From: a virus | Lineage: Duplodnaviria > Caudoviricetes | IMG/VR virus record: IMGVR_UViG_3300035670_000121 | Span: 21,616-85,615 of that record | Length of the DNA stretch: 64,000 nucleotides | Strand: one strand, 5' to 3' | Made by a program: the position numbers and the translations under genes | Shown: positions 1 through 64,000 of the stretch, in pieces | Position numbering within the stretch: the first letter of the stretch is position 1 | How the letters are laid out: every line of letters starts with the position of its first letter | Notes under the pieces: generated by a model | Told to the model about the DNA's origin: nothing | What the model saw: the letters and a program-made list of their open reading frames with translations, nothing else | Database searches by the model: none

Positions 1-1927
1 GCAGCCCAACTGGGGTTTTAATGGTCTTGGTTATATAGTATATAAAAGAACTTATGCTCGATTAAAAGATGATGGCAATACTGAAGAATGGTGGGAAACA
101 GTCGCTCGCTGTATTAATGGTGCTCAAAAAATCGGCGCTCAATATTCTCAAGAAGAAGCTGAACGTATTTATGATTATGTTTTTAATCTAAAGTGTAATT
201 TTGCTGGTAGAATGCTTTGGCAGCTTGGGACATCAACTGTTGATCGATTTGGAGCTAATTCTCTTCTTAATTGCTGGGCAACAGCAATGCGTGAACCAAA
301 AGCGTTTCTTTTTCTTTTTGAAAATCTAATGCTCGGTGGTGGTGTAGGTTATAGTATTCGTCGCGAAGATGTTCATGAGCTTCCTAAGATCAAGAAGGGA
401 GTTGTTGTTTCTCATGAAGCTACTAAAGATGCAGATTTTATTGTTCCTGATTCACGAGAGGGTTGGGTTAAGTTGCTAGCTAATGTTCTTGATGCTTTTT
501 ATGTAAATGGAAAGTCTTTTACATATTCTACTATTTTAATTCGTGGTTATGGAGAACTCATCAGAGGATTCGGCGGAAAAGCAAGTGGACCACAAATTCT
601 CATTGATGGAATTGAAAAGATCACAAAGATTTTCCAGAGTAGAGAAGGTAAAAAACTTCGTTCTATTGATGTACTTGATATTTGCAATATTATTGGAAGT
701 GTTGTGGTTGCTGGTAATGTAAGACGTTCAGCAGAAATCGCTCTTGGAGATCCTGACGATATTTTATATCTTCGCGCTAAAAACTGGAGTTCTGGTAACG
801 TTCCAAATTGGAGAGCAATGAGCAACAATACTATCTATGCCGATAATTTCGACCATATCATGGAAGAAGTATGGAAGAATGGATATGAAATAAACAAGCA
901 AACAGGATATGCTAATGGTGAGCCTTATGGTTTATTTAATCTTCCTCTTTCTCAAAAATATGGTCGTATTGTTGATGGCCCTATTAGCGAATCAAAATTG
1001 TATCCAACAGATGTAGATAATTGTGAAATGACTAATCCTTGTGCTGAAATTAGTCTTTCAAATTATGAATGTTGTAATCTTTGTGAATTGTATTTAAATA
1101 ATATTCAATCAAAAGAAGAACTAATTGACTGCGCAAAACTACTTTATAAAACACAAAAAGCTATCGCTGCACTTCCGTTTATTCATGAAGAAACAAATCG
1201 TATCGTTCACAAAAACATGCGTCTCGGTCTTGGCGTTACTGGTGTTTGCCAGTCTCTTGATAAGCTCGATTGGCTTAATGATTGTTATGTTGCTTTGCGT
1301 AAGTTTGATAAGCAATGGAGTAAGGAAAGAGGATGGCCCGAAAGCATCAAGCTTACCACAGTTAAGCCCAGCGGAACTTTGAGTTTGCTTGGTGGAGCTA
1401 CTCCGGGTGTTCATCCTGCATATAGCCAGTATTATATGCGCACTGTTCGCATGTCTAGCTCTGATGCTCTTGTTCAAATCTGCAAAGACATGGGATATCA
1501 TGTTGAGTATTTAATTAATTTTGACGGTACAGAAAACCATGATACCGTTGTTGTTTATTTTCCATGTGAAACTCCAGCAGGATCAATTCTTGCAAAAGAC
1601 ATGGATGTAATTAAGCAGCTCGACATGGTTAAGAAGCTTCAAACTGTTTGGTCTGATAACGCCGTATCAGTTACTGCATATTATAAGGAAGAAGAACTTG
1701 CCGCTCTACAAAACTGGCTAAAAGATAACTATGAAAAGAATATCAAGAGCGTTAGTTTCTTATTATTTAAAAATCACGGCTTTAAGCAAGCTCCATATCA
1801 AGAAATTGACGAAAAGTCATATCTAGCCGCTAAAGCTAAAGTTAAGCCATTAAGTGCTTTATCTATCAATTCTAATGAAATGTTAGATATGGCAGAATGT
1901 GCAGCAGGAATATGTCCTATTAGATAA
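1..1927 (+). CDS. nrdJ: Class II (adenosylcobalamin-dependent) ribonucleoside-triphosphate reductase, 5' end outside window
   Basis: Frame open from base 2 (QPNWGFNGLGYIVYKRTYAR); motifs VVAGNVRRSAEI, TNPCAEI (thiyl Cys), TTVKPSGT, C-terminal CAAGICPIR. Confidence 0.93.
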   Translation, partial: QPNWGFNGLGYIVYKRTYARLKDDGNTEEWWETVARCINGAQKIGAQYSQEEAERIYDYVFNLKCNFAGRMLWQLGTSTVDRFGANSLLNCWATAMREPKAFLFLFENLMLGGGVGYSIRREDVHELPKIKKGVVVSHEATKDADFIVPDSREGWVKLLANVLDAFYVNGKSFTYSTILIRGYGELIRGFGGKASGPQILIDGIEKITKIFQSREGKKLRSIDVLDICNIIGSVVVAGNVRRSAEIALGDPDDILYLRAKNWSSGNVPNWRAMSNNTIYADNFDHIMEEVWKNGYEINKQTGYANGEPYGLFNLPLSQKYGRIVDGPISESKLYPTDVDNCEMTNPCAEISLSNYECCNLCELYLNNIQSKEELIDCAKLLYKTQKAIAALPFIHEETNRIVHKNMRLGLGVTGVCQSLDKLDWLNDCYVALRKFDKQWSKERGWPESIKLTTVKPSGTLSLLGGATPGVHPAYSQYYMRTVRMSSSDALVQICKDMGYHVEYLINFDGTENHDTVVVYFPCETPAGSILAKDMDVIKQLDMVKKLQTVWSDNAVSVTAYYKEEELAALQNWLKDNYEKNIKSVSFLLFKNHGFKQAPYQEIDEKSYLAAKAKVKPLSALSINSNEMLDMAECAAGICPIR

Positions 1928-1933
1928 CCAAAG

Positions 1934-1961
1934 AGCCGCCGAAAGGCGGCTTTAATTTTTT
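1934..1961 (+). terminator. Intrinsic terminator
   Basis: AGCCGCC-GAAA-GGCGGCT hairpin then T-rich tract after nrdJ. Confidence 0.85.
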
Positions 1962-1979
1962 CTAGGTATTGCTATTATA

Positions 1980-1985
1980 GTGTAT
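1980..1985 (+). promoter_or_regulatory. Phage-specific GTGTAW promoter-like motif (one of about 14 copies, see findings)
   Basis: GTGTAT 16 nt upstream of ATG 1996; same motif and spacing recur across the window. Confidence 0.6.
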
Positions 1986-1995
1986 AAATCTTTAT

Positions 1996-2469
1996 ATGGA
2001 TATAGTAGTAGATTTATCTAATTTGATTGCTAAAAAAAGACAAGGGCCTAAAAGCTCTGCTCAAACTCCAGCTAAATCTGAAGAAAAGAAAAAAGGTTCT
2101 AAAATAAATGAACCTGGTTCTGCTGGAACAACTCCTGATGCTAAAGAAAGAGCTAAAGAAGTATTAAAAAGAAAAGATGAGAAACAATTAGTAAGCAAAG
2201 CTGAAATTACATTTAGTGAAAAAGTAACTAATGCATTAAAAGAAAAAGTTAAAAATCATAATGCTAAACATTCAAAAAAAGTAACTTTATCACAGTTAAA
2301 AAAAGTTTACAGAAGAGGATTAGGAGCATTTAGTTCTAGTCATCGCCCCGGAAAATCTAGAGCACAATGGGCTATGGCAAGGGTAAATACGTTTTTAAGA
2401 ATGCAAGGTGGCGGTAAAGTAAAAGACGCTTATCGTCGCGCAGATCAAGATATCGCAAACAGTAAATAA
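1996..2469 (+). CDS. Basic hypothetical protein, DUF5824-like (KVYRRGLGAF...HRPG...QWAMARV motif of large phages/NCLDV)
   Basis: ORF track plus recognisable motif. Confidence 0.6.
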   Translation: MDIVVDLSNLIAKKRQGPKSSAQTPAKSEEKKKGSKINEPGSAGTTPDAKERAKEVLKRKDEKQLVSKAEITFSEKVTNALKEKVKNHNAKHSKKVTLSQLKKVYRRGLGAFSSSHRPGKSRAQWAMARVNTFLRMQGGGKVKDAYRRADQDIANSK

Positions 2470-2472
2470 TTT

Positions 2473-2697
2473 ATGAAATACACAACAACAGCAACATCTG
2501 GCCCCGGATCAGGACCAACAACCGGACCAGTTAAACCCAAAACCACAACAAAACCTAGTACAACAACAGGTCCCGCAACTGGCCCCGGATCAGGACCAAC
2601 AACTGGGCCATCCAAATCCAAAACCACAACAAAACCTAGTACAACAACAGGTCCTGCAACAGGCCCAAATAGTACAACTGGCCCCAAAAAGAAGTAA
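2473..2697 (+). CDS. Thr/Gly/Pro-rich low-complexity peptide
   Basis: TTGP repeats; sits in the operon between neighbouring genes. Confidence 0.6.
   Translation: MKYTTTATSGPGSGPTTGPVKPKTTTKPSTTTGPATGPGSGPTTGPSKSKTTTKPSTTTGPATGPNSTTGPKKK
2499..2660 (+). repeat. Two imperfect tandem 81-bp (27-codon) repeats
   Basis: GGCCCCGGATCAGGACCAACAAC starts at 2500 and 2581. Confidence 0.85.
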
Positions 2698-2699
2698 TC

Positions 2700-2837
2700 A
2701 TGAATGATAAAGTTGTAGATATTTATCATTTTGATGATTTTGATGAAGAAGATTTTGCGGCAGCTTTTTCTGATTTAAAAGAATTTGGTGTAAATGATGA
2801 TGAATTAAATTTAAATTATATAGAAGTAGAGGAATAA
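2700..2837 (+). CDS. Small acidic hypothetical protein (45 aa, not in ORF track)
   Basis: MNDKVVDIYHFDDFDEEDF...; fills the gap, TAA abuts next ATG. Confidence 0.55.
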   Translation: MNDKVVDIYHFDDFDEEDFAAAFSDLKEFGVNDDELNLNYIEVEE

Positions 2838-3203
2838 ATGAATATCGTAACTAAACTTCTAACATATCAAAATCAAGTTAAAATTTTGCATTGGCAAACA
2901 ACGTCATACTCTGAACATAAATCATTAGGTGATTTATATGACGGCCTTTCTGAACATATCGATCAATTTGTTGAAGTGTTTATGGGTAAATATGGTAGAA
3001 TTGTAAGCCCATCAACATTTCATTTAATTCTCGAAAATTATAAAAATTTAGGTCCAATGTCCCTCATGAATGAGATGGAAACGTATTTGGTAAACGATGT
3101 GCCAACAATGTTAGACGCTAAGAAAGATACTGACTTGTTAAATATTAGAGATGAAATGTTAGCTGATGTAAATAAAACCAAGTATCTATTAACTTTAAAG
3201 TAA
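2838..3203 (+). CDS. Ferritin/Dps-like four-helix protein (DUF5856-like)
   Basis: HWQTTSYSEHKSLGDLYD...IDQFVE and LLNIRDEM...KTKYLLTL pattern. Confidence 0.7.
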   Translation: MNIVTKLLTYQNQVKILHWQTTSYSEHKSLGDLYDGLSEHIDQFVEVFMGKYGRIVSPSTFHLILENYKNLGPMSLMNEMETYLVNDVPTMLDAKKDTDLLNIRDEMLADVNKTKYLLTLK

Positions 3204-3788
3204 TTTATAATTGGGATATTTCTTAGATAAAGCTTTTGCTAAAATAGCATGATGATTAGAGTTATGTTCTAAAGCTGCATGTCTGAGTGAGTTATAAACA
3301 ACTCCATCTATTTCAATTTTTGTACCTCTTGTTTGGCTCATCTTAAGTTTGGTTTCATTTGAATGAGTTAAACCAAACATTGGACCATTTGGATATTTTG
3401 TTTTGGCATTTTTTCTTCTTTTGTCTTTTAAATTTTTACAACAAGCAGCTTTTCTTGTGTTTTCGAGTTGCTTTTTTCTTATTTGTTCCTTAAAAGGATG
3501 ATTAGAAATCATATCTCCACCAGAAGCGTTTTTATTAATATTAAAAGCAGGTTTAAGCGTGTCTAAATAATATTGTTCTTTTTTCTTAACGTCGTCACAT
3601 AATTCTATTATTTCTAACCATAAAGTTTCTTCACCATATTTATTGAAATGTTGCTGCAACCAATAGTTTGAATGATTATTGTTTTTTAATTGAGACAAAT
3701 GCCTATTCCATCTTTTTTTAATATTGATAGAACTTCCTATATAAAAATCATTATTGATTTTGTTTTTTATTTTATAAACGCCTTTCAT
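3195..3788 (-). CDS. Free-standing GIY-YIG homing endonuclease with NUMOD3-like tail
   Basis: GVYKIKN...FYIGSS...KRWNRH...EQYYLD; PMFGLTHSNETKLKMS. Confidence 0.9.
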   Translation of the reverse strand: MKGVYKIKNKINNDFYIGSSINIKKRWNRHLSQLKNNNHSNYWLQQHFNKYGEETLWLEIIELCDDVKKKEQYYLDTLKPAFNINKNASGGDMISNHPFKEQIRKKQLENTRKAACCKNLKDKRRKNAKTKYPNGPMFGLTHSNETKLKMSQTRGTKIEIDGVVYNSLRHAALEHNSNHHAILAKALSKKYPNYKLL

Positions 3789-3853
3789 ATTTTATTTTTA
3801 CACGAAGATGCAAAATATGGGATTTCACTTTTTCAAAAAAAGTGTAATAATAT

Positions 3854-4723
3854 ATGTTAATGAATGTATATATTAATTTAAGCTCTGAAATACAAGGAGC
3901 AAAATTAAAAAAAGTATTAAATAAACCTTTTCGTACTCCCAAAGGACCGAAAAAATTTTCTGTTTATGTCAAAAATGACAAAGGAAATGTTGTTAAAGTA
4001 AATTTTGGTGATCCTAATATGGAAATCAAACGCGACGATCCGGCTCGTCGTAAGAGTTTTCGCGCTCGTCATCAATGCGACACAAATCCTGGACCTCGAT
4101 GGAAAGCAAAATACTGGAGCTGTAAATTTTGGCAAAGCAAAAAATCTGTTTCTGATTATCTTTCAAACGGTTGCATCAATGATATTATTCATCAATGGGA
4201 TGGCGAAACATTATGGGATCAAGAAGATTTATTGAAATTGATGCCATCTTTGGCTCAAGCTCCTGAAATAACAGAAGAAATAGAAGAAAATAATTCTGAA
4301 TTGATTGAAGAAAGTTATGAAATGGCTTTAGGTCAATTAGCTTATATTTCAGACTATTCAAAAGATTTACTTGAAAAACTCAGAGCAAATCCATCATATG
4401 CTTCTAAATTAGAACCTTGGGTACAAAGCAAAATTACATTAATGGAAGATTATTTATTTGCTGTACATAACTATATAATATATTCTCAAGAAGGTGGCCC
4501 ACACGAAAACAAAAACATGCAAGAAGGTATGCGTGTTTTAAATGTTAATGCCAGCTGTAAACATTTTGGCAGTGAAGGCATCATTAAAGAAATTAAAAAC
4601 TTAGACAACGACATGGGTCAAGTAATTGCATACGAAGTCACCAACAATGGATCTAATTTTAAAGAAGGTGATATTTTAACAAAAACAATCGATCAATTAA
4701 ATTTATTAGAAGGTACAAAATAA
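3854..4723 (+). CDS. Conserved phage hypothetical protein (KKFSVYVK...VNFGDPNM...RRKSFRARHQC domain)
   Basis: ORF track; preceded by GTGTAA motif. Confidence 0.7.
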   Translation: MLMNVYINLSSEIQGAKLKKVLNKPFRTPKGPKKFSVYVKNDKGNVVKVNFGDPNMEIKRDDPARRKSFRARHQCDTNPGPRWKAKYWSCKFWQSKKSVSDYLSNGCINDIIHQWDGETLWDQEDLLKLMPSLAQAPEITEEIEENNSELIEESYEMALGQLAYISDYSKDLLEKLRANPSYASKLEPWVQSKITLMEDYLFAVHNYIIYSQEGGPHENKNMQEGMRVLNVNASCKHFGSEGIIKEIKNLDNDMGQVIAYEVTNNGSNFKEGDILTKTIDQLNLLEGTK

Positions 4724-5344
4724 ATGAAAGCAAATTTAAAATTTAACAATAAACAGTTTATCGCAGAAGTTTCACTTTCAAATGTTTTAGAAACAGATGA
4801 AAATGAAATTCATAGTGCATATATGAGCGAATGCATGATGAATGATGCCATGTTTGTTAATACCGCTGGCATGTCAACAAGTGACGCTAAATATATGTGT
4901 GGTATGTCATACATGAAAAATCGTCCAATGCTGATGGAAGGCGCTGGCGAACTTAGCGAAAAACAAATGACATTACCAACAGCTATTAAAAAAGGCATTT
5001 TAAAACGTTATGAAAAAGCTGGAACTCTTTCAGAGGAAGGCAAGAAACAATTAATGAGTTTAAGTTCAACAGTTGAAATCGAAGTTAAAGATGAAGAAGA
5101 GAATGAAAATGAATCTGGTGATGAAGGCGAAAATGGCGAAAATGGCGAAAAAGAAGACATGCAAGAAATGCAGGCCGAACCAACCGCAGTTTTCGTTCAA
5201 GATCCTGCTCCAGCAAGCGGTGAAATCACTCCAAAAGCTGCTGAAGAAGGTCTTAAAATAGACGAGAAGCTGCAAAAAGAACAAGAAGCTGCTGCTCCTA
5301 AAAACCCTCAGTTGCAAAGCCCCACATTTAATTCAAAACTTTAA
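4724..5344 (+). CDS. Acidic hypothetical protein
   Basis: ORF track; followed by a terminator. Confidence 0.7.
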   Translation: MKANLKFNNKQFIAEVSLSNVLETDENEIHSAYMSECMMNDAMFVNTAGMSTSDAKYMCGMSYMKNRPMLMEGAGELSEKQMTLPTAIKKGILKRYEKAGTLSEEGKKQLMSLSSTVEIEVKDEEENENESGDEGENGENGEKEDMQEMQAEPTAVFVQDPAPASGEITPKAAEEGLKIDEKLQKEQEAAAPKNPQLQSPTFNSKL

Positions 5345-5362
5345 TAACAATAAACAACATAC

Positions 5363-5389
5363 AACCGCTGGGAAACCAGCGGTTTTTTT
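5363..5389 (+). terminator. Intrinsic terminator
   Basis: AACCGCTGG-GAAA-CCAGCGGTT plus T run. Confidence 0.85.
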
Positions 5390-5394
5390 GTATC

Positions 5395-5423
5395 TTGACA
5401 TCTTTACTGTTCTCTGTTATTGT
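5395..5423 (+). promoter_or_regulatory. Sigma70-like promoter, leaderless start at ATG 5430
   Basis: TTGACA-17 nt-TATTGT, ATG 6 nt downstream. Confidence 0.6.
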
Positions 5424-5429
5424 TCTGTC

Positions 5430-5750
5430 ATGAATAAAAGACGGTTATTACAAAAACTGTTGTTTGCGCCTAATAAAAAGAATCCAAAATTCTGGCAGAA
5501 ACAATATTCTTTATTAAATAAATTACTTAAAGATTTTCCCGATATGAAATTCTGGGAAACTCATGAGTTTGATAAAGTAAATTGTCTAACTTTATTTCTA
5601 GCCGAAAGAAAGTATGAAATAACAGATAAATATAAATGGTTCCTTTTTCAACCTGAATTTAAGAATCCAGAAATAAACATAGGCGATAAAACGGGTGATG
5701 ATTATAATATAGAAAGCAAACCAAAAACAATTAAGCAATTTTTAAAATGA
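5430..5750 (+). CDS. Hypothetical protein
   Basis: ORF, start moved to the ATG after the promoter; overlaps recA start. Confidence 0.7.
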   Translation: MNKRRLLQKLLFAPNKKNPKFWQKQYSLLNKLLKDFPDMKFWETHEFDKVNCLTLFLAERKYEITDKYKWFLFQPEFKNPEINIGDKTGDDYNIESKPKTIKQFLK

Positions 5751-6922
5751 GTAGAAAATCAAAAGACGAATCAACTGAAGCAGGAAGTATATTAACTTCT
5801 CAAGAACAGCTTAAAAGCTTTCTTAAGCAGAATAAAGAGTCGCATTATAATTTTGAAGAAACTATAGATTATCGCGTATCTAGCGGTAGTTTAATTTTTG
5901 ACTATAAACTAGGTGGCGGTTTAGGCACTGGATTGCATCGTTTTGTAGGTATGAACGAAGGCGGCAAGACTAGTTGCGCTTTACAATTCATGAAGAATTT
6001 TCTAGATACTCAAAAAGACGGTAAAGGTTTTTATATTAAAGCCGAAGGACGATTGAGTAAGGAAATGATTGAAAGGTCTGGTGTTAAGTTTGTTTTTTCA
6101 GAAGATGAATGGGTAAAAGGTACTTGTTTTGTATTTGAATCTAATATTTATGAAACTGTATTTGATGCGCTCAGACTTCTAGTTGGTAAAAATGATGAAA
6201 AGAATAGGTATTTCTTTTTGTTAGATTCTGTAGATGGTCTTATCAGAAAAGGCGATTTAGATAAGACTTTTGAAGAATCTCAAAAGGTTGCTGGTGGAGC
6301 CGTTATTGCCGCTGACTTAATGAAGCGCATGTCTATTTCGCTTCAAAAGCGTGGGCATATATGCATATTTATTTCACAGGTTCGTGCAGATATCAAGCTA
6401 GATCCATATAGCAAAGCTCCAATTCGTCAAACCAGCGCGACTGGCGGTAATGCACTATTGCATTTTGCGAATTGGATTATTGAATTCGAACCTCGTTTTA
6501 AAGGCGATCTAATTCTACAAGATGAAAAAGCTAACTATGATGAATATAAGAATCCTTATATTGGTCATGTTGTAAAAATAACAGTTAAAAAGTCAACTAA
6601 CGAAAAGACAAATTCTGTTATCAAATATCCAATTAGATACGGTCGCAAAAACGGAACATCAAATTGGATAGAAAAGGAGATATTTGATTTTCTATTAATG
6701 TGGAATTTTGCTGAACAAAAAGGAGCTTGGATAAATTTCGAAGAAGACTTTTTAAACATTCTTAAGGATGCAGGTTTTACAGATTTTCCTGAAAAGATTC
6801 AAGGGTCTGCAAAATTTGAAAATCTAATGAATGATAATGAAGCTTTGAAGAAGTTTTTGTTTAAATATATCAGTGAAAATCTACTAAGCTTTGGCGATGG
6901 AATTTCTGACGCTGACCAATAA
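5747..6922 (+). CDS. recA: RecA/UvsX family recombinase
   Basis: Walker A GMNEGGKT, Walker B FLLDSV, IFISQVR, TGGNALLHFA. Confidence 0.9.
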   Translation: MSRKSKDESTEAGSILTSQEQLKSFLKQNKESHYNFEETIDYRVSSGSLIFDYKLGGGLGTGLHRFVGMNEGGKTSCALQFMKNFLDTQKDGKGFYIKAEGRLSKEMIERSGVKFVFSEDEWVKGTCFVFESNIYETVFDALRLLVGKNDEKNRYFFLLDSVDGLIRKGDLDKTFEESQKVAGGAVIAADLMKRMSISLQKRGHICIFISQVRADIKLDPYSKAPIRQTSATGGNALLHFANWIIEFEPRFKGDLILQDEKANYDEYKNPYIGHVVKITVKKSTNEKTNSVIKYPIRYGRKNGTSNWIEKEIFDFLLMWNFAEQKGAWINFEEDFLNILKDAGFTDFPEKIQGSAKFENLMNDNEALKKFLFKYISENLLSFGDGISDADQ

Positions 6923-7304
6923 AAAGAAACGATGTAAAAATCTTAAACGATATATCATAGATTGGGATATAGATAGCAGAAGTAAGTTCCAAACCAGTGT
7001 TAAAAAGTTTGTTAAAAAATACTGGTTTGGAAATATTGTTTTTGAAGAATTTCCAATTGTTGGTACTCGTTTAACATTAGATTTTTATAACGCTAATAAA
7101 AAAATTGCTATAGAAGTGCAAGGAAGACAACATACACAATATGTTGAGTTCTTTCATCAAGATCGTATTAATTATCTTCATCAATTGAAAAGAGACCAGA
7201 TAAAAGAGCGGTTTTGTGAACTAAATAATATAAAACTTGTAACTATTTACGAAAACGATATAATAAATACGTATCTATTTGAGTCTCAGGGTGTAATATT
7301 ATAA
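6891..7304 (+). CDS. DUF559/Vsr-like PD-(D/E)XK endonuclease
   Basis: EFP...LDFY...IAIEVQGRQH...RDQIKERFC. Confidence 0.75.
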   Translation: MAMEFLTLTNKKKRCKNLKRYIIDWDIDSRSKFQTSVKKFVKKYWFGNIVFEEFPIVGTRLTLDFYNANKKIAIEVQGRQHTQYVEFFHQDRINYLHQLKRDQIKERFCELNNIKLVTIYENDIINTYLFESQGVIL

Positions 7305-7309
7305 TATAA

Positions 7310-7567
7310 ATGAAAAAACAACCGTCAGGTGAAGATTTTAAGAACTTTAAAATTCCAGATAATTATTTTAATAAATTATATGAGTTCACTGGATCTGATG
7401 AATCTTCTAAAGGGTTTATTGTTGCATACGTATCACAAGACGGTTGTCCTATGATTTATACAAAAGTTGCAAGTCCTCTTGTAGAAATGGGTTTAATTAA
7501 GGCTATAGAAAAATATTTAAACGAAATCGATAACGCTGAAGAATCTATTGACATGTCTGGAGATTGA
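7310..7567 (+). CDS. Hypothetical protein
   Basis: ORF track; GTGTAA motif at 7291. Confidence 0.7.
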   Translation: MKKQPSGEDFKNFKIPDNYFNKLYEFTGSDESSKGFIVAYVSQDGCPMIYTKVASPLVEMGLIKAIEKYLNEIDNAEESIDMSGD

Positions 7568-7584
7568 GGCTATACTGCTTCAAA

Positions 7585-9099
7585 ATGATATACTCTTACG
7601 ATTTAGAGACGCAGTTGTTAGCTGGTTTGATTAAATATCCAGATCGATACAGTGAGATAGCTTCATTTATAACAGAAAAAGATTTTTGGAGTGAGAGTTC
7701 TAAAATCAACAGAACTATATTTTTAGTTTTACGCCAAGCAATTGAGAATGGAGAAAAAATTGATGAAGTTGTAATTTCTCAACGTGTTAAAAACTACGGT
7801 ATTAGTTTTGAGGATAATATAAATCCCTCTGACTACATTGAGTCTCTATCACTTAAAAAGCTTTCTGCTGATTCTATTATTTCAGTAGCTAAAGAATTAA
7901 AGAAATATACTATTCGTCGAGAAATAGCTTTATGTGGTGCTGAAATAAATAAGAAGATGCGAGCTATATCAACTTCTGCTGATTATAGCTCGATCATTGA
8001 AGAAGCTGATAAGCTATACAATCAACAAATTAATCTCTACGAAACTGGTACAGATCAGCCAGAAAATATTTTCGATGAGATGGAACAATTGGTTGAAGAA
8101 CGAGGAAACAATCCTGTTACAGAGTTTGGTTTTGCTGGTCCACATCCTAAGCTTCAGGATATGTATGGATCTTTATTGAGGCCCGGAAATATAACTGTCA
8201 TAGTTGCTCGTTCTGGTGTTGGTAAAACTCAATTCTGTTTAGATTTTACCACTAAGGTTTCTGAACAATATTCTGTGCCTGTTCTTCATTTTGATAATGG
8301 AGAAATGAGTAAGGAAGAATTAATCTTTAGACAGTGCGCCGCAATGTCTAAGGTTCCGATGTATTTACTTGAAAGTGGAAATTGGAGAAAAGCTGGAACT
8401 GAAGTGGTGGAGAATGTTCGATCTGTCTGGAAAACTCTTAAGAACAGATATAAACATTTATATTACTATAATGTTGGTGGCATGACTGTTGACGCTCAAA
8501 TAAGCGTATTGAAAAGATTTTATTATTCTAAAATCGGTCGCGGTAATCCCATGATTTTTAGTTTCGATTATATTAAAACCACAACAGAAGCTAATAGTAA
8601 CAAAACTGAATGGCAGTTAGTTGGTGAAATGGTTGATAAATATAAAAGAACTATTCAAAGAGATATTAAATCTGACAAAGGTCCATGCATTTCAATGATG
8701 ACTTCTGTTCAGTCTAATCGTGCTGGTATCGTTACAAATAAACAAGCAGCAAATATTACAGATGATGAAAGCATTGTTTCGCTTTCTGATAGAATCACTC
8801 AGTTTTCATCGCACATGTTTATTCTTAGAAACAAAACATTCGATGAGCTACAAAGCGAACCGGGATTTGGAACTCATAAGCTAATTAATGTAAAAGCTCG
8901 CCATCTAGGAAAAGATATTGCTGGCGCTATCAATCCAGTAAAAATGGCAGATAACACATTAAAAAAGAACTTCGTGAATCTTGAAATTGCTAATTTCTGC
9001 GTTAACGAAAAAGGCGATTTACGTGACATTGTTGATTCTTTGACTGCAACAGCAACCGTAGCTAAAGATGGAGGTGATGATGTACCAGAACTTGACTGA
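7585..9099 (+). CDS. dnaB: Replicative DNA helicase, DnaB family
   Basis: N-terminal DnaB-like domain, Walker A ARSGVGKT, NGEMS, FDYIK, QSNR; leaderless after TTGACA(7548)/TATACT. Confidence 0.9.
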   Translation: MIYSYDLETQLLAGLIKYPDRYSEIASFITEKDFWSESSKINRTIFLVLRQAIENGEKIDEVVISQRVKNYGISFEDNINPSDYIESLSLKKLSADSIISVAKELKKYTIRREIALCGAEINKKMRAISTSADYSSIIEEADKLYNQQINLYETGTDQPENIFDEMEQLVEERGNNPVTEFGFAGPHPKLQDMYGSLLRPGNITVIVARSGVGKTQFCLDFTTKVSEQYSVPVLHFDNGEMSKEELIFRQCAAMSKVPMYLLESGNWRKAGTEVVENVRSVWKTLKNRYKHLYYYNVGGMTVDAQISVLKRFYYSKIGRGNPMIFSFDYIKTTTEANSNKTEWQLVGEMVDKYKRTIQRDIKSDKGPCISMMTSVQSNRAGIVTNKQAANITDDESIVSLSDRITQFSSHMFILRNKTFDELQSEPGFGTHKLINVKARHLGKDIAGAINPVKMADNTLKKNFVNLEIANFCVNEKGDLRDIVDSLTATATVAKDGGDDVPELD

Positions 9100-10180
9100 A
9101 AATTCCGCAGAAAGAATCGAAAAGATTCTTTTAGAACTTGGTTATAATTTAAATGATCGCGGTAAATATTGGCAAACAAATGCTGTTTATCGTAATGGAG
9201 ACAATAGAACTGCTTTGCAAATTTGGAAGGATACTGGAATCTGGAAAGATTTTGTAGCTAACACAACTTATCAACCATTTAAAAAGCTTATTGAATTAAG
9301 TTGTCAAGATGACATAAGGCTCAAAGAATTTTTTGAAGTAATCGAAGATAAAAATCATTGTTTTATAGATGTAATAAAAACTCCTAAAATGGAAGCTGAT
9401 CAATTTTTCAGTCATGATGAAGTTAAAACCTTACTTCCTCATTATCAATTCTACAATAATAAAAAAATATCTGATGATATATTAAAAACATATCGATCAG
9501 GATTTGCAATGTCAGGTAAAATGAATGGCAGATTTGTTTTTCCTGTTTTTGATGAAAATCAAAAAGTTATTGGATTGAGTGGCAGACACATGTTATGGAA
9601 AGAAAATTCAGCTTTTCCTAAATGGAAACATCTTGGTCGAAAAGCTAATTGGATATATCCAATAAATTTACCTTCTGATATTTTCAGTAAAACAATTGAA
9701 GAAAAGAAAGAAATAATACTTATTGAAGGTATTGGAGATAGTTTGGCGTTATCGCAACAAGGCTTATATAATCACCTTGTTGTTTTTGGTCTTGAAATCA
9801 GTTCAAAGCAGTTATCTTACTTGATGTCCTTATCATTAAATAAGATATATATATCAACAAACAACGATCAAGATAAAACAGATAATCGCGGACTTCTCGC
9901 AGCTATTAAGATATATTTAAAACTTATTAAGTACTTTGATATAAATAAAGTTGAGATTAGACTTCCTGTTGTTAAAGACTTTGGCGAAATGCTTGAAAAA
10001 GATATTAGTATCGATAAGTGGATCAACAAGAAAGTAAATAAAATCAGCCAAGTAGAATATATTCTTAAAGAATTGTATAATAATAAATCTGACAAGAAAA
10101 TTATTTCATTACTTGAAGATTATCTGGAACAATTAAATGTTGAAAGAAACGCTATCCGCCAGCAAGATCAAGACGCTTAA
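9068..10180 (+). CDS. dnaG: DNA primase (Toprim)
   Basis: GRFVFPVFDENQKVIGLSGR, ILIEGIGDSLAL; adjacent to helicase. Confidence 0.8.
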   Translation: MEVMMYQNLTENSAERIEKILLELGYNLNDRGKYWQTNAVYRNGDNRTALQIWKDTGIWKDFVANTTYQPFKKLIELSCQDDIRLKEFFEVIEDKNHCFIDVIKTPKMEADQFFSHDEVKTLLPHYQFYNNKKISDDILKTYRSGFAMSGKMNGRFVFPVFDENQKVIGLSGRHMLWKENSAFPKWKHLGRKANWIYPINLPSDIFSKTIEEKKEIILIEGIGDSLALSQQGLYNHLVVFGLEISSKQLSYLMSLSLNKIYISTNNDQDKTDNRGLLAAIKIYLKLIKYFDINKVEIRLPVVKDFGEMLEKDISIDKWINKKVNKISQVEYILKELYNNKSDKKIISLLEDYLEQLNVERNAIRQQDQDA

Positions 10181-11174
10181 ATCTTGTTCTTGGTTATATT
10201 GGTGCAAGTATCCTTTAAAGCTTCCAGATAAAACAAACAGTGGAGCTTTAAAAGGAGAAATTGTGCATTTAGTTTTTGAATGTCTTGGCATCGATAGACA
10301 TAAAAAGCATTATGATCTTATTCTAAAAAAGAAAAATCCTTTTGCATCAAAAGCTGTCAAACGTCTTGTTTTAAAACACGTTAAGAATAAAAATATTTAT
10401 GAAGACGAGCATGTAGACGATATCAAAGAAATGATATATAAAGGTTTGCTTTATGATTTTTTTGGAAATAAGTTTGGTAAGCCTACAGAAGTCATTTCTG
10501 AAAAAGACTTTGAAATCGAAGTGAATGAAAATGATATAAAATACAAGATAAAAGGTTTCATCGATAAGCTTTTTATTTATGGTAATAACAGTGTTGTTTT
10601 AATACGCGATTTTAAAACTAATAAGAAAAAATACGAAGGCAAAGAAGTATCAGATAATTTACAAGATTATATGTATACTCTGGCTATTCGAAAGCTTTAC
10701 CCCAATCTTGAAAATATAAAGATGGAATTTTTGTTTTTAAAACAAGATTTAGATGTTGATGGTGTTATGGAAATGATACCTAAATCTAAATACGAACTAC
10801 TTGGATTTGAACACGAATTAACAGCTTATCAAAAATACGCTGATGGCTTTACTGAAAAAACCGCTATTTCAAATCTTGCATACAACCAAGGTATGCCAAA
10901 AGATGGCAGCTTTAGCGGTAAATTAATGTGTGGTTTTGCATCTAAGCCTAATGAATTAAAAAAAGATGGCAATCCTAAATGGTATTGTACATATAAGTTT
11001 CCTTTTCATTACTATAGTATTATTAATTCTGACAACAAAATTATAAAAAGCGCTTTCCAAAAAGAAGATTTGTTACAATATAAATTAAAAAACGATGAAA
11101 AAATTGTTAAAAAATACTATCAAGGATGCCCAGCATTTAATAAGAAAGACGAATTTGATCTTGACAATTTTTGA
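10137..11174 (+). CDS. PD-(D/E)XK exonuclease (RecB/AddB/Cas4-like)
   Basis: LSASKIK...C, GEIVH, KGFIDKL, IRDFKT, QDYMY; Cys at N- and C-termini. Confidence 0.8.
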   Translation: MLKETLSASKIKTLKSCSWLYWCKYPLKLPDKTNSGALKGEIVHLVFECLGIDRHKKHYDLILKKKNPFASKAVKRLVLKHVKNKNIYEDEHVDDIKEMIYKGLLYDFFGNKFGKPTEVISEKDFEIEVNENDIKYKIKGFIDKLFIYGNNSVVLIRDFKTNKKKYEGKEVSDNLQDYMYTLAIRKLYPNLENIKMEFLFLKQDLDVDGVMEMIPKSKYELLGFEHELTAYQKYADGFTEKTAISNLAYNQGMPKDGSFSGKLMCGFASKPNELKKDGNPKWYCTYKFPFHYYSIINSDNKIIKSAFQKEDLLQYKLKNDEKIVKKYYQGCPAFNKKDEFDLDNF

Positions 11175-11198
11175 TCGATAACATATATTCACTTGTAT

Positions 11199-11963
11199 AT
11201 GTTAGCTTTATTTAAGAGTTGCTATTCTATTGGTAAATCTATACTTACTTTAGATGATCCAAAGAAAACTTCGCCAGAGGGTTCTGACAGTATTTTTAAA
11301 ATTGCATTGGAAAACGATTTAAAAGAGATTATTCTGGTTGAGGATTCGTTGATTGGTTTTTTTGAAGCTTTTAAGAGATCAAAAGAGCTTAAGCTGAAAT
11401 TAATATTTGGATTAAGACTGTCGATGCGTAATTCTTCTTTGCCTGAAGACTCAGATAGTCAGCATAAAGTTATTATCTTTGCAAAAAATAGTGAAGGCTG
11501 CAAACTGCTAAATAAAATATATTCTAAAGCTTTTTGTGATTTTAGCGGTTTTTTGAATTATGAATCCCTTAAGGACTTATGGAATGACGATGATGTAAAA
11601 CTTGTTATTCCTTTTTATGATTCGTTTATACATGTTAATTCTTTATCTTTCGCAAATGCGATACCTGATTTCTCATTTACAAAGCCAACTTTCTTTTTAG
11701 AAGATAATGGTTTAGCGTTAGACATGCTTCTTCAAGAAAAGGTTTTAGAGTTTACAAAAAATAATAATTTTGAAACTCAAACGGCTAAAAGCATTTATTA
11801 TAAAAATAACGAAGATGTTGACGCTTTCATGACTTACAAGATTATTTGTAACAGAAGTCATGGAAAAGATCGGTCATTAGAAAAGCCTGAACTCGCTCAT
11901 TTTTGCAGCGATCAGTTTAGTTTTCAATCTTGGAAAAATAAAATTAATTATGGTCACTCTTAA
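11199..11963 (+). CDS. Stand-alone PHP domain of DNA polymerase III alpha (DnaE N-terminal piece)
   Basis: KSCYSIGKS, LVEDS, KLIFG, IFAKNSEGCKLLNKIYS match the DnaE PHP; metal-ligand His residues look lost. Confidence 0.8.
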   Translation: MLALFKSCYSIGKSILTLDDPKKTSPEGSDSIFKIALENDLKEIILVEDSLIGFFEAFKRSKELKLKLIFGLRLSMRNSSLPEDSDSQHKVIIFAKNSEGCKLLNKIYSKAFCDFSGFLNYESLKDLWNDDDVKLVIPFYDSFIHVNSLSFANAIPDFSFTKPTFFLEDNGLALDMLLQEKVLEFTKNNNFETQTAKSIYYKNNEDVDAFMTYKIICNRSHGKDRSLEKPELAHFCSDQFSFQSWKNKINYGHS

Positions 11964-12315
11964 AATTAACAATCAAAAAGAACAACTTGTTGCTTCTGAA
12001 GATATTAGTTCTGGAACAACTGTATTTGTTTCTAATTGGTTTGATCAGGAAACTAAGAATCCTTTTTATCTTCCTAAGTCAGAAATCAAGATACAAGATA
12101 AACCTTGTATTAGCACTGATGATCTATTTACTCCTGTATCGTTAACTAGCTTTGGTGAATACATCAAACCAGATGCTCAAAACTATAACACAACAGCTTT
12201 AATTGATTACAAAAACAAACAGGTTTCTTTTGTTGCGGTTAAAAACATTAAGAAAAACGACGAACTGGTTTATACTTTAAATATTAATTTTTTCCCTAAT
12301 GTTACGATTCAATAA
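11950..12315 (+). CDS. Degenerate SET-domain-like protein
   Basis: LVASEDISSGTTV and FVAVKNIKKNDELVYTL resemble SET motifs; NHSC motif absent. Confidence 0.45.
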   Translation: MVTLKINNQKEQLVASEDISSGTTVFVSNWFDQETKNPFYLPKSEIKIQDKPCISTDDLFTPVSLTSFGEYIKPDAQNYNTTALIDYKNKQVSFVAVKNIKKNDELVYTLNINFFPNVTIQ

Positions 12316-12928
12316 AGATCAAAAATATATTTGCTTTGATTTTGAAACTTGTCATCTCAATTTAGTCAATACAGACAATAAGCCTTGGCAATTAAGTTAT
12401 CTTATCGCAAAAGGCAATCAGATTATTAAAGAAGTAGATAATTATATTTATTGGCCTGATCTGAAATTGTCAGAAGGAGCTAAAGAGGTTACTCATTTTG
12501 ACGAAAGGCGGTATCATTCATTAGCTGCCGATCCCAAAGACATACTTTCTTCTTTTGAAGATTATATTTATGATAGCGACTATCTAATAGTAGGACAAAA
12601 TCTTCTTGGTTTTGACGTATACATACATAATATATACCGAAAACTTCTAGGTAAGTCGCCTGATTTTTCTTATGTTAAACGCATTCTCGATACAAATTGC
12701 ATCGCTAAAGCGATTAAAAAGAATATTAAACCACAAAAGGATTTAGACTTTACTTGTTGGCAGTATAGATTAAATGATTTCCGAGAAAAAGGATTAAAAA
12801 CAAGCATAAAAGCTCAATTAAAAGATTATAAGATTGATTTTGATGAGAGCATGTTGCATAATTCTATGTACGACGTTCAGATGAACTTCAAAATCTTTCA
12901 GAAGCAGCTTTGGCAAATCGAAATATGA
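12299..12928 (+). CDS. DEDDh 3'-5' exonuclease (DnaQ/epsilon-like)
   Basis: FDFET, GQNLLGFD, HNSMYD. Confidence 0.85.
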   Translation: MLRFNKDQKYICFDFETCHLNLVNTDNKPWQLSYLIAKGNQIIKEVDNYIYWPDLKLSEGAKEVTHFDERRYHSLAADPKDILSSFEDYIYDSDYLIVGQNLLGFDVYIHNIYRKLLGKSPDFSYVKRILDTNCIAKAIKKNIKPQKDLDFTCWQYRLNDFREKGLKTSIKAQLKDYKIDFDESMLHNSMYDVQMNFKIFQKQLWQIEI

Positions 12929-14685
12929 ATTTTTTACAAGATATTCAGAGTTATGACGACGCAATGTTGCCGGGTGTAAGATTGCCTCAAATATCAATCG
13001 ATAGTAAATATTATGATTTACTGAAGATTCCAACGTCTTCAGATAATTTTACTTTTCTTAAAACTTTATGCTATCGCAGTTTAGAGAATAAGAATCTAAA
13101 TAAGAAAGAGTATGTAGATAGATTAGAGATGGAGTTGCAGATTTTTCATGAACTTGATTTCGTTGATTATGTGTTACTGAATTGGGACATTCTTAATTTC
13201 TGTCACGAAAATAATATTCCAACTGGTCCCGGTCGAGGTAGCGCTGCGGGTTCATTGGTTTTGTTTTTGGTTGATGTCACTAAAGTAGATCCAATTCGAT
13301 ATGGACTTTTCTTTGAGCGATTTGTGAGTAAGTCTCGCGCAAAGAAGATTATCAAAAACGATATTACATATCTTGATGGCTCGCTATTGCCAGACGTAGA
13401 TAACGACATTAGTTATGATCGCAGAAGTGAGGTTATTAAATATATTGAAAACAAGCATTTTGGTAAAACTTCAAAAATCTTAACTCTTAATACTTTATCT
13501 AGTAAACTTTGTATCAAAGAGTGCGGTAAAATTGTTGGCGGTTATTCTGAAACGGAAGTAAACGAAATTAGCGATCTAATTCCAAAACAATTCGGTCGCG
13601 TTTTTGGCTTAGAAGAAGCCGCTAAGGAAAACGATAAGTTTAAAAAGTGGTGCGACGATAATCCTAAGCTATTTAAAATAGCTAAGAAAATTGAAGGCTT
13701 AAACAAGAATACTGGTGTTCATCCTTCTGGTATTGCTATTTCTTATTACAAGATAGATGAAGTTTGTCCTGTTCAGAAAACTTCAGATGGAGATTTAGTT
13801 AGCGGATATGATATGAATTATGTCGCTGAACTAATGGTAAAATTTGATGTTCTTGGATTAAGAACTTTAACTGTTGTTAATGAAGTATGCAAAATGTTGA
13901 ACATGGATATGACAAGTATCGATCCTGAAGATCCATTTATATATGAAAATTTGCAAAATCTAAAGACTCCTCAAGGTTTATTCCAAATTGAAGCTGATAC
14001 TAACTTTAAAGTCTGTAAAAAAGTTAGACCAAAGTCGCTTGAACAATTAAGCGCTGTTATTGCTATTGCTAGGCCGGGTGCATTAGATTTTGCTGATCAA
14101 TACGCCACTTATTCGGCGTCTACAATAGCGCAAGTAGTTCATGATTTTTTTCAAGAAGAATTATTATACACTGGTGGTATTCCTCTGTATCAAGAACAGT
14201 TAATGAAAATGGCTGTACGCTTAGGATTTACTCTGGATGAAGCTGAACAATTAAGACGTATTGTCGGCAAGAAGAAGGTAGACCAAATGCCTCAATGGCA
14301 AGGAAAAATTCGTCAAAAAGTCATTGAACAGAATCTTGATCCTGCTATTGGTGATGTATTATGGAAAGTTGCAGAAGATTCTGCCAATTATAGTTTTAAT
14401 AAATGTTTATTACCTGAAACCCTGGTTGAAACGAAATCTGGATTTAAATGTTTAAATGATGTCAAAAAAGGAGAAATGGTTTTAGCGTATGATGTTGATA
14501 ATGATAAAGATCATTATGTAGAAGTTGTAAACATTCATCAAAATGAAGTTGAAGTTTACGAAGTAGAAATGGAAGACGGAACAAAAATATCATGTTCTAT
14601 GGATCATAAGTTTCTATGTCAAGACAGAAAAATGCACACTCTTAGAGAAATAATTTCCCATAATTTAGAAATTATGTGTAAATAA
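12925..14685 (+). CDS. dnaE: DNA polymerase III alpha, catalytic N-half, fused to split-intein N-fragment
   Basis: GPGRGSAAGS, LFFERF, PDVDND, GVHPSG, KFDVLGL, YQEQLM, then NYSFNK|CLLPET. Confidence 0.93.
   Translation: MNFLQDIQSYDDAMLPGVRLPQISIDSKYYDLLKIPTSSDNFTFLKTLCYRSLENKNLNKKEYVDRLEMELQIFHELDFVDYVLLNWDILNFCHENNIPTGPGRGSAAGSLVLFLVDVTKVDPIRYGLFFERFVSKSRAKKIIKNDITYLDGSLLPDVDNDISYDRRSEVIKYIENKHFGKTSKILTLNTLSSKLCIKECGKIVGGYSETEVNEISDLIPKQFGRVFGLEEAAKENDKFKKWCDDNPKLFKIAKKIEGLNKNTGVHPSGIAISYYKIDEVCPVQKTSDGDLVSGYDMNYVAELMVKFDVLGLRTLTVVNEVCKMLNMDMTSIDPEDPFIYENLQNLKTPQGLFQIEADTNFKVCKKVRPKSLEQLSAVIAIARPGALDFADQYATYSASTIAQVVHDFFQEELLYTGGIPLYQEQLMKMAVRLGFTLDEAEQLRRIVGKKKVDQMPQWQGKIRQKVIEQNLDPAIGDVLWKVAEDSANYSFNKCLLPETLVETKSGFKCLNDVKKGEMVLAYDVDNDKDHYVEVVNIHQNEVEVYEVEMEDGTKISCSMDHKFLCQDRKMHTLREIISHNLEIMCK
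14404..14682 (+). mobile_element. Split intein N-fragment (93 aa)
   Basis: Block A CLLPETLV, block B CSMDHKF, then stop. Confidence 0.9.
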
Positions 14686-14689
14686 TAGT

Positions 14690-15637
14690 ATGAACAATGT
14701 TAAATATAATGATTCAATAAAATTCATATCTATTAATTATTTCGATATATGTCAGCTTGATGGAAAATCAAAAAAAGAAATAATTAATTTATTTCCTAAA
14801 AGGCAAGATGGTGCTTATTATTTGAATAAATTTATTAATTATATCGAAAAATATTATAAAATTTCAATTCAAGAATATGTATTTAAATATTTAAATATTA
14901 AATGGCCTACATGCCCAGTTTCAAAAGAAAAAGTTGGTTTTCGAGTTAACGGAAAAGGAATTTTCTTTTCAAAATTTAAAAAGGGTAAAGTTTGTAAAAA
15001 ATATTCTACAGCTTTTCAAAAAGCTTGCGAAAAATTTTCTCAAAATAGAAAAGGTAAAAACAATCCAATGTTCGGAAAAAAATCTTGGAATTCGGGTTTA
15101 TCAAAAGACTCTGACGCGAGAATAAAAAAAATATCCGACGAACGAAAAGGAATTGTTTTTAAGCAAACACATAAAAATAAACTCAAAGAAGCTAGAGCAA
15201 ATCATCCGTTAAAAGCTCGGCACGTCACTAAACATACTGATGAGTCTAAGAAAAAAATGAGAGAAGCCACTATTAATAGATGGCAAAAAGGTGATTTTAA
15301 TTTTAAAAAAACAAGTATAGAAAAAAAAGTTGAACAATGGTTGTTAGATAATAAGATCGATTTTCAATTTCAATATAATGTTGATTATTTTATAGCTGAT
15401 TTTGCTTGTTTGAATGAAAAAATCTTGATAGAATGCCAAGGTGATTTTTTTCATTGTAACCCTCATTTTGAAAAATATAAAAATCCAAAATATGAAGTTC
15501 AAAAGAGAAATGTTTTTCGAGATAAAATAAAAAAACAAAAATACAAGCAATTAGGTTGGAAACTTATAGAATTATGGGAATCAGATATTAATTCTGGCGA
15601 ATTTAAAAATATACTAAAATGCGAACTCAAAAAATAA
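14690..15637 (+). CDS. Free-standing homing endonuclease (NUMOD3-like plus Vsr/DUF559-like nuclease) between the intein halves
   Basis: GKNNPMFGKK, HTDESKKKM, ADF...IECQGDFFH...RDKIK...LWESD. Confidence 0.85.
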   Translation: MNNVKYNDSIKFISINYFDICQLDGKSKKEIINLFPKRQDGAYYLNKFINYIEKYYKISIQEYVFKYLNIKWPTCPVSKEKVGFRVNGKGIFFSKFKKGKVCKKYSTAFQKACEKFSQNRKGKNNPMFGKKSWNSGLSKDSDARIKKISDERKGIVFKQTHKNKLKEARANHPLKARHVTKHTDESKKKMREATINRWQKGDFNFKKTSIEKKVEQWLLDNKIDFQFQYNVDYFIADFACLNEKILIECQGDFFHCNPHFEKYKNPKYEVQKRNVFRDKIKKQKYKQLGWKLIELWESDINSGEFKNILKCELKK

Positions 15638-15732
15638 TTTCAATTAAATCTTTAGGAAAAAGAAAAACTTTAGATTTAGAAGTAAATCATAAAGATCATA
15701 ATTTTTATGCTGAAGGTCTTGTTTCGTCAAAT
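15619..15732 (+). mobile_element. Split intein C-fragment (38 aa)
   Basis: KIISIKSLGKRKTLDLEV..HNFYAEGLVSSN followed by Ser+1. Confidence 0.9.
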
Positions 15733-16806
15733 TCACATTCCATAAGCTATGCTATTCTTGCGGCTTGGACGACTTACTTGAAGTTTAAACATCCAAAAGA
15801 ATTTTTTCTAGCTTTATTGAAGCTTTCTAAGTTTGAGCCTGATTCTCATAAAGAAATTAATAAAATATCAAAAGAGTTAATGTTTTTTGATATTGAATTG
15901 CTTCCTCCTGACTTAGCTAAATCTGCAATCGATTTTAATATTGAAGATAAGAATATTCGATTTGGATTAAATTCTATCAAAGGTGTTTCAGAAAAGACGC
16001 TTGAATCACTTCAGCAATTTAGAGAAACCAATACTCCTAATAAGTTCGATATCTTTATTACAGCTAAACAAGCTGGAATCAATATTGGCTTATTGTCTTC
16101 TCTGATTCAAGCTGGAACATTAAGCTCTTATACTCATCGTAGATCAAGATTGGTTCTCGAAGCTCAAACGTTTAATCTACTTACAGACAAAGAAAAGAAG
16201 TACGCTTATTCTATTGGAGATAAATATAATTACGATATTCTCACAATCGTTAGCGAATGTGCTTTTAAGAATAAGAATATAAATCAAGATGGTAAGCCAT
16301 TCATGTCAGATAAAAGAAAGGCGACCTTCAAGAAAAAGTACGATGAGTATAAGAAAATATATGATCAAAACAAGAATCATGAAAAATTTGCTAATTGGGT
16401 ATTCGAAAACAAACTGCTTGGTTATACTCCATCTATTAAACTGAAAACTGTTTTTGAACAACCTGAAGCTACTTTTACTGATACTTTAGAATTTCAATCT
16501 ACTTTAAAGAATGATTTAGTTAAAATTGTTGGAGTTGTAGATGATGTTTATAAAGGAAAGAGTAAAAAGAGTAATAATCAATTCTTTAGAATTGCTTTGA
16601 AAGATGAAGTTGGAACCGTGATGGGTTTATTTATGGATGGTGGAAAAAAAGCTCGTTTATCAGAGTATTTAGAAGATGGCTTAAAGATTCCAGAAAAAGA
16701 AAACATTGTAGTTTTTACTGGACGAAAAGGTGATGATGTGTTATGGATAGAGAACATTGCAATACTTGATGATAAAATCTATATGAAGCTATCTGACGTA
16801 GAATGA
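15619..16806 (+). CDS. dnaE: Split-intein C-fragment fused to DNA polymerase III alpha C-half
   Basis: HNFYAEGLVSSN|SHSISYA...YLKFKHPKEF, IRFGLNSIKGV, C-terminal OB fold. Confidence 0.92.
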   Translation: MRTQKIISIKSLGKRKTLDLEVNHKDHNFYAEGLVSSNSHSISYAILAAWTTYLKFKHPKEFFLALLKLSKFEPDSHKEINKISKELMFFDIELLPPDLAKSAIDFNIEDKNIRFGLNSIKGVSEKTLESLQQFRETNTPNKFDIFITAKQAGINIGLLSSLIQAGTLSSYTHRRSRLVLEAQTFNLLTDKEKKYAYSIGDKYNYDILTIVSECAFKNKNINQDGKPFMSDKRKATFKKKYDEYKKIYDQNKNHEKFANWVFENKLLGYTPSIKLKTVFEQPEATFTDTLEFQSTLKNDLVKIVGVVDDVYKGKSKKSNNQFFRIALKDEVGTVMGLFMDGGKKARLSEYLEDGLKIPEKENIVVFTGRKGDDVLWIENIAILDDKIYMKLSDVE

Positions 16807-19211
16807 AAAATTTAAATCTTACACCAAGAGCGCAAAAGCTTATCAAAGAAGCCTTGAAAGTGGCTTTAGCGCATAGAAACATTAGAATCACGCATCTTCA
16901 TTTATTTAATGCGTTTCTAAATCTTAGCAATAATCAAATAGAAGAAGCTTTTCTGCAATTTGAATTAGATGTAGTTAAGATAAAAGAAAAATGCTCAAAG
17001 TTTATAGATGACAACTATTCTGTAACAAATAAAAAGAACAATAAGCCTTCTTTAGCTGATGCAGCTAAATCCATTTTTACTTGCGCCAAAGAAATATCAG
17101 CAAAATTTGATCATAAATACATTGGACTTGAACATATTTTTCTAGCTATGTTTGAGGTTCAATATGATTTATTTCAATTGTTTTTATCTAGTATAGATTT
17201 TAATTTCGAAAATATTGTAGACTATATCGAAAGCAAATTAGAAGAAGATGATTTGATGTCTATTAAAGAAGACATCTCAAAACCAGAACAAAAGATGTCA
17301 GAATCTTTTGATGCTAGAAAATATAAAACACTTAATACATATGCTTCCAGTCTCAATGCACAAGTAATTTCTGGTAAGATTAATAATCTTCATATTAATG
17401 AAGAATTAATTAAAAAGATATCTGAAGTTCTTTGTAGAAAGACAAAGAATAATCCTTTGATTGTGGGTGAAGCTGGTGTCGGAAAAACGGCTTTAGTCGA
17501 ATCGCTAGCTCAAGCTATTGTAAATAATCAATGCTCTGATCTATTAGGATTGAAGCAGATTTATACATTGGATATACCAATGATGATTGCAGGTTGTAAA
17601 TATAGAGGAGAATTCGAAGAAAAGATCAAGAACTTATTAAAAGAAATAGTAAATGATCCTTATATCATCTTATTCATCGATGAAATCCATACAATCATTG
17701 GCGCTGGAAATCCAGAAAATGGGCATGATGTCGCTAATATATTAAAGCCTTATTTAGCTAGAGGAGAAATCAGTTGTATTGGCGCGACTACTTTTGATGA
17801 ATATCGTAAAACAATAGCTGATGATCCTGCATTAAGTCGGCGTTTTCAAATGATCAAGATCGAAGAACCGACAAAAGAGCAGACTTTCGACTTGATTAAA
17901 AATATTAAGAAAGATTATGAAACTTATCACATTATTGAGTTTACAGATGATATATTAAAATTTATTATTAATACTGCTGAAAAATACATTGAAGGTAGAT
18001 TTCCAGATAAAGCTTTAGACATTATTGATCAAGTAGGATCTAAAGCTAAGTTAAAGAATTTTACTAAAACGCCAGAAATGATTAAGATCGAAAGTAAAAT
18101 CATGAAGGCTGCTAAAAAAGATAAAATTGCAAGTGAAAATCAATTTACTCCAAATATCCAATCTCTTTTATCAAAATATCAAGGAGTTGTTGAAAAATTG
18201 GTTAACAAATTAAAGAGTAAAAAATATAAGATTACCGAGGATGATGTTTTACAAGTCGTATCTGATAAAACTAATATTCCTTTTAATGATTTAAAAAAGC
18301 AAGATTTTGAAAAAGTTCAACAAGTCAAAAAAGAACTTCAAGATAATGTTGTAGGTCAAAGTGAACAAATAGATCAAATATATAAATGTTTGATACGCGC
18401 TAAAGCTGGTTTTCGCAATCAGAATAAGCCGATATGTTCAATGTTGTTTGCGGGGTCAACTGGAATCGGTAAAACGATGACAGCCAAACTTCTGGCAACT
18501 AATCTTTTTGTTAATAAAAACAATTTCATCTTTATCGATATGTCAGAATATGCTGATAAAACAGCTGTAAATAAACTAATTGGTTCTAATCCAGGTTATA
18601 TTGGTTTTGATAAAGGTGGTGTTTTAACAGAAAAAGTCAGAAAGAATCCATATTCTTTAATTTTATTTGATGAAATCCAAAAAGCAGATGAAGAAGTTTT
18701 ATTCTTATTATTACAAATACTAGAAGAAGGAAAATTATCTGACTCCTCTGGAAAGATAATTGATTTCTCTAATAGCATTATTGTAATGACCACTAATGTT
18801 GGCGCTCAAGCGGTAAATAATAATTCTATTGGATTTGTTACTGCTAAAAATTCTATAAAAACTGATATTTTAAGTTCAGTAAAAAAATATTTTCCTCCTG
18901 ACTTATTAAATAGGTTAGACGAAATAGTTGTATTTAATCCATTACAAGAGTCTCAAATCAAAGTTATCATCGAAAAAGAAATGAATCAGTTCAAAAAAGA
19001 ACTGAGCGCTAAAAATATTGACATTGATTATTCAGAAGAAGTTATAATGTATGTATTCAAGAAAATTCAGTTTGATAATTTTGGCGCTAGACAAGTAATT
19101 AAAACTATTCAGCGCGAAATTCAAACTTTAATTGCAGAAAAAATATTAGAGAATAAAGAAATTTCTAATATAAAAATTACTGTAAAAGATAATAATATTT
19201 GTGTAACATAA
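16803..19211 (+). CDS. clpC: ClpA/B/C family AAA+ chaperone
   Basis: Clp N-domain repeats, [48 protein letters not shown]. Confidence 0.9.
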
Positions 19212-19215
19212 ATAT

Positions 19216-19419
19216 ATGCCACTTCCCAAAGTTCGTAAGAAAGAGACAGAACAAGAATTTGTAAGTCGTTGCATGGGTGACGACATGATGAATAAGGACT
19301 TTAAAGATCAAAAGCAACGAGCTGCCGTTTGTTATTCTCAATTTAAAGTTAGAGAGCGTATGAAAGGCGAAGCTAGTTGGGACGATGTTAGAATGGGTGA
19401 TAGTTTAAATCTTTTATAA
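19216..19419 (+). CDS. Small conserved phage protein (MPLP...EFVSRCM...QRAAVCY)
   Basis: ORF track; GTGTAA at 19201. Confidence 0.7.
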
Positions 19420-19420
19420 T

Positions 19421-20569
19421 ATGAGCGAATATAATCCTCTTTACAATGTCAACGCAAACAATGATGGCAAAAACGATACATTCGATTTTGCTATGCCTGA
19501 CATTCCAGATCCAGTAGAACCAGCACAAGTCGAATTAAAAGATAAAGACGCTGTAGGTTTTAAGTTTGGTTTTATTGGAGCTGGTCAAGGAGGAAGTAAA
19601 CTAGCAGAAACCTTTTCTCAAATTGGTTATGCTAGAGTTGGCGTAATTAATACTGCTGATCAAGATTTAGCAACTATCAATGTTAAAAACAAGTTGAAGT
19701 TTGGCGAGCAACAAGGCGCTGGCAAAAATAGAGAGTTCGCCAAACAAGCATTTATTAATCACAAAGAAGATGTAGTTGATTTTATTAAACAGTCTGTTGG
19801 AACTGATATAGATCGTGTGTTTGCTGTTGTTGGAGCTGGCGGTGGCACTGGAGCTGGTGTTTGTTCAGAATTAGTTAAAACTCTTAAAGAATATCAAACA
19901 ACAGTCAAAGCTACATCTCCATACGTTGGATTGATATTGGCGTTACCTAAGCTATCTGAAGGTAAGAAGGTAAGTGAAAACGCTTATGCTACACTAAAAG
20001 AAGCTTGTAAATTAGTTGAAGATAAAATCGTTTCTCCATTAATTATTCTAGATAATGAAAAGATTAATAACTTATATCCTAAATTATCTGTAAATAAGTT
20101 CTGGCAAGTAGCAAATGCTAATATTTGTGCGTTATTTCATTTATTTAATAATATTATAACTAAAAATAGTCAATATAGTACATTTGATACAAATGATTTT
20201 CGTACTGTTTTAGATTCTGGTATTATGGTGTTTGGCGCAGCTAATATCACTGAATTTAAAAATGAAGCTGAAATTTCTAAAGCTGTTAGAGAAAATCTAA
20301 AGCGTAACGTTCTCTGTGGTGAATTAGATCTAGCTACTGGCAGTGTTGCTGCCGCTGTAGCAATCGGTGATGAAAAAACTCTAGATAGTATTCCTCAAGA
20401 ATATCTAGATAACGCTTTCAATCAATTAAATAGAACTCTAAAAACTAATAGCACAGTTCATCAAGGCATTTATAAAGGCGTTAAAGATGGTTTATCTATA
20501 TTTACTGCTATTGGTGGTATATCAACTCCAAATGGTAAATTAGAAGCGCTTCTAAAAGCTAGTCAATAA
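19421..20569 (+). CDS. Tubulin/FtsZ family GTPase (PhuZ/TubZ/CetZ-like)
   Basis: GAGQGG (T1), NTA..D, GAGKN, GAGGGTGAG signature, LDNE, FDTND. Confidence 0.9.
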   Translation: MSEYNPLYNVNANNDGKNDTFDFAMPDIPDPVEPAQVELKDKDAVGFKFGFIGAGQGGSKLAETFSQIGYARVGVINTADQDLATINVKNKLKFGEQQGAGKNREFAKQAFINHKEDVVDFIKQSVGTDIDRVFAVVGAGGGTGAGVCSELVKTLKEYQTTVKATSPYVGLILALPKLSEGKKVSENAYATLKEACKLVEDKIVSPLIILDNEKINNLYPKLSVNKFWQVANANICALFHLFNNIITKNSQYSTFDTNDFRTVLDSGIMVFGAANITEFKNEAEISKAVRENLKRNVLCGELDLATGSVAAAVAIGDEKTLDSIPQEYLDNAFNQLNRTLKTNSTVHQGIYKGVKDGLSIFTAIGGISTPNGKLEALLKASQ

Positions 20570-20586
20570 GTGTAATATTAAACATA

Positions 20587-20811
20587 ATGAATAATAATTT
20601 CGTCCCATTTTGTACTTTTAATACTGGAACTACTATTAGTTGCCCAAGCGAAAGAAGCATATATGTCACTGCTGCTTTAGGTAGTATTAGCGGTAGTGCT
20701 GGTGTTGTTTCAGTCGGTGCTAATCAAGTTCTTCAGCCTTCTGTGCCTGTTAAATTTGATTCAAATATTAGTGGCGCTGCTCGTACAATTTTCTATTATA
20801 TTGCTGATTAA
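20587..20811 (+). CDS. Hypothetical protein
   Basis: ORF track; GTGTAA at 20570. Confidence 0.65.
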   Translation: MNNNFVPFCTFNTGTTISCPSERSIYVTAALGSISGSAGVVSVGANQVLQPSVPVKFDSNISGAARTIFYYIAD

Positions 20812-20850
20812 TTGGTAGAAATTTTGCTTCGCAAGACTTATCATCTTGCG

Positions 20851-21420
20851 ATGAATCTACAAATTTATAAGCCTAATTCGAAGAATACCGGCTGCGCTAT
20901 TAGTTTTCAAATTTCCCAAAAGAACGATCAAGAGCCTCAGTTCTACGTAAATTGTATTGCACAACATTCTTGGGACGAACAAAAGAAAACAGGTTCTTTT
21001 GCAGAGAGCAGGAATAATCCCGCAAAGACTATCGCCATCAAGTTCAATGAATTTGAACTTGGTGAAATAATTAACGCTTTTCAAACAAAAGCTAATTATT
21101 CTGCTTTTCATTCAAGCGAGTCAAACAAGACTCAAATTAAGTTTGGTCCATATGAAAAGAAGAAGGGTACTGGCGAATATACTGTGACTTATACAGCTTA
21201 TGGATTATCATTTATCAGAAATGGAGCTGATACGTTTAAGGTTCCACTTGAACCTGGCGAAATGGTTCGATTAGTAGCTTTCATCAATAAGTTTTATTCA
21301 TTGCTAGACGATACTCGAAAGATAGCTCCAAAGGGGGATTATAAGAATCAAGCTTCAAAAGCTCAAGCTCCAGCGCCAGCGAAGACCAATAAAGTTGAAA
21401 CTGAAGATTCTGAATTCTAA
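20851..21420 (+). CDS. Putative Whirly/PC4-fold ssDNA-binding protein with acidic tail
   Basis: IYK..., IKFNEFELGEII, AFH, VPLEPGEMVRL pattern; ends ETEDSEF. Confidence 0.5.
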   Translation: MNLQIYKPNSKNTGCAISFQISQKNDQEPQFYVNCIAQHSWDEQKKTGSFAESRNNPAKTIAIKFNEFELGEIINAFQTKANYSAFHSSESNKTQIKFGPYEKKKGTGEYTVTYTAYGLSFIRNGADTFKVPLEPGEMVRLVAFINKFYSLLDDTRKIAPKGDYKNQASKAQAPAPAKTNKVETEDSEF

Positions 21421-23306
21421 TGCGTAAAAAAAGAATTCTTATTCATAGTAATCATTGCAAAATGTTTACCGGATTCGGTAAGCATAAGAAAAATTTGTTA
21501 AAATATTTGCACAACACAGGTAAATACGAAATCATTGAATTCAGTAATGGTTATCCGTGGTCTTCTGATGAGTTGCAGTATACTCCTTGGAAAAGCTATG
21601 GATCTTTACCTGATGATCCTGAACATCAAAAAGAAATAGCTAACGACGAAAGAAAAAAATCAACTGCTGGTTATGGCGGTGAAATGATTGATCGGGCTAT
21701 TTATGAATTAAAACCTGGTATTTATTTAGGAATAGAAGATATTTGGGGATTTAATGGATTTTTTGAAAAGCCTTGGTGGAACAAGATTCATTGTATTATA
21801 CATACAACACTAGATAGTTTGCCTATTTTGCCAGACGCTGTAAATGTCGCGTCTAAAATAAAAAATTATTTTGTATGGGCAAGTTTTGCAGAAAAAGCTT
21901 TACACAAATTAGGTCATACACATGTTAAAACAGTACATGGAACGTTAGATGTTAATAATTTCTATAGACTTCCAGACGATGCTCGTTCAAGACTTAGAAA
22001 ACATTTTAATCTAGAAAAAAGTTTTATAATTGGATTTGTATTTAGAAATCAACTAAGAAAATCAGTCCCTAATTTGCTTGATGGATTCAAAATGTTTGAT
22101 GAAGCAAATCCATCTGCTAACGCTAAATTATTATTGCATACATTTTGGAACGAAGGTTGGGATATTCATAGATTATTAAAAGAAAAGGACATTCCTCTTA
22201 ATAAAGTACTTACAACTTATTATTGTAAAAACTGTTACAATTATCATATCAAGCCATTTCAAGGGCAGATTTTAAAATGCGATTATTGTCAACATCCTAA
22301 TTCATGCGAAACAACAAATATTAAAAGTGGCGTAAATGAACAACAGTTGAATGAGATTTATAATTTAATGGATGTTTATTGCCATCCTTTTACAAGCGGT
22401 GGACAAGAAATACCTATTCAAGAAGCAAAACTTACTGAACTGATAACATTAGTAACTAATTATAGTTGTGGTGAAGATTCTTGTAGCTCTGAAAGCGGCG
22501 GCTTCCCTTTAGACTGGGCTGAATACCGAGAACCCGGTACTCAATTTATTAAAGCTTCAACACTACCTACAAGCATTAATGAAAAATTAAAAATGGTATA
22601 CGAAATGGCTTTTGATGAAAAAGTATTACTTGGTAAAAAATCACGTAACTATGTAATCAATAAATATAGTATTGAAATCGTAGGAAAATATTTTGAAGAT
22701 TTATTTGATTCATTTCCTGAAGTCGAATTTGATTATGAGAAAGTGGATATGACTCCAAATGCATATTTTGAACCCAACAATTCTTTAAATGATAAAGAAT
22801 GGATTGAGTCATTGTATGAAAATCTTTTAAAACGAAAAGATTCGTCTGGCGTTATTCATTGGTTGCAACGCTTGAAGACTGATTTAAAAAGACAAGATGT
22901 ATTAACTTATTTTAGAAAAGTTGCGCTATCAGAAATACAAAAAGCTGAATTTGAGAAAATGCTCAAAATTCTAAATGAAGATAAAAGTCTTAAGAAAATC
23001 GCTTATATTCAACCTGATGGAGCTGAAGAAGTTTTGATCGCTACATCAATTCTTCCTTCTATTCAAAAAGTTTATCCTGACCATAAAATTTATTTCTTTA
23101 CAAAAAGCGAGAATTTCGATTTAATAAATTCACATCCAAATGTTTATAAAACATTATCGTATTTTAATAAATTAGATGATCCTCTTTACCTAGAAGGAAA
23201 AGGCAATTTAAATAAATATTTTGATATTGTATTTGCTCCGTATTTATCAATTAGAAACAATTATTTTAGAAACGCTCAAGATATTTTAGAGTATCAAACA
23301 ACATGA
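21420..23306 (+). CDS. GT-B glycosyltransferase (GT4-like) with extra C-terminal domains
   Basis: TGFG, RNQLRKSVP, IYNLMDVYCHP...GGQEIPIQEA. Confidence 0.8.
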   Translation: MRKKRILIHSNHCKMFTGFGKHKKNLLKYLHNTGKYEIIEFSNGYPWSSDELQYTPWKSYGSLPDDPEHQKEIANDERKKSTAGYGGEMIDRAIYELKPGIYLGIEDIWGFNGFFEKPWWNKIHCIIHTTLDSLPILPDAVNVASKIKNYFVWASFAEKALHKLGHTHVKTVHGTLDVNNFYRLPDDARSRLRKHFNLEKSFIIGFVFRNQLRKSVPNLLDGFKMFDEANPSANAKLLLHTFWNEGWDIHRLLKEKDIPLNKVLTTYYCKNCYNYHIKPFQGQILKCDYCQHPNSCETTNIKSGVNEQQLNEIYNLMDVYCHPFTSGGQEIPIQEAKLTELITLVTNYSCGEDSCSSESGGFPLDWAEYREPGTQFIKASTLPTSINEKLKMVYEMAFDEKVLLGKKSRNYVINKYSIEIVGKYFEDLFDSFPEVEFDYEKVDMTPNAYFEPNNSLNDKEWIESLYENLLKRKDSSGVIHWLQRLKTDLKRQDVLTYFRKVALSEIQKAEFEKMLKILNEDKSLKKIAYIQPDGAEEVLIATSILPSIQKVYPDHKIYFFTKSENFDLINSHPNVYKTLSYFNKLDDPLYLEGKGNLNKYFDIVFAPYLSIRNNYFRNAQDILEYQTT

Positions 23307-24496
23307 ATTTAGTAGATAAAATAGCTTTAGATTGTGGAGTTAAAGTTGGAAAACCTTATATAGATAGGCTATTCATGCCTTTGAAAAATCATGACTTTAT
23401 AATTTTTGATACAAGAAGTAAATATTCTCATGGCACATATGATTATTTTGGCGATGTATATGATATTATTCGCGCATATTTAAAACAAAATAATATTGAA
23501 ACATTTCAAATAGCAAATGAAAACTCTCCTCGTTTGCCTTGCGATAAATGTTTTGTAACAATAAATAAGAAGCAAGAAGCTTATCTAATATCAAAAGCTA
23601 AGTTAATTATTTCTAACGAAAATTATAGTTTATATTTCGCTTCAATACTAAATACTAAATCAATAGGATTATATTCTATTAATAATCCTAAAAACACTCA
23701 ACCTATCTGGAACAGAGATTCGCAAATCGTTTTAGAATCTTCAAGAGATGATAATTTACCCAGTTATGGTCAATTAGCAGAAAGCCCCAAAACAGTTAAT
23801 CTAATCGATCCATATCAAATTGCTAGAAATATTTTAAACTCACTAAATATAAAAAATGATTTAAATAAATTTGAATTAGTTCATCTAGGAAAAAATTTTA
23901 ATCAAAGAATTATCGAAGTAATACCAGATTTCACAGCTTCCGCAGAAGTATTAAAAGGAGCTTCAATCAATTTAAGATTAGATTACATAGACGATTTAAA
24001 TCAAAATGTATTTTATTATTGGTTAAGCAACAGAAAAGTAAATATTTTAACAAATAAAAATTTAAATATTAAATCTCTATTGCCATTTAAAAATAATATT
24101 ATTATGATAACAGTTATCATGTCAGATAATATTGATGAGACATTTTTAAAACAGTGCAAACAAAATGGTTTTCGCGTCAGACTTCATTGTCGAGAACCTG
24201 AAAAGATCAAAGATTATCAATATAAATTTTTTGATTGGAATATCGAAAAAGATTTTAAAACAGAATTAAAACTTAAAGGCTTTTCAAATATAAATGAAAA
24301 ATCTTTTTTTATTAGTTCAAAAGTATTAATTTCAAAAGGTAAACAATTTTCTTGTCGAGCTAATCAATTGCAAAACAAATTTCTTGACAAAACCCAAGAA
24401 ACTGTTATCTTCTCTGAAACGTTTGAAGAAGAGTTAGATTATTTTAAAATATACAATGAAAGAGAAGAATCAAGTTTCAATTCCTCAACAGCGTAA
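23303..24496 (+). CDS. Hypothetical protein, possibly GT9-like N-terminal part
   Basis: ORF; QEAYLISKAKLII...KSIGLYS pattern. Confidence 0.55.
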   Translation: MNLVDKIALDCGVKVGKPYIDRLFMPLKNHDFIIFDTRSKYSHGTYDYFGDVYDIIRAYLKQNNIETFQIANENSPRLPCDKCFVTINKKQEAYLISKAKLIISNENYSLYFASILNTKSIGLYSINNPKNTQPIWNRDSQIVLESSRDDNLPSYGQLAESPKTVNLIDPYQIARNILNSLNIKNDLNKFELVHLGKNFNQRIIEVIPDFTASAEVLKGASINLRLDYIDDLNQNVFYYWLSNRKVNILTNKNLNIKSLLPFKNNIIMITVIMSDNIDETFLKQCKQNGFRVRLHCREPEKIKDYQYKFFDWNIEKDFKTELKLKGFSNINEKSFFISSKVLISKGKQFSCRANQLQNKFLDKTQETVIFSETFEEELDYFKIYNEREESSFNSSTA

Positions 24497-25205
24497 TGCT
24501 TGGGGATTAATTGAAGGCATTAATTATATTAATAATGAAGATGGCTCTATTAACTGGAGAGCCATGGTTAAGCCTGATCATTTATTCCCTAATAAAGGAT
24601 GGTTTGAAACAAGAAAGCAAGTAGTACCAAATAACATTGAAGGATTAGGCGATCATCAACTCTTAATCAAGTTGGCTGGAATTAAAGAAGTAGCAAAGCT
24701 TCGTGGTTACAAATCAGTTAAGTACGATATTATTAAGTGTGAATCTAGTTATGTTGCAGTAAAATGCGGTATAACTTGGATTCCAAATTATGAAAGTCAA
24801 TATGAAAGTTATTATGAAGATGTGGCAAACGCTACGGTCAATAACACTACGGATTTTGCTGTCAAATTTTTGGAGACGATTGCAGCTAATCGCGCATTCA
24901 TTAGGGCTGTAAGAAACTTTCTTAACATTCATATTGTCGGCAGCGACGAAATTGATTCATCTAAAAAAGGAACTCCAGCCTTATTTGAAGAAGAAGCTGA
25001 AACTGCTTTACCCTCGTCTCAAAACATGCTAGAAAAAACAGCAAAAGCTCATGGTCTATCTAGCTTTGAAGAGTTTCAGGATTATTTAAGAAAAGCTTGG
25101 AAGATGAATGTTTATCGTAATGAAGAAACAAAAGTTTGGACTTCATACAGCGATATTCCTGCAAAAGAAGCTAGAATTTTAATGTCTATTATTAAAGATA
25201 AATAA
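24456..25205 (+). CDS. Hypothetical protein, possibly a Rad52/Erf-like annealing protein
   Basis: LETIAANRAFIRAVRNFLNI..GSDEI helix pattern; function inferred. Confidence 0.45.
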   Translation: MKEKNQVSIPQQRNAWGLIEGINYINNEDGSINWRAMVKPDHLFPNKGWFETRKQVVPNNIEGLGDHQLLIKLAGIKEVAKLRGYKSVKYDIIKCESSYVAVKCGITWIPNYESQYESYYEDVANATVNNTTDFAVKFLETIAANRAFIRAVRNFLNIHIVGSDEIDSSKKGTPALFEEEAETALPSSQNMLEKTAKAHGLSSFEEFQDYLRKAWKMNVYRNEETKVWTSYSDIPAKEARILMSIIKDK

Positions 25206-25211
25206 TATAAA

Positions 25212-25652
25212 ATGCATAAGCAATATATTTCAATTCCTATTAAGAAGCTTTCTGACAAAGCTACTATTCCTAGTCAAGGCAGTACTGAAGCTGCTGGATA
25301 TGATCTTTATGCAGCTGAAAACGTAGTTGTTTATAGCTTGAGCCGAGCATTAATTAAGACAAATATTTCAATTGCAATCCCTGAAGGTTATTATGGACGA
25401 ATTGCCCCACGATCAGGGCTAGCTTATAAAAATGGAATTGATGTTTTAGCTGGTGTTATTGATTCAGATTATCGTGGCGATATAGGTGTTATTTTATTTA
25501 ATACGAGCACAACAAATGAGTTTCAAGTAAAAGCAGGCGATAGAATAGCTCAAATCATTATAGAAAAATGCCATAATGTTCATTGGGATTTAGAAGAAAA
25601 TCTAGATCAGACTAAAAGAGAACAGAAAGGATTCGGTAGTACCGGAGTATGA
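25212..25652 (+). CDS. dut: Trimeric dUTPase
   Basis: AAGYDL, PRSGLA, GVIDSDYRG, RIAQ, GFGSTG. Confidence 0.96.
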   Translation: MHKQYISIPIKKLSDKATIPSQGSTEAAGYDLYAAENVVVYSLSRALIKTNISIAIPEGYYGRIAPRSGLAYKNGIDVLAGVIDSDYRGDIGVILFNTSTTNEFQVKAGDRIAQIIIEKCHNVHWDLEENLDQTKREQKGFGSTGV

Positions 25653-25927
25653 ACTTAAAACATATTAAAAAAATTATAGACAAGCAATTTAAGATTGCTG
25701 GTATTGATTTAAAGTATGAAGATGTTTGTAATAACCAGATACCTGAATGGTATAGAAAATTAACTTGTACTCAAGAGCAGAACGAAAAATGGAAGAATTG
25801 GACTCTTAAGTATATGAAAGATAAGCTTAAACTTACAAAAGATAAAGCTTATATTGAAACCTCATGGTTAAATTTAAATTACGGACTAAAAGTAAAAAAT
25901 AAAAAGAATGAAAATTCTAAAAAGTAA
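25649..25927 (+). CDS. Hypothetical protein
   Basis: ORF track, coupled to dut. Confidence 0.65.
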   Translation: MNLKHIKKIIDKQFKIAGIDLKYEDVCNNQIPEWYRKLTCTQEQNEKWKNWTLKYMKDKLKLTKDKAYIETSWLNLNYGLKVKNKKNENSKK

Positions 25928-26870
25928 ATCCGTTTATTATGATGATGTAAATTTAATTGCGCAGCCATCAGAAATAATATCTAGATCGCACATTGAACGT
26001 GAACTTCACAGAATTATTGTTTCGCCAATGCAAGCTGTTGTTGGAAAAACATTTGCTCGAACTGCTTATAATTATGGCGTTTCTGTTGCGCTTCATAGAT
26101 TCTGCAAAATTAACGAATTAATTGAAACATTCAAATATGTCAATGAGAGCAATGATATAAGTAAAGGCAATAAAATTTGGTGTTCTATTGCTTTGAATGA
26201 TTATTCTTCTTTTGAAGCTTTATATGATAATGGCGCTAGAAATTTCATTATTGATATTGCTAATGGATATTTGAGTTCTGTTGATTCTATGATTAAGTGT
26301 TTGAATTATGATTATAAAGGCTCTGAAACTTCAATAATGGTAGGTAACGTTCATACTGAACAAGGTCTTAATTTATATAAAAATTATGATAATGTTTGGG
26401 TAAGAGTTGGAATTGGTCAAGGATCAGGTTGCACGACTAAAGATCAAACAGGCTACACAAGAGGTCAAATTACTGAAATTAGTGAATGTTATAATGATAG
26501 AGTTAATTCTAATAATATAATTGCAGATGGCGGAATTAAAAATGGTGGCGACGCAGCTAAAGCTTTTGGTGCGGGTGCTGACTATGTTATGATGGGTGGT
26601 TATTTCGCTAAAACAAATGAAGCACAAAATGTAATTGATGGTGTTTATCAATTTTGGGGTTCAGCGAGTAAAAAACAATTAGAGTTAAGCGGTAAGAAAA
26701 GAGATCACGCTGAAGGCAGAACTTACGATATTGATCAAACACAAATTGAACCCTTAAAGAATAAAATTGATGAATTATGGAGTGCTATTTCTTCTGCTGT
26801 TTCTTATTCAGGTTATAATAGTTTAAGTGAATTTATAGGAAGAGGGGTTTATGAAATCAAAGAAAGATAA
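25908..26870 (+). CDS. GMP reductase / IMPDH family oxidoreductase
   Basis: DIANG, VGNV, VGIGQGSGCTT, IADGGI, GADYVMMG, HAEG. Confidence 0.85.
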   Translation: MKILKSKSVYYDDVNLIAQPSEIISRSHIERELHRIIVSPMQAVVGKTFARTAYNYGVSVALHRFCKINELIETFKYVNESNDISKGNKIWCSIALNDYSSFEALYDNGARNFIIDIANGYLSSVDSMIKCLNYDYKGSETSIMVGNVHTEQGLNLYKNYDNVWVRVGIGQGSGCTTKDQTGYTRGQITEISECYNDRVNSNNIIADGGIKNGGDAAKAFGAGADYVMMGGYFAKTNEAQNVIDGVYQFWGSASKKQLELSGKKRDHAEGRTYDIDQTQIEPLKNKIDELWSAISSAVSYSGYNSLSEFIGRGVYEIKER

Positions 26871-27132
26871 TCTCCTTTTTAATGCATGTAAAATACTTGA
26901 TACTGATTATGTAGATTATGGCGGCAAAATAACTCGTTGGGCCGATCCAGATAATAATTATTTAGATTGCAGTTGTGGTTGTAAATTTTTCAATCCATTA
27001 TATAATAATAGGTATGATGGAGCTGATATGGATTTTGGCGTTTGTTTAAATCCAAAAAGTAAAAGATATGGCTTGTTGACATTTGAGCATCAAGCAGGTT
27101 TTGGATGTTTCGAAATAGAAAAAATTAAATAA
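26851..27132 (+). CDS. Cys-rich hypothetical protein
   Basis: DCSCGCKFF...FGVCLNP...LTFEH..GC. Confidence 0.65.
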   Translation: MKSKKDNLLFNACKILDTDYVDYGGKITRWADPDNNYLDCSCGCKFFNPLYNNRYDGADMDFGVCLNPKSKRYGLLTFEHQAGFGCFEIEKIK

Positions 27133-27133
27133 C

Positions 27134-27208
27134 TGAGGCGTCGTATAACGGCTATTACTTCTGGTTTTGGCCCAGAAAATGGAGGTTCGATCCCTTCCGC
27201 CTCAGCCA
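27134..27208 (+). tRNA. tRNA-Gln(UUG)
   Basis: TGAGGCG/CGCCTCA acceptor, TCTGG-TTTTGGC-CCAGA anticodon arm, TTCGAT, encoded CCA. Confidence 0.93.
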
Positions 27209-27214
27209 CTCTCA

Positions 27215-27418
27215 ATGCAAAATAAATTAGAAGAAATTAAAAAAATCGTTCAAGAACTATCTGACAATATCTATAATGTAAATACAGATCAAAAAACTGC
27301 ATTCATTATTAAAGAAATCGATAAGCTTGTTCAAAAATGTTATACTGAAATATATAATGTTACTGATACAAAATACCAATTAAATAGTGTAAGTGATAAA
27401 CATGGACACTGCTGCTAA
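27215..27418 (+). CDS. Hypothetical protein
   Basis: ORF, start moved downstream of the tRNA. Confidence 0.55.
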   Translation: MQNKLEEIKKIVQELSDNIYNVNTDQKTAFIIKEIDKLVQKCYTEIYNVTDTKYQLNSVSDKHGHCC

Positions 27419-27575
27419 AATAACGACTCCATGTATTAGAGTTTGTAAATTATTAAATGACGTTTGTTATGCTTGTCAAAGGACAAGACAAGAAATAACG
27501 AACTGGTCTTTCTATTCTGAAGATAAAAGAAAAGAAATAATGGAGGAATTAAATGAGCGCAGGAAAAGGAAGTAA
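27402..27575 (+). CDS. DUF1289 (YdhL-like) Cys-rich protein
   Basis: TPCIRVC...CYACQRTRQEITNW. Confidence 0.8.
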   Translation: MDTAAKITTPCIRVCKLLNDVCYACQRTRQEITNWSFYSEDKRKEIMEELNERRKRK

Positions 27576-27702
27576 ACCCAGAAACTGTTTCAGTAAAGAT
27601 TTTAAAAATAATTACGATTCAATTGATTGGAAAAACAAGGACAAACAATGCCCTACGAATACAAAGCAAAATTCAAAAAAGTCATCGATGGAGACACTTT
27701 AA
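27553..27702 (+). CDS. Small phage protein (MSAGKGSKPR...NYDSIDW), not in ORF track
   Basis: 49-codon ORF with a motif common in phages. Confidence 0.5.
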   Translation: MSAGKGSKPRNCFSKDFKNNYDSIDWKNKDKQCPTNTKQNSKKSSMETL

Positions 27703-28100
27703 TATTAGATATTGATTTGGGTTTCAATATTGTATTATCTAATCAAACTGTAAGATTGATTGGTATCGATACTCCAGAAAGCCGTTCTAAAGACAAGATA
27801 GAAAAAATCTTTGGAATTCTTAGTAAAAAAGCTGTCGAAGAATTCATGAAAGCGGAAGATAAATTAATTATTCAAACTGTTTTTAATGACGACAATGAAG
27901 ATAAATTTGGTAGAATACTTGGTAAAATAATTACTTCTAGCAAAGTATGCTTGAATGATTGGTTGATTGATCATAATTATGCTGTTCTATACAAAGGCGA
28001 AAATAAAGAATTAGTTAAACAAGCTCATTTAAAAAATAGAAAAACTTTAATAGATAATAAGATAGTACAAATATCATATGCTGAAGCTGGAATAATTTAG
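27648..28100 (+). CDS. Thermonuclease (SNase-like)
   Basis: VIDGDT, VRLIGIDTPE, DKFGRILG. Confidence 0.9.
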   Translation: MPYEYKAKFKKVIDGDTLILDIDLGFNIVLSNQTVRLIGIDTPESRSKDKIEKIFGILSKKAVEEFMKAEDKLIIQTVFNDDNEDKFGRILGKIITSSKVCLNDWLIDHNYAVLYKGENKELVKQAHLKNRKTLIDNKIVQISYAEAGII

Positions 28101-28182
28101 TTTATAAATATATAATAAGCGTGAAGAAACGAAGACAAGATTAATTTCTTGTCTTTTTTTATTTTAAAGTGTAAATAAATTT

Positions 28183-29472
28183 ATGGCTGAATTATTCGCA
28201 ACTCAAGCGCCTCAAAATGTAAATTGTACTCTTATTTACGATAAAACAAGAGAATTTTATCGACCTTTTACGAATTTTGATTTTGCTGGTGGACAAGCTG
28301 GTGTTGATGCTTTCGGTAGACAAAGAGTATCAAATCCAGAAATGATATTTAACACTAAACAGATATTTGATAATCAGCCTTTATATTTTGATGATATTCA
28401 AGAAAGTGGCTCTGGCACGACTTCAACATATGATAAAAATAGAGCATCAAGCACATTAGCCGTATCAGCTAATACAACTGGTAAAAGAACGCGACAAACA
28501 TTTATGCGTTTTAATTATCAGTCAGGTAAAGCGCAATTAATTTTTATAACTGGTATTTTAAAAAAATCAGGTGGCGGTACAGGAATAACTACTAGGATGG
28601 GTTATTTCGATGATCAAAACGGTATATTTTTACAAAGATCTGGTTCAACCGTTGGTATTGTTTTAAGATCTTATATAGATGGTTCTGTTTCTGATACGAT
28701 TGTCACACAGTCTAATTGGAATATAGATCAAATGCAAGGTAATGGACCAAGCGGCGTAGAATTAGATTTCAGTAAAACTCAAATTTTAGTTATAGATTTT
28801 GAATGGTTAGGAGTTGGCAGAGTTAGAATTGGTTTTAATGTAGACGGGGTTACATATTATTGCCATGAATTTTTAAATGCTAATAATAAAACAGGAGTTT
28901 ATATGTCAACTCCTAATTTGCCTGTTAGATATCAAATTGAGAATAACGGTTCTGGTGTTGCTTCATCTATTGAATGTATTTGTTGTGCTGTTATTAGTGA
29001 AGGTGGACGCGAAGAAGTTGCAACAAATGGATATATATCAACAAATGGAACTTCAGTAGAAGCTACAAAAACATATTTAAATGCGATTTTAGCGATTAGA
29101 TTAAAAACTGGTTATGTTGGCACTACAGTTGATATTCTAGATTTAAGTTTAATTACAACAAGTAATGACAATTATGAATGGAAATTAGTTTTAAATCCAT
29201 CAGGCATAAATGGTTTAAACTATTCTAGTATCGACAACAGTAGTTTGGAATATGCTATTGCGCCTAATCAAACTCATATATCAGGAGGTTATGCTATGGC
29301 TGGTGGTTACGCTCAAGCTAAAACTGATATTCAAGCCGATTCACTCAAATCTTTATTAAAATTAGGTTCATCAATTACGGGATTAAGAGATCAATTAGTT
29401 TTAGCTTGTTATCCTCTCGGGTCTTCTAATTCTGTAGTTTATGGAGGTTTAAATTATAGAGAATTTAATTAA
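28183..29472 (+). CDS. Probable virion/structural protein (DAFGRQRVSNP family)
   Basis: Beta-rich; RYQSGK-like and DFEWLGVGRVR motifs; GTGTAA upstream. Confidence 0.6.
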   Translation: MAELFATQAPQNVNCTLIYDKTREFYRPFTNFDFAGGQAGVDAFGRQRVSNPEMIFNTKQIFDNQPLYFDDIQESGSGTTSTYDKNRASSTLAVSANTTGKRTRQTFMRFNYQSGKAQLIFITGILKKSGGGTGITTRMGYFDDQNGIFLQRSGSTVGIVLRSYIDGSVSDTIVTQSNWNIDQMQGNGPSGVELDFSKTQILVIDFEWLGVGRVRIGFNVDGVTYYCHEFLNANNKTGVYMSTPNLPVRYQIENNGSGVASSIECICCAVISEGGREEVATNGYISTNGTSVEATKTYLNAILAIRLKTGYVGTTVDILDLSLITTSNDNYEWKLVLNPSGINGLNYSSIDNSSLEYAIAPNQTHISGGYAMAGGYAQAKTDIQADSLKSLLKLGSSITGLRDQLVLACYPLGSSNSVVYGGLNYREFN

Positions 29473-29505
29473 TCTATTTGATTAATTTTTTGTGTAAAAG
29501 TTTGT

Positions 29506-30462
29506 GTGCATAGGTATCTTTATATAGCTTTAAGCTGTATTATTTTAAGCGGATGCGCCGTACTTCGCGGCACTAAAGCTAATACAGCCAGTCAAACAGC
29601 TATTATCAAAGAAGAGAAAAAAGCTTTAGATATCGATAAAGCTATTCAAAATAATTCCAATGAACAGTTAAAACAAACCGCTGCTTATGCATACGGAGTA
29701 GGCTACTCATTAAATCAAGTCCAGAATCCTTCTGTTGAAGTTATAACAGCAGGCAGAATGAACGACAGAGTAGTTGCAATAGTCGGCGCTCCAAATTTAA
29801 AAGAAAGTGAAAGAATCCGCAAATTAGTCGATTATTTAAATTCCGAAATAGACAACGAACGATCTAAAGGAGAAAAAATACTAATAGAAAAAGATAAAGA
29901 AATAACCGGGCTTCAAACACAAAAAAATGAATTAGAAAAAAATTACGATGCGCAAATAGAAAAATTAATCGCACAATCCAAAGAAGTAGCTAAAAAATCA
30001 GACGAAAAACAAACCACTCTAGATTCGATGAGTGGTCTTATGGGTTTAAATGCTGTATTTTGGGGACTTAAAAAATTTTTTTTTACAACATTAACTTGGA
30101 TAGTTATATTTGCAATTATATTCTTAATTTTAAGAATCGCTTCAGCAACCAATCCGATAGCTGCTGCTGCATTTTCCATTTTTAATATTATAGGTTCATT
30201 TATAATTAATTTATTCAAAACACTCACGCCTCAAGCTTTTGGTCTATGTAATCTTGTTAAAAGTAATGACATGGTTAAATATAAAATCACATTAACTAAA
30301 ATAGTTGATGTGATTCAAGAATTTAAAACGAAAGAAGATCAGAAAGATGGCGACGAGTTCAGCTTGAATGAATTTTTAACAAAATTATCAATTGATATGG
30401 ATCAATCTGATAAAAACACTGTAAATGAAATTTTAATAGAAGAAAAGTGGAAAAAATCTTAA
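29506..30462 (+). CDS. Lipoprotein with coiled coil and two TM helices (possible lysis/spanin-like)
   Basis: Lipobox ILSGC, coiled coil, hydrophobic helices. Confidence 0.6.
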   Translation: MHRYLYIALSCIILSGCAVLRGTKANTASQTAIIKEEKKALDIDKAIQNNSNEQLKQTAAYAYGVGYSLNQVQNPSVEVITAGRMNDRVVAIVGAPNLKESERIRKLVDYLNSEIDNERSKGEKILIEKDKEITGLQTQKNELEKNYDAQIEKLIAQSKEVAKKSDEKQTTLDSMSGLMGLNAVFWGLKKFFFTTLTWIVIFAIIFLILRIASATNPIAAAAFSIFNIIGSFIINLFKTLTPQAFGLCNLVKSNDMVKYKITLTKIVDVIQEFKTKEDQKDGDEFSLNEFLTKLSIDMDQSDKNTVNEILIEEKWKKS

Positions 30463-30471
30463 TATTTTAAA

Positions 30472-31074
30472 ATGAGTGGTTTATCTTTTTTATATAATCA
30501 TTTAGGCGATATTGCCAGTTTTTTAACTTCAACAGGTATGATTTATCTTTTTATATGTAAAGCTATGAAAAGATTGCAACCATATACCGATCTAACCGAT
30601 CATGTTGATAGTATAAATTCAGAAATCAAAGATATTAAAAAAGAATTAACAAATAATTCTGGAACTTCATTAAAAGATTTAGTTAGCAATATAAGAGTAG
30701 ATGTTAAATCCAACACTGAATTAACAACTACTATTTTAAATAGACAAAGATGGATGTTAGATAATCGCTCAGAACCAATTTTTGAAACAAATAAAGAAGG
30801 TAAATTCACTTGGGTTAATGATTCTTTTATTAGATTAACAGATCGTGGATTTAAAGATTTAAAAGATAATAACTGGATAAATATTTTACACGAAGATGTT
30901 AGAAGCGATGTGACTAAAGATTGGTATTTAGCTTTACAAACAGCAAGAAATTTCGAACACACAGTAAAAATTACAGATGGTAAAAATAATTGTTTTCAAG
31001 CTAAAATAATAGCTCATAGACAAGAAGATGGAAATTATATTGGCACATTAAATAATATAGTTAAAAATAATTAA
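30472..31074 (+). CDS. TM + coiled coil + PAS domain protein (holin-like N-terminus)
   Basis: NNSGTSLKD; PAS pattern IFETNKEGKFTWVNDSF..LT....DL...W...LHED. Confidence 0.7.
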   Translation: MSGLSFLYNHLGDIASFLTSTGMIYLFICKAMKRLQPYTDLTDHVDSINSEIKDIKKELTNNSGTSLKDLVSNIRVDVKSNTELTTTILNRQRWMLDNRSEPIFETNKEGKFTWVNDSFIRLTDRGFKDLKDNNWINILHEDVRSDVTKDWYLALQTARNFEHTVKITDGKNNCFQAKIIAHRQEDGNYIGTLNNIVKNN

Positions 31075-31116
31075 GAAAATTATTGCAATCCTCATCGATT
31101 CTGATAACATGCAGTC

Positions 31117-31710
31117 ATGTCGGGTTATGCTAATCAGATAACCACTTTATTATTAGATAATTCTTTTTTACCTTATTCGTTCTTAACAGGGCGAGCAGCA
31201 TTCATTCATTTAATTAAAAATAATATTAAATGTTTTGATGCTTCAGAAAATATCGTAGATAATAATTTTGAATGGTTTAGAAACGAAGGGCTTTCATTCT
31301 ATGAAGATCAGCCTTTTTTAACTTCGAAAGATAAGATTTGGTTCATTCCCACCATTGCAGTTATCAAGAAAAGTTTTTTCTATAATAGAAAAAGAATGCC
31401 GCGCACTCTCAACATTCAAAAATTATGTTTGATTTTTGATTATACTTGTCAAATTTGTTATGAAAGATTTGATAAAAGCCAGCTAACAATCGAACATCTA
31501 TTTCCTAAAAGCAAAGGCGGAACAAAAGAATTAGAAAACATTACTTTAACTTGTCATAAATGCAATCAGATTAAAAAAGATATATATCCTTTCTTGAATG
31601 TTAAGAATGAATCTATATCATCTGTACCAATGCCTATACCAGTTCTTCCTACTAAACCTACTAAAATAAGAGAAGAATGGCGCAAATACTTTCTATATAA
31701 GAAATTATAG
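31117..31710 (+). CDS. HNH endonuclease (McrA-like)
   Basis: CQIC...LTIEHLFPKSKGG...ENITLTCHKCN. Confidence 0.85.
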   Translation: MSGYANQITTLLLDNSFLPYSFLTGRAAFIHLIKNNIKCFDASENIVDNNFEWFRNEGLSFYEDQPFLTSKDKIWFIPTIAVIKKSFFYNRKRMPRTLNIQKLCLIFDYTCQICYERFDKSQLTIEHLFPKSKGGTKELENITLTCHKCNQIKKDIYPFLNVKNESISSVPMPIPVLPTKPTKIREEWRKYFLYKKL

Positions 31711-31711
31711 T

Positions 31712-31897
31712 ATGAACGTTTCAGAATTCGAAAGAACAAAACCAACAATCACATTAAAGAAAATTAATAATTTAATTTCTTTGATTGATGATGAAAGAGA
31801 AAAAACAGAAAATCTCTATAAAGACAGAGTTAAAAGCTTAGAAAAAATTAATGATATGCTTAAAGATTTGAAGAATAGTTTCAAAAAGGGTGAATAA
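31712..31897 (+). CDS. Hypothetical protein
   Basis: ORF track. Confidence 0.6.
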   Translation: MNVSEFERTKPTITLKKINNLISLIDDEREKTENLYKDRVKSLEKINDMLKDLKNSFKKGE

Positions 31898-32550
31898 TGA
31901 GCTATCTTCAAGCAAATATACCAATACAATCAGCTTATCTTGATAAATCTTTTTTGAAAAATGAAGAAGCTGGTACGATTGATGAATATTTGCCTGTAGA
32001 AATATTTTCTATCACTTCTATTCCAAGAAGGTGTTTATTATTTAATGTAATGAGTGAATACGGCGCTCAATTTACAAGAGTGCCAATTCAATATTTAAAA
32101 AATAAACTGAATTGCGCAACTATTTATCCATTGGATTGGATACAATTATGGGATAGTTTCAGTTATTATTTCAATATAATAAGATTTGACTATTTGAAAA
32201 ACAGCAATGCTTATATAATTCTTAAAAATAAAGAAAAGATTGTAGGCAAATATGTTTTTACTATTGATTGGTGCAATAGCGAAGAATACAATTTAGGTTA
32301 TTCAGAAGTTCAAGGTGGTCATAAATTAGCTCATGTATTTTGGGGCGAAAATGGACAAATGTTCGCTCAACCTAGCAATAGATGTTTATTCAGAGATTCT
32401 GGCGCTTGGATTTCTAAAAAGTTGCCTGATGATTTTAAAACATGGAAAGTTTTCTCAAAAGAATTTACTTGTGAAGGTAATGCATATAAATGGACTGCTG
32501 GTGATGATGAATTAATGTTTTATGAATTTGACAGAGACAAGATTAACTAA
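31897..32550 (+). CDS. Conserved phage hypothetical protein (YLQANIP...QLWDSFSY...TIDW...HK..H)
   Basis: ORF track and motif. Confidence 0.7.
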   Translation: MSYLQANIPIQSAYLDKSFLKNEEAGTIDEYLPVEIFSITSIPRRCLLFNVMSEYGAQFTRVPIQYLKNKLNCATIYPLDWIQLWDSFSYYFNIIRFDYLKNSNAYIILKNKEKIVGKYVFTIDWCNSEEYNLGYSEVQGGHKLAHVFWGENGQMFAQPSNRCLFRDSGAWISKKLPDDFKTWKVFSKEFTCEGNAYKWTAGDDELMFYEFDRDKIN

Positions 32551-33025
32551 ATCAGAATATGGTTGTTATCTAGCTTTAGCTGCTAGATCAAGATCAGAAG
32601 ATCCACATACGCAAGTTGGAACAGTGCTTTTTGATGAAGACTGGCGAACTGTTTCAACTGGTTTCAATGGTTTTGCTCCTCAATTAATACCGCATGATGA
32701 TATAATTCAAAACAGACCATTAAAGTCCGATTTAATTAATCACGCTGAAATAAATGCTATTTTATACTCCTCTCGCCAACCGTATTACGCTTGTATGGTT
32801 TATAGCCCATGTATTCACTGCGCCAAAACAATCGCGGCTTCTAAAATAAAAGAAATTTATTTTCTTAAGCAATACAGGAAGTCCAATAGTGAAACACTTG
32901 ATGTCAAATATATGGATATTTTTAATTTTTCAGGAATAAAATACAATCAACTATCTATTGATAGTTTAAACAAGATTTTATTTTGGATAGATAAGGATAA
33001 AGAATTTATCAAATCTTTAATATGA
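32522..33025 (+). CDS. dCMP deaminase
   Basis: RSEDPHTQVG, GFNG, HAEINA, SPCIHC. Confidence 0.9.
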   Translation: MNLTETRLTKSEYGCYLALAARSRSEDPHTQVGTVLFDEDWRTVSTGFNGFAPQLIPHDDIIQNRPLKSDLINHAEINAILYSSRQPYYACMVYSPCIHCAKTIAASKIKEIYFLKQYRKSNSETLDVKYMDIFNFSGIKYNQLSIDSLNKILFWIDKDKEFIKSLI

Positions 33026-33213
33026 CGGCCAAAAATTTATATTTAAAAACAGGAAAATTTTTAAAAGATGAATCGAATAAAATAATGCGTAAACTTATTC
33101 ATTCAAAAGATAAAAAAACTTTAAATCAAGCTAGAAAAGAATTAGCCGCAATACGACGACGAATAGCTATCGAAATCGAATTACTAGAGAAGTTTAGTGA
33201 AGAAAATGATTGA
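33022..33213 (+). CDS. Hypothetical protein
   Basis: ORF track. Confidence 0.6.
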   Translation: MTAKNLYLKTGKFLKDESNKIMRKLIHSKDKKTLNQARKELAAIRRRIAIEIELLEKFSEEND

Positions 33214-33270
33214 CACGACATGGGTTTCTGATATTATTGGCCTCGTTAGCGTTACAACTATATAAATACT

Positions 33271-33594
33271 ATGAATAATAATGAAAAGCAGAGTGACTGG
33301 AAGAAAAGAGAAAAAGGCGCTTTTTGGAAAAAAACAAAAGGAAGCACCACTTATTTGACAGGTTATCTTTCAGTAACCGATCCTTTTGGAAATGTAATTA
33401 AAGAGCGTGTGATTATGTTTTCAAACAAAACAAAGACTAATGAAAACGCTCCTGATTTTATTCTATATAAATCTGAAGATCAAAATACAGAAAATGAGCC
33501 AAAGGCTGTCGCTGCAAAGCCAAAGCCTGTAAAGAAGGAGGTTAAGCAGCCGGAACCATCAAATGACGATGAGATTCCTGAAATCACAGATTAA
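33271..33594 (+). CDS. DUF736-like small protein with SSB-like acidic tail
   Basis: GAFWKK...YLTG...F.NK.K...APDF; tail DDEIPEITD; own promoter (33210) and terminator. Confidence 0.55.
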   Translation: MNNNEKQSDWKKREKGAFWKKTKGSTTYLTGYLSVTDPFGNVIKERVIMFSNKTKTNENAPDFILYKSEDQNTENEPKAVAAKPKPVKKEVKQPEPSNDDEIPEITD

Positions 33595-33600
33595 GTAGTT

Positions 33601-33624
33601 AGCCCCCAGAAATGGGGGTTTTTT
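33601..33624 (+). terminator. Intrinsic terminator
   Basis: GCCCCCA-GAAA-TGGGGGT plus T run. Confidence 0.8.
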
Positions 33625-34095
33625 ATGATCAAAATCGAAAATTATAAATTGTTTGTTAACTCGAAAGATTTTGAATATTTAGTAAAAAAAGCAGAAATAG
33701 AATTAGCAGGTAGTAAATTACCATATTCAGAATCTTTAAAAAAATATCTTAAAAAATGTATAAATGATGAATCAATATTAGTATTATATGAAAATGAGTT
33801 GCCTATTGGTTTTTATATCATATATATTAACAATAGAAGAGTTGAATTAAGTTTTACTTATATAGTATCTCAATACAGGAATAAAGGTTACAGCCATGAA
33901 TTACGAATAGCTGCAATCGAAAAGTTCAAAGACAAATACGATAAAATTGAAACTTATATATTAAAAAACAATATAGCATCGCTAAAAGGACTAGAAAAAC
34001 TTTTAGAAATATATAAACCTCAATATGAAAAAAAACAAATTGTTGATCAATTCGGGAACCAATCATATCACTTTATCATACAAGGATTTAAATAA
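33625..34095 (+). CDS. GNAT family acetyltransferase
   Basis: YIVSQYRNKGYS, N.AS. Confidence 0.75.
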   Translation: MIKIENYKLFVNSKDFEYLVKKAEIELAGSKLPYSESLKKYLKKCINDESILVLYENELPIGFYIIYINNRRVELSFTYIVSQYRNKGYSHELRIAAIEKFKDKYDKIETYILKNNIASLKGLEKLLEIYKPQYEKKQIVDQFGNQSYHFIIQGFK

Positions 34096-34717
34096 ATCGT
34101 TTAATGATTTTGCAATAGATAAATTAAGCAGTAAAAAGTTAACAAAAAACGAGAAAAAACTATTGAATTTTATTTTAAATATTTTGCATACATATGATAT
34201 AAACGAATTGATGCCAGCTAGTTCAATGATCGCTTTTATGATGGGAGGTTGCGGTTTAGATTATCCACAGGTATTATCTTCAGCTATAAATTCTTTTGGC
34301 GGTAATCATTTTTGTTTTACAAAGATGGCCGAATTCATGATTAATAATTTTACTACTCATGAGGATTATTATCCAGGTTTTGGACATCCAATATTTAAAG
34401 ATAAAGATCCAAGAGTAGAAGCTATTTTGCAAAAAATGAAATCATTAAATATTAAAAGTCCAACAGTGAATAAGTGTTTAAATTTTTCAAAACAAAAAAA
34501 ATTAATTTTAAATATAGGCGGTGTTTCTGTTGCTATATTATTAGATCTAGGTTTCGATAAATATACGGTGAATTATTTTCCTATTATTTCTAGAATGCTG
34601 GGAATAACTCTTATTTATAAAAAAATAAAGCAAAACAAATTAAGATTTGCTACGTCTTTAGATAATATAGACAAATATAAAAATTTATTTCAGCATTCAA
34701 GCCTTGACAATGTTTAA
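34025..34717 (+). CDS. Citrate synthase / citryl-CoA lyase-like protein (degenerate)
   Basis: FGGNH, PGFGHPIFKDKDPR, LNIGG, FPIISRMLG. Confidence 0.65.
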   Translation: MKKNKLLINSGTNHITLSYKDLNKSFNDFAIDKLSSKKLTKNEKKLLNFILNILHTYDINELMPASSMIAFMMGGCGLDYPQVLSSAINSFGGNHFCFTKMAEFMINNFTTHEDYYPGFGHPIFKDKDPRVEAILQKMKSLNIKSPTVNKCLNFSKQKKLILNIGGVSVAILLDLGFDKYTVNYFPIISRMLGITLIYKKIKQNKLRFATSLDNIDKYKNLFQHSSLDNV

Positions 34718-34740
34718 CTTTCTTGATAAGGTTCATACCT

Positions 34741-35691
34741 ATGAAGCTTGGACTAGTTTGTATCTCTGAACTTTTGCGTGAAAAATCTCCCGAGTTGAAG
34801 TTCAAAACCATGACTCGCACTCAGTTCCTTAAGAAAGATAGAGAAGAGTCTATACAAGAACTTTCGCGTAGAATTTCGCATAATCTAACTGTTACAATTG
34901 AAACAATCAAACACTGCAAAGAGATAGGAATTAAACACTATCGCATTTCTTGTAAGTTGTTTCCTCTTATAACCGATCCAACTCTTAAACTCGACCTAAG
35001 TCTTTTTCCTTATTTCAATGTAATTGAGCAAAAGTTAATTGAAATTGGCAGAACCGCCAAGGAATTAAATATATCCGTTTCAGTTCATCCTGATCAGTTT
35101 GTTGTGCTTGGTTCTGAATCAGATGATATTTGCGCTAATTCCATACGTGAATTAAATTTTCATGCTTGGGTGTTAGATATGATGCGTATGCCACAGGATT
35201 TTACTTGTCCGATTAATATTCATCCTAGTTTGTCAAATTTTTCTAGCGCTGAGAATTTTGTTAAGAAATTTATTCTTAACTTTTTTCAATGCGATATTGG
35301 TGTTAGAAACCGTTTGGTATTAGAAAATGAAGATAAAGGATTTTGGAATTGTTCTAATCTTTATGAATATTTTCATTTATTCATGAAGGCTTCGTATACA
35401 TTTCATATTCCATTGACTTTGGATAATTTGCATGATGAGTGCAATCCTAGTTATGATGTAGAAGGTAAGGTTATTCCTTATCAGAAACACTATATGAAAT
35501 TTTATCAAACTTGGCCTGTTCCTCCTGTATTTCATTGGAGCGAAGGGATTAATGGAACACTTAAACATGCAGATAAACTAACGATTCCTCCTCCAGACAT
35601 GGGATTAGATTGCACTTATGAAATTGAAGTAAAAAAGAAAGATAAAGGGTTCTTACAATTTCTTCCAAAAAAATCAGCTATTGCTATTTAA
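34741..35691 (+). CDS. uvsE: UV-damage endonuclease
   Basis: YRISCKLFP, SVHPDQFVVL, INIH, RLVLENED, LDNLH, FHWSE, HAD, EVKKKD. Confidence 0.9.
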   Translation: MKLGLVCISELLREKSPELKFKTMTRTQFLKKDREESIQELSRRISHNLTVTIETIKHCKEIGIKHYRISCKLFPLITDPTLKLDLSLFPYFNVIEQKLIEIGRTAKELNISVSVHPDQFVVLGSESDDICANSIRELNFHAWVLDMMRMPQDFTCPINIHPSLSNFSSAENFVKKFILNFFQCDIGVRNRLVLENEDKGFWNCSNLYEYFHLFMKASYTFHIPLTLDNLHDECNPSYDVEGKVIPYQKHYMKFYQTWPVPPVFHWSEGINGTLKHADKLTIPPPDMGLDCTYEIEVKKKDKGFLQFLPKKSAIAI

Positions 35692-35720
35692 AATGTTTAA
35701 CATTTATATATTATTATATA

Positions 35721-35900
35721 ATGAAAAGCGTTACAATTAAGATTGGTGATGATGATTTGACTGATTTAGCTAATATTTTTAAAAATGAGGCTTCATTTAA
35801 GCCTATGGCTAAAGAAGATCGTTTGATTATTCAAATTCTAAAACAAGTTTTAGACAATCCTAAAAATGAGATTATCGAGGCACAAGTTATCGATTCATGA
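35721..35900 (+). CDS. Hypothetical protein (59 aa, not in ORF track)
   Basis: Open frame with ATGA overlap into the next gene. Confidence 0.55.
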   Translation: MKSVTIKIGDDDLTDLANIFKNEASFKPMAKEDRLIIQILKQVLDNPKNEIIEAQVIDS

Positions 35901-36175
35901 AGGCTAAATTAAATATAGTCGGCTCAAATGAAGGCGGATCTTTTTTAAAAGAATATCAAGATCAAATTGTTAACATTGAGAGTTTATATAAAAATATTGA
36001 AGCTAACGCTCCACCACTTGGAATACTCAGAACAGAAAATAATAAACAATTAAGCATTCAATTAATAGATATTAGATTTATCCAAGAATCTATTTATATA
36101 CAATGCTTTGTTATGAAAGAAGATGATAGCAAAGGCGGTAAAGTTCTGATTCAATTAAAACCTATCGGTGAATAA
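35897..36175 (+). CDS. Hypothetical protein
   Basis: ORF track. Confidence 0.6.
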   Translation: MKAKLNIVGSNEGGSFLKEYQDQIVNIESLYKNIEANAPPLGILRTENNKQLSIQLIDIRFIQESIYIQCFVMKEDDSKGGKVLIQLKPIGE

Positions 36176-36475
36176 ATGTTTCCAGAAATCAAGAGTATTT
36201 TTGAGAAATATGATGATCATGTTTTTATAGTATCTGTTAAAATTGACGATATAAAAGCTTATGACAGTTTAGACTGTTTAAAAAATATAATGTTTCTTGA
36301 TATTATATCAGAATTATTATCAAACGATGAAATTAAATATATTTTAAATGATGATTTCAAATACGAAGTCGCAAAACAACTAATTTTAGAGAATTTACGA
36401 TTCTATAAATTACAAGAATATATAATTTTAGTTCTTAAAATAAATAAACTCCCCGAAATAACAGAAAACTCTTGA
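36176..36475 (+). CDS. Hypothetical protein
   Basis: ORF track. Confidence 0.55.
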   Translation: MFPEIKSIFEKYDDHVFIVSVKIDDIKAYDSLDCLKNIMFLDIISELLSNDEIKYILNDDFKYEVAKQLILENLRFYKLQEYIILVLKINKLPEITENS

Positions 36476-36546
36476 CTTTTACATAAACATACAATATACT
36501 TTACCCGAATTTTGTACGATTGTACAAATACATAAAAACTAAATAT

Positions 36547-36807
36547 ATGAATGAGACTGCTACTATTACTCAACCTGTTGTCTTGTTGAATGCTATCACC
36601 AAGGCGACGCCTGAACAAATCGACACGCTGTGGTCGATTCTAAAGTATAAGGAGATCGGCATCTATCGAAAGATCAAGTGTATGAGTTCTGTGCTTGGTT
36701 TGAATTTTGATTCAGTGGTTACTGATCTTCCAAAAGATGAAAATGGCAGAATTCTAGATTTTAAGACTCGCCATTTGATTCATGATGTTCTAATCAAGAA
36801 TTCCTAA
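36547..36807 (+). CDS. Hypothetical protein
   Basis: ORF; sigma70-like promoter at 36472. Confidence 0.65.
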   Translation: MNETATITQPVVLLNAITKATPEQIDTLWSILKYKEIGIYRKIKCMSSVLGLNFDSVVTDLPKDENGRILDFKTRHLIHDVLIKNS

Positions 36808-36809
36808 TA

Positions 36810-37001
36810 ATGAATAAAAGATATATTGTTCGTGATAAGGACGGCGCATATCAGTCTGCTTATAATCTATCCTTTGGTAAGGATAAGGCTTATGATTGGG
36901 CTTTGCAATGTGCTAAGTCTATTAATGGAATAATTTATTATTCAGAAGGAGAAAATACAAAAGAACAAGAGGTGTATAGGGCACCTGATCCTAAAAAGTA
37001 G
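36810..37001 (+). CDS. Hypothetical protein
   Basis: ORF track. Confidence 0.6.
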   Translation: MNKRYIVRDKDGAYQSAYNLSFGKDKAYDWALQCAKSINGIIYYSEGENTKEQEVYRAPDPKK

Positions 37002-37056
37002 AAGTAGGACTAGGAAGGTTTGCGGTCATCCTTAAAACCGCTTTTGTTTTATTCAA

Positions 37057-37203
37057 ATGAAGAAGTGTGATATCTGTCGTAAAGAGACGACTTTATTAGA
37101 GGATCTTGATTATTGTTCTGTTTGCACAGATTGTTTAATAGAAATTGAAGATACAAATAAGCAAGACGATTTATTCAAAGATATACAAATAAATGAAGAA
37201 TAA
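37057..37203 (+). CDS. Small zinc-ribbon protein (not in ORF track)
   Basis: MKKCDIC...CSVCTDC. Confidence 0.5.
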   Translation: MKKCDICRKETTLLEDLDYCSVCTDCLIEIEDTNKQDDLFKDIQINEE

Positions 37204-37234
37204 AAAACCCCGCAATCGCGGGGTTTTGTTTTTT
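37202..37234. terminator. Bidirectional terminator between convergent genes
   Basis: AAAAAACCCCGC-AATC-GCGGGGTTTT. Confidence 0.85.
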
Positions 37235-37235
37235 C

Positions 37236-37427
37236 TTATTTGTGATTTTCTTTTTTTGGATGATCTTGGCGATCTGGATGTACTTTTCTAGGACCATGAC
37301 GCTTTTTGCGTTTTCCTTCTTGTTTTTGTTCTTTGTTTGGTTTTTTATGTTCTTGATTTTGTTTAGGTTCGTCAGCGAATAAATTTGCTGAAAATAATAA
37401 AGCGATTATAAATATGATGTATTTCAT
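37236..37427 (-). CDS. Small secreted basic peptide
   Basis: Signal peptide MKYIIFIIALLFSANLFA, K/H/R-rich mature part. Confidence 0.6.
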   Translation of the reverse strand: MKYIIFIIALLFSANLFADEPKQNQEHKKPNKEQKQEGKRKKRHGPRKVHPDRQDHPKKENHK

Positions 37428-37492
37428 ATAATATATTATACATAGTTATTTTATAAAAAGAAAAACTTTTACAATTCCTTTACAAAAAATAT

Positions 37493-38071
37493 ATGAATGA
37501 TGTATTTACAGATATTTATCTGAAAAAAGAATGGCAACAAATAATAGGAACTTTTTCTGGTCCCGGCGCTTCATTAGAATGCTCAAGTCCATATTTAGAT
37601 TTTTTGCAAAATTTTATTAAAGATAATAATATTAAATCTATCTTAGATATCGGATGTGGCGATTTTAATTTGATGCAACATCTAAATTTTGAAAATTTAA
37701 ATTATAAAGGCGTTGATGTCGTTCAATTTTTAGTGGAAGAAAATAATAAAAAATATTCAAAATCAAATATAAAATTTGAGCATAAAGATTTAACTACACA
37801 AAAAGAGACAGAAATTTATGATCTGATTTTAATTAAAGATGTATTTCAGCATCTTTCGTTCAAAAATATTTTTCTTATATTAGAAAACATTAAAGGTAAA
37901 AATATATTGATTTCTAATGATTATTACAAGAATTATAATTTAGATATAGATGATGGCGGTTGGAGATATGTTGATATGTCATATCAACCTTTTAATTTGA
38001 AAGGTGACTATATTTTTCAGTGGCCTGTTTTAAGCACTACTAAAAAAGTATTTCATTATAAAAATGAATAA
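37493..38071 (+). CDS. Class I SAM-dependent methyltransferase
   Basis: SGPGA, ILDIGCGDF, GVDVV, KDVFQHL. Confidence 0.85.
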   Translation: MNDVFTDIYLKKEWQQIIGTFSGPGASLECSSPYLDFLQNFIKDNNIKSILDIGCGDFNLMQHLNFENLNYKGVDVVQFLVEENNKKYSKSNIKFEHKDLTTQKETEIYDLILIKDVFQHLSFKNIFLILENIKGKNILISNDYYKNYNLDIDDGGWRYVDMSYQPFNLKGDYIFQWPVLSTTKKVFHYKNE

Positions 38072-39323
38072 AAACACTCCAGAATACTACGGTTATACTA
38101 TAGGTCAAAATATAGTACCATATATTAATAAATGTATCGATGAAAATGGCGAATGTTATGTTTCAGAAGGTGAACATGTTTTTGGTCGCAATGATGAAGA
38201 ATGGCATAAAGGTCATGTTTGGTCTGATAGTTGTATAACATGGGGTTGGAATAGGCATCATAATATTAAGTTAATTGGTGCTGGTCATGGTAAAACAATT
38301 TTCAAATTAATAGATAAAGTAAATAGTAGAAATTTATTTGGAACACCTGATCCAATTATTCACATGTTATCAACAAATTATGACGTTAGTTGCGATAATA
38401 ATTTAATAGAAGGTATAACATTTGATGGCAATTACCAAAACAATCATGATATTAGTACTGTTTGCGCGATGAGGATTCGCGGTTCTAATAATACAGTAAA
38501 AAATTGTCGATTTATCAATTTTGGTGTTGGCGATAAATCAGATCATGAATGTTTTCAAGTCTTTTGTGTAGGATATGGTAAATTAGACGAAGGTTCTAAA
38601 ATATTAAATAACATATTTGAATCTGTCGGCAAAAAGAAAAATAGCAAACAAGGGCATTGTCCCGAAAATACATTTGTTGCAGTTGGCGGCAAAGCGCCAC
38701 AAATAAAATATAATACATTTAAAAACTGCGAATTTGATACAGTAAATCAACAAAGTCCATTACATGCGATTACAATTGCTGATTCTTTAAATGCAGAAAT
38801 AACAGATAATATATTTGAAAACTTTCAAGGTAATTGCATTTACATAGATAGTTGGAAAAATAAAAATGCTGTAATAGTGAACAACCGTGGTACAAATATA
38901 TGGATTTTTATAGCTCTTACGTGTCAGTATTGGCAAAATCAAGATCAAATTAGTTACAGTGAAGATTTTTGCATAGAAAACAATGAAGTTGTTTTAAGCA
39001 ATGGGGATGTATATTATCAATGGGACCGGCAACCAATTGCGTCTGTGTTTTTTGCTTATAACCATGACCCTCAATTAAATATTAATATACATACAGGATT
39101 CAAAAATGTTATTGCAAAAGATAATAAAATCACTTTAGGCCATCGAATAATTAATGGCACTGTTGAAGCAAGCAATGTTTTGAAATGTTATTGGGGATAT
39201 ATGGCAAGTACTGATAAAATCCTATTGACAAACAATCAAATTTTCAGTAATATACCTAAACCAATTGAGAAGCTATCTATCTTTAGAAGATTTATTAATT
39301 GGTTATTAAATATATTCAAATAA
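38064..39323 (+). CDS. Right-handed beta-helix (pectate lyase-like) protein
   Basis: LIGAGHGKT, IEGITFDGN, repeated NN.F.N strands. Confidence 0.7.
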   Translation: MNKNTPEYYGYTIGQNIVPYINKCIDENGECYVSEGEHVFGRNDEEWHKGHVWSDSCITWGWNRHHNIKLIGAGHGKTIFKLIDKVNSRNLFGTPDPIIHMLSTNYDVSCDNNLIEGITFDGNYQNNHDISTVCAMRIRGSNNTVKNCRFINFGVGDKSDHECFQVFCVGYGKLDEGSKILNNIFESVGKKKNSKQGHCPENTFVAVGGKAPQIKYNTFKNCEFDTVNQQSPLHAITIADSLNAEITDNIFENFQGNCIYIDSWKNKNAVIVNNRGTNIWIFIALTCQYWQNQDQISYSEDFCIENNEVVLSNGDVYYQWDRQPIASVFFAYNHDPQLNINIHTGFKNVIAKDNKITLGHRIINGTVEASNVLKCYWGYMASTDKILLTNNQIFSNIPKPIEKLSIFRRFINWLLNIFK

Positions 39324-39325
39324 TT

Positions 39326-39799
39326 ATGAAGAGACTAATCGCACTACTATCTATTATTACTGCACTCACGGCCAACGCTTTGGATTTCTCCATTGTTGGA
39401 AGTGGAAACACTCAAACTCAAGGACCAACTACGCCAACACAGTTTGCTACTGGTCTTCGTTTCGAAACTTTTGTTACTGATGCTATTAGCATTGGCGCTG
39501 TTCAATCGTTTGGATTGACTGCTGTTGATAATGTATTGTTTAATACTGAAGTATTTACTGCTTACAATATTAACTATACAATTTTTGGAATGAAGAATAC
39601 TGTATTCGCTGGCGGCGATGTTAATCTAGCTTATGGCGATGGAACTCAAAGCGCGTGGAAAGCTGGACCAATTCTAGGCAATCGATTTTTCCTAACTGAT
39701 AATACTTATATTCTCGCCCAAGCTGCTTACGATGTAGCTTTGAATGGCGTATCGAATAATCAGGTTCGATATACGTTAGGTTTGGCTTTTAGATTTTAA
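39326..39799 (+). CDS. Outer-membrane beta-barrel protein
   Basis: Signal peptide MKRLIALLSIITALTANA; alternating strands; C-terminal YTLGLAFRF beta-signal. Confidence 0.75.
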   Translation: MKRLIALLSIITALTANALDFSIVGSGNTQTQGPTTPTQFATGLRFETFVTDAISIGAVQSFGLTAVDNVLFNTEVFTAYNINYTIFGMKNTVFAGGDVNLAYGDGTQSAWKAGPILGNRFFLTDNTYILAQAAYDVALNGVSNNQVRYTLGLAFRF

Positions 39800-39827
39800 T
39801 TAGAATAATCTAAAAAATTTGTGTATT

Positions 39828-39859
39828 ATCCAGTAGGGGCCAAACCCTACTGGATTTTT
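39828..39859 (+). terminator. Hairpin/terminator
   Basis: ATCCAGTAGGG...CCCTACTGGAT plus T run. Confidence 0.7.
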
Positions 39860-39863
39860 ATTT

Positions 39864-42800
39864 ATGAAATGGGTTAAATTCCTGATAGTTAGTTTATTTC
39901 TTGTTTTTAATTTATATTCGCAAGTCATAACAAATACTGCTACATTATATTCTAACGTTACTCAAGCAGATAATAGTGTTATAACAGTTCCTATTCCTAT
40001 AACTATTGTTAGAACTAATGGAAGAATTGCCGAATTGTCATTAAATATTAGTAACGTTTCTCAAAATGCAAAACAAATCAATTTAAGAGTATATGAATTA
40101 ATTTATACCACAAATGTTGTTGAGACACCGCTAACAAATTCTACTACTACTGGAGATACAACAGGTGGAAGTACTGGAGACACAACAGGTGGTACAGGCA
40201 GCACAGATGGTGGAACAACAAGTGGAGATACTGGAGGTACAACAGGTGGAACTACAGGAGGTACAACTGGAGGATCAACAACTGGTTCTACTGGCGGAAG
40301 CACAGGCGGCACAACTGGAGGAGGAACAACATCAACAAATTATGTATATGTAACAAATAGTGTTACATTAAACGTAACTTTACAAACTCAAACTGGGACA
40401 ACAAATGACGTACAGATACCCGCTCAAACTGTTTGGCATAATGATCAATTAGAAAATATATTATTTGATATAACGAGCCTTCCACCTGATGCAATTATAT
40501 TGAGATTTAGAATATTAGATTATATTTATGATGAAAACGGTAATCTAGTAGGACCACAAGGATCAGGTACAAATAGCGGAGGAAGTGGAACTGGAGGATC
40601 TGGAACTGGTACAGGTGGAAGTGATACTGGATCTGGAGATTCAGGAACTGGCGGTGCGGATTCTGGGGGCGGATCGACAAGTCCACCATCAGCAGATACT
40701 ATACAATTTCCAGTAGAAGTACTTGGTGCTGATCAACACACAGAAGAATTTAAATTAGTTCTTAATGATAATTTAAATGATATCTACGGCGCAAGATTCA
40801 CTATACACGGTTTAGGATTTACAAATAAAGCTTCGGTTAGTATTAATGGATCACAATGGATTCCATTAAATAACAGAACGGTTATATTTCCAAGAAAATT
40901 TGAAAGAATATGGGTCGGAATTGGCGGTTTTCAAAACACATTAACAATGGTATTACCATTTGCCAGTAACAACATTATTCCTAGCGTAACTAATACGATT
41001 AAATTTAAGTTTAATGATATCACAAAACAAACCGTTGGATATAGAGTATTAAATGCTGATATTGTAAGAAGACAGGATACCGCTGAAAAAGAATATACAT
41101 TTGGACATCTTACAGGCAGGTTTTATACAAATACAGTTTATAACTACACGCCTACAACACTTGCTACAACCAAGGTTATTGATGATCCTAAAAATTGGAC
41201 ACCAGCATCAAGTGATCCTGTTGTGATTAATCAAGGAAAAGATTTATGGTTTAACGGTGATATTTCAGAGCGAGGAGTTGCTTTAAATGCTAAGTGTGGT
41301 GATTGTCATTTTACAGACGGATATGATTTGAAGTATTTCAATTATAGTGATAAATCAATTATAGCACGAAGTAAATATCATGGTTTGAGCGAGCAACAAG
41401 GTTTAGCATTAGCATCTTATATTCGTAGTTTGGATGTGCCATATCAAGAAAAAGGCAGACCTTGGAATCCACTTTATCAACCCGGACCCGGCATGAGTAC
41501 TGTGCCAATTGACAATTGGGCTGCTGGTGCAGGCATGGATTGGGTATTAGATGATGATATAAAATCATTTAATTATATTTTTCCTAACGGAACACAAGAT
41601 GGAATTGTATACAATGGTGTAGTTCAACCAATAGACATAAACAAAGCATACAACATTCATGAAATACCAATTGCAATGCAACTGCCAGATTGGAATCATT
41701 GGTTGCCTAAAGTTCATTTGAAAGATAGTGCGCCTGAAATCTGGGATTGGAGTTTGACGAAAGATGGTGGCAGTGGTCGTAGATTCTTTGATTGGTTTAT
41801 GGGTAGTATACCAAAAGATCAAGGAATGAAAGGTCTTGTTCAAATAATGAGATCATATGGAGAAAATACTGGTTATCAGTTGGTTCACATGGATCAATTC
41901 TTTCAGAAGAAATATTTTGATGCTGGAAAACGAATTCAATACATGAATGACATAAGAATGGCGTATCGTCATTGGGTAACCGTAAGAACATTAGAAATCA
42001 TGCAAAAATGGAAGATGCAAGATTTGGGTCATGATATTCTTGAAGATAATGCTAATACAAGAGATCAATGGGGAGAAAGAGGAGCAAGATCATATATTGA
42101 TTTAGGTAAGTTAGATAAAATCAAAGCACAATTTGGTAACAGTTATACGAATGTATTCAATGATAGAAGATGGTTTGCGAACAGTTTGCCTTTCCATCTA
42201 GCTCCACACATTGGAAATCTTGTAGCAGTGACGGATCAAAACGATCCTAATTTCACTTATGAACCTTATGGTGATCAGTCTCCACAATGGTATCAACTAC
42301 AAATGTATCTTGATGATAGCAATAGAATGCCAGAATATAACATAATTGATTGGGGATATTTACATAACTTCTTGTGGGGAGCAACAAGTCAATGGGGACA
42401 ATTAGCAAACTACAGTTTATATACAGGTAAACACAATGCTTTACAATTCATAAACACTTTAAAATCATATGAAGCATATGCATTTAATGGAGATTACAAA
42501 GGTTTGCTTGAAGGGCTTTTAGATGATCATCATCCGCACATAAGATTATTTGGAGGTACTGTTCTTTTACATGCCGATAGTTCAAGTGCAAATAAATTTA
42601 ATGAGTTCACAATGCATTATATTGATGCGTTACATACAAAAGAAAAGAAAGACATGATGGTCGGCATGTACAATCAAATACATAAAATACAAATAGATGT
42701 ATTAGAACAAAATCCACAAATTGCAGACTATAATAATCTTACAATGTCTGAAAACTTTTTAAGATATATGGGTGGTGATCCAAATCTAATTCAAAGATTT

Positions 42801-42890
42801 GTTAATTTTAGAAAATCAAAATGGCCTAATGATACTTGGACAAGTCAGATCAAACATCTTTGGCCTCAACCATTCTATCCTGCTTTGTAA
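39864..42890 (+). CDS. Large secreted protein with Gly/Thr linkers and a single CxxCH heme-c motif
   Basis: Signal peptide, TTGG repeats, KCGDCHFTDGYDL...ALASYIRSL. Confidence 0.7.
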   Translation: MKWVKFLIVSLFLVFNLYSQVITNTATLYSNVTQADNSVITVPIPITIVRTNGRIAELSLNISNVSQNAKQINLRVYELIYTTNVVETPLTNSTTTGDTTGGSTGDTTGGTGSTDGGTTSGDTGGTTGGTTGGTTGGSTTGSTGGSTGGTTGGGTTSTNYVYVTNSVTLNVTLQTQTGTTNDVQIPAQTVWHNDQLENILFDITSLPPDAIILRFRILDYIYDENGNLVGPQGSGTNSGGSGTGGSGTGTGGSDTGSGDSGTGGADSGGGSTSPPSADTIQFPVEVLGADQHTEEFKLVLNDNLNDIYGARFTIHGLGFTNKASVSINGSQWIPLNNRTVIFPRKFERIWVGIGGFQNTLTMVLPFASNNIIPSVTNTIKFKFNDITKQTVGYRVLNADIVRRQDTAEKEYTFGHLTGRFYTNTVYNYTPTTLATTKVIDDPKNWTPASSDPVVINQGKDLWFNGDISERGVALNAKCGDCHFTDGYDLKYFNYSDKSIIARSKYHGLSEQQGLALASYIRSLDVPYQEKGRPWNPLYQPGPGMSTVPIDNWAAGAGMDWVLDDDIKSFNYIFPNGTQDGIVYNGVVQPIDINKAYNIHEIPIAMQLPDWNHWLPKVHLKDSAPEIWDWSLTKDGGSGRRFFDWFMGSIPKDQGMKGLVQIMRSYGENTGYQLVHMDQFFQKKYFDAGKRIQYMNDIRMAYRHWVTVRTLEIMQKWKMQDLGHDILEDNANTRDQWGERGARSYIDLGKLDKIKAQFGNSYTNVFNDRRWFANSLPFHLAPHIGNLVAVTDQNDPNFTYEPYGDQSPQWYQLQMYLDDSNRMPEYNIIDWGYLHNFLWGATSQWGQLANYSLYTGKHNALQFINTLKSYEAYAFNGDYKGLLEGLLDDHHPHIRLFGGTVLLHADSSSANKFNEFTMHYIDALHTKEKKDMMVGMYNQIHKIQIDVLEQNPQIADYNNLTMSENFLRYMGGDPNLIQRFVNFRKSKWPNDTWTSQIKHLWPQPFYPAL

Positions 42891-42934
42891 AAATATAGCT
42901 TGACAAAACAATTGTTTTTGCTTATTATTTTTGC

Positions 42935-43174
42935 ATGTTCGTATTCGAAAAATTAGGCAACGATAGATACGTTATAAAGTCACACGAAAGAATAAATGGC
43001 CGTCTTCTGAAAGATGATGACGGCTATTTTTATTACTGGCCTGAATTTAGAAATGAAAAGTGCTGGGACGCACTAACCATGAAAGTGATTGCCAAAAAAC
43101 TAGATGAATTAAATAAAGATTGGGATCGCGAATTAAATTCTAATTTTATTTCTAAAATAAAAATTATTGCATGA
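42935..43174 (+). CDS. Hypothetical protein, paralog of 61867..62094
   Basis: DDDGYFYYWP...KLDELNKDWD vs DVDGFFYLWI...KLDKLNREWD. Confidence 0.65.
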   Translation: MFVFEKLGNDRYVIKSHERINGRLLKDDDGYFYYWPEFRNEKCWDALTMKVIAKKLDELNKDWDRELNSNFISKIKIIA

Positions 43175-43313
43175 TTTTTATGGATGAGTTTACATATAGA
43201 ATATCTACAGAATTAATTTATACTGTTTTTGCTTTATATGTGCTCTTCGTAATATATATTAAAAAGAAAAAATAAGCGTTGACTTTTCAGAGTTTTCTGA
43301 TATATTGATTTAA

Positions 43314-44018
43314 ATGATTAACGAGAAAAACAATAATAAAGTTGAACTAATTGGTTTTTACGGTAATGATCAAATTCATGCTTGTTCAGCTTGGACTTCT
43401 ACAAGTAGAGATCTTTCAGATGAAAAAGTTAATAGAATTCCTAAGCTTCTTAAAATGTTGGCTGATGCGGGGCATCATACTCCTTTTGAAAAGTCTAGCC
43501 TACATTTCTTGGTGGACACTGATATTGCTAGCCACATTCATATCATTAAGCATCGTGTCGGTGTATCTGTTAATGGAGAATCTGCTCGTTATAAGGAAAT
43601 AAAAGAAGATAAATATTTGATTCCTGATGATTGGAAAGGCATCAAATGCACCGCTATAGGTGCTACTACGGGAATAGGTGGTCTTTTTAGTGAAGACTTA
43701 GAAGGTATTGATTGGTCAATAATTTTAAGCGAATATACTAAAATCGGAAATTTACTTTATCATGCTTCTTTCAAAGATCTTGAACCAGTTTTAGGTCGTA
43801 AGCGAGCTAAAGAATCGGCGCGTTATTTTAAAACTTATGGCTCTCAAATTCAAGCTGATGTTATGTTTAATTGGCGCAGCTTTTATCACTTCTTAAGTCT
43901 TCGGAATAAAGAAGACGCTCAAAAAGAAATCAGAGAAATCGCCGCGCACATGCTTCATTTAGTAAAGAGTATCGAAGGCAATCCTTTTCAACACACAATT
44001 GCTGCTTTTGGTCTATGA
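43314..44018 (+). CDS. thyX: FAD-dependent thymidylate synthase
   Basis: GHHTPFE, KHRVGVSVNGESARY, NWRSFYHFLSLR...AQKEIR. Confidence 0.92.
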   Translation: MINEKNNNKVELIGFYGNDQIHACSAWTSTSRDLSDEKVNRIPKLLKMLADAGHHTPFEKSSLHFLVDTDIASHIHIIKHRVGVSVNGESARYKEIKEDKYLIPDDWKGIKCTAIGATTGIGGLFSEDLEGIDWSIILSEYTKIGNLLYHASFKDLEPVLGRKRAKESARYFKTYGSQIQADVMFNWRSFYHFLSLRNKEDAQKEIREIAAHMLHLVKSIEGNPFQHTIAAFGL

Positions 44019-44269
44019 CAATACAAGAAGTAAAAGAATCATACGGTTCTGAATTATTGACAATGGATGGTTATGATGACTGCATTGAAGGTATTGTAAC
44101 GCGAGTCAATCAAGTTCCATTTATTATTTATAATTACGAAAAAGTAATTACTAAATTGATGAAACAAGGTATGACTTATCATGAAGCTGTAGACTTTCAC
44201 GAATTTAATCAAGCTTGTGTTTGGATTGGTGAAAGCACACCAGCTTTTTTACATAAGATAGATGAGTAA
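44015..44269 (+). CDS. Conserved phage hypothetical protein
   Basis: DGYDDCIEG...EAVDFHEFN...GESTP. Confidence 0.7.
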   Translation: MTIQEVKESYGSELLTMDGYDDCIEGIVTRVNQVPFIIYNYEKVITKLMKQGMTYHEAVDFHEFNQACVWIGESTPAFLHKIDE

Positions 44270-45039
44270 TGAAGATTTATCTACCAGTTATTTGTTATAA
44301 TCATACTGTATTGTCTCATTATATGTTTAGTATAATGAGATTAATATTTGAGGGACAAAAGAAAAACATATCATTCAGTTTAGACTGTATTTATTTTGAT
44401 AGTTTAATCGCAAGAGCAAGAAACGCCGCAGCCGCGAATTTTGTTAATAAAATGGATTGCGATTATATGATGTTTATAGATACAGATATTTCTTTTGAGC
44501 CAAAAAGCTTTTTTTCTTTAATTAATAGAAATAAAGATGTTATATCTGGTTTATATCCTAAAAAATATATCAGTGCTGAAAAATTAAGTAAACTTGTTTT
44601 ACTAAATGGCCCGATTCTTCCTGATAATTATAATCAATTATGTACAGATTTTGCTACAGAGATTAATCTAAAGAAAGAGCCACAACAAGTTGAAGAAGTT
44701 AATTATGCAGCAACTGGTTTTATGCTTATCAAAAAGAAAGCTTTATTAGATATAATTAAAAAGCGTCCAGATATTAGTTACAAAAATGATATTGATGGTT
44801 ATGCTAGCTATGGCGATACTTTTTATGATTTATTTCCATGCAAAATAAATACTCAAACAAAAAAGTATGAGGCTGAAGATTATGGTTTTTGCGATCTATA
44901 TAGAAGTGTTGGCGGCAAACTTTATGTAGATACAACATGCGAGCTTACGCATTATGGCTGGAAGGGGTATGAAGGAAATTATCATCAACAATCTATAATT
45001 TTTAATCGTGAACCTAGTTATCTGCCTACCCGGAAATAA
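44269..45039 (+). CDS. GT-A glycosyltransferase-like protein
   Basis: SLIARARN, FIDTDI, GLYPKK, ATGFMLI, EDYGFC. Confidence 0.8.
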   Translation: MKIYLPVICYNHTVLSHYMFSIMRLIFEGQKKNISFSLDCIYFDSLIARARNAAAANFVNKMDCDYMMFIDTDISFEPKSFFSLINRNKDVISGLYPKKYISAEKLSKLVLLNGPILPDNYNQLCTDFATEINLKKEPQQVEEVNYAATGFMLIKKKALLDIIKKRPDISYKNDIDGYASYGDTFYDLFPCKINTQTKKYEAEDYGFCDLYRSVGGKLYVDTTCELTHYGWKGYEGNYHQQSIIFNREPSYLPTRK

Positions 45040-45655
45040 TTTTTCGGGCGCTTTTCTTGATAGTTTTTTGCAGTTTTATAATTGGTGTTCTATCAATAAT
45101 ATTAATGCTATCATATCTCGTAGATATGAATGTAATATATATTATGTTAGAAATATGTGCCTTGGTGGTGATAGCACGAAAGGTGAAAATCAAAAACCTT
45201 GGCAAGGCAAAGTTAATTATGATTACATGTTGTGGATAGATAGCGATATTATTTTTCATCCAAATGATTTTATTAAACTATATAATCTCAAAAAAGAAAT
45301 CGCGTCTGGATTATATTTTATGCAAAATGGTCAACAGTTTGCTACAGTTCAAGATTGGAACGAAAAAACTTTTGAAGAAACTGGCAGATTTGAATTTTTA
45401 ACACAGGAATATTTAAAAAATCAAAATAAACCTTTTATTGTTGACTATACAGGATTTGGTTTTATACTGATAAAAAATGGCGTTTTTGAAAAACTAAAAT
45501 ACCCGTGGTTCAGACCAATATGGAAAAAGTTTGGCAATGTAACTGAGTTCACAATGGAAGATGTAGCTTTTTGTCATTTAGTTAAAGAATTGAATCTCGA
45601 TGTTTGGGTACATCCAGAAGTAATTGTGAAACACGAAAAGAAAATTTTATTATAA
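45008..45655 (+). CDS. GT-A glycosyltransferase-like protein
   Basis: WIDSDI, TGFGFILIK, EDVAFC, HEK. Confidence 0.8.
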   Translation: MNLVICLPGNNFSGAFLDSFLQFYNWCSINNINAIISRRYECNIYYVRNMCLGGDSTKGENQKPWQGKVNYDYMLWIDSDIIFHPNDFIKLYNLKKEIASGLYFMQNGQQFATVQDWNEKTFEETGRFEFLTQEYLKNQNKPFIVDYTGFGFILIKNGVFEKLKYPWFRPIWKKFGNVTEFTMEDVAFCHLVKELNLDVWVHPEVIVKHEKKILL

Positions 45656-45853
45656 ATGAGCAAGTACAAGTATACAATTAAAATTCATCTTGTAAAAGAT
45701 TTTGAAGAGTTGCAGAATATTTTGAATGACTATGGTCAATCGGGCCGTCGTGTTTTTCGTGTAGAAAAAATGGATCATTGTATTTACGAAGGTGGCACTT
45801 GCAAATATGTAGTTTATTTAGAAGAGAGAATAAAAAAAACTAAAAATGGATAA
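45656..45853 (+). CDS. Hypothetical protein
   Basis: ORF track. Confidence 0.55.
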   Translation: MSKYKYTIKIHLVKDFEELQNILNDYGQSGRRVFRVEKMDHCIYEGGTCKYVVYLEERIKKTKNG

Positions 45854-46043
45854 TTCACCAGTTAATATCGTTATCGTTTCTGAAAAAGAAGAGAAGAAAT
45901 ATCATCGCCTAAAGGAAAAAGAAAACATGCAAGTTGGCGATTTAGTTCATATTGTTAATGATAAATACGCTTTAATAAATGAAGGCTGTATACTTGCAAA
46001 GAAAAAAGCTTCTGAAAACGATAAAATACTAAGAAAGAAATGA
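45846..46043 (+). CDS. Hypothetical protein
   Basis: ORF track. Confidence 0.55.
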   Translation: MDNSPVNIVIVSEKEEKKYHRLKEKENMQVGDLVHIVNDKYALINEGCILAKKKASENDKILRKK

Positions 46044-46103
46044 ATTTAATTTTAACAATAAAATAATGTTAGATTTCTAAGCTAAGATCGTGTAATATAA
46101 AGT

Positions 46104-46913
46104 GTGCAAAACACAAATTATTATAATTATTTTTTTGATTCCAGTAAAATAACTAAAGAAATAGCTTATACATTAGGTTTAATGTGGGCGGATGGATATA
46201 TTTATCCTAGACAAAATAGTATTTCCATAACATGCATCAAATCCGATTTAGATGATGTTACTGATGTTATAACAAAAACAGCTAATTGGAAAAAATATAT
46301 AAGAAAAGCTAAAGGAGTAAGAAAAGAACAATTAACATTTATGATTCACAATAAAAATTTTTGTGAATTATTGGCTGAATATAAGTATGTTTCAAAAAAA
46401 TATGATTCTGCCAATGCAATAATAAAAATTATTCCTATTGAATTACAAAAATACTGGTGGCGAGGTTTTTTAGATGGAGATGGATGCATTTATACAACTA
46501 AGAATTATCAAGTTTTTTTTACTTCAGCTTTAAATCAGGATTGGAGTTTCATTGATCTTTTACCAATAAAAGTCAATTGGAAAATTATTAAAAAAGAAAC
46601 CAATAAAGGAAGTTACTCTCGAAGATTATTGAATAATAAAAAAGATTGTTTGATTTTATTAAATTATATTTATGATGATTATGAAAATGATAAAATAGGT
46701 TTCACTAGAAAGTATGCTAAATTTTTAGAAGTGAAAAAACAAAAAATTAAAAAATTTCGCGGTAAAGGATATTATCTCAATAAAAAAGTAAATAAATGGT
46801 GCGCTAGAATAACTATTAACAATAAAGAAATAGCTTTAGGATATTTTAAAACAGAAGATGAAGCTAAAAAAGCTGTTTTGAATAAAAGAAAAGAATTAAT
46901 TTTAAAAAAATGA
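46104..46913 (+). CDS. Free-standing LAGLIDADG endonuclease with C-terminal AP2 domain
   Basis: AYTLGLMWADG, WWRGFLDGDG; KWCARITINNKEIALGYFKTEDEA. Confidence 0.85.
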   Translation: MQNTNYYNYFFDSSKITKEIAYTLGLMWADGYIYPRQNSISITCIKSDLDDVTDVITKTANWKKYIRKAKGVRKEQLTFMIHNKNFCELLAEYKYVSKKYDSANAIIKIIPIELQKYWWRGFLDGDGCIYTTKNYQVFFTSALNQDWSFIDLLPIKVNWKIIKKETNKGSYSRRLLNNKKDCLILLNYIYDDYENDKIGFTRKYAKFLEVKKQKIKKFRGKGYYLNKKVNKWCARITINNKEIALGYFKTEDEAKKAVLNKRKELILKK

Positions 46914-47257
46914 AAAACAAAAGACCTTATTATATATTTTTAGATGATGAGCGTTTTCCAAAAGACGTAAAATGGACAAAGATTCCTGATTTACATTGGA
47001 CAGTTATAAGAAATTATAGTAATTTTAAAGTACTTATAGAGTTAAAAGGCTATTTACCAGAATTTATTTCTTTTGATCATGATTTGGCAGACTATTCCAA
47101 ATATACAGAAAAAACTGGGTATGATTGTGCAAAATGGTTAATTCAATATTGTTCAGAAAATAATTTAAAAATACCAGATTATACTGTGCATTCTTTAAAT
47201 CCTATCGGCGCAAAAAATATTATTAATTTATTAGAAAGTTATAAACAATATGCATAA
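46910..47257 (+). CDS. Cyclic-phosphate-processing receiver-like domain protein
   Basis: IFLDDER, ISFDHDL, TGYDCAKWL, VHSLNPIG. Confidence 0.75.
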   Translation: MKNKRPYYIFLDDERFPKDVKWTKIPDLHWTVIRNYSNFKVLIELKGYLPEFISFDHDLADYSKYTEKTGYDCAKWLIQYCSENNLKIPDYTVHSLNPIGAKNIINLLESYKQYA

Positions 47258-47468
47258 GATTTTATTATTGTTTATACCTATATTTTGTTCCGGTTGTCTT
47301 GTTTTTTTAAGATATCATTTTGAAGATGCTCTTAATAACTTACCGCCAAATTATAAACTAATCAGATTAACAAATACTTATATTGATTATAGTTTATATG
47401 GTACTAATTATCGGGCTTATTATACAGGCGATGAAGGTAAAATATATAAAACGCTTATTTTGAAATAA
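47250..47468 (+). CDS. Small lipoprotein-like hypothetical
   Basis: Hydrophobic N-terminus with FCSGC. Confidence 0.5.
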   Translation: MHKILLLFIPIFCSGCLVFLRYHFEDALNNLPPNYKLIRLTNTYIDYSLYGTNYRAYYTGDEGKIYKTLILK

Positions 47469-47655
47469 AATCATTATCTTTAGCATCAGAATCTACAGAC
47501 TTTTGACCGAAATACCAACCAACAGCAGCCATAACTAAACTATTTAAAGCTTCGTTTTTAATTTCTAAAAAAACTGTGGTCGAAAAAATAACTATTAGTG
47601 TAAATACAATTATCGCTCTTACTGAAACTCCACCTATATTAGATTCGTTATTCAT
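47455..47655 (-). CDS. Small two-TM membrane protein (holin-like)
   Basis: VSVRAIIV...AAVGWYFG; GTGTAA 14 nt upstream of ATG 47655. Confidence 0.6.
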   Translation of the reverse strand: MNNESNIGGVSVRAIIVFTLIVIFSTTVFLEIKNEALNSLVMAAVGWYFGQKSVDSDAKDNDFISK

Positions 47656-47670
47656 AAATTTTATTACACC

Positions 47671-47898
47671 ATGACTGATCAAAGATACAATGAATTAATG
47701 TCAGAAAAAGATGTAGAAATAACCGACAAAGAATTTAATGATGGCTGGCATTTTTGTATAGATTGGGACGGCCAACTTGTTGGTCCGGGTATGCATTCTA
47801 TGCAGTTTTGTCGCTGTAAAGGCGTAAACAAATCAAAACATAAAGAAATTTATAGCAAGATACCCGATCAAGGTTATTTAGAAGATTGGGCATCTTAA
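47671..47898 (+). CDS. Hypothetical protein
   Basis: ORF track; GWHFCIDWDG. Confidence 0.6.
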   Translation: MTDQRYNELMSEKDVEITDKEFNDGWHFCIDWDGQLVGPGMHSMQFCRCKGVNKSKHKEIYSKIPDQGYLEDWAS

Positions 47899-48142
47899 AC
47901 AAAATCTGGATATATCTTAAAAACATCTAGATACCAGAAATCAAAACTTAAAAATCTAAAATCATCGTCGCAACCACAGTTTTTTGCGATGTATGATTTT
48001 TTTATTGTATATTCTTCTTGACAGTACTCGCAGAACATACTATATTCTAACCTGCAAAAGAGTCGAATAGTGAACAATATTGTTACAAATATACAACAAA
48101 TCGTATTTGACTCTTATAAATTAATATTTATTATATAATATT

Positions 48143-48364
48143 ATGAACTTTCAAATGGCTAATTTCGTAAAAAATCTATTAAAAGAAAGCTGTTCTTTAA
48201 ATAGATTGGCTGAAGAATTTTATAATAAATTTGGTTCAACTGAATATTGTAAAGGTCCAACAGGACATTATTATGTCCGAGGAAAAAAGCTGCCACAATT
48301 TTCGACTTTTGATGGTAACGATATAAAAACTACTGCTTCTTCGATTTTAAACGAGCGGTTATGA
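48143..48364 (+). CDS. Hypothetical protein
   Basis: ORF track. Confidence 0.55.
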   Translation: MNFQMANFVKNLLKESCSLNRLAEEFYNKFGSTEYCKGPTGHYYVRGKKLPQFSTFDGNDIKTTASSILNERL

Positions 48365-48765
48365 AGAAAAAGGTTTTAAAAAAAGCTGTTAATATAGCTC
48401 ATGCGATGTGTCCGAGTATGCGTAAAAACGGATTACGCGCATCTCATGTTGCTTTTCTAGTAAAGAAAAACAGAATAGTAAAAATCGGTTGGAATAAACC
48501 AAAAACAAATCCAAATAGCGAAAAATATCCGTATATTGGTGCTACTGGTGAAAAGATAACTGTAAATACTCACGCGGAGTTAGATGTAATACTGAAGGCG
48601 AACGAGGAGGATTTATCTGATCACGAAATTGTTGTTTTAAGAGTTGACGGCGAGGGAAAATTGAATAATAGTAAGCCCTGCAATGGTTGCTCGCATCTGA
48701 TAAAACAATTTTCAATTAAAAAAATTTACTACTCAAATTCTAAAGGAGAAATCTCTAATATTTAA
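48361..48765 (+). CDS. Zn-dependent cytidine/deoxycytidylate deaminase family protein
   Basis: HVAFL..GWN, THAELD, SKPCNGC. Confidence 0.8.
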   Translation: MKKKVLKKAVNIAHAMCPSMRKNGLRASHVAFLVKKNRIVKIGWNKPKTNPNSEKYPYIGATGEKITVNTHAELDVILKANEEDLSDHEIVVLRVDGEGKLNNSKPCNGCSHLIKQFSIKKIYYSNSKGEISNI

Positions 48766-48768
48766 TAT

Positions 48769-48990
48769 ATGAACAAAGATCTATTTTATAATCGGCCATA
48801 TCCTGTTAAGTCTGATGATTTGAAGTATGACGGAAAGAATATTATCATTCCTTCTTATTATACTTCTATTCTTCTTGATTATCTAAAGACAACTGATACT
48901 CATGACATGAATGATGCTGATAAGGAAGATTTTAAAGCTTTTAAAAATTTCTTGTACGATGTTCAAGAGTATAAAAATAAAGGAAATTAA
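48769..48990 (+). CDS. Hypothetical protein
   Basis: ORF track. Confidence 0.6.
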   Translation: MNKDLFYNRPYPVKSDDLKYDGKNIIIPSYYTSILLDYLKTTDTHDMNDADKEDFKAFKNFLYDVQEYKNKGN

Positions 48991-49673
48991 TGAAAGAGAT
49001 TTTAGTATTTGCTCATAATTATTTAGTTAATGATTGGTTTGATATTGTACAAGATCAATTGAATTTACTTTTAAGTAAAGGTTTGTATAATGCTTCGCAT
49101 AAAATATATTATTGTGCATACAGTTCAGATTTGTTTCAAATTTATAAATTCATTGACTTAATTAAGAAGCTTGATACTAAAAATAAAATAAATATTATTG
49201 TGCATCCATATAATGATGGTGAAAAAAACACTATCATACTGCTACAAGAAATTTGTAAATCTTATGAAAACGCATTTGTCTTATATTATCACGCAAAAGG
49301 AGTTACATCAATTGTTCATTGTGATAGAGTTCGCAGAAATATTAAATCATGGCGTGAAATGTTGAATTATTTCAATATAGAAAAATGGGAATCATCTGTT
49401 TTATCGTTGAATAATCATGATGTTTTTGGTGTGATGCGTGGAGAATTTTCGTATCCAAATACCAGTGAAATTAAAACAATATATCCAGGAAATTTTTGGT
49501 GGGCAAGATCAAGTCATATTAATAAATTACCAGATGTTAAACAATTAAACAATCATTCAGATTTAGAATCTTTAATAACATCTATTCCTCATAGCTGGGC
49601 TAATGCTGATATGAGTTATGCAGGTAATATATACGAGCGTTATTTTGATCCTCAAGAGTATAGAAACGATTAA
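48990..49673 (+). CDS. Glycosyltransferase-like protein (YYHAKG...GNFWWA family)
   Basis: Motifs YYHAKGVT, WREML, YPGNFWWARS. Confidence 0.6.
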   Translation: MKEILVFAHNYLVNDWFDIVQDQLNLLLSKGLYNASHKIYYCAYSSDLFQIYKFIDLIKKLDTKNKINIIVHPYNDGEKNTIILLQEICKSYENAFVLYYHAKGVTSIVHCDRVRRNIKSWREMLNYFNIEKWESSVLSLNNHDVFGVMRGEFSYPNTSEIKTIYPGNFWWARSSHINKLPDVKQLNNHSDLESLITSIPHSWANADMSYAGNIYERYFDPQEYRND

Positions 49674-49678
49674 AAATT

Positions 49679-50269
49679 ATGGGTCTTTACGATACTATTA
49701 AATGTAAATATTCACTTCCCATGCCAGATGATCCTAAAGGATATTCTGGTTCTGAATATTTCCAAACTAAAGATTTAGATTGTTGTCTCGGATATTATGA
49801 AATTCGAGAAGACGGTGTTTTATGGAGCGAGCATCGAGAAAGTGAATATGTAGCAGGAAATCCTAAAGGGAAAAGCTTGATGGAAAAATTAGGTCGAATC
49901 GAAACTAAAAATAGTTGGTTCGAGCCTGATTATTTTCATGGTACAATAGAAATGTATGATTATATTGATCATGACAATAGCAAAGATTTCGATTATTTCA
50001 TTTCTTATGAAATACAATTTGATAAAGGAACTGTAAAAAATATCAGATTGTTAAATTTCGAAGCCACTCCTAATCAAAAAAGAAAAGAAAAAGATAAGAT
50101 TTTTAACGAAAATCTGCGTAAAGATTACGAGTTTCGGCAGACTAAAAAATATAAATACATTTACGCGCCATATAATAAAGCAATAAGATATATTTTTAAA
50201 AAAATATATAATATTAGTAGTAAAATACCTTCATTGATATTAAAATTAGAAAATAAAATATCATTATGA
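49679..50269 (+). CDS. Conserved phage hypothetical (MGLYDTI.C...FQTKDL.C)
   Basis: ORF track and motif. Confidence 0.7.
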   Translation: MGLYDTIKCKYSLPMPDDPKGYSGSEYFQTKDLDCCLGYYEIREDGVLWSEHRESEYVAGNPKGKSLMEKLGRIETKNSWFEPDYFHGTIEMYDYIDHDNSKDFDYFISYEIQFDKGTVKNIRLLNFEATPNQKRKEKDKIFNENLRKDYEFRQTKKYKYIYAPYNKAIRYIFKKIYNISSKIPSLILKLENKISL

Positions 50270-50601
50270 AATTTAAAAACTTCGAAGATGTAGAATATGA
50301 ATTAATATTCGCAATACCAAAGTTTAGTCGTGCTGTGGAAGGTTTGTGCGATAGTCCAGATACAGAGAGACCACAAATAATTGTAGATCCGCAGCTATTA
50401 AAAAGAAGAAAGCTTAATGTCCTTATAGAAGAGGTTTTTCACGCTCATCTATATGATTTGCCTGAATGGAAAGCTAGAAAATTTGCTGCTAATTTAGGTA
50501 AATTGATTTATAGCACTTTCATGGCAGAACCTTCAAGAAGGTGTGCCCGTAGAAAGCCAAGGAAGCGGAGGCTGAACAACAGGAGGAGTGATTTGATTTA
50601 A
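50266..50601 (+). CDS. Hypothetical protein, zincin-like (EEVFHA)
   Basis: GLCD...IIVDP...LIEEVFHAH. Confidence 0.5.
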   Translation: MKFKNFEDVEYELIFAIPKFSRAVEGLCDSPDTERPQIIVDPQLLKRRKLNVLIEEVFHAHLYDLPEWKARKFAANLGKLIYSTFMAEPSRRCARRKPRKRRLNNRRSDLI

Positions 50602-50892
50602 AATCTGTTGACCTGCACCGCTTTCAAATGCATTTTTTTGATCTTGTCCAATTGTATCCCAAACCCAAGTAAGTACTTGATTCTCAGTTAGATTTGCGTA
50701 AGGAATAAACTCTCCTGTATTTAGTGGCACCGAAGTGCAAGAATAAACTCTGCCATTAAAAGGACCGCCGCTTACTCCAGAGTAGTATGACAAACAATCC
50801 CAATGGACTGTAAAAACATAATCAACATATCCACTGAAATCGGGATAACAATCCATTGCGCCTACTCTCCATGTATAACCGATATCGCTCAT
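50533..50892 (-). CDS. Conserved phage protein (FIPYANLTE...WV...PLPW), probably tail-associated
   Basis: Motif; GTGTAT 19 nt upstream. Confidence 0.7.
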   Translation of the reverse strand: MSDIGYTWRVGAMDCYPDFSGYVDYVFTVHWDCLSYYSGVSGGPFNGRVYSCTSVPLNTGEFIPYANLTENQVLTWVWDTIGQDQKNAFESGAGQQILNQITPPVVQPPLPWLSTGTPS

Positions 50893-51043
50893 ATTTATAA
50901 AAAATATACACTATATTAATTGATAAATAGAAAAATTAAAGCTCAATAGTGAGCGATATACTTACAAATATATAGATTTTCTAATAAACAACAGTATAAT
51001 ATTTCACATTTATAAATACTAAATGTATTTTTATTTATTAAAT

Positions 51044-51211
51044 ATGAAAAAATGTTTATACTGTGAAGAATATATAGACACTGAGAACGATGATTTCCAA
51101 AAGGTAGGCAAAAAAATTATTTGTGCTTTTTGCTATGAAGATTATGCAGATGAATTAGATAATTTCGGCGCAGAAGATGATGATATAGAAGAAGAGAATG
51201 AAGATAATTAA
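51044..51211 (+). CDS. Small zinc-finger protein with acidic tail
   Basis: CLYC...CAFC. Confidence 0.55.
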   Translation: MKKCLYCEEYIDTENDDFQKVGKKIICAFCYEDYADELDNFGAEDDDIEEENEDN

Positions 51212-51255
51212 AAATATATTCTCTTTATTATTATTTATAAGTGTAAATATATATA

Positions 51256-51350
51256 GCGCAAAATAAAACTGGTCCAACTTTTTTTCAAAAGTTCCAGTAA
51301 AGCCTCATAGCGCATTCATCACCTGTGTTTTGAAAGTGAGGCTTCTTTTT
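51256..51350 (+). ncRNA. Candidate small RNA from a GTGTAA promoter
   Basis: GTGTAA at 51241 with no ATG following; two hairpins then a U tract. Confidence 0.4.
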
Positions 51351-51441
51351 CCCCAAAAGTAGCAAAATCGCGATTTTAGGCCGTTTTTTGAAGATTTTTA
51401 CCTGTTGACAAACCTAAAAAACCTGATACTCTGATCACCGT

Positions 51442-51687
51442 ATGCTGAACACCGAAAAGAAACTGCGTGGCCGCCCCAAGGGAGCCACTTCTTGTATCAA
51501 CATCACTTTGGGAGATCTTCTCTCAAAGATTGGCACCAATCCTGCTACTGAGATTCAGGTCGGCAGGACGTGGCTTGCAAAGTTCAACGTCGTTGACGTT
51601 GAGACTAACAAGGAAGTCGATGAGCTTCCTGAGAACATCAAGCAGCAGCTAGAAGAGAACTCTAAGGTCGAGTTTGTCATTAGCTGA
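51442..51687 (+). CDS. Small protein with AT-hook-like RGRPKG
   Basis: ORF; leaderless after sigma70-like promoter at 51405. Confidence 0.65.
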   Translation: MLNTEKKLRGRPKGATSCINITLGDLLSKIGTNPATEIQVGRTWLAKFNVVDVETNKEVDELPENIKQQLEENSKVEFVIS

Positions 51688-51689
51688 TC

Positions 51690-52613
51690 ATGTTTGATTC
51701 ACTAGTGGGTCAAGTGGAAGTAAAGCGTAAGCTGGCGTTCTATGCGTCAGCTTACGCAACTTCTCGCACCGTACCGTTTCTCAACTTTATCGGTGCTCGC
51801 GGTTTGGGCAAGACGAATTTTGTTCGTGCTTTCTCGAAATCGCTGCTGGATAGCAATGGACAGAAAAAGCCATTGCTTGAGATTAACAGTTCAAGCATCA
51901 AATCTTCTGCACATTTCTTTGAGCAGATTTTTATTAATCATGTTCAAGATAAAGAAGTTGTGCTGTTTTTTGATGAGTGCCACTGTCTTCCTGAGAATTT
52001 AGTATTTGCTTTTCTTACAATTCTAAATACAGAAGAAGGAAATGTTAAGCATTATAATCATGGCGACAATCTTTTTGTTTTTGATTTTACAAAAATAAAT
52101 ATATTGTTTGCAACTACTGAATCAGATAAGATCTTTCTACCACTGAGAGATAGATTAACTACAATAGAATTTGCTGATTATTCTAATAATGAATTAGAGC
52201 ATATTTTTAAGTTGAATCTTCCTCAGATTGAAATTGATAATGATGCGCTTGCAATGCTGGCTGATACTTCAAGGGGAAATGCACGGTCATGCGTTCTCCG
52301 GGCCAAGGAAGTAGCATTGTATTGCAAAAACTACAACGTCAAGAAGTTTACTATTGACGACGCCAAGAAGTTGGTTTATATTCTCGGCATACTACCTCAC
52401 GGTTTGAACCGGATTGAGTGGCAGATACTAAATATTTTGCGTCAAAATGGACATTGTTCTTTGTCTGCTTTGGCTGCAAAAACAGGTTTGTCACGCACTG
52501 CGATTCAAAAAGACCATGAGTTGTTTTTGATTAAGAAAAATTTAATCCACATTGATGGACTTAGAATGCTAACTACAAGCGGTGCAAAAGTTCTTCTAGA
52601 AAATAAAGTATAA
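51690..52613 (+). CDS. ruvB: RuvB-like Holliday junction branch migration ATPase
   Basis: FDSLVGQ, GARGLGKT, FFDECH, ATTE, PLRDRL, SRGNAR, C-terminal wHTH. Confidence 0.85.
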   Translation: MFDSLVGQVEVKRKLAFYASAYATSRTVPFLNFIGARGLGKTNFVRAFSKSLLDSNGQKKPLLEINSSSIKSSAHFFEQIFINHVQDKEVVLFFDECHCLPENLVFAFLTILNTEEGNVKHYNHGDNLFVFDFTKINILFATTESDKIFLPLRDRLTTIEFADYSNNELEHIFKLNLPQIEIDNDALAMLADTSRGNARSCVLRAKEVALYCKNYNVKKFTIDDAKKLVYILGILPHGLNRIEWQILNILRQNGHCSLSALAAKTGLSRTAIQKDHELFLIKKNLIHIDGLRMLTTSGAKVLLENKV

Positions 52614-52619
52614 TTTATT

Positions 52620-52922
52620 ATGATTGTTCAATATATTCACGATCCAAAAAAGAATAAGCTGCGTGGCGTTCTTGTGGCAAGACGACCAATGGAAAATAAT
52701 TTTCCAATTATTAGTTGGTCATACACAAACGTAAAAGCTGGTGATCGCTTTGACAAGATTCGCGGTTATAATATTGCAGTTTGTCGTTTTACGACGAAAA
52801 CCAATGCGGTAATTCCGCATCATGTTAAAAAAGTGTGTAATAATTTTAAGAAAAGAGTTGCAAAATACTATAAAGTAGATATAAATAGTATTAATATTGT
52901 TGGTAAGGGTGAGAATTTTTAG
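52620..52922 (+). CDS. Hypothetical protein
   Basis: ORF track. Confidence 0.65.
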   Translation: MIVQYIHDPKKNKLRGVLVARRPMENNFPIISWSYTNVKAGDRFDKIRGYNIAVCRFTTKTNAVIPHHVKKVCNNFKKRVAKYYKVDINSINIVGKGENF

Positions 52923-52928
52923 TTAGTG

Positions 52929-53003
52929 GCCTCCTAAGCATAGGCAGCGATGCAGGGGTTTTGTAAACCTCAGAGTTCGGCGCAAGCCCGGAAGGAGGCT
53001 CCA
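52929..53003 (+). tRNA. tRNA-Thr(UGU)
   Basis: GCCTCCT/AGGAGGC, loop TTTGTAA, atypical T-loop CGCAAGC, CCA. Confidence 0.88.
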
Positions 53004-53069
53004 CTTCAAAAAATCGCTTGACAAGTGTGTGTGTTTGATGTAGAGTTAGTGCGTTGAAAGTGAGTTAGT

Positions 53070-53146
53070 AGCAGGTTGGAGAAGTAGTCTATCTCGTCAC
53101 GCTCATAACGTGAAGATCGCTGGTGCAAATCCAGCACCTGCTCCCA
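53070..53146 (+). tRNA. tRNA-Met(CAU)
   Basis: AGCAGGT/ACCTGCT, TCACG-CTCATAA-CGTGA, CCA. Confidence 0.88.
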
Positions 53147-53205
53147 AATTTTTCTCTCTTGACAGAGGCAATATTCTAAGATAGAGTATTGAAGTTCTTT
53201 AAAAT

Positions 53206-53279
53206 GGGATCGAAGCATTAAAGTGATGCAATGGTCTTTTAAACCATAGAAGAGGGAGCGTTACCCTCCGGTCCTACCA
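53206..53279 (+). tRNA. tRNA-Lys(UUU)
   Basis: GGGATCG/CGGTCCT, ATGGT-CTTTTAA-ACCAT, atypical T-loop, CCA. Confidence 0.88.
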
Positions 53280-53306
53280 ATTTATTTTTGTTCTTTTTAT
53301 AATTAC

Positions 53307-53578
53307 GGGCCTTTAGCTTAATGGTTAAAGCAGCGAACTCATTTAATAAAAGTGCCTTATAGAAGAAATTCTATATTGAATCGCGTCAAAGTCGGTGAAA
53401 CCTAAACTACAAATAGTAGGCAATACCGAGCCAAGCTGTAGAAATACAGAAGGTGTAGAGACTTGACGGCGCGTTCCTAAAGTAGAAATACTATGGAAGT
53501 GGTAAAGTCCAGAGAGAATAGAAATATTCACAAATCCGAATTCGTTGAGTGAAGGTTCAAATCCTTCAAGGCCCCCCA
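53307..53578 (+). tRNA. tRNA(CAU), probably Ile2, split by a group I intron (exons 53307-53342 and 53539-53578)
   Basis: GGGCCTT/AAGGCCC; spliced arm GCGAA-CTCAT|AA-TTCGT; TTCAAAT; CCA. Confidence 0.9.
53343..53538 (+). mobile_element. Group I intron (IC3, Azoarcus-like), 196 nt, at anticodon 36/37
   Basis: P1 CAU/GUG with U.G; core GTCGGTGAAACC...ACCGAGCCAAG...GGTGTAGAGACT...AAAGTCCAG; terminal G. Confidence 0.92.
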
Positions 53579-53580
53579 TT

Positions 53581-54255
53581 TTATTCTGTTCTTTTACATT
53601 TTGAATCAATAATATTTGTTATTATATCTACAAATTTTTGAACTCTGTCTGGTTTGAAATAAGAAATACTAGATACATCAATAATGCATAATTCTATATT
53701 CCGTTCTAAACAAGCTTGAAATTTTCTTTGATCATTATTTTGTGTTCTTAAAAGTTTTTCTTTACCATAAATAGGTTCATAATGAAAAATACCATTTAAT
53801 TCAAAAGCTAATTTCAAATCAGGAATATAAATATCTAACTCAGAATTAATAGTATCAATTCTATTAAAATGAAATTCTAAATCAGGATAACGATTTGGTA
53901 AAATTTCAGATAAATAAATTTCAAATTTAGATCTTCTACAACCATGAGTTTTATGAGTGTTGTTGTATGTTGCGGCGCATGATCTGTTACAAAAAGAATT
54001 TGGATGCCTTCGATGTTCTCCTGCTACTTTGAAAAATTCACTTCCGCATTGCTTGCATTCAACTTTAATTTTTGTAATTTGTTTAATACCTTGGCATTTA
54101 TTCGAACAATAATGTTTTGTTTGATTCTTTAATTTAAGATCGCTTTTTATTTGAGCTTGTCTTCTTTTAAAAATTTTTTGACAAGAATCGCATTTAACAT
54201 CTAAAAGATCCATTGATTTATAATTAGAAATTTGATCTATAGAAATTAATAACAT
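53581..54255 (-). CDS. Free-standing homing endonuclease (Zn fingers plus Vsr/PD-(D/E)XK-like)
   Basis: CDSC, YCSNKC, CKQC, FCNRSC; ELDIYIP..AFELNGIFHY...DQRKF..C. Confidence 0.82.
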   Translation of the reverse strand: MLLISIDQISNYKSMDLLDVKCDSCQKIFKRRQAQIKSDLKLKNQTKHYCSNKCQGIKQITKIKVECKQCGSEFFKVAGEHRRHPNSFCNRSCAATYNNTHKTHGCRRSKFEIYLSEILPNRYPDLEFHFNRIDTINSELDIYIPDLKLAFELNGIFHYEPIYGKEKLLRTQNNDQRKFQACLERNIELCIIDVSSISYFKPDRVQKFVDIITNIIDSKCKRTE

Positions 54256-54356
54256 AATATATATTATATACATGATAAGATTCGAAATGTGAAATTCAAA
54301 TCTTTTGATGTTGACAAGAGCAAGTTTTCAGAGTAGATTGTTCGTGTTCTTTAAAT

Positions 54357-54431
54357 GCATCTGTAGCTCAATTTCAGAGCCAACTCTTTATAAGGGTTAG
54401 GTTGCGCGTGAGAGTCGCGCCAGATGCACCA
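54357..54431 (+). tRNA. tRNA-Ile(UAU)
   Basis: GCATCTG/CAGATGC, AACTC-TTTATAA-GGGTT, A73, CCA. Confidence 0.85.
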
Positions 54432-54499
54432 ATTTTTCCCTTGACAAAGGGCGTATCCAATAGTAGGATATGTACGTTCTTTAAAATTGAAGGTTCTGT

Positions 54500-54781
54500 C
54501 GGGCAGTGGCGAAATGGCAGACGCATTATTACGGTGCATTTATAGCGAAAGCTATATCTAAACGGTGTAAATTCGGCGAACGGTTTAACCTCCCAACGCC
54601 GAGCGAAATCTCGAAAGAGAGACGTGTAGAGACTATAATCACCCATCTAAAGTAGTAATACTAAGATGAAGGCATAGTCCAGACTACAAACAGAGAAATC
54701 TGGTAACGAAAGTTATAGTAGTACGCAGACTTAAAATCTGAAGGTAGAAATACCGTAGGGATTCGAGTTCCCTCTGCCCGA
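54500..54781 (+). tRNA. tRNA-Leu(UAA) split by a group I intron in the anticodon stem (exons 54500-54526 and 54726-54781); no encoded CCA
   Basis: CGGGCAG/CTGCCCG, D arm GCGAAATGGCAGACGC, spliced arm T|CAGA-CTTAAAA-TCTGA, long variable arm, TTCGAGT. Confidence 0.85.
54527..54725 (+). mobile_element. Group I intron (IC3-like), 199 nt, at tRNA position 27/28
   Basis: P1 GCAU/GUGC with U.G; AAATTCGGCGAA, ACGCCGAGC, GTGTAGAGACTA, AAGGCATAGTCC (P7 GACTA/TAGTC); terminal G. Confidence 0.9.
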
Positions 54782-54803
54782 CAGAGCCTTTAATTTATAA
54801 ATT

Positions 54804-54994
54804 TTGCAGCAATGAGGGCAGTCGTCACTAAGACGTAGCTTAAGGTAGCCAGTGAAAAGCCTCTCGGAAAGGATCTGGTAGAAATCAGGACATTTAATTA
54901 GCGTAAAGTAGATGATGCTTTTCGAATCATCCGAGCTAAAGTATGTCGATATCTGATTGGGAACACATTAAGCACTGAACAACCTGATCTGCAA
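54804..54994 (+). ncRNA. Unclassified structured RNA, long copy
   Basis: TTGCAGCAATGA...TGATCTGCAA closing helix; several internal helices; covaries with 54998-55085. Confidence 0.75.
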
Positions 54995-54997
54995 TTT

Positions 54998-55085
54998 TTG
55001 CAGCAATGACGGGAGTCGGTAATTGACCGTAGTTTGGGGCGCTGGAAATTCCGGGCACCAGACAACTCAGCGACGTGATCTGCAA
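54998..55085 (+). ncRNA. Unclassified structured RNA, short copy
   Basis: Same termini and three-way-junction core as 54804-54994. Confidence 0.75.
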
Positions 55086-55094
55086 AAAAACATA

Positions 55095-55149
55095 CAGTGC
55101 GCCCAAGCGATCTTGTTTTGAGTCGCTTTACACTGAGCAAAAAATGGGC
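55095..55149 (+). ncRNA. Candidate pseudoknotted RNA
   Basis: CAGTG/CACTG, GCCCA/TGGGC crossing, AGCGA/TCGCT hairpin. Confidence 0.45.
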
Positions 55150-55170
55150 ATTTAGTTCTTTTATAATAAT

Positions 55171-55266
55171 TTTTAGGTTCAACCGCTAATGAAAGGTGTC
55201 ACCTATTGGTTTAGGGGATGGACACTGCGGATCGGAAAATAACCAATACACCGCATGAACCTAAAA
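55171..55266 (+). ncRNA. Candidate structured RNA
   Basis: 11-bp closing helix TTTTAGGTTCA/TGAACCTAAAA plus internal helices. Confidence 0.55.
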
Positions 55267-55268
55267 TT

Positions 55269-55346
55269 TCTTGCTAGAAGGAGAAAGAGGCTCATGCCTC
55301 TGTCCTGTAAGTTTTTAAATAAACGAGAAAGGCACTTTTAGCAAGA
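55269..55346 (+). ncRNA. Candidate structured RNA
   Basis: 12-bp closing helix TCTTGCTAGAAG/CTTTTAGCAAGA; AGAGGC-TCAT-GCCTCT hairpin. Confidence 0.5.
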
Positions 55347-55351
55347 TTAAT

Positions 55352-55427
55352 GCCCCGATGATGAAATTGGATATCATGTTTCGCTTCTAACGAAAACTTC
55401 CAGATTCGAGTTCTGGTCGGGGTGCCA
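55352..55427 (+). tRNA. tRNA-Arg(UCU)
   Basis: GCCCCGA/TCGGGGT, TTTCG-CTTCTAA-CGAAA, CCA. Confidence 0.9.
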
Positions 55428-55434
55428 CTTTAAC

Positions 55435-55509
55435 TCTAGAGTATTTCAATGGTAGAAAAGCGAACTGTTAATTCGTTAGTTGGAAGTTCGAGTCTTCCCT
55501 CTAGAGCCA
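55435..55509 (+). tRNA. tRNA-Asn(GUU)
   Basis: TCTAGAG/CTCTAGA, GCGAA-CTGTTAA-TTCGT, G73, CCA. Confidence 0.92.
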
Positions 55510-55513
55510 ATTT

Positions 55514-55659
55514 TTATTCGATGTCAGCAGGCTCACTATGCTGAAAAAAGATATATTAGTTCGAAATAATATAGTCGTGGAGAGTGAGTGGGTTAATTTA
55601 TATGCAAATATAAATAATAATAAGCTTCTAGAGCTTTCCCTTAAACCAACATCGAATAA
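55514..55659 (+). ncRNA. Candidate structured RNA between tRNA-Asn and tRNA-Tyr
   Basis: 11-bp closing helix TTATTCGATGT/ACATCGAATAA; four hairpins including a GCAA tetraloop; possible pseudoknot. Confidence 0.55.
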
Positions 55660-55662
55660 TTC

Positions 55663-55744
55663 GGGAGTATCGTATAGCAGCAATTACAGGAGACTGTAAA
55701 TCTCCCGGCGCAAGCCTACATAGGTGCAAGTCCTATTGCTCCCA
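55663..55744 (+). tRNA. tRNA-Tyr(GUA), no encoded CCA
   Basis: GGGAGTA/TGCTCCC, GGAGA-CTGTAAA-TCTCC, long variable arm. Confidence 0.9.
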
Positions 55745-55754
55745 TTTTTCTTTT

Positions 55755-55943
55755 ATGAAATCATCTACAGCTACATTAATTAAAGCATTAGATATACTAT
55801 CTAATGAAATACAATCAGAAGATGGTGTTGCTAATGCTGCATTAGCTGAAGCGGCAGATAGACTAAAAATGCTTGACAAGCGTGTTATTGAACTAGAAGA
55901 TACGATATATAATGTAATCAAGCAACTGGAAGAAATTCAATAA
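55755..55943 (+). CDS. Hypothetical protein
   Basis: ORF track. Confidence 0.65.
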   Translation: MKSSTATLIKALDILSNEIQSEDGVANAALAEAADRLKMLDKRVIELEDTIYNVIKQLEEIQ

Positions 55944-55945
55944 AA

Positions 55946-56143
55946 TTGAACATTCATGTTCCAGAAGAGATAAGAAAAAAATATCCACATATAGAATTTC
56001 GCGGTAAACTTAAACGAATTAAGAATCGCGATGTTCTTGTTGCGTTTAATCCTGCATTAAATACTACATTTCATTATTCTTTTCAAGAAGATTTTTTTTG
56101 GTTCGCGGGTCAGATACCTGATTATATTTTAGATGTCACATAA
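55946..56143 (+). CDS. Hypothetical protein
   Basis: ORF track. Confidence 0.55.
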   Translation: MNIHVPEEIRKKYPHIEFRGKLKRIKNRDVLVAFNPALNTTFHYSFQEDFFWFAGQIPDYILDVT

Positions 56144-56277
56144 GAAACATTATACTATTTAATGTTTCATATACTGAACAATATTTATTTAAATGATTAA
56201 TTTTGTAGTTTGGCTGAGTATTTTCTTGCTTCTTCTTGCTGTTGCGATTACTGTTTTGTTCGACGAAGATGACGATC

Positions 56278-56520
56278 ATGAAAATTAATGCTATTCAATG
56301 CCCTTCTTGCGGCGATATCGTTTTCAGCCGCGCACGTCACGATATGCGATGGTGTAATTGTGGCGAAGTTGCCATAGATGGCGGTTTCGATTATGCTAAA
56401 GTCAGTTATTTAACTTCTTCTCCTAAACGAGTTGAGATTGAAGTAAATGCTACAAAAGCTGAACTATATAATGATTGGAATAATCGTATTGATAATTTTG
56501 GTTTAATTAAAAATAAATAA
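56278..56520 (+). CDS. Zn-ribbon phage protein (C..CGD...RHD...C.CG.VAIDGG)
   Basis: Motif. Confidence 0.7.
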   Translation: MKINAIQCPSCGDIVFSRARHDMRWCNCGEVAIDGGFDYAKVSYLTSSPKRVEIEVNATKAELYNDWNNRIDNFGLIKNK

Positions 56521-56525
56521 TTAGA

Positions 56526-56765
56526 ATGACAAGCAGTAATTATAGTTCTTTTAAAAAGAGACTTGACAACATCATCTCAAGTCTTGATTCTATCAAGGAA
56601 GATATCGAACACGCTGGAGGTTTTCAGACCGACACGATGAGTGAAGAATTCCTTGACAACATGGAGAGCGCGGTGATAAGTTTGCAGGACTGCATGGACA
56701 ATTTAGAGTCTGATGAAGCAGTAAAATCCTATAAAGATTCAGATGAAAATCCAGACGTATATTAA
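56526..56765 (+). CDS. Hypothetical protein
   Basis: ORF track. Confidence 0.6.
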   Translation: MTSSNYSSFKKRLDNIISSLDSIKEDIEHAGGFQTDTMSEEFLDNMESAVISLQDCMDNLESDEAVKSYKDSDENPDVY

Positions 56766-56946
56766 AAAACTACAACAGATTGCAAAAAATAATCCAGATG
56801 CAATTGTTATTTATTCGTCAGATGAAGAAGGAAATAGTTTCAACGAAGTGTTGCGCGAGCCAGAAGTAATTTACTACAATCGCGAAGAACGAGAGATTAA
56901 TGATGTTAAATATGATGGTTTTGTGACTGCTGTTTGTATCAACTAA
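56743..56946 (+). CDS. Hypothetical protein (SSDEEGNSF motif)
   Basis: ORF track. Confidence 0.65.
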   Translation: MKIQTYIKKLQQIAKNNPDAIVIYSSDEEGNSFNEVLREPEVIYYNREEREINDVKYDGFVTAVCIN

Positions 56947-56960
56947 ATACTATATACATT

Positions 56961-57143
56961 ATGCTTAATAAAGAACAAATGTTTATTGTTCACGAATTCA
57001 TTGACAAGAATGCAACTAAAAATGTTTGGAACGTCAGTGATGAATTGATTAAAATGGTTTTTGAAGTTGTAGACGCGCAAGACTCTAATCAAATCAAATT
57101 GCTTGACGAGAAGCTGAAAGCACTGCAAGCTATTCCAGCATGA
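56961..57143 (+). CDS. Hypothetical protein
   Basis: ORF track, start adjusted. Confidence 0.55.
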   Translation: MLNKEQMFIVHEFIDKNATKNVWNVSDELIKMVFEVVDAQDSNQIKLLDEKLKALQAIPA

Positions 57144-57345
57144 TCATGATTACTATCTACAAAGATTTGCATAACGAGTACAGTCTTTCCTATCTAGTTG
57201 CAAAAAATAATGAGCACAATGATATGTATCAGTTCGTTAAATTTCATCTAGAAGATTGGGAAGTCGGCCAATACATGGGTGGTAATTAATACCGCTTGAC
57301 AAGTGAAGTTTTTGCTCTATACTGTACCCACAACAATAAAAAATT

Positions 57346-57789
57346 ATGGGACTTGATTCTTATTTGAGTGTGACTGTTAGCGTTGATAAAAGAGATGCAA
57401 ACTATCAGAAAGTAATTGATACTTTGCGTATCAAACCTGATCGAAGTGCTTCTTGGGTAGACGTTAATCATAATGTAGCTTATTGGCGAAAAGCTAATGC
57501 TATTCATTCTTGGTTTGTAAAGAATGTTCAAGATGGTGTTGATGATTGTCGCAAGGCTTTTGTATCGCGAGATCAACTAGAAAAACTTGTAGATCTTTGT
57601 ATTGATGTTAAAAACAATAAATTAAAGCCTGAAAATAGTTTGCCTACACAATCTGGCTTCTTCTTTGGATCCACAGAATATGACGATTATTATACGCGAG
57701 ATCTTGAATATACTATTGATGTCATATCTAGTATTTTAATGAATCCTGATTATAAAGAAGCAGATTTTTATTACCGATCTAGCTGGTAA
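57346..57789 (+). CDS. Conserved phage protein (MGLD...YWRKANAIH.WFV...GFFFG...SSW)
   Basis: Motif; promoter TTGACA at 57296. Confidence 0.75.
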   Translation: MGLDSYLSVTVSVDKRDANYQKVIDTLRIKPDRSASWVDVNHNVAYWRKANAIHSWFVKNVQDGVDDCRKAFVSRDQLEKLVDLCIDVKNNKLKPENSLPTQSGFFFGSTEYDDYYTRDLEYTIDVISSILMNPDYKEADFYYRSSW

Positions 57790-57797
57790 TTAATACA

Positions 57798-58469
57798 ATG
57801 AAATTGCTTGATCTATTTTGTTGTGCTGGCGGCGCTGGCATGGGTTATAATAAAGCTGGTTTTGATGTTACTGGTGTTGATATTAAAGATCAGCCTAATT
57901 ATCCTTTTACATTCATTAAAAATGATGTAATGGAAGTATTACAAGATAAAGATTTCTTGTCTCAATTCGATGTAATACATGCCTCGCCACCTTGTCAAGG
58001 TTATAGCAAAGCAACAAAAGATGATTCAGTTTATGTTCATTATTCTCAAGGCAAGCAAACTCCTAAACTGATTGAACCAGTTAGAAATGCTTTGATTCAG
58101 ACTGGTAAATACTATATTATTGAAAACGTTGTTGGCGCAAAGAATGATTTGATTGAGCCGTTTTATTTGACTGGATTTATGTTTGATCTGCCGATTGAAC
58201 GTAAAAGATTTTTTGAAACAAATTTTCCAGTCAAACAACCTGAAGCAAAAGCAAAGCGAGGCTTTACTAAAAAATACGCTGAAAAGAATAACATAGATTA
58301 TCGCGATATGAGCGTTACTGGAAAGTCTCGTCGCAAAGGCTCGATTGATGTATGGCGCAAAGTCATGGAAATGCCTTGGGCTGGTCGCGGTTGGGAGTTG
58401 ACAGAGGCTATACCTCCAGCATATACTCACTACATCGGTGAGCAACTGAAGGTGCATCTGAAAAATTAA
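57798..58469 (+). CDS. DNA cytosine-C5 methyltransferase (short phage type)
   Basis: LDLFCCAGG, HASPPCQ, IENV, R.R.FE, EAIPPAY. Confidence 0.85.
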   Translation: MKLLDLFCCAGGAGMGYNKAGFDVTGVDIKDQPNYPFTFIKNDVMEVLQDKDFLSQFDVIHASPPCQGYSKATKDDSVYVHYSQGKQTPKLIEPVRNALIQTGKYYIIENVVGAKNDLIEPFYLTGFMFDLPIERKRFFETNFPVKQPEAKAKRGFTKKYAEKNNIDYRDMSVTGKSRRKGSIDVWRKVMEMPWAGRGWELTEAIPPAYTHYIGEQLKVHLKN

Positions 58470-58590
58470 ACAATTGATTTTTAAGAAATTGAAAGTAAAA
58501 TAAGAGGCAAATTGACGGCATTTTGGTATCTTGCTAGTTAGACATCTGCCTGCGGCGTAATCAAATAAAATCGCTGCCTTTTAATTTCTT

Positions 58591-58621
58591 ACCCTTACTT
58601 ATAAAACAGTAAGGGTTTTTT
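58591..58621 (+). terminator. Intrinsic terminator
   Basis: ACCCTTACT...AGTAAGGGT plus T run. Confidence 0.75.
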
Positions 58622-59318
58622 AATATTTATCATTCTTTGACAAATTATCTTCAGCCCAAAGAGGTTGAAGATTCGTGTAGTGAACAGCTTGTAATAGTTG
58701 TTCTTTATCCGTTAAATCAAATGAACTTAATGGTTTTATATGATCAATATGCCAACCATAAAATCCATGATTTTCCCAAGACATTCCGGGTTTGAATTTG
58801 GATTCTAAATAAACTTTAAGTTCATCTATACTACAGCCTAAATCTTTTACAGCACTACCAGATTTATAATTACCTCTCAAAGCAGATTTCAATCTTGATC
58901 GTAATGAACGAGACAGTCTAGCATTAACATTTTTTTTATTAGCATAATATTGTTTTCTTTTCTCATTAATTTTATCTCTGTTATTATTATAATAAATTTT
59001 TTTTTGCGTTTTTTCTTGTTCTTTGTTTATAGATCGCCAAATTTCTTTTCGTAATTTCACTTTCTCTTTATTGGCTTCAACATAAGCTTTTCCCCATTTT
59101 TTTATCTTATCTTTATTAGCTTCGCGCCAAACTTTGTTCACTGTTTTTACTTTATCTTTATTAGCTTTACGATAATCTTTAGCATATTTATTTGCTTTAT
59201 TTTTATTAAGCTTACGATAAATTCTTTGATAGATCTTCCATCTCAATTTCTTATCAGTAATATTTTTCCAACTGTTTAAAGTTAAATCATTACCTTCCAA
59301 TGAAAATTCGAGTTGCAT
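58620..59318 (-). CDS. HNH-type homing endonuclease with repeated basic helices
   Basis: LGCSIDEL...GMSWEN..WHIDHIKP...HYTNLQPLWAEDNLSK. Confidence 0.82.
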   Translation of the reverse strand: MQLEFSLEGNDLTLNSWKNITDKKLRWKIYQRIYRKLNKNKANKYAKDYRKANKDKVKTVNKVWREANKDKIKKWGKAYVEANKEKVKLRKEIWRSINKEQEKTQKKIYYNNNRDKINEKRKQYYANKKNVNARLSRSLRSRLKSALRGNYKSGSAVKDLGCSIDELKVYLESKFKPGMSWENHGFYGWHIDHIKPLSSFDLTDKEQLLQAVHYTNLQPLWAEDNLSKNDKY

Positions 59319-59398
59319 TTGATAATATTATAATTTTTCATTTCCTAAATTAAAGAAAAAATTTCTTGACTTCTTCAAACCATATCTTATACTAAGCC

Positions 59399-59758
59399 AT
59401 GTTTAAATTCAGAGTCTGGGATAAGAAAAAAAATAAGTATTTAGATAATAGTTATGCACAAGCTATTACAAATAATGGTAAACTAATTATTGGCGACAGT
59501 GATTACTATACTTCATTTACAAATACAAATGAAGATGACTATATTGTAGAATATTGTACCGGATATAAGTCTATAAATAATGAAGATATTTATGTAAATG
59601 ACTACATTGAGTATAAGCTAGGTTTGAAAATGGTTCGCGGGCGAGTTGTCTATGATCACTTTGCATATTATGTTGCCGAGATTCGCGGTGGTTATATGCA
59701 ATTTACTCAGCAAAATTATACAATAATTGGTAATTATAATACAAATCCTGTTAATTAA
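59399..59758 (+). CDS. YopX family protein
   Basis: FKFRVWDK...YCTG......IY..D...IIGN. Confidence 0.75.
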   Translation: MFKFRVWDKKKNKYLDNSYAQAITNNGKLIIGDSDYYTSFTNTNEDDYIVEYCTGYKSINNEDIYVNDYIEYKLGLKMVRGRVVYDHFAYYVAEIRGGYMQFTQQNYTIIGNYNTNPVN

Positions 59759-59764
59759 TAAAAT

Positions 59765-59986
59765 ATGAAAGCAAAATTAGAGTACAATTTGCCCGAGGAT
59801 CAATCGCTGTTTGATGCTGCCTGTAAGGCAACTGATATGCGGAGCGCCGTTTCTGATTTCGATAATGAGCTTAGAAATTGGATAAAGCACGGCCACGATT
59901 TTAAGAATGCCGACGATGCTTTAGAGAAGGTTCGAGAGTCTTTGTATGTTTACTTAAATAGTTATGGTATAAATATACATGAGTAA
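59765..59986 (+). CDS. Conserved phage hypothetical (MKAKLEYNLPED)
   Basis: Motif. Confidence 0.7.
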   Translation: MKAKLEYNLPEDQSLFDAACKATDMRSAVSDFDNELRNWIKHGHDFKNADDALEKVRESLYVYLNSYGINIHE

Positions 59987-60335
59987 TTACATATTCAGAA
60001 TTTGGGATAAAGAAGCTCAAAAATATGTAATGACCGGCGCACTTTACGGATGTGAAGGTGTTGCCGGTTTATCTACTTATTTCAATCGTAAAACACATAT
60101 TGTACAACAATTTAGTGGCTTGACTGATGTAAATGGTGAGAAGATTTTTGAAGGCGATGTATTAAAATATGGAACCAAATTAGGCATTGTTAATTTCACT
60201 TATGGATGTTTTTATGTTGACAATCTTGCATTGAATGAGTTTATTTGTAATGAAATTTCTGCTTCAATGGATTATCCGTGGATTGAATTAGAAAAATTTG
60301 GTAATGTATTAGAACATCCACAATTAATTAAATGA
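59979..60335 (+). CDS. YopX family protein
   Basis: FRIWDK...QFSGLTDVNGEKIFEGD...GNVLEHP. Confidence 0.8.
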   Translation: MSNYIFRIWDKEAQKYVMTGALYGCEGVAGLSTYFNRKTHIVQQFSGLTDVNGEKIFEGDVLKYGTKLGIVNFTYGCFYVDNLALNEFICNEISASMDYPWIELEKFGNVLEHPQLIK

Positions 60336-60577
60336 ATAAAGATCAAAAATTTATAATGTGCGACTGTCATAGTCACGCTCTTGTTGTTGAAAGATTTGAT
60401 GACGAAGAAGAAGTTTATATTGCATTATTTGAGCGCAGATTAGATGGCAGAAAGCTGTCATTTATAGAACGAATCAAATGGTGTTGGCAAATTCTTAGAC
60501 ATGGTAATCCTTGGAATGATTTGATTGTTTTAAATAAGGAAAAGCAAAAAGAACTTGCTGAATTTTTAAATCATTAA
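60332..60577 (+). CDS. Hypothetical protein
   Basis: ORF track. Confidence 0.65.
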   Translation: MNKDQKFIMCDCHSHALVVERFDDEEEVYIALFERRLDGRKLSFIERIKWCWQILRHGNPWNDLIVLNKEKQKELAEFLNH

Positions 60578-60578
60578 T

Positions 60579-60929
60579 ATGAGTGACCGTTTTAAATTCA
60601 GAATATTTTCTTTTTTAGAAAAGTCTTTCTATTTTTTCTCTATTGGAGATTGTGAAGATGGTTATCCTCAAGGCATTGCTGGTGGAGTTAGTGAAATTCA
60701 ACAATATACAGGTTGTCACGATTCATCCAACAAAGACATTTATGAAGGTGACATTGTTAAGTGGGGTAATTTAAATTATATTGTAGAATGGAATCATACA
60801 GCTTATAAATGGCAAGGCAGATGTCCATATTATCATCCATATAATCATCCAACTACAGAACATTTTAGAGACTTAATGAATGGTGTTATTGTTGGTAATA
60901 TTTTTGAGAACAAAGAATTATTAAGTTAA
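60579..60929 (+). CDS. YopX family protein
   Basis: FKFR...QYTGCHD...IYEGDIV...GNIFENKELL. Confidence 0.8.
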   Translation: MSDRFKFRIFSFLEKSFYFFSIGDCEDGYPQGIAGGVSEIQQYTGCHDSSNKDIYEGDIVKWGNLNYIVEWNHTAYKWQGRCPYYHPYNHPTTEHFRDLMNGVIVGNIFENKELLS

Positions 60930-60930
60930 T

Positions 60931-61146
60931 ATGAATAAAAGTGTTACTGAATTGTGTGCCGATTATCCCAATTTGGCAGAATATATTGTTCAATTGGAGA
61001 AACGAGAAAATAAACTTCTTAGAATTTTATATATGATTCGTAGTGGGAATGCTCCCCTATATGACTCTGATGACGCTATTAATTTTCAAAACGAAGTGGA
61101 TGATATACTTGACCCGTGGATTAGAAAAAATATTAATAAAGTATGA
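60931..61146 (+). CDS. Hypothetical protein
   Basis: ORF track. Confidence 0.6.
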   Translation: MNKSVTELCADYPNLAEYIVQLEKRENKLLRILYMIRSGNAPLYDSDDAINFQNEVDDILDPWIRKNINKV

Positions 61147-61589
61147 ATAACCGATTTAAATTTAGAGTGTGGGATAAAATGAGATTACAATTCATTTATC
61201 CTCATAATGACAATCAACAACACTTTATCATTGATTTAAATGGACGCTTCCATAATTTACAAAATGGTAGCGGTGGTGAGGATTATGTAATCCAACAATA
61301 TACAGGTTTAAATGATAAAAACAATAATCCTATTTTTGAAGGTGATATTGTTTCATTTTCATATAGAGCAAGCGAACACGATATAGAAGAAGAAATCGGT
61401 AAAGTGTTCTTTTCTGAGGGTATCTTTTATTTCGGCAAAAGTTTATTTGCTTCTAATGACAGTAATTTTATTACTGAGTCAATTAAAGTAATTGGCAATA
61501 TTTTTAATCCACCCTGCAACTTCGATGCGAACAACGAGTGTTTGATTTGCGATGATATTATTGATAATTGTCAGTTTAAAAATAAATAA
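61143..61589 (+). CDS. YopX family protein with Cys-rich tail
   Basis: FKFRVWDK...QYTGLNDKN..IFEGDIV...VIGNIF. Confidence 0.8.
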   Translation: MNNRFKFRVWDKMRLQFIYPHNDNQQHFIIDLNGRFHNLQNGSGGEDYVIQQYTGLNDKNNNPIFEGDIVSFSYRASEHDIEEEIGKVFFSEGIFYFGKSLFASNDSNFITESIKVIGNIFNPPCNFDANNECLICDDIIDNCQFKNK

Positions 61590-61591
61590 CC

Positions 61592-61864
61592 ATGAAATAT
61601 AAAGTTACATATTATGATTATGATACTGATTCAACGATAACTAAAAATTGTATTAATATTGATTATAATACAAATGATAAAACTTTCAGTTTTTATCCAG
61701 TAGATGATCCTCCTCGCATTTATAAATCTGTTATTATAGACCATCCAACAGTTAGTATTTGTCAAAATGATCGTGGGCTTAGAATTACTGTAGATGGTTA
61801 TCAATGTATAAAATCAGGTGGCTATTGGAAAACAAAAACAATTATTGAAAGCGTAAATAAATAG
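61592..61864 (+). CDS. Hypothetical protein
   Basis: ORF track. Confidence 0.6.
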   Translation: MKYKVTYYDYDTDSTITKNCINIDYNTNDKTFSFYPVDDPPRIYKSVIIDHPTVSICQNDRGLRITVDGYQCIKSGGYWKTKTIIESVNK

Positions 61865-61866
61865 TC

Positions 61867-62094
61867 ATGAGTTCATTTAAATATAAAAAAGTAAAAGATT
61901 ATAAGGTTGAAGTTAGAACTAAAAATAATATTCTAGTTGCAACGATGGAAGAAGATGTAGATGGATTTTTTTATTTGTGGATTGAAGACGTGAATGGAGC
62001 TTGGCATTCACAAATTCTGCGCGAACTTGCAGATAAGCTTGACAAACTCAACAGAGAGTGGGATATTAAGATCCAACAAGATATTGGAAAGTAA
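61867..62094 (+). CDS. Hypothetical protein, paralog of 42935..43174
   Basis: Shared DGFFY.W and KLD.LN..WD. Confidence 0.65.
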   Translation: MSSFKYKKVKDYKVEVRTKNNILVATMEEDVDGFFYLWIEDVNGAWHSQILRELADKLDKLNREWDIKIQQDIGK

Positions 62095-62096
62095 TT

Positions 62097-62399
62097 ATGA
62101 CTGATTCAGAAATCAATAAAACTATTGCTGAATATATTCAATGGAAGCCAGCAATCATTCCAAGAGACATGACTGGTAAGCCATTTGAAGGATGGGATAT
62201 TCCGCCTGATTATTGCAATAATTTAAATGAAATGCATGAGGCGGAGAAAATGCTAACAGCAGAACAAGCACGTTCCTATGACAAAGAACTTCAAAAGATT
62301 GGCTTTAGAAACCGTTTAGCTGGCGCATTTTGGTTGTGGCACTTTTCGGCAGCATGGAAAGCTGAAGCATTTCTAAAAACTATCGGTAAATGGAAATAA
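62097..62399 (+). CDS. Hypothetical phage protein (PDYCNNLN.MHEAE)
   Basis: ORF track. Confidence 0.65.
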   Translation: MTDSEINKTIAEYIQWKPAIIPRDMTGKPFEGWDIPPDYCNNLNEMHEAEKMLTAEQARSYDKELQKIGFRNRLAGAFWLWHFSAAWKAEAFLKTIGKWK

Positions 62400-62403
62400 T
62401 AAT

Positions 62404-62622
62404 ATGAATGAATCTGAACTACTATCTATACTTCGCGATTCTAAATTTAAAAAAGAGTTGACGGCCAAAAAAACCGCCGAATTAGTTGAGGATAAAAAAT
62501 ATGTTGTTACTGGTTTTGTAGTAACAGATAAAAATGGTGATGTTGGTATAATTGATAAATCTGCTGTTAGATGGCTTGACAAGCATGATTTTTTTAGTAT
62601 GATGCATGAATATGAACAATAA
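62404..62622 (+). CDS. Hypothetical protein
   Basis: ORF track. Confidence 0.6.
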   Translation: MNESELLSILRDSKFKKELTAKKTAELVEDKKYVVTGFVVTDKNGDVGIIDKSAVRWLDKHDFFSMMHEYEQ

Positions 62623-62866
62623 AGAAATACAATTTAGCGCCGAAAAGCTAATTGAAAGCGTTCAATCTTTTGCAAAAGATTTAGTAAGTTTAAATAATCA
62701 AAACTACTACATGGAAAAAGAGATAAATGAATTACAAAAATACAAATCATTTGTAAAATCATTGTTGAATCCTGATGAATATGGTCACGCTGTAACTGCT
62801 GAAGTGCGCGATCAAGCACGAATTTTGCTGGGTATGAAGCCAGTTGAAAGTAAATTAAAGAAATAA
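62606..62866 (+). CDS. Hypothetical protein
   Basis: ORF track. Confidence 0.6.
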   Translation: MNMNNKEIQFSAEKLIESVQSFAKDLVSLNNQNYYMEKEINELQKYKSFVKSLLNPDEYGHAVTAEVRDQARILLGMKPVESKLKK

Positions 62867-62867
62867 T

Positions 62868-63335
62868 ATGACCCCCGAACGCCAACAATATCTAATCAAA
62901 ACTTTTCCTAAGATTTATACAGATAGCGGCGAAAATACGCCATTTAATCTGTTTCATTTTGAATGTGATGATGGTTGGTTTTTAATTCTAGTTAGACTTA
63001 GCCAATACATTCAAAAATATATTGATCAAAATAATGAATGGGCAGTTAAATATCCAGATCAATATAAAATAGTGCCCCAAGTTAAAGCTTTACAGATTAA
63101 AGAAAAGTTTGGTTCGTTGCGATATTATTTTACTGGTGGTGATGAACATATTTCTGCTATTGTAAGTTTTGTAGAATATAGTAGCAGTTTTACTTGTGAA
63201 ACTACTGGTAAAACAGAAGATGTTGGGCGCAATAAAAAAGGCTGGATTAAAACTCATCATGTCAGTCTAGCTCGCGGCAATGATTTTAATTTTATTGATG
63301 ATGAAGAACTTCGCAAGCTATATCTTTCCAAATAA
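62868..63335 (+). CDS. Conserved phage protein (ECDDGW...QIKEKFGSLRYY...TCE..G)
   Basis: Motif. Confidence 0.75.
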   Translation: MTPERQQYLIKTFPKIYTDSGENTPFNLFHFECDDGWFLILVRLSQYIQKYIDQNNEWAVKYPDQYKIVPQVKALQIKEKFGSLRYYFTGGDEHISAIVSFVEYSSSFTCETTGKTEDVGRNKKGWIKTHHVSLARGNDFNFIDDEELRKLYLSK

Positions 63336-63379
63336 AAAGTTTTTGACTTCCCACCAAAAACCTGTAGAATGTTTCCACG

Positions 63380-63574
63380 ATGAATGATTACCGAACTGAA
63401 GCTGAGAACGAATTGGCCGCTTATACTGCTTATGAACAAGTCCGGGCTGGCATAAACATTGGAACGGTGCTTAAGAATCTGGGTCGTTACGATCAGGGTG
63501 TTGTGGACGCTGCTACTGGTGCTGGCAAGCCTAAACCTACAGTCAAGAAAGCCAAGAAAGCCAAGAAAAAGTAA
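63380..63574 (+). CDS. Small protein with Lys/Ala-rich tail
   Basis: Leaderless after TTGACT-17-TAGAAT (63343); ends KKAKKAKKK. Confidence 0.65.
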   Translation: MNDYRTEAENELAAYTAYEQVRAGINIGTVLKNLGRYDQGVVDAATGAGKPKPTVKKAKKAKKK

Positions 63575-63620
63575 AAAAAGCGGTTGACTTCTTCTGTGGT
63601 TGGTGTACACTATTTTCACG

Positions 63621-64000
63621 ATGAAGACAAATCATACTTATTATTTTGACTTTACAGTTTCCAATGAAAAAGAGAGTCAAGAAACTCTACAGGAGTTAAC
63701 AGATGAAATTTTCGGTAATCGTGGCAGTGTAGAGATTGTTGAGAAGTTATTTGATATTACATTTGCTTCTGGTATTGAGAATGGCAGGCTGATCTTCTTG
63801 AATTTGGATGGTGAAGATAGTGAAAATGATTATTTGATGAATAAGTATGACGGCAAGGTTTTGTTGACTACACCGCCATTAGATCATCAAACAAATAAGC
63901 CATTCGCCAAAACCAAACTCACTTTCAAGATTGAAACGAAAGAGATTGATAATGGATTTGTTGAGGTAACGGGGTTTATTAACTCCAAAATCAGAAATAC
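63621..64000 (+). CDS. Hypothetical protein, runs off window
   Basis: Open frame from ATG 63621 after TTGACT/TACACT promoter (63584). Confidence 0.6.
   Translation, partial: MKTNHTYYFDFTVSNEKESQETLQELTDEIFGNRGSVEIVEKLFDITFASGIENGRLIFLNLDGEDSENDYLMNKYDGKVLLTTPPLDHQTNKPFAKTKLTFKIETKEIDNGFVEVTGFINSKIRN

What the first reader, a model, noticed from the sequence alone, without database searches (positions are those of the whole stretch)
54500..54781. Group I intron in the anticodon STEM (27/28) of tRNA-Leu(UAA)
Seen: the anticodon loop CTTAAAA is intact in the 3' exon. The only splice that rebuilds both the D arm and a 5-bp anticodon stem joins U54526 to C54726. It follows group I rules: exon GCAU pairs with IGS GUGC (54534-37) with U.G at the splice site, the intron ends in G, and P7 is GACTA/TAGTC. 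Established: classical bacterial tRNA group I introns sit in the anticodon loop (cyanobacterial Leu-UAA 34/35, fMet 33/34, Ile-CAU 36/37). I do not know of a 27/28 site, and tRNA finders would probably miss this gene.
Basis: partly seen in the sequence, partly recalled or inferred. Interest (0 to 1): 0.85.

Follow-up and report, generated by a model that had tools for sequence, protein, structure and literature searches.

The report
Self-splicing intron in tRNA-Leu stem
A phage leucine tRNA gene is split by a genuine group I (self-splicing type) intron that sits in the anticodon stem rather than in the anticodon loop, where all described tRNA group I introns lie, so standard tRNA finders miss the gene.

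Summary
Window 54500-54781 is a class II tRNA-Leu(UAA) gene split by a 199-nt group I intron (54527-54725) between tRNA positions 27 and 28.

- **Ligated exons:** ARAGORN reads them as a canonical 84-nt tRNA-Leu(taa). It finds nothing in the unspliced gene, with or without its intron mode.
- **Intron identity:** Rfam Intron_gpI scores 44.5 bits, E 3e-10, below its cut-off of 50. A covariance model built only from 21 anticodon-loop introns of other phage contigs scores 160 bits, E 3e-45. It matches full length and ends exactly at G54725.
- **Guide sequence:** it pairs with the exon end CGCAU (D-stem 3' strand, A26, U27). Sister introns at 33/34 and 34/35 carry guides that match their own exons.
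- **Recurrence:** the same site occurs in nine other phage or metagenome loci, about six lineages in all. All give full cloverleaves, with compensatory changes in tRNA and intron helices.
- **Cellular genomes:** none was found in two pattern scans of 185,579 prokaryote genomes.
- **Not shown:** splicing itself.
- **Prior reports:** I found no paper reporting a stem site. This scan had already noted the same class on other DNA (e1-5740575).

Verdict: a new variant of a known kind.

The parts
54500..54526 (+). 5' exon of tRNA-Leu(UAA), tRNA positions 1-27: acceptor 5' strand, U8 G9, D arm, A26, U27
   Evidence: Sequence. ARAGORN cloverleaf of the ligated exons.
54527..54725 (+). Group I intron, 199 nt, no ORF. 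It belongs to the family of the phage and cyanobacterial-type tRNA-Leu(UAA) introns.
   Evidence: Rfam RF00028: 44.5 bits, E 3.4e-10. Model R1, built from loop-site introns only: 160.4 bits, E 3.1e-45 over 54557-54725.
54523..54537 (+). P1 hairpin. Exon GCAU plus intron U54527 pairs with guide G-GUGC (54533-54537). U54526.G54534 is the splice-site wobble pair. P1 uses G24 and C25 of the D-stem 3' strand plus A26 and U27.
   Evidence: Sequence. The same pairing occurs in L144, L145, L368, L332 and L370, extended by one pair in L370.
54541..54556 (+). P2 hairpin: 6 bp with a GAAA loop
   Evidence: Sequence. Position located. A homologous hairpin is present in relatives.
54564..54567 (+). P3 5' strand (GGUG). 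It pairs with 54640-54643 (CACC).
   Evidence: Sequence; coordinates. P3 was paired by eye. The alignment register differs between sub-lineages, so it was not counted.
54573..54602 (+). P4 (54573-78/54597-602) enclosing P5 (54582-83/54592-93)
   Evidence: RNAalifold on 24 introns, with compensatory changes in P4 and P5. Coordinates.
54603..54625 (+). P6 (54603-05/54623-25) and P6a (54609-11/54618-20)
54631..54635 (+). P7 5' strand (GACUA)
   Evidence: Within the 27/28 class P7 varies with compensation: GACUA/UAGUC, GAUCA/UGAUC (L144), GAGUA/UACUC (L370).
54640..54643 (+). P3 3' strand (CACC)
   Evidence: sequence.
54644..54668 (+). P8 hairpin
54675..54679 (+). P7 3' strand (UAGUC)
54683..54722 (+). 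P9 domain. A long-range helix ACUAC (54683-87) / GUAGU (54718-22) encloses a small hairpin and the GAAA-capped hairpin 54703-54716.
   Evidence: Covariation of the middle pair over 148 distinct copies: C/G 87, U/A 22, U/G 3, C/A 0, and 36 without the tail motif.
54725..54725 (+). Terminal G of the intron (omega G), which sets the 3' splice site
   Evidence: It aligns with the last model position, the terminal G of 21 loop-site introns, and with the intron ends of Atu_ph07 and LR756501.
54726..54781 (+). 3' exon, tRNA positions 28-73: the rest of the anticodon stem, the intact loop CUUAAAA (54730-54736), a long variable arm, the T arm, the acceptor 3' strand and discriminator A. No CCA is encoded.

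Best explanation
This is a functional phage tRNA-Leu(UAA) gene interrupted by an ORF-less group I intron between U27 and C28, that is, after the first base of the anticodon-stem 5' strand.

Inferred mechanism, the ordinary group I pathway:
1. The guide sequence GGUGC pairs with the exon end CGCAU to form P1, with U27.G as the wobble pair.
2. An external guanosine attacks after U54526.
3. The freed U27 3'-OH then attacks after the terminal G54725, which is held in place by the conserved P9 tail helix and P7.
4. The exons are joined into an 84-nt class II tRNA.

What is special about this site:
- P1 uses part of the 3' strand of the tRNA D stem (G24 and C25; also C23 in L370). P1 and the D stem therefore cannot form at the same time.
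- The whole anticodon hairpin (28-42) lies in the 3' exon.

The intron is a relative of the anticodon-loop introns of phage tRNA-Leu(UAA), tRNA-Met and tRNA-Lys genes. Its guide has been retargeted about 6-7 nt upstream.

Shown here: the anatomy, the homology, recurrence of the site and compensatory evolution. Inferred: that it splices, and how the site shift arose.
For: 1. Ligated exons give a canonical tRNA-Leu(taa) with all four stems plus a variable arm. The unspliced gene gives nothing.
2. A group I core is present: Rfam E 3.4e-10. Model R1, built from 21 loop-site introns of other contigs with no 27/28 intron included, scores 160.4 bits, E 3.1e-45. It matches over its full length and ends at 54725.
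3. RNAalifold on 24 compact introns, including this one, gives 35 pairs, 21 of them with compensatory changes.
4. The tail helix that fixes the terminal G covaries: 87 C/G, 22 U/A, 3 U/G and 0 C/A, with 36 of 148 copies lacking my tail motif.
5. The guide covaries with the site. At 33/34 the exon is GACU and the guide GGUC. At 34/35 the exon is CUU and the guide GAG. At 27/28 the exon is GCAU and the guide GUGC.
6. The same junction is present in L144 and L145, L368, L369, L370, L371 and L372 (5 of 5 metagenome hits) and L332 and L334.
7. I ligated seven genes: one representative of each of the six 27/28 lineages plus the 25/26 example L321. All seven fold as tRNA-Leu(taa). Their acceptor and T stems differ, and anticodon-stem pairs 28:42 and 29:41 change in a compensating way.
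8. P7 differs in three compensating versions within the class.
9. L145 has C at +1, so its only wobble pair is at U27.
10. No other tRNA-Leu was found in the 85.6-kb record.
Against: - Splicing was not observed. No RNA contig bridges 54526|54726 in the four metatranscriptome runs laid.
- The Rfam score is below the family's gathering cut-off (44.5 against 50).
- In the window two adjacent U.G pairs are possible (U54526 and U54527). Group I rules alone do not choose between them here.
- I saw no P10 pairing between the guide region and the 3' exon (by eye).
- P1 is only 4-5 bp and competes with the D stem, which could make splicing inefficient or dependent on a protein.
- The exon/guide pairs are invariant within the 27/28 class, so P1 itself shows no covariation inside the class.
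- The record is rated 58% complete, so another tRNA-Leu gene could lie in the missing part.
Confidence: 0.82

Rival explanations
1. The gene is dead. An intron landed, or slid, into a helix where it cannot splice correctly, and the phage carries a decaying tRNA-Leu pseudogene.
For: - No direct evidence of splicing.
- P1 is short and competes with the D stem.
- No P10 was seen.
- The Rfam score is below the cut-off.
Against: - About six diverged lineages keep the same junction, with intact cloverleaves and compensating changes in the acceptor, T and anticodon stems and in P7 and other intron helices.
- The family model matches over its full length at 160 bits.
- A promoter-like TTGACA lies upstream, as for the neighbouring tRNA genes (read by eye).
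Confidence: 0.07
2. The intron splices, but at the neighbouring 5' site after U54527. This would give a tRNA with one extra base between the D arm and the anticodon stem, or a 6-bp anticodon stem using A44.
For: - U54527.G54533 extends P1 with a second wobble pair.
- ARAGORN still accepts that ligation.
- A54741 and A54742 could pair with two U residues.
Against: - In L145 the +1 base is C, a Watson-Crick pair, so only U27 is a wobble pair.
- In L144 the base after A43 is U, so a sixth pair is impossible there.
- With U54526 the 5' exon is exactly 27 nt, matching standard numbering.
Confidence: 0.05
3. The junction is right, but the intron does not splice on its own. Because P1 must displace the D stem, it needs a phage or host protein such as a maturase, a chaperone or a tRNA-binding protein.
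For: - P1 is short, at 4-5 bp.
- P1 conflicts with the D stem.
- No P10 was seen.
- From general knowledge, recalled: many group I introns need protein help in vivo.
Against: - The core is complete and close to loop-site introns of the classical tRNA-Leu type. From general knowledge, recalled: those self-splice in vitro.
- No maturase-like ORF lies in or beside the intron.
- This rival differs from the best explanation only in degree.
Confidence: 0.15

Closest known systems
[quoted passage not shown]
   Same: - Same host gene type, tRNA-Leu(UAA).
- Same intron family: the P3-P9 core aligns throughout and the 3' tail is the same.
- Phage examples are in Agrobacterium phage Atu_ph07 and LR756501.
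   Different: - The site is 27/28 in the anticodon stem, not 34/35 in the loop.
- The guide pairs with CGCAU (D stem, 26, 27) instead of the loop sequence CUU.
- The anticodon is intact in the 3' exon.
Phage tRNA-Leu(UAA), tRNA-Met(CAU) and tRNA-Lys introns at 33/34
   Same: They are the nearest relatives of most 27/28 introns. They share the P7/P3' signature and fall in the same major clade, with support 100/96.
   Different: - The site is in the loop.
- The guide is GGUC, pairing with exon GACU.
- Whether this class is among Williams's 21 types I could not see, because his Table 1 is an image.
tmRNA group I introns in the T loop (Williams 2020, text read)
   Same: - This is the only described bacterial case of a group I intron in a tRNA-like fold outside the anticodon loop.
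   Different: The host is tmRNA, not a decoding tRNA. I place the junction at the loop/stem border of the T arm, not in the anticodon stem.
Azoarcus-type tRNA(CAU) intron at 36/37
   Same: A second intron of this kind lies 1.2 kb upstream in the same window, at 53343-53538. It is a small ORF-less IC3-like intron in a tRNA.
   Different: It is a loop site, has a different P9 region and scores only 79.9 bits with model R1.
Protein-spliced archaeal tRNA introns at non-canonical positions (Fujishima and Kanai 2014, PMC4033280, passages only)
   Same: Introns that interrupt tRNA genes outside the 37/38 position.
   Different: They are removed by an endonuclease and a ligase through a bulge-helix-bulge motif. 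They have no ribozyme and are not bacterial or phage.
Plastid trnG(UCC) group II intron in the D stem (recalled; two searches, did not retrieve a source)
   Same: A ribozyme-type intron sitting in a tRNA helix rather than in the anticodon loop.
   Different: It is a group II intron, in an organelle, and depends on a maturase.

Membership tests
Group I intron (Rfam RF00028 Intron_gpI) | Score at or above the curated gathering threshold (50 bits) | tested here: not met
   44.5 bits: E 3.4e-10 on 501 bases and 1.4e-11 on the record. Williams 2020 states that none of the Rfam seeds is bacterial and used a cut-off of about 20 bits.
Group I intron (Rfam RF00028 Intron_gpI) | P1 formed by the 5' exon end and an internal guide, with U.G at the splice site | tested here: met
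   GCAU pairs with GUGC, with U54526.G54534 as the wobble pair. The guide changes with the site across the family.
Group I intron (Rfam RF00028 Intron_gpI) | Conserved core helices P3-P9, with P7 and a terminal G | tested here: met
   35 consensus pairs, 21 with compensatory changes. The terminal G54725 aligns with the last position of model R1.
Group I intron (Rfam RF00028 Intron_gpI) | Guanosine-initiated self-splicing | not testable with these tools
   The RNA contigs laid do not bridge the junction.
   160.4 bits, E 3.1e-45, model positions 1-162 of 162, over 54557-54725.
Classical Leu.3Ug class (tRNA-Leu(UAA), site 34/35) | Insertion between U34 and A35 of the anticodon | tested here: not met
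   The loop CUUAAAA is uninterrupted at 54730-54736. The junction lies after position 27.
All 21 tRNA group I intron types of Williams 2020 | Insertion at one of the eight sites bounding the seven anticodon-loop nucleotides | tested here: not met
   The junction is four bases 5' of the loop. That pipeline considers loop sites only.
Bacterial-type class II tRNA-Leu | Cloverleaf with a 3-bp D stem, a long variable arm and a UAA anticodon after exon ligation | tested here: met
   ARAGORN: tRNA-Leu(taa), 84 nt.

The most novel reading that the evidence does not exclude
The border between the D stem and the anticodon stem of phage tRNA-Leu(UAA) may be a second, independently colonised home for group I introns.
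- Introns of two sub-lineages occupy 27/28, and a further one occupies 25/26.
- Each has retargeted its guide from the anticodon loop onto the D-stem 3' strand, perhaps by reverse splicing within the same RNA.
- Because P1 and the D stem exclude each other, splicing would become an obligatory folding switch before the tRNA body can form.
- This may also shield the phage tRNA-Leu gene or its precursor from nucleases aimed at that tRNA.
Probability: 0.25. Interest if true: 0.75.

Novelty: new variant of a known kind. Interest (0 to 1): 0.6.

Why it matters
- **Rule broken:** every tRNA group I intron in the descriptions I read lies in the anticodon loop. The one dedicated mapping pipeline I read (Williams 2020) tests only loop sites, so genes like this one would not be called by it. 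ARAGORN and the Rfam tRNA model, run here, also miss this gene. Phage tRNA repertoires are therefore under-counted.
- **Mechanism:** this is a natural case in which the ribozyme's substrate helix P1 is built from a strand of a tRNA helix. It suits study of the competition between exon folding and ribozyme folding.
- **Evolution:** the family shows one intron lineage occupying sites 25/26, 27/28, 33/34 and 34/35 of one tRNA species, with matching guide sequences. That makes site shifts of group I introns directly comparable.
- **Limits:** it is not a new kind of element, and this scan has already met the same class on other DNA.

Tried and rejected
- **RNA evidence.** Six metatranscriptome runs hold parts of the stretch; I laid four of them. 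No contig joins 54526 to 54726. One 151-nt contig of X15 (depth 4.4) matches 54579-54725 without a mismatch, and its match stops exactly at G54725 with four unaligned letters left. The letters were not shown. One contig in one run is too little to count as support. Most other pieces are conserved cores of other introns, and the 'joints' between 53470 and 54665 are of that kind.
- **Wasted scan.** The pattern ACGCAT, a gap, then GGTGCATT was too loose. It gave 120 rows and no true match among the seven that also had a core-like motif.
- **Cellular genomes.** Two 3'-junction patterns gave 0 hits and 22 hits that were all chance matches in coding sequence. Both patterns require this tail and the loop CTTAAAA, so they would miss other tails such as that of L332.
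- **Intron-less allele.** A scan with an unbroken 22-nt string of the 5' exon found only L072 and L373. Both are uninterrupted tRNA-Leu(UAA) genes with A27 or G27, not the U27-C28 allele. I did not scan with the ligated junction, because that would mean typing a joined sequence.
- **Single origin of the site.** In the careful tree L370 falls in the other major clade, but the AU test does not reject one clade (p 0.10).
  - That tree used 54 rows that I chose: the half of the tree holding the 27/28 rows, plus eight outgroup rows.
  - One search used 92 of 109 distinct introns. Introns over 480 nt were dropped unless they were of the 27/28 class.
  - In one search the rows for the window and L372 carried extra upstream sequence because of a regex slip. 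This was corrected.
- **Brute-force ARAGORN over all splice pairs.** It was far too permissive by itself. I then fixed the 3' end with a tail motif and asked for P1 of at least 3 pairs. 24 of 147 anchors were left unclassified. I read 23 of them by eye; I had already read L072.
- **P3** was not counted, because the MAFFT register differs between sub-lineages.
- **Neighbouring ORFs.** Pfam found nothing for the ORFs next to the gene. No phage record is near-identical.
- **Downstream region 54782-55351.** No Rfam match, and its fold is no better than shuffles (z -0.5).
- **Literature.** Six searches in all. The first four looked for a stem site and found no report of one. The last two looked for a source on the plastid trnG D-stem group II intron and did not retrieve one. 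Supplements and image tables, such as Williams's Table 1, could not be seen and may bear on which loop classes are already listed.

Full report
**What is there.**
The window is part of an 85.6-kb virus record rated 58% complete. It holds a tRNA gene cluster. Between tRNA-Ile(UAU) (54357-54431) and tRNA-Arg (55352) lies a stretch that neither ARAGORN nor the Rfam tRNA model calls.

Read by hand, 54500-54526 is a perfect tRNA 5' part of exactly 27 nt:
- a 7-nt acceptor strand, then U8 and G9;
- a 3-bp D stem GCG/CGC with a 10-nt loop;
- A26 and U27.

The 3' exon 54726-54781 holds:
- CAGA, then the intact loop CUUAAAA (54730-54736), then UCUGA;
- a long variable arm and a T arm;
- the complementary acceptor strand and a discriminator A.

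Joining U54526 to C54726 in a script gives ARAGORN a canonical 84-nt class II tRNA-Leu(taa). The unspliced stretch gives nothing, even in ARAGORN's intron mode. No other tRNA-Leu is called in the record.

**The insert is a group I intron.**
- Rfam Intron_gpI matches 54518-54703 at 44.5 bits, E 3.4e-10. That is under the curated cut-off of 50 (E 1.4e-11 on the whole record).
- BLASTN shows that its 3' half resembles two phage records, Agrobacterium phage Atu_ph07 and the 735-kb LR756501. In both, the matching region is a classical tRNA-Leu(UAA) intron at U34/A35.
- I aligned 24 compact introns, including the window's. RNAalifold gives P4, P5, P6, P6a, P7, P8 and a three-part P9 domain: 35 pairs, 21 of them with compensating double changes.
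- As an independent membership test I built a covariance model from 21 anticodon-loop introns of other contigs only. The window scores 160.4 bits, E 3.1e-45. The match covers the full model length over 54557-54725 and ends on the terminal G of the model.

**Where the splice sites are.**

*3' site.* The intron tail forms a long-range helix with the conserved strand just after P7'. In the window this is ACUAC 54683-87 with GUAGU 54718-22. Over 148 distinct copies the middle pair is C/G 87 times, U/A 22, U/G 3 and C/A never; 36 copies lacked my tail motif. The terminal G follows two or three bases later, which places it at G54725.

*5' site.* The guide sequence changes with the insertion site across the family:

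| Site | Exon end | Guide |
|---|---|---|
| 33/34 | GACU | GGUC |
| 34/35 | CUU | GAG |
| 27/28 (window and its like) | GCAU | GUGC |

- The window's guide cannot pair with the loop sequence.
- In the window a second U.G pair (U54527.G54533) is possible, and ARAGORN tolerates four other 5' ends within 4 nt.
- In L145 the +1 base is C, so the only wobble pair there is at U27.
- Only U54526 gives a standard cloverleaf.

**The site recurs.**
- A 3'-junction pattern found two true relatives among 26 viral hits, L144 and L145.
- A stricter pattern found five metagenome contigs, all true: L368-L372.
- Reading the unclassified anchors by eye added L332 and L334, which have a different tail.
- With the window that makes ten loci in about six lineages: window; L368/L372; L144/L369; L145/L371; L332/L334; L370.
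- I ligated one representative of each lineage, plus the 25/26 example L321. All seven fold as tRNA-Leu(taa) with complete cloverleaves.
- Their acceptor and T stems differ throughout. Anticodon-stem pairs 29:41 (A-U to G-C in L144) and 28:42 (C-G to U-A in L370) change in a compensating way. P7 occurs in three compensating versions. Such a pattern is what selection on a spliced, working tRNA would produce.
- In my survey of intron anchors from viral contigs, 228 anchors were examined and 147 gave a tRNA-like ligation. All other classified sites were in the anticodon loop: Leu 34/35 (most), Leu 33/34, Met 33/34 and 36/37, and Arg, Lys, Asn, Gln and Ile.
- Two pattern scans of one genome for each of 185,579 prokaryote species found none. 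Those patterns are narrow.

**Origin.**
- In a quick tree of 92 introns, six of seven 27/28 rows formed one group (SH-aLRT 86) beside a group of Leu 33/34 introns (90).
- In a careful tree of 54 chosen rows, window+L368+L144 is supported at 93/97.
- L145, L332 and the 25/26 intron L321 are unresolved within the same major clade (100/96).
- L370 falls in the other major clade with 34/35 introns.
- An AU test does not reject a single clade (p 0.10).
- My inference: the guide was retargeted from the loop to the D-stem strand at least once and perhaps twice. The route, whether reverse splicing or recombination between introns, is not shown.

**How it should work.**
This is standard group I chemistry, inferred rather than observed. 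The unusual part is structural.
- P1 pairs U27, A26, C25 and G24, plus C23 in L370. It therefore occupies part of the 3' strand of the D stem, and the D arm cannot form until the 5' exon is released from P1.
- The anticodon hairpin lies wholly in the 3' exon, directly after the terminal G.
- I saw no P10.
- In the window, and in L368/L372, ten further base pairs extend the acceptor helix into the flanks (54490-99 with 54781-90). This could hold the exons together. L144 lacks the extension.

**RNA data.**
Metatranscriptome contigs give no bridge over the junction. One contig stops exactly at G54725. I do not count this as evidence.

**Known or new.**
- The 2014 review of bacterial group I introns states that all phage introns then known were in protein genes, despite many phage tRNA genes (PMC3984707, passages).
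- Williams 2020 (whole text) lists 5,292 split bacterial tRNA genes in 21 types, all in the anticodon loop. His software tests only the eight loop sites. Outside the loop he mentions only the tmRNA T-loop intron.
- Of six full-text searches, the four aimed at a stem site found none. The other two sought a source for the plastid trnG intron.
- This scan's own notes already record the same class on another phage (e1-5740575) and a 25/26 variant (e1-5322806). I confirmed both kinds independently on other loci here.

**Verdict.**
It is a new variant of a known kind. Splicing remains to be shown.

Noticed in passing
window 53307-53578: A second split tRNA gene, tRNA(CAU), carries a 196-nt ORF-less group I intron (53343-53538) at the classical 36/37 loop site. 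Rfam gives 45 bits and the ligated exons give tRNA-Met(cat). ARAGORN's intron mode finds the gene but miscalls it Arg(ccg).
   Followed up: partly
window 53581-54273 (- strand): A free-standing 230-aa ORF matches phage homing/HNH endonuclease families (phrog_559, E 7.5e-19) and has no Pfam hit. It lies between the split tRNA(CAU) and tRNA-Ile(UAU). The relative L368 has no such gene at that spot.
   Followed up: partly
window 54490-54499 with 54781-54790: The flanks of the tRNA-Leu gene extend the acceptor helix by ten further base pairs, including the discriminator. No CCA is encoded. The same flanks are kept in L368 and L372 but not in L144. The helix may be a processing site or an exon clamp.
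   Followed up: partly
window 54797-55106: The non-coding stretch just downstream of tRNA-Leu is covered at high depth by contigs in all four metatranscriptome runs laid (X15 about 160-390). It has no Rfam match, and its fold is no better than shuffles. It contains a direct repeat of about 20 nt (near 54803 and 54995).
   Followed up: partly
L321 10300-10610: A tRNA-Leu(UAA) gene has a 222-nt intron of the same family between positions 25 and 26. The exon ends in CAU, the D-stem 3' strand, and the guide is GUGU. The ligated gene folds as tRNA-Leu(taa), and model R1 gives 102.8 bits.
   Followed up: partly
L273 10400-10815 (also L281, L282, L307, L316): These appear to be tmRNA genes: an upstream tag-like reading frame ends in ALAA and the 3' end is CCA. 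They are interrupted at the T-loop/T-stem border by an intron of the same sub-lineage (144.9 bits with R1).
   Followed up: partly
L072 (- strand) about 3020-3760: A tRNA-Leu(UAA) 5' exon is followed by a 33/34-type intron with a large insert in the P5 region that ends in a tRNA-like T arm. No matching 3' exon follows. Instead the next feature is a complete, uninterrupted tRNA-Leu(UAA) gene. It may be a remnant or a rearrangement.
   Followed up: no
window 53206-53276: A low-scoring tRNA (Rfam 43.2 bits, anticodon UUU) with an odd T loop is missed by ARAGORN.
   Followed up: no
window 53305-53342 (run X16, record 8): An RNA-library contig matches the tRNA(CAU) 5' exon up to the splice site and then continues with 3'-exon-like sequence. 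It is either a spliced transcript or an intron-less gene of a relative, with 2 mismatches in 38 nt.
   Followed up: no

What the first reader, a model, noticed from the sequence alone, without database searches (positions are those of the whole stretch)
54804..55085. Tandem pair of an unrecognised structured ncRNA with a covarying core and a variable insert
Seen: two adjacent units (191 and 88 nt) both start TTGCAG-CAATGA and end TGAT-CTGCAA. The interiors differ in sequence but keep the same pairings: GG/CC vs CG/CG; CAGT/ACTG vs GAGT/ACTC; hairpin CGTC-5nt-GACG vs CGGT-5nt-ACCG; a TA linker; GCTTAA/TTAAGC vs GTTTGG/CCAGAC. That is compensatory change in four helices around a three-way junction. 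The distal arm is a short hairpin in one copy and a roughly 125-nt multi-helix domain in the other (GCCAG/CTGGT, ATCAG/CTGAT, GACAT/ATGTC, TTAGC/GCTAA, GATGAT/ATCATC). The invariant CAAUGA/UGAU loop resembles a kink-turn or protein-binding site. Inference: a new phage RNA family with a conserved handle and swappable cargo (protein sponge, guide/scaffold or Y-RNA-like), co-transcribed with the tRNAs. This is the best candidate for an undescribed system here.
Basis: partly seen in the sequence, partly recalled or inferred. Interest (0 to 1): 0.9.

Follow-up and report, generated by a model that had tools for sequence, protein, structure and literature searches.

The report
New phage small RNA, conserved handle
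Two neighbouring genes in a lake phage's tRNA cluster encode members of an uncatalogued family of small folded RNAs that keep an almost invariant "handle" while carrying very different inner domains; the family is found in many unrelated phages and its function is still unknown.

Summary
Units U1 (54804-54994, 191 nt) and U2 (54998-55085, 88 nt) are two copies of a conserved structured RNA on the + strand.

- **Structure:** across 53 distinct relatives, 97.2% of cells pair and 15 of 28 pairs show changes on both sides, against 1-4 in shifted controls.
- **Known families:** no Rfam family matches. Phage T4 rnaC/rnaD are not related.
- **New here:** the same handle occurs in at least 35 further distinct RNAs. 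It consists of a closing stem, the conserved loops CA(A/U)UGA and UGA(U/G) around a 2-bp helix, an AGCGA bulge and a second stem. These RNAs come from unrelated phage contigs (unit G+C 0.36-0.69), carry unrelated cargo and often lie far from any tRNA gene.
- **Expression:** assembled contigs from RNA libraries of four studies cover the units.
- **Function:** not shown. My best guess (0.4) is a sequence-specific recognition platform, probably protein-bound and kink-turn-like, on a stable RNA. No L7Ae or Ro60 gene is present in two phage genomes.
- **Rivals:** a tRNA-like processing handle, a new self-cleaving ribozyme, or a tRNA-elbow dock.

The scan flagged this family before on another genome (e1-6140986).

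The parts
54804..54994 (+). Unit U1, long form (191 nt): handle plus a roughly 135-nt multi-helix cargo domain
   Evidence: Model R1 scores 71.8 bits, E 3e-16. Seven long forms share 52 predicted pairs, 11 with changes on both sides.
54998..55085 (+). Unit U2, short form (88 nt): handle plus a three-way junction with two hairpins
   Evidence: R1 scores 93.2 bits, E 5e-22. R2, built only from the other handle type, scores 25.1 bits, E 1.4e-5. MFE fold z = -2.44.
54804..54809 (+). U1 closing stem P1, 5' strand TTGCAG (pairs with 54989-54994 CTGCAA)
   Evidence: 99.4% of cells paired; changes on both sides at 2 of 6 pairs (TTGTGG/CCACAA variant).
54810..54815 (+). U1 conserved 5' loop CAATGA (faces TGAT at 54985-54988)
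   Evidence: C, A, T, G, A invariant in 53 of 53 distinct sequences; the third base is A in 51 and T in 2.
54978..54982 (+). U1 five-base bulge AACAA (AGCGA in U2 and in most relatives), opposite a single purine at 54818
   Evidence: Columns 269-273: A 53/53, G 39/53, variable, G 49/53, A 53/53. AGCGA is conserved in the other handle type although the search pattern fixed only its last A.
54998..55003 (+). U2 closing stem P1, 5' strand (pairs with 55080-55085)
55004..55009 (+). U2 conserved 5' loop CAATGA (faces TGAT at 55076-55079)
55010..55011 (+). U2 two-base-pair helix CG (pairs with CG at 55074-55075); GG/CC in U1 (54816-54817 with 54983-54984)
   Evidence: G-C changes to C-G on both sides in 5 of 53 distinct sequences; never unpaired.
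55013..55016 (+). U2 stem P2, 5' strand GAGT (pairs with ACTC at 55065-55068); it encloses the cargo
   Evidence: 3 of 4 pairs change on both sides. In the other handle type 4 of 4 pairs do.
55069..55073 (+). U2 five-base bulge AGCGA
55095..55150 (+). Conserved pseudoknot that follows the last unit; a likely 3' module of the same transcript
   Evidence: Of 91 units in relatives, 76 are followed by it in strict form, 5 by a variant form and 5 by another unit first. One RNA-library contig runs from inside U1 to 55148.
54441..54469 (+). Promoter-like site TTGACA-17-TAGGAT; the last one before tRNA-Leu and the units
   Evidence: 10 of 12 consensus matches. No promoter-like or terminator-like site was called inside the two units; one terminator-like hairpin was called at 54772-54786, at the 3' end of the tRNA-Leu gene. 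This is a consensus match only.

Best explanation
Shown: U1 and U2 are two paralogous genes for a small structured RNA on the + strand. Each RNA is built from a handle formed by its two ends plus a freely replaceable inner cargo domain. The handle consists of a 6-7 bp closing stem P1, an invariant internal loop CA(A/U)UGA facing UGA(U/G), a 2-bp G-C helix, a five-base AGCGA-type bulge facing one purine, and a stem P2. The handle defines a family found in many unrelated phages. Inferred: the units are transcribed from the tRNA-Leu promoter together with the downstream pseudoknot, and they accumulate as stable RNA. The handle sequence stays fixed while every helix around it covaries and the cargo is swapped. 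This argues that the handle is a sequence-specific recognition platform, most likely a protein-binding site of the kink-turn/tandem-GA kind. The RNA would then work as a small ribonucleoprotein (decoy, scaffold or adaptor) during infection. The partner is unknown. It is probably a host factor common to many bacteria or an unrecognised phage protein.
For: - **Real and conserved.** A pattern scan of viral contigs gave 8 of 9 true relatives, all in tRNA clusters. A scan anchored on the neighbouring pseudoknot, and so blind to the unit, found the unit directly upstream in 27 of 28 true loci, always starting TTGCAGCAATGA.
- **Covariation.**
- **Same handle, other cargo.** A 133-134 nt unit with TTGTGG...CCACAA ends sits in tandem with ordinary units in L076 and L104. 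Forty-seven viral stretches carry GGTCATTGAGG...ACCTGAGCC. Among 35 distinct members, the five outer P1 pairs and four P2 pairs covary strongly: 98.4% paired, covariation score 0.80 against 0.14 or less when shifted.
- **The two handle types are linked.** A model built only from the second type finds U2 (25.1 bits, E 1.4e-5) and other first-type units. L319 and L320 combine the second-type handle with first-type cargo.
- **Loops are kept when not forced.** AGCGA is conserved although unforced. With the 3' loop left free, no true member with a different 3' loop appeared (0 of 9 new stretches).
- **Kink-turn signature.** The loop has a 3-nt bulge AAU/AUU followed by GA opposite GA, which is the definition given in PMC5061560 (passages read). 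A Watson-Crick pair after the G.A pairs marks kink-turns that cannot fold in metal ions alone (PMC4382518, abstract only); the review PMC5061560 places the protein-bound U4 snRNA kink-turn at that poorly folding end (passages read).
- **Expression.** RNA-library contigs from 4 studies cover 54799-55148 at depth 3.6-216, with none over 55188-56000.
Against: - No partner has been identified. L7Ae (PF01248) and TROVE/Ro60 (PF05731) are each absent from 2 of 2 phage genomes searched, one of them complete. Ten neighbouring proteins in the window and ten next to second-type units share no RNA-binding family.
- The kink-turn register is imperfect. It needs an extra U between the A.G pair and the G-C helix, and a C.U pair next to the bulge in the window's type.
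- A competing register fits as well: UGA facing UGA with a central G.G. RNAalifold chooses it, and one position pair covaries in its favour: A-U in 51 sequences, U-G in 34, C-G in 2, A.G in 1.
- The RNA evidence consists of assembled contigs of relatives at 85% likeness or more. DNA carry-over cannot be excluded, and RNA ends cannot be seen.
- The loop invariance in the second type is partly forced by my search patterns.
Confidence: 0.4

Rival explanations
1. The handle is a tRNA-like processing handle. P1 plus the next helix imitates the acceptor/T-arm minihelix, so RNase P and the tRNA 3'-trimming enzymes cut the RNA out of tRNA operon transcripts. On this reading the variable cargo is the working part.
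For: P1 is 7-8 bp long in 23 of 29 distinct second-type units. Counted with a 7-bp stem, the next bases are N-CCA in 8 of 35 distinct units (6 different P1 sequences) and N-CCU in 5 of 35. In L293 and L301 the unit fills a slot between tRNA-Ala and tRNA-Val, with 1-5 nt spacers. In 34 of 91 first-type instances a tRNA 3' end lies 2-5 nt upstream (my reading of the list). RNase P is universal, which would suit the wide G+C range.
Against: Processing by RNase P would not need invariant loop bases. Most units lack CCA, and the window's units are followed by TTT or AAAAAC. ARAGORN and the Rfam tRNA model do not see the units. RNA contigs bridge the U1/U2 and U2/pseudoknot junctions. Many second-type units stand alone with no tRNA in the locus: 13 of 21 loci scanned.
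Confidence: 0.2
2. The handle is the core of a new class of small self-cleaving ribozyme that processes phage transcripts, much as HDV-like theta ribozymes trim tRNA 3' trailers.
For: The profile fits: 70-135 nt, about 20 invariant bases in internal loops between freely covarying stems, optional cargo, tandem copies, and scattered positions in unrelated phages. There is a precedent: theta ribozymes lie within 5 nt of phage tRNAs, often tRNA-Leu (PMC10879173, passages read).
Against: No known ribozyme family matches at E up to 10 or up to 1. RNA contigs run uninterrupted through both units. Most conserved phage RNA motifs are not ribozymes (general knowledge, recalled).
Confidence: 0.1
3. The handle is not a functional RNA. 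It could be a DNA-level repeat (a miniature transposon with inverted ends, or a recombination site), or part of the minus-strand ORF 54898-55182.
For: The ends form a 6-bp inverted repeat. A 94-codon ORF overlaps on the minus strand.
Against: Compensatory changes occur in seven helices. G-U pairs fit only the + strand. Unit lengths of 88 to 96 nt are not multiples of three. RNA-library contigs cover the units.
Confidence: 0.02

Closest known systems
Phage T4 species 1 and species 2 RNAs (rnaC, rnaD)
   Same: Small non-tRNA RNA genes inside a phage tRNA cluster, in tandem, annotated as small stable RNAs with no function named (annotation of NC_000866).
   Different: No sequence or structure likeness. 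Model R1 with filters off gives nothing above 7.3 bits in the T4 region and no hit on the strand and place of rnaC/rnaD. T4 rnaC ends in a tRNA-like T arm; the units do not.
Protein-dependent kink-turns (U4 snRNA 5' stem-loop, box C/D RNAs)
   Same: A stem, a 3-nt bulge (AAU), then GA facing GA, then a short G-C helix. The bulged strand CAAUGAGG is, as I recall it, the same as in human U4; this is recalled and no call checked it. The Watson-Crick pair after the G.A pairs places it in the class that cannot fold in metal ions alone (PMC4382518 abstract; PMC5061560 passages place protein-bound U4 at that end).
   Different: There is an extra U in the non-bulged strand and a C.U pair next to the bulge in the window's type. 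No L7Ae-family gene is present in the phage. A second conserved bulge, AGCGA, lies 2 bp away, which these kink-turns lack.
HDV-like theta ribozymes of gut phages (PMC10879173)
   Same: Structured RNAs placed a few bases after phage tRNA genes, often tRNA-Leu.
   Different: The fold is different: there is no nested double pseudoknot in the unit, and no HDV-family Rfam match. The neighbouring pseudoknot has no conserved cytosine in the linker where the catalytic C should be; linkers such as AGAAAAAAA occur.
Interdigitated double T-loop modules (T-box Stem I apex, RNase P J11/12-J12/13, L1 stalk)
   Same: The bulge AGCGA matches the AG..A consensus of T-loop 1 (PMC3664808, passages read). Like T-box Stem I, the RNA also has a GA-motif loop.
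   Different: The second core element UG..A is not present as a contiguous pentamer, and the topology differs. Nothing here shows tRNA binding.

Membership tests
Any Rfam 15 family | Match to a covariance model | tested here: not met
   Window at gathering scores: only tRNAs. Region 52800-56200 at E up to 10: nothing on the units. Twelve loci with second-type units at E up to 1: nothing on the units.
Standard simple kink-turn | Three-nucleotide bulge followed on its 3' side by G.A and A.G pairs (PMC5061560) | tested here: inconclusive
   The sequence allows it: P1, bulge AAU or AUU, GA opposite GA, and all four G/A bases invariant. It requires an inserted U and a C.U pair in the window's type. 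An alternative register, UGA/UGA with G.G, is equally compatible.
Standard simple kink-turn | Kinked geometry or binding by an L7Ae-family protein | not testable with these tools
   No RNA 3D tool was available. PF01248 is absent from 2 of 2 phage genomes. The host is unknown.
Y RNA / YrlA with Ro60 | Ro60 (TROVE) gene in the same genome; match to Y RNA models | tested here: not met
   PF05731 found in 0 of 2 phage genomes. No Y_RNA or YrlA match on the units.
T4 rnaC / rnaD | Likeness in sequence and structure | tested here: not met
   R1 with filters off on the T4 tRNA region gives no hit on rnaC or rnaD.
T4 rnaC / rnaD | Small non-tRNA RNA gene inside a phage tRNA cluster | tested here: met
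tRNA | Cloverleaf with D, anticodon and T arms | tested here: not met
   ARAGORN and Rfam tRNA find six or seven tRNAs in the window but not the units. Only a 7-bp closing stem, and N-CCA in 8 of 35 second-type units, are tRNA-like.
HDV-like / theta ribozyme | Nested double pseudoknot with a catalytic C at the first position of J4/2 (PMC10879173) | tested here: not met
   The unit has no such fold. The neighbouring pseudoknot lacks a conserved C in its linker. No Rfam HDV-type match.
[quoted passage not shown] | Six core bases, AG..A and UG..A (PMC3664808) | tested here: inconclusive
   AG..A is present as AGCGA: G at position 2 in 39 of 53 first-type sequences and in at least 90% of the 28 aligned second-type sequences. 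No contiguous UG..A pentamer is present (my reading).

The most novel reading that the evidence does not exclude
The handle is a docking device for the tRNA elbow. On this reading the AGCGA bulge folds as a T-loop and, together with the invariant UGA loops, forms a stacking platform like those of the T-box Stem I apex, RNase P and the ribosomal L1 stalk. The phage RNA would then grip tRNAs (host or phage), with the swappable cargo setting which tRNA is held or what is done to it: protection from anticodon nucleases, sequestration or sensing. This would be a fourth, trans-acting and virus-encoded use of that motif.
Probability: 0.06. Interest if true: 0.9.

Novelty: new variant of a known kind. 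Interest (0 to 1): 0.6.

Why it matters
Phage tRNA clusters have been known for fifty years to hold extra small RNAs of unknown role (T4 species 1 and 2). This work shows that one such RNA belongs to a large family outside Rfam. Its roughly 35-base handle is kept almost letter for letter in phages whose units range from 36% to 69% G+C, while everything else changes. That pattern points to a specific partner shared by many hosts or phages. The family is small enough (78-136 nt) for direct tests: pull-down, self-cleavage, tRNA binding and kink-turn probing. A conserved handle that tolerates any cargo could also be useful as an RNA tag.

Tried and rejected
**Searches and tests that gave nothing**
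- blastn (distant mode) of the region against 50,697 phage records: no match.
- tblastn of the 1008-aa window protein: no match.
- Neighbour-protein route to distant relatives: only 3 close loci.
- Genome-contig scan: 88 stretches, of which 80 were listed and scored. Two were true units, both on short contigs of uncultured or draft assemblies (L213, L198), so they give no reliable host.
- No further copies were found in the window, in G000 or in G001 with models R1 and R2.

**Ideas considered and dropped**
- Mini-ORF idea (ATG in CAATGA): rejected. Loop-length changes break the frame between relatives (my reading of the sequences).
- Hairpin-ribozyme and twister look-alikes seen by eye: rejected. 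There is no Rfam match.
- Neighbouring pseudoknot as an HDV-like ribozyme: rejected for lack of a conserved C.
- Conserved protein neighbour of second-type units: none among 10 tested.

**Chance matches set aside**
- L008, L021, L023, L027.
- 41 of the 80 loci searched and 21 of the 39 metagenome loci searched gave no strong hit.
- 10 of 16 new loci and 9 of 9 new loci.

**Other limits**
- Parts of the window without RNA-contig cover (53524-54563 and 55188-56000) are not evidence of silence.
- Literature: searches found no description of this RNA.
- PMC10690425 lists 8,495 unnamed candidate structured RNAs from IMG/VR in supplements that I could not open. This family may be among them.

Full report
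**1. The observation**

The window is bases 21616-85615 of an 85.6-kb virus record estimated 58% complete. TTGCAGCAATGA occurs exactly twice, at 54804 and 54998. TGATCTGCAA occurs exactly twice, at 54985 and 55076. These delimit U1 (54804-54994, 191 nt) and U2 (54998-55085, 88 nt), which are separated by TTT. MFE folding recovers the proposed fold for U2 (z = -2.44) but is uninformative for U1 (z = -0.10). The case therefore rests on comparison with relatives.

**2. Relatives of the window's type ("type A")**

- A pattern scan of viral contigs gave 9 stretches, 8 of them homologous units. All 8 lie in tRNA clusters; L008 is a chance match in coding DNA.
- A second scan was anchored only on the pseudoknot that follows U2, so it was blind to the unit. 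It gave 31 stretches, 28 of them true. In 27 of these the unit lies directly upstream (two are cut by the locus end) and always begins TTGCAGCAATGA. One locus (L036) has the pseudoknot without a unit.
- A metagenome scan, filtered with covariance model R1, added strong hits in 39 of the 80 loci searched and in 18 of the 39 metagenome loci searched (scan).
- Aligned to the model, there are 68 units, 53 of them distinct. Of 1448 cells, 97.2% pair. Fifteen of 28 pairs change on both sides. None of 500 shuffles reaches any measure. Shifted controls reach 24-39% paired and 1-4 such pairs.
- Unit lengths run from 88 to 96 nt in single-base steps, and G-U pairs are common. Together these exclude the overlapping minus-strand ORF and fix the + strand.
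- The long form recurs in 7 distinct versions. Its inner domain also covaries: 52 predicted pairs, 11 with changes on both sides.

**3. Context**

- Four strong promoter-like sites (TTGACA, 17 nt, TAGxxT) lie on the + strand at 53018, 53159, 54311 and 54441. The last precedes tRNA-Leu(UAA), whose gene here carries an insert of about 200 nt. No promoter-like or terminator-like site was called inside the two units; one terminator-like hairpin was called at 54772-54786, at the 3' end of the tRNA-Leu gene. Co-transcription with tRNA-Leu is therefore inferred, not shown.
- Of 91 type-A units in all loci, 76 are followed after 5-12 nt by the pseudoknot in strict form, 5 by a variant of it and 5 by another unit. 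Two are cut, two (L054, L070) have other sequence, and one is a chance match.
- Upstream neighbours vary: a tRNA 3' end 2-5 nt away in 34 of 91, other conserved RNA modules, another unit, or a GTTCTTTT leader (my reading). The region is thus an island of shuffled RNA modules.
- Logan contigs of four metatranscriptome runs from four studies, laid at 85% likeness or more, cover 54799-55148 at depths of 3.6 to 216. They bridge the U1/U2 and U2/pseudoknot junctions. One contig ends at 55148, two bases before the 3' end of the pseudoknot. Nothing was laid on 55188-56000. This shows presence in RNA libraries. It does not show RNA ends, and DNA carry-over is not excluded.

**4. A much wider family**

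- In L076 and L104 a 133-134 nt unit with different ends sits in tandem with ordinary units: TTGTGG-TCATTGA-GGG ... CGA-CC-TGAG-CCACAA.
- Scanning viral contigs for that handle gave 47 stretches. Two further scans, each leaving one loop free, added 6 true members.
- In all there are 35 distinct "type B" RNAs, measuring 78-136 nt in the stretches extracted (a 7-bp P1 on each side). Unit G+C runs from 0.36 to 0.69, and the cargo is unrelated between lineages.
- On 28 of them, the nine pairs that the pattern did not fix (the five outer P1 pairs and four P2 pairs) all change on both sides. Paired cells are 98.4%, against 26-46% when shifted; the covariation score is 0.80 against 0.14 or less.
- Rfam has no match for these units either.
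- Their neighbours are diverse: endonucleases, head, tail and terminase genes. Thirteen of 21 loci scanned hold no tRNA. In L293 and L301, however, the unit fills a slot between tRNA-Ala and tRNA-Val.
- Types A and B are linked in three ways. They occur in physical tandem. Each model detects the other type: R1 finds the 133-134 nt units at 19.7 bits, and R2, built from type B only, finds U2 at 25.1 bits (E 1.4e-5) as well as L104, L054 and L010. L319 and L320 carry a type-B handle with type-A cargo.

**5. Anatomy of the handle**

- 5' strand: P1 (6-8 bp) - (U)CA - (A/U/C)UGA - GG - G/A - P2.
- 3' strand: P2' - AGCGA - CC - UGA(U/G) - P1'.
- In type A these loop bases are invariant or nearly so in 53 distinct sequences.
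- In type B my patterns fixed most of them. AGCGA, however, was fixed only in its last base and is still conserved. Leaving the 3' loop free produced no true variant (0 of 9 new stretches). Leaving the 5' loop free produced only UCAU (32), UCAC (2) and CCAA (1).
- Two registers fit the main loop. Register (a) is a kink-turn: P1 as the C stem, a 3-nt bulge AAU/AUU, G.A and A.G pairs, then the 2-bp helix. This matches the definition in PMC5061560, at the cost of an inserted U and, in type A, a C.U pair next to the bulge. Register (b) is a continuous helix in which UGA faces UGA with a central G.G and a CA bulge. RNAalifold chooses it. It is supported by one covarying position pair: A-U in 51 sequences, U-G in 34, C-G in 2, and A.G in 1. 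I cannot decide between the two registers.
- The AGCGA bulge fits the AG..A consensus of T-loop 1 in tRNA-elbow docking modules (PMC3664808), but the partner UG..A pentamer is missing.
- With a 7-bp P1, the following bases are N-CCA in 8 of 35 type-B units. These 8 carry 6 different P1 sequences, so the signal is not a single lineage.

**6. Tests against known families**

- No Rfam family matches.
- T4 rnaC and rnaD share only the position in a tRNA cluster.
- No L7Ae or TROVE gene is present in G000 or in the complete 174.5-kb relative G001.
- The units are not tRNAs by ARAGORN or by Rfam.
- Theta ribozymes (PMC10879173) set a precedent for structured RNAs placed just after phage tRNAs, but the fold and the catalytic signature are absent here.

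**7. How it most likely works**

Shown: a conserved, covarying RNA fold with an invariant handle and replaceable cargo, found in many phages and present in RNA libraries.

Inferred: the handle is what selection sees, so it is a recognition site. Its tandem-GA signature, followed by a Watson-Crick pair, resembles kink-turns that cannot fold in metal ions alone (PMC4382518, abstract), the class to which the protein-bound U4 snRNA kink-turn belongs (PMC5061560, passages). I therefore favour a small ribonucleoprotein whose partner is shared across hosts or is a phage protein I could not recognise (0.4).

Rivals: a tRNA-like processing handle (0.2), a new self-cleaving ribozyme (0.1), a tRNA-elbow dock (0.06) and a DNA-level repeat or coding sequence (0.02). 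The remainder of the probability is unassigned.

**8. Novelty**

The scan met the type-A family before on another genome (e1-6140986; function unknown, closest known T4 rnaC/rnaD). My results agree with that note. A look-up with a type-B unit found nothing earlier. My seven literature searches found no description. The unnamed candidate list of PMC10690425 could not be checked because supplements are closed.

**9. Limits**

- All wide searches used exact patterns. The family's true breadth and its loop variability are therefore underestimated and biased.
- Sequences are related, so cell counts overstate the number of independent events.
- The host is unknown.
- No RNA 3D or biochemical test was possible.

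Noticed in passing
window 54495-54790: tRNA-Leu(UAA) is not called by ARAGORN because an insert of about 200 nt rich in GNRA loops interrupts it. The close relative L004 has an uninterrupted 86-nt tRNA-Leu(taa). RNA-library contigs cover 54564-54771.
   Followed up: partly
window 55095-55150: A pseudoknot (CAGTG/CACTG crossing GCCCA/TGGGC, with a nested hairpin and an A-rich linker) follows the last unit in nearly all relatives. It covaries (variant CAGTGCCCCCAAGAGGA...). Its linker lacks a conserved C, so it is unlikely to be an HDV-like ribozyme. It may protect the 3' end.
   Followed up: partly
window 55171-55266, 55272-55310, 55513-55665: Three further non-coding modules are conserved in the same order or shuffled in relatives (seen in the flanks printed). 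None has an Rfam match.
   Followed up: no
window 53018, 53159, 54311, 54441: Four near-identical promoter-like sites, TTGACA-17-TAG(A/G)(G/T/A)T, each followed by a GTTCTTT-type leader. They suggest that single tRNAs or small groups have their own promoters.
   Followed up: no
window 53206-53276: Rfam calls a tRNA here (43.2 bits) that ARAGORN does not list.
   Followed up: no
L319:777-876 and L320:778-877: Hybrid units: a type-B handle with type-A-like cargo (a CGTCAACTAAGATG-type hairpin and the GGGAACACAT element of the long form). This suggests that cargo and handle recombine.
   Followed up: partly
L273:5677-5768: A type-B unit sits between a major tail protein gene and a tail assembly chaperone gene. 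In L297 one sits just before the small terminase gene. These are unusual places for a small RNA gene.
   Followed up: no
L272:3203-3532: ARAGORN predicts a tmRNA gene on a 28.7-kb viral contig, about 800 nt from a type-B unit.
   Followed up: no
window 59399-59758 and 59979-60335: Two YopX-family proteins lie downstream of the RNA island, together with a DUF7695 protein (56236-56520) and a truncated-looking C-5 cytosine methylase (57798-58469).
   Followed up: no
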